DNA from: Candidatus Hermodarchaeota archaeon | GTDB taxonomy: Archaea > Asgardarchaeota > Hermodarchaeia > Hermodarchaeales > Hermodarchaeaceae | Length of the DNA stretch: 18,130 bases | NCBI GenBank assembly: GCA_016839365.1 | Contig: JAEOUH010000080.1 | Location: forward strand, 1 to 18,130 | Direction of reading: 5' to 3' | In this document: positions 1 through 18,130 of the stretch, piece after piece | Numbering within the stretch: position 1 is the stretch's first letter | Layout of the letters: every line of letters begins with the position of its first letter | Made by a program: the position numbers and the translations under genes | The notes under the pieces: generated by a model | The model's input: only the letters and a program-made list of their open reading frames with translations | Databases searched by the model: none | Told to the model about the DNA's origin: nothing

Positions 1-179
1 ACAAGATCTCCACGGTATAGTGTGGGTTCCATGGACTCTGATTCTACGGCGAGTAACGGGGTAGGGGTTTGAAGATAGGTTTGAAGACCAATTCCCATTC
101 CCCAAATAATGATGAGTACGAGACCAATTACGATGATATCTTCAATGAGTTCCCGTTTCCAACTCTTCTCTTTACTCAA
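1..179 (-). CDS. Signal peptidase I, archaeal/SEC11 (S26B) type; N-terminal part, runs off window start
   Basis: Not in the ORF track. Manual translation from TTG at 179 gives MSKEKSWKRELIEDIIVIGLVLIIIWGMGIGLQTYLQTPTPLLAVESESMEPTLYRGDL(V): a TM helix followed by the catalytic-Ser box V-x-S-x-SMEPT-xx-RGDL. GAGGT RBS-like motif upstream. Confidence 0.9.
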   Translation of the reverse strand, partial: MSKEKSWKRELIEDIIVIGLVLIIIWGMGIGLQTYLQTPTPLLAVESESMEPTLYRGDL

Positions 180-306
180 ATCCGGAACCTCGTTGTGCTG
201 ATTAGTAAAATGAAGGATTTCTCTTAGTAAAAAGCTATGCCTATGAGATAGCCGGTTACCTAATGATTTTTGAACTCCTTGTGTTATCTTGACGTGGTGC
301 GAGTAA

Positions 307-1059
307 ATGCATTTCACAACGAAAATTTTGAAAGATATGGTAGATGAGTCCGTGCATCGTGCCTTTCTACGATATGGCCGAGGACAGTATCCAGGACCTG
401 CTGCTGAAATCACTAAAACCAAGACAGGGAATATCAAGGTCCGCACAACTTACATGTACCAGGATCTCCCTGCTTCGATTCTAATTACTTTGGTGCCAGT
501 GGAAACCATATCCATTTCTGGGATCCTCCTCGGTTATGAACCCCTCGACGAAGTGCTAGCGGACATGGGATTCGAATCGGAACCTTCGAAGAAGAAACCT
601 CGAACCCTCCTCTACGAATCGAAATTAGCCGGCGAATACTCTACGAAACAGGTTGAAGCTCTGTACAACAAGGTCGGTCCGAATGCTTATATCTTCTGCA
701 ACTTAAAAACGGGTCTTGGTTGGAGTCATAAAGTAAAAACCAAAATTCCCTCTGCGCAAAAAGAACCTCCGATTGAAGAGAGGCTTAAATTCGGGACTAC
801 TCAGATTCCTGCAAAGACGGAGTTCGAACAGAAGCTCATCTCTGAACTCGTTCCCGACTTCATTGATAAGATTCCATCACATTTCTCCTCTTTACTAATC
901 GAGAACACCTATGAGATTCAAAAGCTGATTTTTCCACCGGATATGAAAGAAATTAGCTCAAAAGAATTGCGATTGAAAACACAACGAAGCGGGTTATTAC
1001 GTCGCAACCTCGTTGTCGATGGGTCTGAATTCACTCGGGAACATTCTATGACGGTTTGA
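307..1059 (+). CDS. Archaeal hypothetical protein (250 aa)
   Basis: Long ORF with ATG and a GTGGTG RBS-like motif upstream. The N-terminus (VDESVHRAFLRYGRGQY) resembles uncharacterised archaeal proteins from recall; no functional motif recognised. Confidence 0.75.
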   Translation: MHFTTKILKDMVDESVHRAFLRYGRGQYPGPAAEITKTKTGNIKVRTTYMYQDLPASILITLVPVETISISGILLGYEPLDEVLADMGFESEPSKKKPRTLLYESKLAGEYSTKQVEALYNKVGPNAYIFCNLKTGLGWSHKVKTKIPSAQKEPPIEERLKFGTTQIPAKTEFEQKLISELVPDFIDKIPSHFSSLLIENTYEIQKLIFPPDMKEISSKELRLKTQRSGLLRRNLVVDGSEFTREHSMTV

Positions 1060-1151
1060 TAACATTCTTTAACTCCTAGACCACCCAGACCAAAAATAAT
1101 TAAAAGGTGAGGTTGTTCTCTCACTGCTGATATTCACAGGTGTTACCTAGC

Positions 1152-1355
1152 ATGCAATGGTCGTTATTTCTCCCCTGGTATCATGTGTATGGCATGTTAC
1201 TCATAGTCTTGGGTATTCTTCTTTCTGTTTGGCTAGTTTACATTGTTGAAAAAGCTCGTCAACCTCCATGGCTGAAGATGGCGTTCGCGATTCTTTTGAT
1301 TGCCCTTGCCATTGGGTTTGGTGTACAATTTCTCTTGATATTTCTAGCCATTTAA
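1152..1355 (+). CDS. Small membrane protein, two TM helices (67 aa; ORF track start 1140)
   Basis: Two hydrophobic stretches separated by EKARQPP. AGGTG RBS-like motif favours ATG 1152. Fills the gap between the neighbouring genes. Confidence 0.65.
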   Translation: MQWSLFLPWYHVYGMLLIVLGILLSVWLVYIVEKARQPPWLKMAFAILLIALAIGFGVQFLLIFLAI

Positions 1356-1387
1356 CAACGAATAACGATGGTTTGGGTGTTTTACCG

Positions 1388-2605
1388 TTAGAATAGACTT
1401 GCCTTTCCATCTAGGATTAGTTGTTGGACGGAGCAGACATCCTCCAACTCTGCGTCCATGATAGCTGTGACACTTTTCTTTACAGCATTCCAAGACGTTT
1501 TTTCATCAGGGATAACTTCAGCTGAGGCAATGAGGGGTTGGTCAATTGGATATCCAATTCGGGTGAGTATTTTGATTGCGATTTCAGAGACCCGAGGCTC
1601 TTCAACAATAATCCGATTGGCCATACGTCCAGCTAAGACATTGTAGATTTTGCCCACGTGGTTTTGAGGGTTCTTGCCTGCTGTGGCTTCCAAGCTCATT
1701 GGTCGACAAGGCGTGATTAACCCGTTTGCACGATTTCCTCGACCAACTCCTGCATCATCTCCCATCTCTGCGGATGTCCCTGTGATTGTTAGATAATACA
1801 TCCCTCGCATGGGATCATCAGCAGAGTTGACGACTACGCCTACTTCCCGGTCTGTAATCTTCCTTGCTTGGTCCAGCACAGCATTCTCTACATCTTTGAG
1901 TATTCCATGATAATGGTCCGCGTCGGGGATTAGATGAGCGATCATTGCGGCTGCGACTGTGAGTTTGATCTCGCCTTCAGTACGTAATCCCATGACCTTC
2001 ACATCTTCTCCCACCTCAGGAAGTTTCTTTTTGAACGCATCTGAGTTCAGAAGATGTTCTGTTTCATAAACAATTGTTTCCGTTTCCGAGAAGGGTGCAA
2101 AGGCGACACCAAATGAAGTATCATTTGCTCGAGGTATGTCGTCAACTGATTGATCGAAAACGTGTGTTAGATCAGCAGAACCTGGCTTGATTCGATAATC
2201 CATAATCACTTGCTCTGTGGGGTCAAGAAAACGGAGCGTTTTCTTTAGGGTATTTTTCATTGAACTAAGGGTTAAGGTTCCGAGCGGAATTCGGAGTAGC
2301 TGTTCGTCTTTGAAGATCTCTGTGGTTGCTCGGCCGACCACGCAAATGTACATTGGTTCTAATAATTCACCGCCTCCGAAAGTAACCCTGGCACGTCCAC
2401 CAGCAATTGATCCCTTGTCGACATTGTGATGGAGAATTCCGCCAAAATTATCGATATAGTAGTTGCAGAGCTTTAAACCGACATTTTCAACGACGGCATC
2501 TAGAAGGGTGTCAGGGTGACCTTTACCTTTCCGTTCAACGATTTCGAGAGCTTGTTGTTCAATGGGAAGTGTAACGGCTTTTGAAACAGCGATATTTCGG
2601 GACAT
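1388..2605 (-). CDS. mat: S-adenosylmethionine synthetase, archaeal type
   Basis: Motifs [34 protein letters not shown] and [35 protein letters not shown] upstream favours ATG 2605 over GTG 2614. Confidence 0.96.
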
Positions 2606-2802
2606 CTGTGGCACCTTAGGTGAGCTCGCTTGGATAGCTCCGTTTTTTAAGAATTTCCTCTGTATGTCATCAAATATTCGTCAGACGAATAATGTTCTAC
2701 CGACCCGCGCCATAACACTTAAGCCGAGCCTTAACTACTTTGTAGTATCCTCACGGCTACTGAATTGAAAGCGGTATTAGTGGTACCGAGGAGTGATCGG
2801 GC

Positions 2803-4017
2803 ATGAGCTACAATGTCGACGAAGATGAGATACGGCGTTTAAGCAATCGCTTGGCTGAAGAGTTTAATCTCACCTATGGAACGCTAGATGAAAAGGTTGC
2901 ACGAGTTTCTGACGATGCAGCATTAGCTATTGCAGATGAATGCTGTGTTCATCTCGAGGTTGCCCGAGTAGCATATCGTGTGATGCTTGATGGAGTAATC
3001 CCTGACCATAAGCCCTCTTGTCGAATTCTAATGCAAGAGTTTGATCGTAGAGCCAAGCAAGGGAGCCCGGTTCCTGAAATTGATACATATCAACGCGAAG
3101 TAGCAGTAAAAGAAGGAAAATGGGTTGAGTATCTTTATGGACAGCTTGGGAAGGTGCTAGTCGGTGACCTTCGGAACCTTGTGAATCTTGAACGTACCAT
3201 CGCCGATGAAATCGAACCAGCAAATGAACAGGTTATCGCCGTTTTAGCACAAAGAAAAAAAATGAATGAAGGCTGTTTCAAGCCACTGATTGAGCGTTGG
3301 ATAAATGACCATGAAGGCGCAAATATCTACCTGGCTATTCAGACAATTGCTGGGGGGTTAATTGGGTACAAAGTACCAGATGTTCCTGATGCCGTTAACG
3401 GGGCTCGGGCTTCGCTTCTAATTAAGTTACGACGGTATGAACAATTTCTAAGCCAAGAAGATGATGAAGAGGAATCCCGCTTACTTGCCAAAGTACTCGG
3501 TGAAATCCAAATCCTTATCAAAGAAGTTCAGGGACCACTGGAGGCGGTCTCGATAAAAACGGCTGGTGAAATTCTCATCGAAGCCTCACCACCCCCACCA
3601 GAATCGCTCGAAGAGCAACCAAAGGGCGGCTTCATTCATTCTCCGTTCCCGTCAAAACCACGGATGGGTCCTCCGTTAAAGACACCCCTTGATTTCCTGG
3701 AACGAGATGTGTGGCTTGCATCGATGAAGGCTCCTGATGAGCGAGCTTCCTTCCTACGGGAAAAAATCTCAACAGTCACGAGTAATCTAATCGAACAGGG
3801 CACACCATTAGATAGAATCGGCGAAACTATCATTTTCGATCTAGACAGTCGATTCTCCTGGACCCGCTCAAAGAAGACAATCATTCGAGAAGAACTTCGA
3901 GAAATCCGAGATTCTGCGGGAGAGGACTACAGGGCTCAAATTGAAGCCTATATCCTTGAGAACCTGTTAGCCAAAATTCCACAACTCCGATCAAAAACAA
4001 ACAGAACGGAAGACTAA
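2803..4017 (+). CDS. Hypothetical, mostly alpha-helical acidic protein (404 aa)
   Basis: Long ORF with a GAGGAGTGA RBS. Pro-rich linker (PPPPES...PFPSKP) before a C-terminal helical domain; no family recognised. Confidence 0.8.
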   Translation: MSYNVDEDEIRRLSNRLAEEFNLTYGTLDEKVARVSDDAALAIADECCVHLEVARVAYRVMLDGVIPDHKPSCRILMQEFDRRAKQGSPVPEIDTYQREVAVKEGKWVEYLYGQLGKVLVGDLRNLVNLERTIADEIEPANEQVIAVLAQRKKMNEGCFKPLIERWINDHEGANIYLAIQTIAGGLIGYKVPDVPDAVNGARASLLIKLRRYEQFLSQEDDEEESRLLAKVLGEIQILIKEVQGPLEAVSIKTAGEILIEASPPPPESLEEQPKGGFIHSPFPSKPRMGPPLKTPLDFLERDVWLASMKAPDERASFLREKISTVTSNLIEQGTPLDRIGETIIFDLDSRFSWTRSKKTIIREELREIRDSAGEDYRAQIEAYILENLLAKIPQLRSKTNRTED

Positions 4018-4038
4018 GTGCAAGCGAGATGAAACACC

Positions 4039-4815
4039 ATGACTGAGCACAATCCACCCCTCCTTTGGGTTTTAGATTACGTTATTCCAGATTTCACAAT
4101 TCTTGGTGAGAATATCACCCTCAGTGGAGAGCTTCTCATTGCATCTCGACAACTGTTTAGTTTTCTTCAAGGAGAAGTTGTCCGGTCTGCATTTGTTGGC
4201 CCTGGTGTTGTCAAAGGACAAGTAATGATTAAAGGAAAACCTGTTGATGTGGAATATTTGGTGGGGGCTGTTATCTTCGATCCAACTAAAATGCGCCCTC
4301 GTCAGCCAATTCCACTTCTTGACATTCTCAACCCTGAAATCTTGGATCCTCTTGAACTGGCTTCCATTGAACAGGTTCAGGAGATAATACGCACCCTGGT
4401 TATTAAAAAAGGATCAGTTGAAGACTCCGGTCAGATGATAACAGTAACACCTGAAGGGGGAATGCCCACAACACTCATCAAAGAAACAAGAATTGCCCCC
4501 CGAAACATCTCTTATATTTCAGGGATGAAAAAAGCCCGATTTCTACTTGGAGGGCAAAAAAACCGGTTATATACACCATTCAAAGAAGGGCTCATACGGA
4601 ATCGGTTCAGTGACCCCAATCGTATCTGGACCTTCCGAATCGATATCATGGAATTTGACGCGTTTGATCCGGCTAGTTTCGATGAATGGATTATCATAGA
4701 GATGCAAACCGATCCAGCTACCGCCTCAACATCAAGTCAAGTTGTCGAAACCGAATTTAATTCAATTTTAGCCTATCTTCTCGGTAACCGGAAATTCTTC
4801 ATCTTTGATGATTGA
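4039..4815 (+). CDS. Hypothetical protein (258 aa), probably co-transcribed with 2803..4017
   Basis: Long ORF 21 nt after the upstream gene on the same strand; beta-rich residue pattern. Confidence 0.75.
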   Translation: MTEHNPPLLWVLDYVIPDFTILGENITLSGELLIASRQLFSFLQGEVVRSAFVGPGVVKGQVMIKGKPVDVEYLVGAVIFDPTKMRPRQPIPLLDILNPEILDPLELASIEQVQEIIRTLVIKKGSVEDSGQMITVTPEGGMPTTLIKETRIAPRNISYISGMKKARFLLGGQKNRLYTPFKEGLIRNRFSDPNRIWTFRIDIMEFDAFDPASFDEWIIIEMQTDPATASTSSQVVETEFNSILAYLLGNRKFFIFDD

Positions 4816-4823
4816 AGCCTTTT

Positions 4824-7388
4824 TCAGACTGGATTTTCAATTGCTTCAATCGTCTTCGCAGCATTTTCTGCCAATGCATTCCGTCCGATGACTTCAGCTA
4901 CGCGGTTAATCCCTTGGAGAATGTGCACTTGATTGTCAAGAAAACCAAAGATATCCCCAGGATAGATAAAGAGCTCATATTCTTCAAGGAACGTTGAATT
5001 AATTTGGGAAGGTGTAAGTCCTCGATAACGCAGGGATAAGACGGCCTTAGACACGTTCCAGATCCCACAGTCACAGAAAGGATTCTCATTGCAACGGCAG
5101 TTAAAGAAGTCCACATTCCATTTACTAAATATTCGCAGTACCCAATTGGGAAGCCGCTTCAATCGGCGGCTACGTTTAGCGCTCATTAGATCCAATACTG
5201 CGCCTGCAAATAATCGTGTAGCAAAGCGGGTGCGGAGGGCGCGTTCAATTTCACTTTGTAACCTGGGAGACAGGTACGCATTTCTTAGAGGTTCGAGTTT
5301 GACTGAAAGCTCATCAGCTGTGTTGTGTTTATGTTCTTGAATCGCTGCAACATTCGAGGCTGAAAAATACGAAATCGCCGCCGCGCGACCTAACTCGGTG
5401 GAAATAATATCTTGTTCGACTTGGGTGGCAAGCTTATGTTGCTTTAAAAACTTTAGTGCCTCTGCAAATGTCACTGTACGTGAAAGAAGTCCCTGATAGG
5501 CGTTTTCGAGACGTTTCCGGGATATTGAATCATAACTAGAAAGAGTAGCAAGGAGTTGGTCTACGGACTGCTCGTAGGTTGCTTCAGGATTTACATTTTC
5601 TATTGGATTATTCAACAAATCCAAAGCTACATCTTCTTCGCTCTTTCGTTCGTCTCCGAAGTATCTCCGCCCAATTTCAGCTAATAATACAGCTTTTCCC
5701 ACATCATGTTTTCCAAGCCTACCGGCACGGCCAAGCATTTGCGTGAACTCACCAACGGTCAAGGTCTTGGTTCCCATCATAAGGCTTTGAAAAATAACCA
5801 TACTCGCTGGAAAATCAACACCTGCAGCCAACGCGGCTGTGGTAACCACCACTGCGATTTTACCTGAAGCAAACGCTTCTTCTATTTTGCGACGTTGAGG
5901 GTAGGTCATACCTGCATGGTATGCCCTGGCTGAAATCCGATGTTTCTGCAATTCGGAAGCAATCGAGTGTGTGCTTCGTCGTGAATTGGTAAATACAATT
6001 GTTTGTCCTTGAAAACCATAGGAGCTCTTCTGTTTGAATTCGAACCTCGTAAGATCTGCAATGATTCTGAGTTTATCTGGTTCTGTAAGTACCATAATGA
6101 GGTGGCGCTGCAAGGGTACAGGTCGACCCCGAAGAATCACCGGGACTAAATTCAGCTCTTGAGCCAATTCCTCAGGATTTCCCACGGTTGCAGAGAGAGC
6201 CACTAATTGAGCTTGGGGAAAAAGGCTTCGTAGCCGCGTGATTAACCCATCCAACTCTGGTCCTCGGTCCTCATCAGCGACCATCTGGATTTCGTCGATC
6301 ACAACGACGTTGACATCGCCGAATTTATTTGCTTTACCAGAGCGAAGTAGATAGTCAAATCCCTCATAGCTTGCAACGATGATATTTGCTTCCTCGACTT
6401 CATCGTCAACAATTACCAGTGCTTCATCTCCGACATCAATACCGCTCATGCCAACACGAATGGCAACACGCAGTCCGAGCGGCTCAAATTTTTCACGATA
6501 TTCATGATATTTCTGATTGGCTAATGCCACTAAGGGGGATAAGTAGATGTAGACTTTTCCTTGCATTGCAGCTCTTAATCCGGCTAGTTCGCCGACAAGT
6601 GATTTTCCACTCGTTGTATCTGAGACAGCTAGAATCGATTTCCCATCTAATAATCCAGCATTCACAGCTTTAACCTGAATTGGAAGCAGATATTTTATCC
6701 CAGACCTTTCTAACTCCTCGATAAGCTCTTTTGGAATGGGGAGCGTAGCTACTGGAACCTTTTTCTCAGGATCTTTTACCGCATGAACCTGATCATACAG
6801 AGTCATTGCTGGATTACGACTTGGGCGAAATTGTGACGAAAGAAACGAAACAACCTTTTCCACTGATTTTAGGCGTTGTAACATTGTTTCTAAACTACCA
6901 TATGCTTGCTTGGAAATCTCAACATCTATCGATTGTAGTCGGTTCATCAACTGTTGCGATGCGCATTTGTAACAGACTGGCTGTCCCTCAAGTTGGTAGA
7001 CCTGCTGCTTGCGCAACATCGTTACCTTGCCATCAGCGATGCATGAGCTGCAAGCCCGTACAATCATGGGATCTTTTACGCCAAAATCTCTTAGCATTCC
7101 TTTTAGTTCCGTTAGAAATGGAAAATGTGGTTGTCGAGGGATGGCAATATACTCGGCTTCCCTTGCCCAAGTCACAAAGGTTTGGGGGTTGACTGGACTA
7201 ATTCCTCCCCTTCGAACTAGCCATAATTTCTCTGGTCGCAGTCGCCCTTTTCTCATCACAAGCTGAACACGAGCTCGAAGAATTGGTACATTTGATCGTT
7301 TGGGGCGAAAAATGACGACAAATGCTGCAAGCTCTCGTTTCTGCTCAGGAATTAACGCTAGACTAAAAGGAGGCTTCAATGGTCGCAT
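4824..7388 (-). CDS. Archaea-specific Ski2-like SF2 helicase (ASH-Ski2 / COG1202 / DUF5814-type)
   Basis: Q motif LLPIQ, Walker A TTSGKS, Ia PLVALANQK, II DEIQ, III SAT, IV IVFTNSRR, V TAALAAGVDFPA, VI QMLGRAGR. N-terminal CSSC..CYKC and C-terminal CRCNENPFCDC Cys clusters are typical of this family. Confidence 0.92.
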   Translation of the reverse strand: MRPLKPPFSLALIPEQKRELAAFVVIFRPKRSNVPILRARVQLVMRKGRLRPEKLWLVRRGGISPVNPQTFVTWAREAEYIAIPRQPHFPFLTELKGMLRDFGVKDPMIVRACSSCIADGKVTMLRKQQVYQLEGQPVCYKCASQQLMNRLQSIDVEISKQAYGSLETMLQRLKSVEKVVSFLSSQFRPSRNPAMTLYDQVHAVKDPEKKVPVATLPIPKELIEELERSGIKYLLPIQVKAVNAGLLDGKSILAVSDTTSGKSLVGELAGLRAAMQGKVYIYLSPLVALANQKYHEYREKFEPLGLRVAIRVGMSGIDVGDEALVIVDDEVEEANIIVASYEGFDYLLRSGKANKFGDVNVVVIDEIQMVADEDRGPELDGLITRLRSLFPQAQLVALSATVGNPEELAQELNLVPVILRGRPVPLQRHLIMVLTEPDKLRIIADLTRFEFKQKSSYGFQGQTIVFTNSRRSTHSIASELQKHRISARAYHAGMTYPQRRKIEEAFASGKIAVVVTTAALAAGVDFPASMVIFQSLMMGTKTLTVGEFTQMLGRAGRLGKHDVGKAVLLAEIGRRYFGDERKSEEDVALDLLNNPIENVNPEATYEQSVDQLLATLSSYDSISRKRLENAYQGLLSRTVTFAEALKFLKQHKLATQVEQDIISTELGRAAAISYFSASNVAAIQEHKHNTADELSVKLEPLRNAYLSPRLQSEIERALRTRFATRLFAGAVLDLMSAKRSRRLKRLPNWVLRIFSKWNVDFFNCRCNENPFCDCGIWNVSKAVLSLRYRGLTPSQINSTFLEEYELFIYPGDIFGFLDNQVHILQGINRVAEVIGRNALAENAAKTIEAIENPV

Positions 7389-7479
7389 TGGTGAACACGT
7401 TTCGAATTTGTTTTAGCTCAGGAACCACAAGTAAGGCTTTTTAGTCTTGTCTTACTCTTAGGGTGTTAGGGTTTAGAGA

Positions 7480-8172
7480 GTGCGAAGAATCGAGATATTC
7501 CCTGGAATACTATCACTGATGCTAAGTAAGGCTGCTCGTGCCGGTCGGACGGAGATTGGTGGATTTCTCATTGGAAAAATCGGGCGGAATAAAATCATTA
7601 TTACACGCGCAACCTTTCCACGGCAGAGAGGAACAAGGACACATGTTACTATCAATGATGCTGATATGGCGATTTTGGCCGAGGAGCTGGCTGAGCGGGG
7701 GACAGGTGAAGTAATCGTTGGTTGGCACCATACGCACCCAGGCCTTGGCGTTTTTATGTCAAGTACTGATGTCTCTACACAACAACGATATCAAGCATTT
7801 TTCCCCGAGGCAATTGCCCTTGTTATGGATCCAATGAAGTTCGCTCAAACCCTTGATATGGATGACCTAGACCTTCGCATTTACCGGGTTGATGGTCGGA
7901 AAGAATACGAGCTAGAATATGAATACGCACACAATCCAGCAGAAATCATTCCCGACCTATTTGGTATCATGCTTTCTTTGGAAGAAACTTCAGAAGTTGT
8001 CTACAAAGATACTTGGTTCGAGAAGATGTTACAGGAAGTATTTGGTGAGCGTATAACAACACCTGAGTTTTCCTGGGGGTTAGGGAACTTTTTGGAAGCC
8101 TTTGTTGCCTTCGGGGCTGTGATGCTACTTTGTATTTTTGTGGTCCTTGCGTTGCTTGGGTTATTTGTATGA
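7480..8172 (+). CDS. JAMM/MPN+ (Mov34) metallo-isopeptidase with C-terminal transmembrane helix
   Basis: EIGGFLIG (catalytic Glu), VGWHHTHPGLGVFMSSTD (HxH-x7-S-x2-D) and ALVMDP. Ends in the uncharged stretch AFVAFGAVMLLCIFVVLALLGLFV followed by the stop. Confidence 0.92.
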   Translation: MRRIEIFPGILSLMLSKAARAGRTEIGGFLIGKIGRNKIIITRATFPRQRGTRTHVTINDADMAILAEELAERGTGEVIVGWHHTHPGLGVFMSSTDVSTQQRYQAFFPEAIALVMDPMKFAQTLDMDDLDLRIYRVDGRKEYELEYEYAHNPAEIIPDLFGIMLSLEETSEVVYKDTWFEKMLQEVFGERITTPEFSWGLGNFLEAFVAFGAVMLLCIFVVLALLGLFV

Positions 8173-8254
8173 ATCTCTTCTCAAGATATATGGTATCAGG
8201 TGTTCTAACGCTATAGGCTTTCCAAATTATTGATTCGAGAAAGAATCGTGGACG

Positions 8255-8956
8255 TTACTCTGGTTCGTCAAAGCCTAATGCTTTCAGCGCAGCAAGGATG
8301 GCCTCTTTGTCATCCACAGAAACGTCGTCTACATCGTTACTGGCTTCTGACATGCTGACCGTTTCCAGCCCCGGTTGTTCCACGGGCGTAATCTTTGGCT
8401 CTGCTGGCGTTGGCTGAGTCTCCATAACGGGGGTAATGGTGTCCTCCGGTTCTGCGCTAGGTTCAGGTGTGGGCTCTTTGAATATTGGTTCTGTTGGTAA
8501 TTCGGGCTCACTAATGGTTTCTGCAATAGCTGTATCAGCAGGCATCTTTCGGAATCCAAGAAGTTGCTCAGGTTCGAGTGGATGAGATTCCATGATTTTG
8601 GTGACTTTGGTAGCGTAAATTTTCATGAGGCCGATATAATAGCCAAGACGAATTTGGTCACGACTTGCTCCAACCAGGAGCGTTTCCGGTGTTCCACGCA
8701 TAATTATCGTGAAACCTTTGTTTCCTCTAAGAATCACCTCAGAAAGAGTGCCTTGGCTCAGCTGTCGAAGTGTTTCTTCACCAACATTCACCAGTGTGGC
8801 TGTAGCCGCTGAGAAGATATCGGAGTCAACATCGCCACTTACTGCACAGGCAAGACGAATTCCTTCACGCGTCACAACCGCTAGGGCTTCAAGGCCAGTG
8901 GATTGCTCGATTCGTCGCATGAGGTCTTGTAAGTCTTTAAATGGAGTCTCGACCAT
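8255..8956 (-). CDS. Roadblock/LC7 domain protein with long acidic Pro/Glu/Thr-rich C-terminal tail
   Basis: First ~123 aa fit the Roadblock pattern (LEALAVVTREG, SAATATLVNVGE, LSQGTLSEVILRGNKGFTII, RLGYYI), followed by a low-complexity tail. Confidence 0.9.
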   Translation of the reverse strand: MVETPFKDLQDLMRRIEQSTGLEALAVVTREGIRLACAVSGDVDSDIFSAATATLVNVGEETLRQLSQGTLSEVILRGNKGFTIIMRGTPETLLVGASRDQIRLGYYIGLMKIYATKVTKIMESHPLEPEQLLGFRKMPADTAIAETISEPELPTEPIFKEPTPEPSAEPEDTITPVMETQPTPAEPKITPVEQPGLETVSMSEASNDVDDVSVDDKEAILAALKALGFDEPE

Positions 8957-9094
8957 CGTTCATTACATCCTCTATACCTGACTTCGTTCTTCTCTTCGTA
9001 GTTTCACTATTATAAGGTTGCTCTAGCCACTTTTGAAATTTCTGCGCTGTTGCGAGCACCGAAAATCGGAAGTCCAAAAAAATACTTTCAGTTA

Positions 9095-9119
9095 CCCCCA
9101 CCAGCAGAATGTCTGCTGG
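9095..9119. promoter_or_regulatory. Perfect 8-bp inverted repeat CCAGCAGA-atg-TCTGCTGG with adjacent C5/G5 run; candidate protein-binding site
   Basis: Arms at 9101-9108 and 9112-9119, CCCCC at 9095-9099. Lies just upstream of the TATA-like box at 9132. Confidence 0.5.
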
Positions 9120-9131
9120 ACCGTATTGTAG

Positions 9132-9139
9132 TTTAAATA
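9132..9139 (+). promoter_or_regulatory. TATA box of the Orc1/Cdc6-like gene
   Basis: TTTAAATA ending 28 nt before ATG 9168, consistent with a near-leaderless archaeal transcript. Confidence 0.55.
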
Positions 9140-9167
9140 AGTTCTACAGAAATCGCAATTGGTTACC

Positions 9168-10265
9168 ATGGCTTCATCAGTCGATGCACTTTACAACACA
9201 AACTATCTTCCTCCAAAGCTTCTGCATCGTGATCGAGAGCTTGCGACACTCTCAAACCTCATTAACGCCGATGATGCCTTCGTCCAACCAAAGAACATCT
9301 TAGTTCATGGCAGCTTCGGAATTGGGAGGACAACGCTTCTTCGATTTTTCGGACAACACGAATTAGGTCAATTTCATCTTCCACTCATTCGTTTCCAAGG
9401 AAAACAGTCAACCGAAATCGTTGCAGATACCATTCATAGGCTGAACCCTTTTCATACGCCCACATGTCCTCTTCCTGAACAATGGTCTCTACTCAAGCAA
9501 CTCATACGAAAATCTGAAGTGCCCCTCATTTTCGTATTAGATGACATCGACACCCAAACTAATGAAGTTTATCAGAAATTCCTGGGCTTGTGCAAAGAAA
9601 ATAATATCTCCTCAATGGCAACAGCTCCTCGGTACTACCCACGCCAGCTAGATTCTACCGCTTCGCAATTTCTCGATATGGCTATCGAGCTCGAACCATT
9701 TACTGATCATCAATTCTTGGATATCGTCAAGCAACGCGTTGCAGAGGTTTTCGCTTACCCCATTCCATCTCATATCACCGAGTTCATAGCTGATCTCATT
9801 TGCATCCTTGACTTCCAACGACCCGCGACAATCGTTGAACTCCTCCAAAACCTCCATCCCCACATATCAACAAACTACCATATTTCTGCGGACCAAATCC
9901 GTCAATCCTGTCTCAATTCACGGACACTACATTATGACTTTTGGAGTGGTCATCTATCCAACCTCACTGACCTCGATGCAACCACCGTTCTACTCCTACA
10001 AGCCATTGGGCAATACTTCATCAACCACCCGGGAAACATCTACGTCAGCCAAACCAATTTATTCACCCAATTTAAGCAAGTTGGTGAAGGAATGGGTTTT
10101 CCGACCTCCCCGAACCAATTCACACGAGCCTTGAACATGATACTTTTCCAGGACCTGCTGCTACACTCCCGATACAACACCCAATCCTACTTCACACTTC
10201 TTCCCGCAGAAGGATATCTCGAAATCGTCGAACTACTTCTCGGCGAAAATCAACTGGAGCCTTAA
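9168..10265 (+). CDS. Divergent Orc1/Cdc6-family AAA+ protein with degenerate ATPase motifs (ORF track start TTG 9159)
   Basis: N-terminal NYLPPKLLHRDREL (Cdc6 YxPxxLxHRExE), NILVHGSFGIGRTT, IFVLDDID, LEPFTDHQFLDIVKQRV (cf. FxPYxxxQLxxILxxR). C-terminal region has the size and pattern of a winged helix. Confidence 0.82.
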   Translation: MASSVDALYNTNYLPPKLLHRDRELATLSNLINADDAFVQPKNILVHGSFGIGRTTLLRFFGQHELGQFHLPLIRFQGKQSTEIVADTIHRLNPFHTPTCPLPEQWSLLKQLIRKSEVPLIFVLDDIDTQTNEVYQKFLGLCKENNISSMATAPRYYPRQLDSTASQFLDMAIELEPFTDHQFLDIVKQRVAEVFAYPIPSHITEFIADLICILDFQRPATIVELLQNLHPHISTNYHISADQIRQSCLNSRTLHYDFWSGHLSNLTDLDATTVLLLQAIGQYFINHPGNIYVSQTNLFTQFKQVGEGMGFPTSPNQFTRALNMILFQDLLLHSRYNTQSYFTLLPAEGYLEIVELLLGENQLEP

Positions 10266-10273
10266 ACACTCAT

Positions 10274-10858
10274 CTAAGGTCGTCTTTCAATTTCAACAAT
10301 TGCACGGGCAAATAACCGTGCAACACGAATGGGTTCAGGCAAGCCTCCGAACCTCGTAAATCGTTTAATAACTCCTTTCACTACATCCCATCTACATCCT
10401 TTCGACTGGACAAACATATGGGATTGAGAATTAAGTGCTAACGACCTGAGTTCTCCATTTCGTTGGGCAATCTGCCACCGTTGGTTCCAATCTGAAGGAA
10501 ACGTCGACTTCAGGTGCTCCTGCAAATTCTCCTGAGGTTGTTTTGTAACACTTACTATGGGTAATGATGTGGCTTGATGAAGCAAATCCAGCTCAATGAT
10601 GTTATACCCCGCAATAACGGTACCATGCAACATAATGCCACCTAAATCTGTACGGTTCAGTCGGTCCAGCATACGAATAATTGTTTGAGTGGCGTCTGAA
10701 CCAAGTATCGTAGCTCGATCCCAAACCATTCCATCTATAATCAGATCCCCTCGCATTACAACTCCACCAAGAATCGTTTGACTTGCTCCCATAATCCCAC
10801 TTTCTGCCACTCCCAGAATGCGAGCCGCAGATTTCAATAAATTCTTATCTGACGTCAA
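10274..10858 (-). CDS. DUF99 / COG1628 endonuclease V-like protein
   Basis: RILGVAES, GVVMRGDLIIDG, GSDAT, IMLHGTVIAGYNII and LPEPIRVARLFA are hallmark DUF99 blocks. Confidence 0.9.
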   Translation of the reverse strand: MTSDKNLLKSAARILGVAESGIMGASQTILGGVVMRGDLIIDGMVWDRATILGSDATQTIIRMLDRLNRTDLGGIMLHGTVIAGYNIIELDLLHQATSLPIVSVTKQPQENLQEHLKSTFPSDWNQRWQIAQRNGELRSLALNSQSHMFVQSKGCRWDVVKGVIKRFTRFGGLPEPIRVARLFARAIVEIERRP

Positions 10859-10921
10859 TATCCAGCGCCAGGAATATTAGGTATAAACTGAAAAATAAAG
10901 AGAAAGGGTGGAAGTGAACGG

Positions 10922-12439
10922 TTATGCAGGTGCGTTCATCTTCTTACCCGGGTGAGCTGCCTGCCATTCCTCAACAGGTATAGCAAACTGCTTCTCAATT
11001 TTTTCTCGATGGAAGGAATTCATGGAACAGAAGGGAACAATTCGGCCATCAGGAACCGCGTAGTGAATTCCACATCGTTCAACGCGCTCAAGGTCGAAGT
11101 TGTAGGGATCCATGAAGTGCATGGAACCCACCATGATGATTCGTGTCATGAACTCTGCAAGGGCATCATAGTCTTTCTTAATGAGAAGATTATTGGCAAG
11201 GTTCATGAGCATCCCGCGTTTCTTGAAGAATCGCATCGCACCAAGCACTCCGCGCATCTTGCCACGCGTGGTTCTTCCTTTCTCGAAGTCCTTGGCCATC
11301 TTTTCAAGTGTGCCGAGGAATTTTTCGACCTCAACATACTTAGTTATCGGAGCCCAGCTACCGTCGTCTTCGACGACAATGAAAGTAGCCATCCCGCAAG
11401 CTGGGTGCTCAGAGAATTCCACCATCGGTGTTCCTGAGAGAAGACCAAACGCCCTTGACACAGGCATAACAAAAGGAACAGGATACCAGTCGCTATGTTT
11501 AATTATTCCATCGGTTTGTTCCTCGGCGAGACAGTTCAAATCTGGAATCGTTATCCGCATCTCTTTGCGCTTTTCGGTATCAATTCGTCCTGTAATCGCT
11601 ACAGGCTGAAAGTTGATACACCGAACGATGTCATGGTTTTCGACTGCGAAACGGATTATATCGCCCACCTGATGGTCGTTAACACCTCGTACGAGGGTTG
11701 GAACAAGAACAATACTGTGTAAGCCTTCTTCACGGCAACGTTCAAGGGCTTTTAATTTCTGTGAAAGCAGGTTCACACCACGAGCGGCGAGATATGGCTC
11801 CTTTGTTACCCCATCAAACTGCATGTATACAGTGCTTAAACCCGCTTCGACTAGCTTCTTGGGATATCCTTTTTGTGCAAGCATTAGCCCATTAGTGGCA
11901 ATCTGCACATGGGAGAAACCAACTTCCTTGGCCAACTTGATGATTTCAGGAAGATCTGCACGCATCGTTGGTTCGCCTCCAGCAAATTGAACTGCAGGGG
12001 CAGGGACTGGCTTGTTGGTGCGTAAATTCTCAAGCATTCCTCGAATCTCATCTAGTGTTGGCTCATAGACATAACCTGCTTTCCCAGCGTGGGCAAAACA
12101 AATCGGACACTCGAGGTTACAACGGTTGGTAACGTCGATTAGTGCCAGGTTCGTATGGGTCTTGTGGTTCGGACACAACCCACAATCGTTTGGACATCCG
12201 TGAACGGTTTCGGTTCGGGGGTTATCAAGGCCAATTCCTTTGTAAGCGAATTCAAACGCTCGATTGAACTGTGATACACTGGACCAGTATGTATCTACGC
12301 ATTCACCGTGCTCATCACAATTTTTCTTAATCATGACTTTGCCATCTTCTTCATAGACGGTGGCTTCAAGTACACAGAAGCATTCAGGACATACGGATCT
12401 AGTGGTGTAGGGGAGTTCTTTGGGTGCCATTTTTTCCAT
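10922..12439 (-). CDS. tes: Tetraether lipid synthase Tes (GDGT-MAS, MJ0619-type radical SAM; ORF track start 12469)
   Basis: N-terminal CPEC..CDEHG metal site, GCPNDCGLCPNH cluster, IDVTNRCNLECPICFA radical SAM motif, QFAGGEPT, HPACG, MHFMDPYNFD..R..RCGIHY..PDGRIVPFC. AAGGAG RBS precedes ATG 12439. Confidence 0.88.
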   Translation of the reverse strand: MEKMAPKELPYTTRSVCPECFCVLEATVYEEDGKVMIKKNCDEHGECVDTYWSSVSQFNRAFEFAYKGIGLDNPRTETVHGCPNDCGLCPNHKTHTNLALIDVTNRCNLECPICFAHAGKAGYVYEPTLDEIRGMLENLRTNKPVPAPAVQFAGGEPTMRADLPEIIKLAKEVGFSHVQIATNGLMLAQKGYPKKLVEAGLSTVYMQFDGVTKEPYLAARGVNLLSQKLKALERCREEGLHSIVLVPTLVRGVNDHQVGDIIRFAVENHDIVRCINFQPVAITGRIDTEKRKEMRITIPDLNCLAEEQTDGIIKHSDWYPVPFVMPVSRAFGLLSGTPMVEFSEHPACGMATFIVVEDDGSWAPITKYVEVEKFLGTLEKMAKDFEKGRTTRGKMRGVLGAMRFFKKRGMLMNLANNLLIKKDYDALAEFMTRIIMVGSMHFMDPYNFDLERVERCGIHYAVPDGRIVPFCSMNSFHREKIEKQFAIPVEEWQAAHPGKKMNAPA

Positions 12440-12499
12440 TGTTAATAATCGCTCCTTTGTGGTTACCACTCTGGAGTGGTGAGTTTATAGCATCTCGTG

Positions 12500-12535
12500 T
12501 CGGAGTTTCTTAAAAGGCTTTTCCGAAAACTCCGA
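12500..12535. promoter_or_regulatory. 9-bp perfect inverted repeat (TCGGAGTTT-N18-AAACTCCGA) enclosing the putative BRE/TATA of tes
   Basis: Arms at 12500-12508 and 12527-12535. The minus strand reads GAAAAGCC-TTTTAAGA between them. Confidence 0.6.
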
Positions 12536-12570
12536 GTAGGAGAAAGCTGGTTTGTTTTGGGTGGAAGTGT

Positions 12571-12580
12571 TTTTATAATA
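12571..12580 (+). promoter_or_regulatory. TATA box of the RHH gene
   Basis: TTTTATAATA about 20 nt before ATG 12600. Confidence 0.55.
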
Positions 12581-12599
12581 CCCAGGTATAGGTCAGGGT

Positions 12600-12797
12600 A
12601 TGTCCCGGGTAATACGCTTGCATTTAGTATCGGTCAAACTCCCCAAAGCCTACGTACGAGGGCTCGATACATTAGTAGATAGAGGTACATATCCAACCAG
12701 GAGTGAAGCAATTCGTGTGGCTATTCGTGATCTCCTTAAACGTGAACTTTGGATTTCGGGGTCACCCCTCACTATGCCTCAATCTTCAGAAGACTAA
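12600..12797 (+). CDS. CopG/MetJ ribbon-helix-helix transcription regulator, CdrS-like (alternative start TTG 12618)
   Basis: LVSVKLP beta ribbon followed by LDTLVDRGTYPTRSEAIRVAIRDLL, the G-x-[YF]-P-x-RSEAIR pattern of archaeal CdrS-type RHH proteins. Confidence 0.88.
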   Translation: MSRVIRLHLVSVKLPKAYVRGLDTLVDRGTYPTRSEAIRVAIRDLLKRELWISGSPLTMPQSSED

Positions 12798-12889
12798 CAG
12801 AAGACCTCCAACTGCTTTCACGAGCTTTACCACGAATTCTTCTAGGGGACTAATTGGATAACTTCATCTAGTAGATACGGGACTAACCT

Positions 12890-13654
12890 ATGATTAAGAT
12901 GGATTGGAAGCCCTTTTGGGAAGGACGTTGGAATACGAAAAACGTAGAGTGGAAATTGCACTCTGGATCTGCGTTCCTTCTATCCGAAGAGTTAGAGGCA
13001 CAGCGTGATGCAATTTGGAAGGACGCCAAGAAGACTTTTCCTGGGATTTTTGATGGCACACTGTTAGTGCTAGAGCATTTTATAGAAGGAGAGAACGTTT
13101 TTCAAATGGCCTTGAGAGAGATTCAATTCTCTCAAGTTCTCACAATCGAAAAAACAGGTGGCAAGTTGAAGCCTTATGGAACTGTAGGTGTCCAAATGCT
13201 TATTCTCTCACCTGATGGACGGTTTCTGCTATATGGAAAGCGGGCAAAAGACTTAATGCATTGCCCGCTGTTCATAGCTCCACCGGGTGGCATGTTTAGC
13301 GGCTCAGACATCAAATGTACCTTTTCAAAGGCATGCATGCGAGAAATCAACGAGGAAGTGCAAATCGAGTTACAAGATGAGAAGTACCTGGTTGGTGTTT
13401 GTGCCGATCTCTACACTCAAGTTGGCACAGTATTCGTACTGCTGGCTTACTCTAAACAAACACCTGATATTTCTCAACCCGTTACAGGCAATGAAGAGTG
13501 GGATGGCAACGTGCTCAATTGGCATCAAGTAGAAACACTTGAGCGCCTCGAATACACCAACCTATTAGAGGGATTAGTATTTGCGAAAATGGACTGGCAG
13601 AATCAAATACTAAATGGAACGAGTATTATCTGGGATAATAAAGACAAAATTTAA
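12890..13654 (+). CDS. Nudix hydrolase with N-terminal extension (NUDT22-like architecture)
   Basis: PPGG...ACMREINEEVQI Nudix box. Upstream blocks W....PGIFDG and GVQMLILSPDGRFLLYGKRA. Confidence 0.82.
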   Translation: MIKMDWKPFWEGRWNTKNVEWKLHSGSAFLLSEELEAQRDAIWKDAKKTFPGIFDGTLLVLEHFIEGENVFQMALREIQFSQVLTIEKTGGKLKPYGTVGVQMLILSPDGRFLLYGKRAKDLMHCPLFIAPPGGMFSGSDIKCTFSKACMREINEEVQIELQDEKYLVGVCADLYTQVGTVFVLLAYSKQTPDISQPVTGNEEWDGNVLNWHQVETLERLEYTNLLEGLVFAKMDWQNQILNGTSIIWDNKDKI

Positions 13655-13753
13655 ACTTAGAACTAATTCGGATGATGATGTATTTTTAAGAAATCATTCG
13701 GTGCTAAGCAAGAAACGCAAGACCCCTCTTATTGTCAGGAGAAAAATTTGAAT

Positions 13754-14836
13754 TCAACGATCTCGCGTACCCTTTATGAAGTCTTCAACATGCCTTTTTG
13801 CTATAGAATCTTCGATCTGTTCTGGAGGGTGTTTAAATGAATAGGCTGAGATGCTAAGGAGCGGACCACTGGTTCCTCGATCTAGAGCGATTTTGGTAGC
13901 ACGGATAACGTCAGCAACGACCCCTGCACTGTTTGGCGAATCTTCCACTGAGAGTTTTAGTGCGATGTGGATTGGCATTCCACCCCACTTTTTCCCTTGC
14001 GCATGGATATAGCACACCTTGGTATCCTTAAGGAATGGAACATAGTCGCTAGGACCAATACGCGTGGGAACCGGATAATCCAAAATACTAGTAACTGCCT
14101 CTGTCTTGCTGATACGCTTACTCTTTAGTCGATGCTCCGCCAACATGTTTTCGAAATCTGTATTTCCACCGATGTTGAGTTGGTAGGTTTCATCGATCTC
14201 GATTCCACGATCGGAAAGCAGTTGGGCGATGACTCGGTGGAGAATCGTGGCTCCCACTTGGCTTTTGATGTCGTCTCCTGCCATGGGAAGACCTGCTTTG
14301 TGAAATTTCTCTTGCCATCCCTTATCTGAAACAATGAATTCGGGGATACAGTTGATGAAGCCACACTCTGCATCCAATGCCGCCTGGGCGTAATAGCGAG
14401 ATGCTTCAGCACTGCCAACAGGAAGGAAGTTGATTAGAATTTCGGCGTTGGAGTTACGTAGTTCTTGGGCGACATCAACGGACTCAATTTTCTTGGGGTC
14501 ATAGACATTAAAAGCTCCAAACATATGCTCTGCGACACCATCCATGATGGGTGCAGGGAGCACCTTTACCCCTAACTTCGGTGTTTCAGCAAACTTGATG
14601 ACACAGTTGGGGCGGACGAAAATAGCCTCACTGATATCCTTATCGAGTTTTTCTGCATTCACTTCAAAGGCCGCAACGAACTTTATATCCCGCAGTAAGT
14701 AATCCCCGAAGGTGGGATGCATAAGCCCTGGAACCCGATCCTCTTTTCCCGTGACATCCTTGTAATAATGGATGCCCTGAACAAGGGCTGACGCACAATT
14801 TCCGAGCCCAGCAATGGCAACTCTAATTGGTCCCAT
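13754..14836 (-). CDS. ino1: myo-Inositol-3(1)-phosphate synthase
   Basis: IRVAIAGLGNCASALVQG, NFLPVGS, GDDIKSQVGATILHR, YQLNIGGNTDF, KRISKT, GPSDYVPFLKDTK, VEDSPNSAG, FKHPP. Confidence 0.97.
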   Translation of the reverse strand: MGPIRVAIAGLGNCASALVQGIHYYKDVTGKEDRVPGLMHPTFGDYLLRDIKFVAAFEVNAEKLDKDISEAIFVRPNCVIKFAETPKLGVKVLPAPIMDGVAEHMFGAFNVYDPKKIESVDVAQELRNSNAEILINFLPVGSAEASRYYAQAALDAECGFINCIPEFIVSDKGWQEKFHKAGLPMAGDDIKSQVGATILHRVIAQLLSDRGIEIDETYQLNIGGNTDFENMLAEHRLKSKRISKTEAVTSILDYPVPTRIGPSDYVPFLKDTKVCYIHAQGKKWGGMPIHIALKLSVEDSPNSAGVVADVIRATKIALDRGTSGPLLSISAYSFKHPPEQIEDSIAKRHVEDFIKGTRDR

Positions 14837-14988
14837 GATTCACACCTAACAACATAGTTTACGGTTGTAAAGTATATAGGCGTCTAAGCTGTGAATATAA
14901 TTTAAGCATTTCTCCTTTTTTGCATCTTAGCCGACTGGTAGTCAGTAAGTTAAAAACGATGAATTCTCTAAAACCATAGCGAGCAGCC

Positions 14989-16185
14989 ATGTCCTTCTTC
15001 TCCTATTACCTCAAGCGATCCAGCATACTTCTCCCCTTACTAGTCGCAATCGGAATGATTGCCTACTTCATTCTCCTCATCTTCGTCCTCTCGTATTTTG
15101 CACCGTTGATTCCAGGATTATTTGCCTTTCCTGCATCAAGCATCTTTCGATATTTCATCATCCCTGTCATTTTTGCATTCCCCTGGATTCTGTTTGTCTA
15201 TATCTTCCGTGAAAGAACCCTTAATGCCTCAGATATCATGAACGCCAAAGGCAACCTCATCCCCCTCCGATGGCGAATGCTCTACAGCTTCAACACCCTC
15301 ATCATTCTAGCCTTCTTCATCTTTCCTTTCATTTCTCCTCCTCTCGCTATTTTTGCTGCTCTCATTTTGGCTTATCGAATCGTACACCGCTCGGATAGCA
15401 TCTGGCAGAAAAGTCAAGGTGCACGCATGGGCTACACCCTCATCCTCTTCATTCTACTGGCGATAGGTCCCATCTACTTCACTATAATCTGGTTCCAATA
15501 CTTCATCGCAATTTCCGGAATTATCTTCACGGCTTGGTGGATTCTCTTTGATCCCATGTACTTTACTTCGCTGTGTATAGTCAACGCTTTAGCAATCGGA
15601 TCGATTTTCCACCTCTCCTATGGAACCTTGGATGAAGCGGGTAAGATTCGACATGACACAAGCCAGCGATTATGGTTAATTCGCTTTGGCGAGTTTGCTC
15701 TTTTCATTATCTTCTGGGTGGTGCTAAACCCATTCATCCCTTTCTTCTCCCTTTCACTGAGTTCAGGGTCCACTCTCAACCTCGCTTTTCCTGATATCAT
15801 AGGCTTTGCGGGAACCCTTGGAAATATCAGCTATGTTAACTACCTCTGTCTCGGGCTCATCGCCATTGTCTACCTTGTTAAATTCGTTGTAGGCATCGGA
15901 GGAAACCTGAAACTCTCTATCATTGGCATTCTCTTTACCACGTCCTTCCTCATCGTCGAAGTACTGAATGGCTTCTTCAGCGTATCTGCCATCTTCCTCC
16001 GACCCATGCTAATGGTCGGATCCAGCCTCATCTTCGTTATAGCCTTTGCAATAAGCTTCTTCGCTGCTCCAGATGAATTAATAGAACCTGACCAGCAGAT
16101 TACCGAGGAAGCAGATTCGCTAGAAAGACAAGTGCTCGAAGATGCTGAATCGGTAGCCGAAGAAGATGAAGGTGAAGAAATCTAA
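14989..16185 (+). CDS. Polytopic integral membrane protein of unknown function (roughly 10 TM helices, acidic C-tail)
   Basis: Repeated hydrophobic stretches throughout; ends in EEDEGEEI. No transporter or enzyme motif recognised. Confidence 0.85.
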   Translation: MSFFSYYLKRSSILLPLLVAIGMIAYFILLIFVLSYFAPLIPGLFAFPASSIFRYFIIPVIFAFPWILFVYIFRERTLNASDIMNAKGNLIPLRWRMLYSFNTLIILAFFIFPFISPPLAIFAALILAYRIVHRSDSIWQKSQGARMGYTLILFILLAIGPIYFTIIWFQYFIAISGIIFTAWWILFDPMYFTSLCIVNALAIGSIFHLSYGTLDEAGKIRHDTSQRLWLIRFGEFALFIIFWVVLNPFIPFFSLSLSSGSTLNLAFPDIIGFAGTLGNISYVNYLCLGLIAIVYLVKFVVGIGGNLKLSIIGILFTTSFLIVEVLNGFFSVSAIFLRPMLMVGSSLIFVIAFAISFFAAPDELIEPDQQITEEADSLERQVLEDAESVAEEDEGEEI

Positions 16186-16187
16186 GT

Positions 16188-16550
16188 CTAGATATTCTTA
16201 AGAAATTCTGGAACAACTGATAATTCGATGAGTGGGATGTACATCCAAGATCGATCAAATGTGCCACTGGCATAATCCCATTGTTCTTCAGGATCGGCTT
16301 TATACTTAATAAAGACGCCTTTCGGTTTTTCGGTCGTTTCTACATATAGGAAAAGAGGCATTCCTTGAAGTTCATACCACCCGGGTATCGATGTCATTGT
16401 GCCCATGATGTAATGATTTCCCTGTTTGAAATACAGAATTGTCGCGGTCCGTTCACGGGCCGCCCACCAATGGACCAATCGCACAAGATTATGTAAATCC
16501 TTGAGCTTCATCAGAGTAGAGGGTTTAAGTTCAATGTCGGTCACGGTCAT
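16188..16550 (-). CDS. Small archaeal hypothetical protein resembling the 'cren protein' family (ORF track start 16616)
   Basis: Blocks LHNLVRL, YELQGMPLFLYV, FIKYK and YIPLIEL recall uncharacterised Thermoproteota proteins. ATG 16550 leaves room for the divergent promoters. Confidence 0.65.
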   Translation of the reverse strand: MTVTDIELKPSTLMKLKDLHNLVRLVHWWAARERTATILYFKQGNHYIMGTMTSIPGWYELQGMPLFLYVETTEKPKGVFIKYKADPEEQWDYASGTFDRSWMYIPLIELSVVPEFLKNI

Positions 16551-16649
16551 CAACGTGCGTGATAAAAACCTCTCGAAGATAAAACCTTTGCTTGATTCAA
16601 ATGTTATTACTAGCATTTTTGAGTAAGCAGGATAAAGGGCTAGGATATT

Positions 16650-17429
16650 ATGGAGTTCCGGGTTGCCTGTGCACAGATGAATATCGCCCTTGGGAATAAA
16701 GAGGCAAACCTTGAAACCGCCGTGTCTATGATAAAGGAAGCCGCAATGCGGAAAGTTGACCTAATTCTGCTACCAGAGCTATTCACTACAGGATATTGCC
16801 TGGACAAAGCGGATAGCCTTGCAGAACCTCCAAACGGCCATTCAATTCAATTACTTCGGGATTTAGCCGGTCGCTTTCGTATTTTCATTATTGCAGGCAG
16901 TATTTTAGAAAAACGAGGCCAACAGCTCTTTAACACTTGCCATTTAATTGGGAAAGACGGTAAGCTACTTGGTTTCTACGACAAAGTGCATTTATTTCCT
17001 CCCTTCCAAGAACATCAGTATCTTTCCGCGGGGTCTGATACTTCCATATTCAAAACTGAGCTTGGTCTCTTCGGAGTCATTATTTGTTTTGATTTGCGCT
17101 TTCCAGAAATTACAAGGCAGTTAGCCCTCAACGGAGCACAGGTCATTTTTTGTCCAGCTGAATTCCCTGCTGAAAGGATAGCTGTATGGGCGACATTATT
17201 ACGGGCAAGGGCGATTGAGAATCAGCTATTTGTTGTTGGTTGTAACCGTGTCGGAAGTGATGGTAAGCACCTTTATGGAGGAAGAAGTGCAATCATCAAT
17301 CCAGCGGGGAAAACCTTAGCTCAAGGTGATGAAGAACCTAAATTGATTGAGACAACATTGAACCTCGAAGAGATTGATACCGTCCGTAAGAGTTTGCCAA
17401 TAATCAAGCTCCGTCGCCTTGAGTGTTGA
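16650..17429 (+). CDS. Carbon-nitrogen hydrolase (nitrilase superfamily; omega-amidase/Nit-like)
   Basis: Glu-Lys-Cys triad in LPELF, YDKVHLF and ICFDLRFPE; also RARAIENQ and NRVG. Confidence 0.94.
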   Translation: MEFRVACAQMNIALGNKEANLETAVSMIKEAAMRKVDLILLPELFTTGYCLDKADSLAEPPNGHSIQLLRDLAGRFRIFIIAGSILEKRGQQLFNTCHLIGKDGKLLGFYDKVHLFPPFQEHQYLSAGSDTSIFKTELGLFGVIICFDLRFPEITRQLALNGAQVIFCPAEFPAERIAVWATLLRARAIENQLFVVGCNRVGSDGKHLYGGRSAIINPAGKTLAQGDEEPKLIETTLNLEEIDTVRKSLPIIKLRRLEC

Positions 17430-17492
17430 ATCACCAAATAGTGTGAATTCTTAACGAAAAATCGAAATTCTGTTCAGACTTAATGGGTGTAT

Positions 17493-18130
17493 TCAGGCTA
17501 GTTCGGAACGGCGTTTGATGTATTTTTCACGAAGGCGCTGATAGGTTTCTTCTTCAACGCCTCCTGCACGTTTACGTTGTTCCAACCGAGCAAGGAGTTC
17601 ATCGATTGCCTGCAATTCAGATGTTGCCTCCTCTGTAGAAATCGAGCCATCTCTTGTATTGGCGTGAGAAGTTTCTACACTAGTTGTCTGTAAACTAGTT
17701 TCCGAGTCTGATGTAGTATCGGCATTGGAGGCTGAGACCGTAATCCCGTTCTTTTCAAGTTGCTCTTCAAGCTTGGCCATTTCAAGTTCTATTGCATCAA
17801 GTTGCTCCTGAACCTGTTGGTCCATTTCATCAGCTTCATCAGGCGATGTACGACGAGCTCTAAGGTACTGTGAACTTGAGGCTGCACTCTGAAGCGAATG
17901 CGATGGTTCAGAATTAGATGAATTTGTCATAGTAGCAGTACTTGCTACTGCACTTGGTTCAACTACTATTGTTTCAAGCTGCGCAGCACGTTTGTCTCGC
18001 CTAATTCGTGGCTTTGGACGTGCAGTTTCCATTGGCTGCCCCGAAGCAGATCGAGCGCCTTGAGGTGGTCGACGAGAGGGACCATTAATGAGCTCAGGGG
18101 TTGTGCGACGATCGAGTAAAAGACTAGCAA
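17493..18130 (-). CDS. C-terminal part of a larger hypothetical protein: disordered Ser/Thr-rich segments, a coiled coil and a SHOCT-like terminal helical hairpin
   Basis: The frame is open from the window end (ASLLLDRRTTPELINGPSRRPPQGARSASGQP) into the tracked 179-aa ORF. Ends in LEQRKRAGGVEEETYQRLREKY. Confidence 0.75.
   Translation of the reverse strand, partial: ASLLLDRRTTPELINGPSRRPPQGARSASGQPMETARPKPRIRRDKRAAQLETIVVEPSAVASTATMTNSSNSEPSHSLQSAASSSQYLRARRTSPDEADEMDQQVQEQLDAIELEMAKLEEQLEKNGITVSASNADTTSDSETSLQTTSVETSHANTRDGSISTEEATSELQAIDELLARLEQRKRAGGVEEETYQRLREKYIKRRSELA

Follow-up and report, generated by a model that had tools for sequence, protein, structure and literature searches.

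A candidate tail-anchored, Rpn11-like ubiquitin isopeptidase in Hermodarchaeota

The window analyzed in this study (18,130 nucleotides from a Candidatus Hermodarchaeota archaeon) contains a gene for a JAMM/MPN+ protease, here called Hermod JAMM, in which an intact active site of the Rpn11/CSN5 kind is combined with a predicted membrane anchor at the extreme C-terminus. Based on the computed fold and active site, the anchor and its conservation, the co-occurrence of the gene with ubiquitin (Ub) and E2, and a predicted complex with Ub, this protein is probably a tail-anchored, cytoplasm-facing Ub isopeptidase for deconjugation at the membrane side. The features discussed below are the following.

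7480..8172, + strand: whole gene of the predicted tail-anchored Rpn11-like JAMM/MPN+ protease (230 amino acids, GTG start, stop codon 8170-8172; from the open reading frame [ORF] listing and translation)
7480..7929, + strand: MPN+ catalytic domain, residues 1-150 (Pfam JAB, PDB sequence search, AlphaFold2, and Foldseek)
7552..7554, + strand: codon of E25, the catalytic glutamate in EIGG (invariant in alignment A2; in the predicted Ub interface)
7729..7770, + strand: JAMM motif H84-x-H86-x7-S94-x2-D97, zinc ligands and oxyanion serine (all four invariant in A2; in the predicted Ub interface)
7930..8067, + strand: conserved acidic linker module, residues 151-196, with helix 153-166, flexible part 167-178, and helix 179-188 (alignment A1, secondary structure and pLDDT, charge count)
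8068..8169, + strand: juxtamembrane segment and predicted transmembrane tail, residues 197-230 (hydropathy, predicted helix, presence in homologs)
7433..7448, + strand: conserved TATA-like box, a candidate promoter element (near-invariant columns in an alignment of seven Hermodarchaeota upstream regions)

An alignment of upstream regions revealed that the GTG of this ORF occupies the position at which orthologs have ATG, and the alignment with the archaeal Rpn11-like protein CsRpn11 begins at residue 2. Thus, the GTG start at 7480 is sound, and the database calls of 217 amino acids fall short of the true length.

Catalytic domain and closest relatives

JAB and Prok-JAB were the only Pfam domains detected in Hermod JAMM. 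The JAB model (PF01398) matched residues 2-109 with a score of 56.9 bits, the cut-off being 22.5; in the genome scan, the score was 59.5 bits. An initial annotation made from the letters alone had described a complete JAMM motif, and the comparison with homologs bears this out: E25, H84, H86, S94, and D97 are invariant in alignment A2, which contains 46 sequences down to 26% identity, and the H84-H86-S94-D97 motif pairs with the HSHPGLDVFLSPTD stretch of CsRpn11. Hermod JAMM has an intact site that belongs to the Rpn11/CSN5 kind. This motif context, which had also been pointed out before, agrees with both the PDB ranking and the Foldseek search. The best PDB sequence match was CsRpn11 (6FJV, E-value 6.2e-29), followed by CSN5, Rpn11, and AMSH. 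The AlphaFold2 model (mean pLDDT 89) shows an MPN fold, and its top Foldseek matches were 6FJU, 6FNN, and 6FNO, with a TM-score on the target of up to 0.89 and an rmsd of 2.0-2.4 Å. All top Foldseek matches are MPN+ enzymes. The N-terminus consists of a strand (residues 3-6) and a helix (residues 8-21) of this fold with a highest hydrophobicity of 1.01, and a signal peptide was absent from it according to hydropathy, the AlphaFold2 model, and the CsRpn11 alignment.

CsRpn11 of Candidatus Caldiarchaeum subterraneum has been experimentally shown to be a Ub protease (PMC6043591). The two proteins are about 35% identical over the core, CsRpn11 (6FJU, 6FJV, 6FNN, 6FNO) being the best match in both sequence and fold. 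They have the JAMM motif in common and, in our model of Hermod JAMM, also an Ins-1-type contact with the Ub tail; Hermod JAMM is likewise monomer-sized, and its post-core helix corresponds to H4. On the other hand, CsRpn11 is a soluble protein of 202 amino acids, for which the paper mentions no membrane segment (PMC6043591), whereas Hermod JAMM ends in a predicted transmembrane helix. The solubility of this closest characterized archaeal relative fits the earlier remark that the characterized enzymes of this type are soluble. In addition, CsRpn11 is encoded in a Ub operon and matures a Ub precursor with a nine-residue extension, whereas the Hermodarchaeota gene is located outside the Ub cluster, and the Ub of this organism needs no maturation.

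PDB ranking, fold ranking, and tree all place Hermod JAMM nearer to CsRpn11, Rpn11, and CSN5 than to JAMM1/2, that is, with the archaeal Rpn11-like group (Fuchs et al. 2018). The operon with Ub, E1, E2, and RING of that group is not matched here, the components being located elsewhere in the genome. Eukaryotic Rpn11 (PSMD14) and CSN5 have the MPN+ core and the motif context in common with Hermod JAMM (56-58 bits in the PDB search). However, their representatives carry a C-terminal domain, whereas no RPN11_C or CSN5_C domain was detected by Pfam in Hermod JAMM, and an MPN- partner paralog was not found in the Hermodarchaeota genome. Localization would also be achieved differently, by a bilayer anchor in Hermod JAMM and by assembly into PCI complexes in the eukaryotic proteins.

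AMSH is soluble and is brought to membranes by its MIT and STAM-binding regions. AMSH, AMSH-LP, and Sst2 have the JAMM core in common with Hermod JAMM (50-54 bits), and the removal of Ub where ESCRT works at the membrane resembles the function proposed here, which is a functional analogy only. Neither an MIT domain nor STAM/ESCRT-III-binding regions were found by Pfam in Hermod JAMM, whose tether would be its own transmembrane helix. The JAMM1 desampylases (HvJAMM1 and PfJAMM1; 5LDA) belong to the same JAMM metalloprotease superfamily but to a different subfamily.

C-terminal tail and acidic linker

The protein ends in a run of 24 uncharged residues (207-230, nucleotides 8098-8169) which reaches the stop codon. 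The maximum of the 19-residue Kyte-Doolittle (KD) profile is 3.06 at residues 208-226; a simple sum on the Hessa scale gives -4.7. In the AlphaFold2 model, residues 194-229 form a single helix with pLDDT values of 90-97 across the last 30 residues, and a scan of the whole protein revealed no other segment with KD of at least 1.6. Together with the N-terminus, which belongs to the MPN fold, these data agree with the uncharged tail and the lack of a signal peptide noted in the initial annotation. The transmembrane call is based on hydropathy scales, conservation, and the confident AlphaFold2 helix 194-229. Only 2 of 1,928 ORFs in a crude set from this genome have just one hydrophobic segment, placed at the very C-terminus, and the second of them resembles the final part of a secreted repeat protein. 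Considering this rarity and the presence of the tail in every full-length homolog that was examined, the combination of a JAMM domain and a C-terminal tail is more than a chance arrangement.

It had been proposed that conservation of the tail among homologs would be informative, and the tail is indeed widely conserved. It is present in all 32 close homologs and in all 34 nearest named loci (Hermod-, Hel-, and Heimdallarchaeota), including two complete Heimdallarchaeum chromosomes, and was also detected in six further families of the phylum, in which the linkers are unrelated. Approximately 40 of the best 150 representatives at 50% identity have it. In 37 representatives, the hydrophobic run is 19-28 amino acids long and is followed by 0-9 residues, and the mean number of K/R is 2.8 upstream versus 0.24 downstream of the helix. 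In Hermod JAMM itself, the upstream enrichment is weak, with 0 K/R in the 15 residues preceding the helix. The identity among tails (13.4%) is no higher than that of shuffled sequences (13.1%), suggesting that the tail is kept as a physical property and not as a sequence. As judged from sequence, the tail qualifies as a conserved anchor at the C-terminus and shows what is typical of tail-anchored proteins, namely a lone C-terminal transmembrane segment, nothing after the run, and no N-terminal signal sequence; the same type of evidence indicates that an architecture of JAMM domain plus C-terminal anchor is widespread in Asgard archaea and not peculiar to this gene. To our knowledge, all characterized JAMM deubiquitinases are soluble and are taken to their workplace by partner proteins. 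No description of a membrane-anchored archaeal JAMM protein was found in the full-text literature available outside subscription journals.

Co-occurrence with Get3- and EMC3-type factors had also been anticipated, and candidates for both are present in the genome: an ArsA/Get3-family ATPase gene, apparently split over two contig ends, and an EMC3/DUF106-family gene, either of which may be involved in insertion.

The segment between the catalytic domain and the tail had been described as an acidic linker of approximately 60 residues. Its acidity is evident (18 D+E versus 7 K+R in residues 121-195), but it is not a featureless spacer. Alignment A1 of Hermodarchaeota sequences revealed an invariant IPD (residues 157-159), an invariant WFE (residues 179-181), and a near-invariant TTPEF, and two helices are predicted. 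This module is specific to the Hermodarchaeota family; in other lineages, linkers have different sequences and lengths of 9 to 128 amino acids. A scan of residues 151-214 for strongly amphipathic 11-residue segments found none above 0.55, and we therefore do not propose an in-plane membrane helix. The stretch EDTWFERML was considered as an MIT-interacting (MIM-like) motif and rejected because its spacing, compared by eye, is off the consensus.

Ubiquitin genes and genomic context

Ub and ESCRT components had been expected to be encoded by this organism. The genome contains genes for Ub, E1, E2, and RING which adjoin genes for UEV-Vps23, Vps28, and EAP30, that is, ESCRT-I/II components (contig C71); a gene for a Yip1-like membrane protein also adjoins the Ub genes. 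This cluster does not include a JAMM gene. Hermod JAMM is located on contig C60, between a helicase gene and a Roadblock gene. Its neighbors (a DEAD helicase with DUF5814, a Roadblock protein, and an Orc1/Cdc6-like gene) are conserved solely within Hermodarchaeota, where the order helicase, JAMM, Roadblock, Orc-like, tes is complete in all loci. We rejected a functional link based on this neighborhood, as no part of the order occurs in the Hel- and Heimdallarchaeota loci; it reflects lineage synteny.

Among sampled Asgard families outside the window's own, 10 have the Rpn11-like JAMM, E2, and Ub together, 4 have none of them, and 1 has E2 and Ub only, whereas no family was found to have this JAMM without E2. 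The suggested co-occurrence with a Ub system is thereby borne out in the sampled families. Moreover, in 17 of 17 genomes of the window's own family, the stop codon of the Ub gene directly follows a terminal GG, implying that deconjugation rather than maturation is the likely job of the enzyme.

The catalytic domain is also predicted to form a complex with the Ub encoded in the same genome. The modeled Hermod JAMM-Ub complex scored 0.92 and the best of 3 controls 0.00; this is a model only, and since similar complexes are already solved (CsRpn11-CsUb 6FNN, Rpn11-Ub 5U4P, and AMSH-Ub), the score may stem from resemblance to these and not from binding by the Hermodarchaeota copy. Of 80 solved complexes, 58 reached this mark, compared with 2 of 110 mismatched pairs, counts which are rough because an own alignment was used. 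The runs agreed in at least 98% of contacts, with a partner pLDDT of at least 92. The predicted interface includes E25, H84, H86, S94, and D97 and residues 70-78 of Ub, the tail of which lies in the active site.

Putative function and alternative explanations

A reasonable hypothesis is that the N-terminal 150 residues of Hermod JAMM act as a zinc-dependent, CsRpn11-like MPN+ domain which binds the Ub of this archaeon. The Ub tail, with its GG end, would be laid across the Ins-1 strand into the E25/H84/H86/S94/D97 site, and the bond after Gly78 of Ub would be hydrolyzed. The linker of approximately 45 residues with its two helices and the C-terminal transmembrane helix would keep the enzyme within a few nanometers of the inner membrane face. 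The protein would be inserted after translation, in the style of tail-anchored proteins, and insertion might proceed via the ArsA/Get3-family ATPase or the EMC3/DUF106-family insertase. Given the conserved anchor and the fact that this is the sole enzyme of its type in the lineage, Ub is probably removed at the inner membrane face. As Ub is encoded in its mature form and no second Rpn11-type enzyme is known from the lineage, the job would be deconjugation and recycling of Ub at the membrane. The substrates may be membrane proteins or, alternatively, any ubiquitinated protein nearing the membrane. The most likely setting would be beside the Ub-binding ESCRT-I/II machinery which is encoded next to the Ub genes.

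A rather less likely explanation is that Hermod JAMM is a general housekeeping enzyme which recycles Ub from any conjugate, for example with a membrane-recruited proteasome or Cdc48 unfoldase, and that the anchor only restrains or regulates it but neither selects membrane-protein substrates nor couples the enzyme to ESCRT. The protein is the sole PF01398 match in its own genome, whose assembly is approximately 84% complete, and the sole strong Rpn11-type JAMM in 19 of 19 genomes of the family searched, so that all Ub removal of this type would pass through it. This incomplete assembly could lack a second Rpn11-type gene, but none was found in the 18 relatives. Short soluble Asgard Rpn11-like proteins (L038, L039, and L041; 144-149 amino acids, without linker or tail) fall in the same clade as Hermod JAMM in the JAMM tree, and most sampled genomes having such a protein carry a single copy. 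Unlike the Hermodarchaeota gene, which is unlinked to ESCRT genes, they are encoded in Ub-ESCRT clusters, adjoining E2, UEV-Vps23, RING, and Ub genes. The presence of these soluble orthologs in the Ub clusters of other lineages argues for one shared core function. On the other hand, a fixed tether which is kept in most sampled lineages in spite of divergent linkers is hard to explain unless position matters, and the location of Ub genes beside ESCRT-I/II and Yip1-like genes points to a membrane-centered Ub system, which favors the proposed membrane-side isopeptidase.

With similarly low probability, the membrane-side isopeptidase could be assigned a more specific part, the cargo-deubiquitinating step of Asgard Ub-ESCRT sorting (a counterpart of AMSH/Doa4), with anchoring as the ancestral state of the Asgard Rpn11-like lineage, from which the soluble, complex-embedded Rpn11/CSN5 of eukaryotes were derived. 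Ub removal would then have started at the membrane. In the phylogenetic analysis, which the initial annotation had called for, Hermod JAMM falls in an Asgard clade whose sister group is formed by the eukaryotic Rpn11 and CSN5 representatives (SH-aLRT 89 and 82). A single origin of the anchor was considered and is not claimed here. A tree of 58 rows needs just 3 changes, whereas a larger tree with more architectures and eukaryotic references forces at least 4, these being imposed by strongly supported branches; the Asgard backbone of the larger tree is poorly resolved.

The closest archaeal relatives of eukaryotic Rpn11/CSN5 would carry a built-in membrane anchor. The Hermodarchaeota lineage, in which Ub genes are intermingled with those for ESCRT-I/II, has no other enzyme of this type than the anchored form. 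If Hermod JAMM is active and membrane-bound, reversible ubiquitination in these archaea would be centered on the membrane, and pre-eukaryotic Ub-dependent membrane sorting would gain a concrete and assayable component. Archaea would also gain a defined tail-anchored client for studies of Get3/EMC-type insertion. As the soluble domain is small and a relative of it has been crystallized, the key experiments should be straightforward.

It is improbable that the enzyme acts on a target other than Ub, such as a ThiS/MoaD/SAMP-type or Urm1-like modifier or an unrelated membrane substrate. The genome does encode five ThiS/MoaD-family proteins and four ThiF-family E1-like enzymes, the Hermod JAMM gene lies outside the Ub cluster, and JAMM enzymes of other archaea are desampylases. 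However, the match to the NCBIfam model desamp_Halo is weak (16.7 bits, far under the cut-off of 130), and no JAMM1 structure was found among the PDB matches at E-values up to 0.01. The genome also has a distinct JAMM1-type gene (contig C21), whose best solved relative is PfJAMM1 (5LDA). The presence of JAMM tracks Ub and E2 across families, and the complex modeled with the genome's own Ub scores above the controls. In addition, CsRpn11, the nearest characterized enzyme, cleaves Ub and not SAMP precursors (PMC6043591). Thus, the original proposal of a Ub- or SAMP-like modifier shifts toward Ub, the genome having, along with the five ThiS/MoaD-type proteins, a separate JAMM1-type enzyme as another candidate for SAMP-type work.

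Rpn11 buries its C-terminal helices in the proteasome lid, and CSN5 likewise uses its C-terminal helices in assembly. By analogy with these assembly helices, and given the PEF motif which precedes the tail in all Hermodarchaeota sequences, the hydrophobic C-terminus could be a helix buried in a complex or a cleaved PEF-CTERM/archaeosortase signal instead of a stable anchor, but this is very improbable, as the hydrophobicity of the 24 uncharged residues (KD above 3) far exceeds that of amphipathic bundle helices, RPN11_C was undetected, PEF is absent from the tail-bearing orthologs of other lineages, there is neither an N-terminal signal peptide nor a basic cluster after the helix, NCBIfam sorting-domain models were unmatched at residues 120-230 or 170-230 with E-values up to 10, and an exosortase/archaeosortase match (PF09721) was not found in the 84%-complete genome. 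A PEF-CTERM sorting signal was rejected on account of the last two results.

The TATA-like box, a candidate promoter element, is located approximately 32-47 nucleotides 5' of the start codon of Hermod JAMM, within a divergent intergenic region of 91 nucleotides. No RNA datasets containing the stretch were listed, and the DNA datasets which contain it are sediment, soil, and mangrove metagenomes.

Gene model, active site and C-terminal tail

The studied gene encodes the JAMM protein listed here with its two neighbours:

7480–8172, + strand, anchored JAMM gene (230 aa, GTG start, from ORF listing and translation)
8255–8956, − strand, Roadblock/LC7-domain protein (long, acidic tail rich in Pro, Glu, and Thr), converging on the JAMM gene
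4824–7388, − strand, DEAD/Helicase_C protein (854 aa, DUF5814 domain at the C-terminus), divergent from the JAMM gene (91-nt spacer)

The pairing with the Roadblock/LC7 gene was observed at all Hermodarchaeota loci and was absent outside them. The GTG is the first start codon past an in-frame stop, orthologues have ATG at this position, and the alignment with CsRpn11, the soluble Rpn11 homologue of Caldiarchaeum subterraneum, starts at residue 2; thus, the start is sound, and by the same alignment the 217-aa database gene models beginning at Met14 are too short.

Pfam JAB (PF01398) matched residues 2–109 with 56.9 bits (cut-off 22.5). The complete JAMM motif reported in the initial annotation is present (E25, H84, H86, S94, and D97), and all five residues are unchanged across an alignment of 46 sequences, in which the lowest identity is 26%. 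The 24 uncharged residues said to reach the stop codon were located at 207–230, where the 19-residue Kyte-Doolittle maximum is 3.06. As had been suggested, the N-terminus is no signal peptide; it supplies strand 1 and helix 1 of the MPN fold. In a crude set of 1,928 ORFs from this genome, a single hydrophobic segment at the extreme C-terminus was found in only two, the JAMM ORF and one that looks like the final part of a secreted repeat protein. What had been described as an acidic linker of ~60 residues is indeed acidic (18 D+E and 7 K+R in residues 121–195), but it is not a plain spacer: it has two predicted helices and forms a conserved module specific to the Hermodarchaeota lineage, in which the IPD and WFE motifs are invariant and TTPEF is nearly so.

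An AlphaFold2 model built on a 46-row alignment (mean pLDDT 89) contains the following elements:

1–150, MPN fold
153–166, helix
167–178, low-confidence stretch
179–188, helix
194–229, one long helix

Distribution of the tail and related architectures

The nearest named records come from Hermodarchaeota MAGs (50–95% identity), among whose proteins the JAMM protein nests in trees. The C-terminal transmembrane segment postulated earlier proved to be conserved: it is kept in 32/32 aligned close homologues, including three gene models of 169–170 aa that are short at the N-terminus only, and in 34/34 nearest named loci (18 Hermodarchaeota-type, 3 Helarchaeota-type, and the rest Heimdallarchaeota, two of which lie on complete Heimdallarchaeum chromosomes). 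Among further genomes of the phylum, families f2, f3, f4, f8, and f13 have the tail, as does one f7 genome out of two, and the linkers there are unrelated in sequence.

An exhaustive profile search over 1.84 billion 50%-identity representatives yielded 80 proteins at E ≤ 1e-30, and approximately 40 of the best 150 representatives were tail-anchored. In 37 tail-anchored representatives, the hydrophobic run spans 19–28 residues, follows a linker of 9–128 residues, and leaves 0–9 residues (mean 0.8) behind it; the mean K/R count is 2.8 over the 15 residues preceding the run and 0.24 following it. Identity over the last 22 residues (13.4%) is close to that of shuffled tails (13.1%) and the hydrophobic run is kept; what is conserved in the tail is thus its physical character rather than its sequence, the pattern expected of a membrane anchor.

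One f7 orthologue (L035, G024:C1) has no transmembrane tail and a polybasic end (…KKLYRRKDTIFKERKRRKIIT), and its sister in G034 retains the tail; the anchor of L035 may have been swapped for an electrostatic membrane-binding tail. A second membrane layout was found in the same JAMM clade (P0132, P0142, P0147, P0160, and ~20 more representatives), in which an N-terminal JAMM domain is followed by a single transmembrane helix near residues 170–220 and by 150–550 residues of Ig/PKD-type domains that would be extracellular, a receptor-like layout. P0113 (472 aa) and P0129 (510 aa) contain two tandem JAB/MPN domains plus a C-terminal transmembrane tail and are reminiscent of an Rpn8-Rpn11-like pair that has been fused and given a membrane anchor. 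Most of loci L080–L123 represent a separate soluble JAMM family (373–426 aa) from many MAGs filed as Promethearchaeota, Thor-, Hod-, or Odinarchaeota, with no counterpart in the Hermodarchaeota genomes searched. Three Planctomycetota/Pirellulaceae records (L084, L090, and L118) have a short Rpn11-like JAB beside E1- and E2-like genes as well as a second, longer JAMM protein with transmembrane segments; these bacterial proteins form a very long branch among soluble Asgard forms. Mis-binning or mislabelling is likely for L066, a Helarchaeota-type gene with a bacterial MAG label (Candidatus Deferrimicrobium), and for L055 and L063, labelled Odinarchaeota and Thorarchaeota, which show full synteny with Hermodarchaeota loci.

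Relationship to Rpn11 and CSN5

CsRpn11 was the best solved relative by sequence (6FJV/6FJU, E 6e-29), followed at 54–58 bits by COP9 signalosome subunit 5, proteasomal Rpn11, and AMSH, in agreement with the Rpn11/CSN5-type motif context recognized initially; no structure of the JAMM1 (desampylase) subfamily was among these matches. CsRpn11 structures also ranked first in Foldseek (TM-score on target up to 0.89, rmsd 2.0–2.4 Å). CsRpn11 is an experimentally characterized ubiquitin protease of 202 aa, a monomer in solution, and its paper does not mention a membrane segment (PMC6043591). The Hermodarchaeota protein has a similar core but, unlike soluble CsRpn11, carries a C-terminal anchor. Such an anchor would be hidden in the clustering of that study because all sequences were trimmed to the JAMM core (PMC6043591). 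No description of a membrane-anchored archaeal or Asgard JAMM was found in the literature outside subscription journals.

For phylogenetic analysis, eukaryotic Rpn11 and CSN5 representatives were picked by their RPN11_C and CSN5_C domains, and a long-branched JAMM1-type protein of the same genome served as outgroup. The eukaryotic enzymes formed one clade (SH-aLRT 89), sister, under a weak rooting, to one Asgard clade (SH-aLRT 82) that takes in anchored, soluble, TM-Ig, and 375-aa forms. The strongly supported branches cannot be explained with fewer than four anchor gains or losses and the Asgard backbone is not resolved, so a single origin of the anchor is possible rather than demonstrated.

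The JAMM core (residues 1–150, own alignment) was also folded with ubiquitin of this genome, giving a model score of 0.92 (best of three controls, 0.00); in a benchmark that is rough, an own alignment being used, this mark was reached by 58/80 solved complexes and 2/110 mismatched pairs. At least 98% of contacts agreed between runs, and partner pLDDT was at least 92. The predicted interface comprises E25, H84, H86, S94, D97, and strand 54–58 of the JAMM core and residues 70–78 of ubiquitin. Since similar complexes have already been solved (6FNN, 5U4P, and AMSH-ubiquitin), this result indicates likeness to them, not binding by this particular copy.

Ubiquitin system and possible function

Ubiquitin and ESCRT components, expected from other Asgard archaea, are encoded in this genome (2.2 Mb, about 84% complete) by a canonical cluster on another contig, with no JAMM gene inside it:

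C71, locus L013:6568–12830, Ub-ESCRT cluster
one side: Yip1-like membrane protein, E1 with Ub-like domain, E2, Ub, RING
divergent side: 178-aa ORF, UEV-Vps23, Vps28, EAP30-family protein

The Yip1-domain protein has an N-terminal zinc ribbon and converges on E1 with an 8-bp overlap. The 178-aa ORF, between RING and UEV-Vps23, may correspond to a protein that bioRxiv 2023.07.25.550441 calls asCOG005522.

The suspected co-occurrence was evident when counted by sampled family, the window's own being left out and bare counts being given because relatives are not independent: Rpn11-like JAMM, E2, and ubiquitin occur together in 10 families, all three are missing from 4 (f5, f6, f11, and f16; genomes 77–98% complete), E2 and ubiquitin occur without JAMM in 1 (f14; 84% complete), and JAMM without E2 in none. 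Short soluble orthologues (144–149 aa) adjoin E2, UEV-Vps23, RING, and ubiquitin genes, whereas anchored forms are encoded away from them. Ubiquitin ends in TEGG with the stop codon immediately after it, both in this genome and in 17/17 family genomes where it was found; thus, the role in ubiquitin maturation demonstrated for CsRpn11 (PMC6043591) is not needed here, leaving deconjugation.

The favoured hypothesis is that the MPN+ domain lies on the cytoplasmic side, where the ~45-residue linker and the tail anchor would hold it at the inner membrane face, and that it strips ubiquitin from those conjugates it can reach. The fold, the active site, the anchor, and the co-occurrence with ubiquitin were established computationally; catalysis, topology, insertion route, and substrates are inferred. 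This genome has a single PF01398 match, the anchored protein, and in 19/19 family genomes the anchored protein is the sole strong match (45.9–60.2 bits; remaining matches ≤28.5 bits), which agrees with a housekeeping ubiquitin recycler anchored for restraint or regulation only, although such a role explains the persistent tether less well. A non-ubiquitin substrate is disfavoured by the subfamily assignment, by the co-occurrence pattern with E2 and ubiquitin, and by a separate JAMM1-type gene (best solved relative PfJAMM1); together with five ThiS/MoaD-family proteins and a Prok-JAB/ThiF/transglutaminase cluster (contig C45, L014:6114–9181), the latter gives SAMP-type chemistry its own candidate enzyme. 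A C-terminus that is a cleaved PEF-CTERM signal or a buried assembly helix is also disfavoured, and the PEF-CTERM reading was rejected on test: the tail matches no sorting model, no archaeosortase was found in this incomplete genome, signal peptide and basic C-terminus are both absent, and the PEF motif is limited to Hermodarchaeota sequences.

At L014, a 207-aa Prok-JAB protein overlaps a 293-aa ThiF-family E1-like gene beside a 533-aa transglutaminase-core protein, and the three may form a small conjugation or deconjugation system of their own. For a tail-anchored deubiquitinase, candidate insertion factors in this genome would be the products of an EMC3/DUF106-family gene and an ArsA/Get3-family gene, the latter assigned at family level since these tools do not separate ArsA from Get3. 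ArsA/Get3-family fragments lie at contig ends (C51:10201–10803, model 103–304; C25:2–436, model 2–142) and are probably one gene split by assembly.
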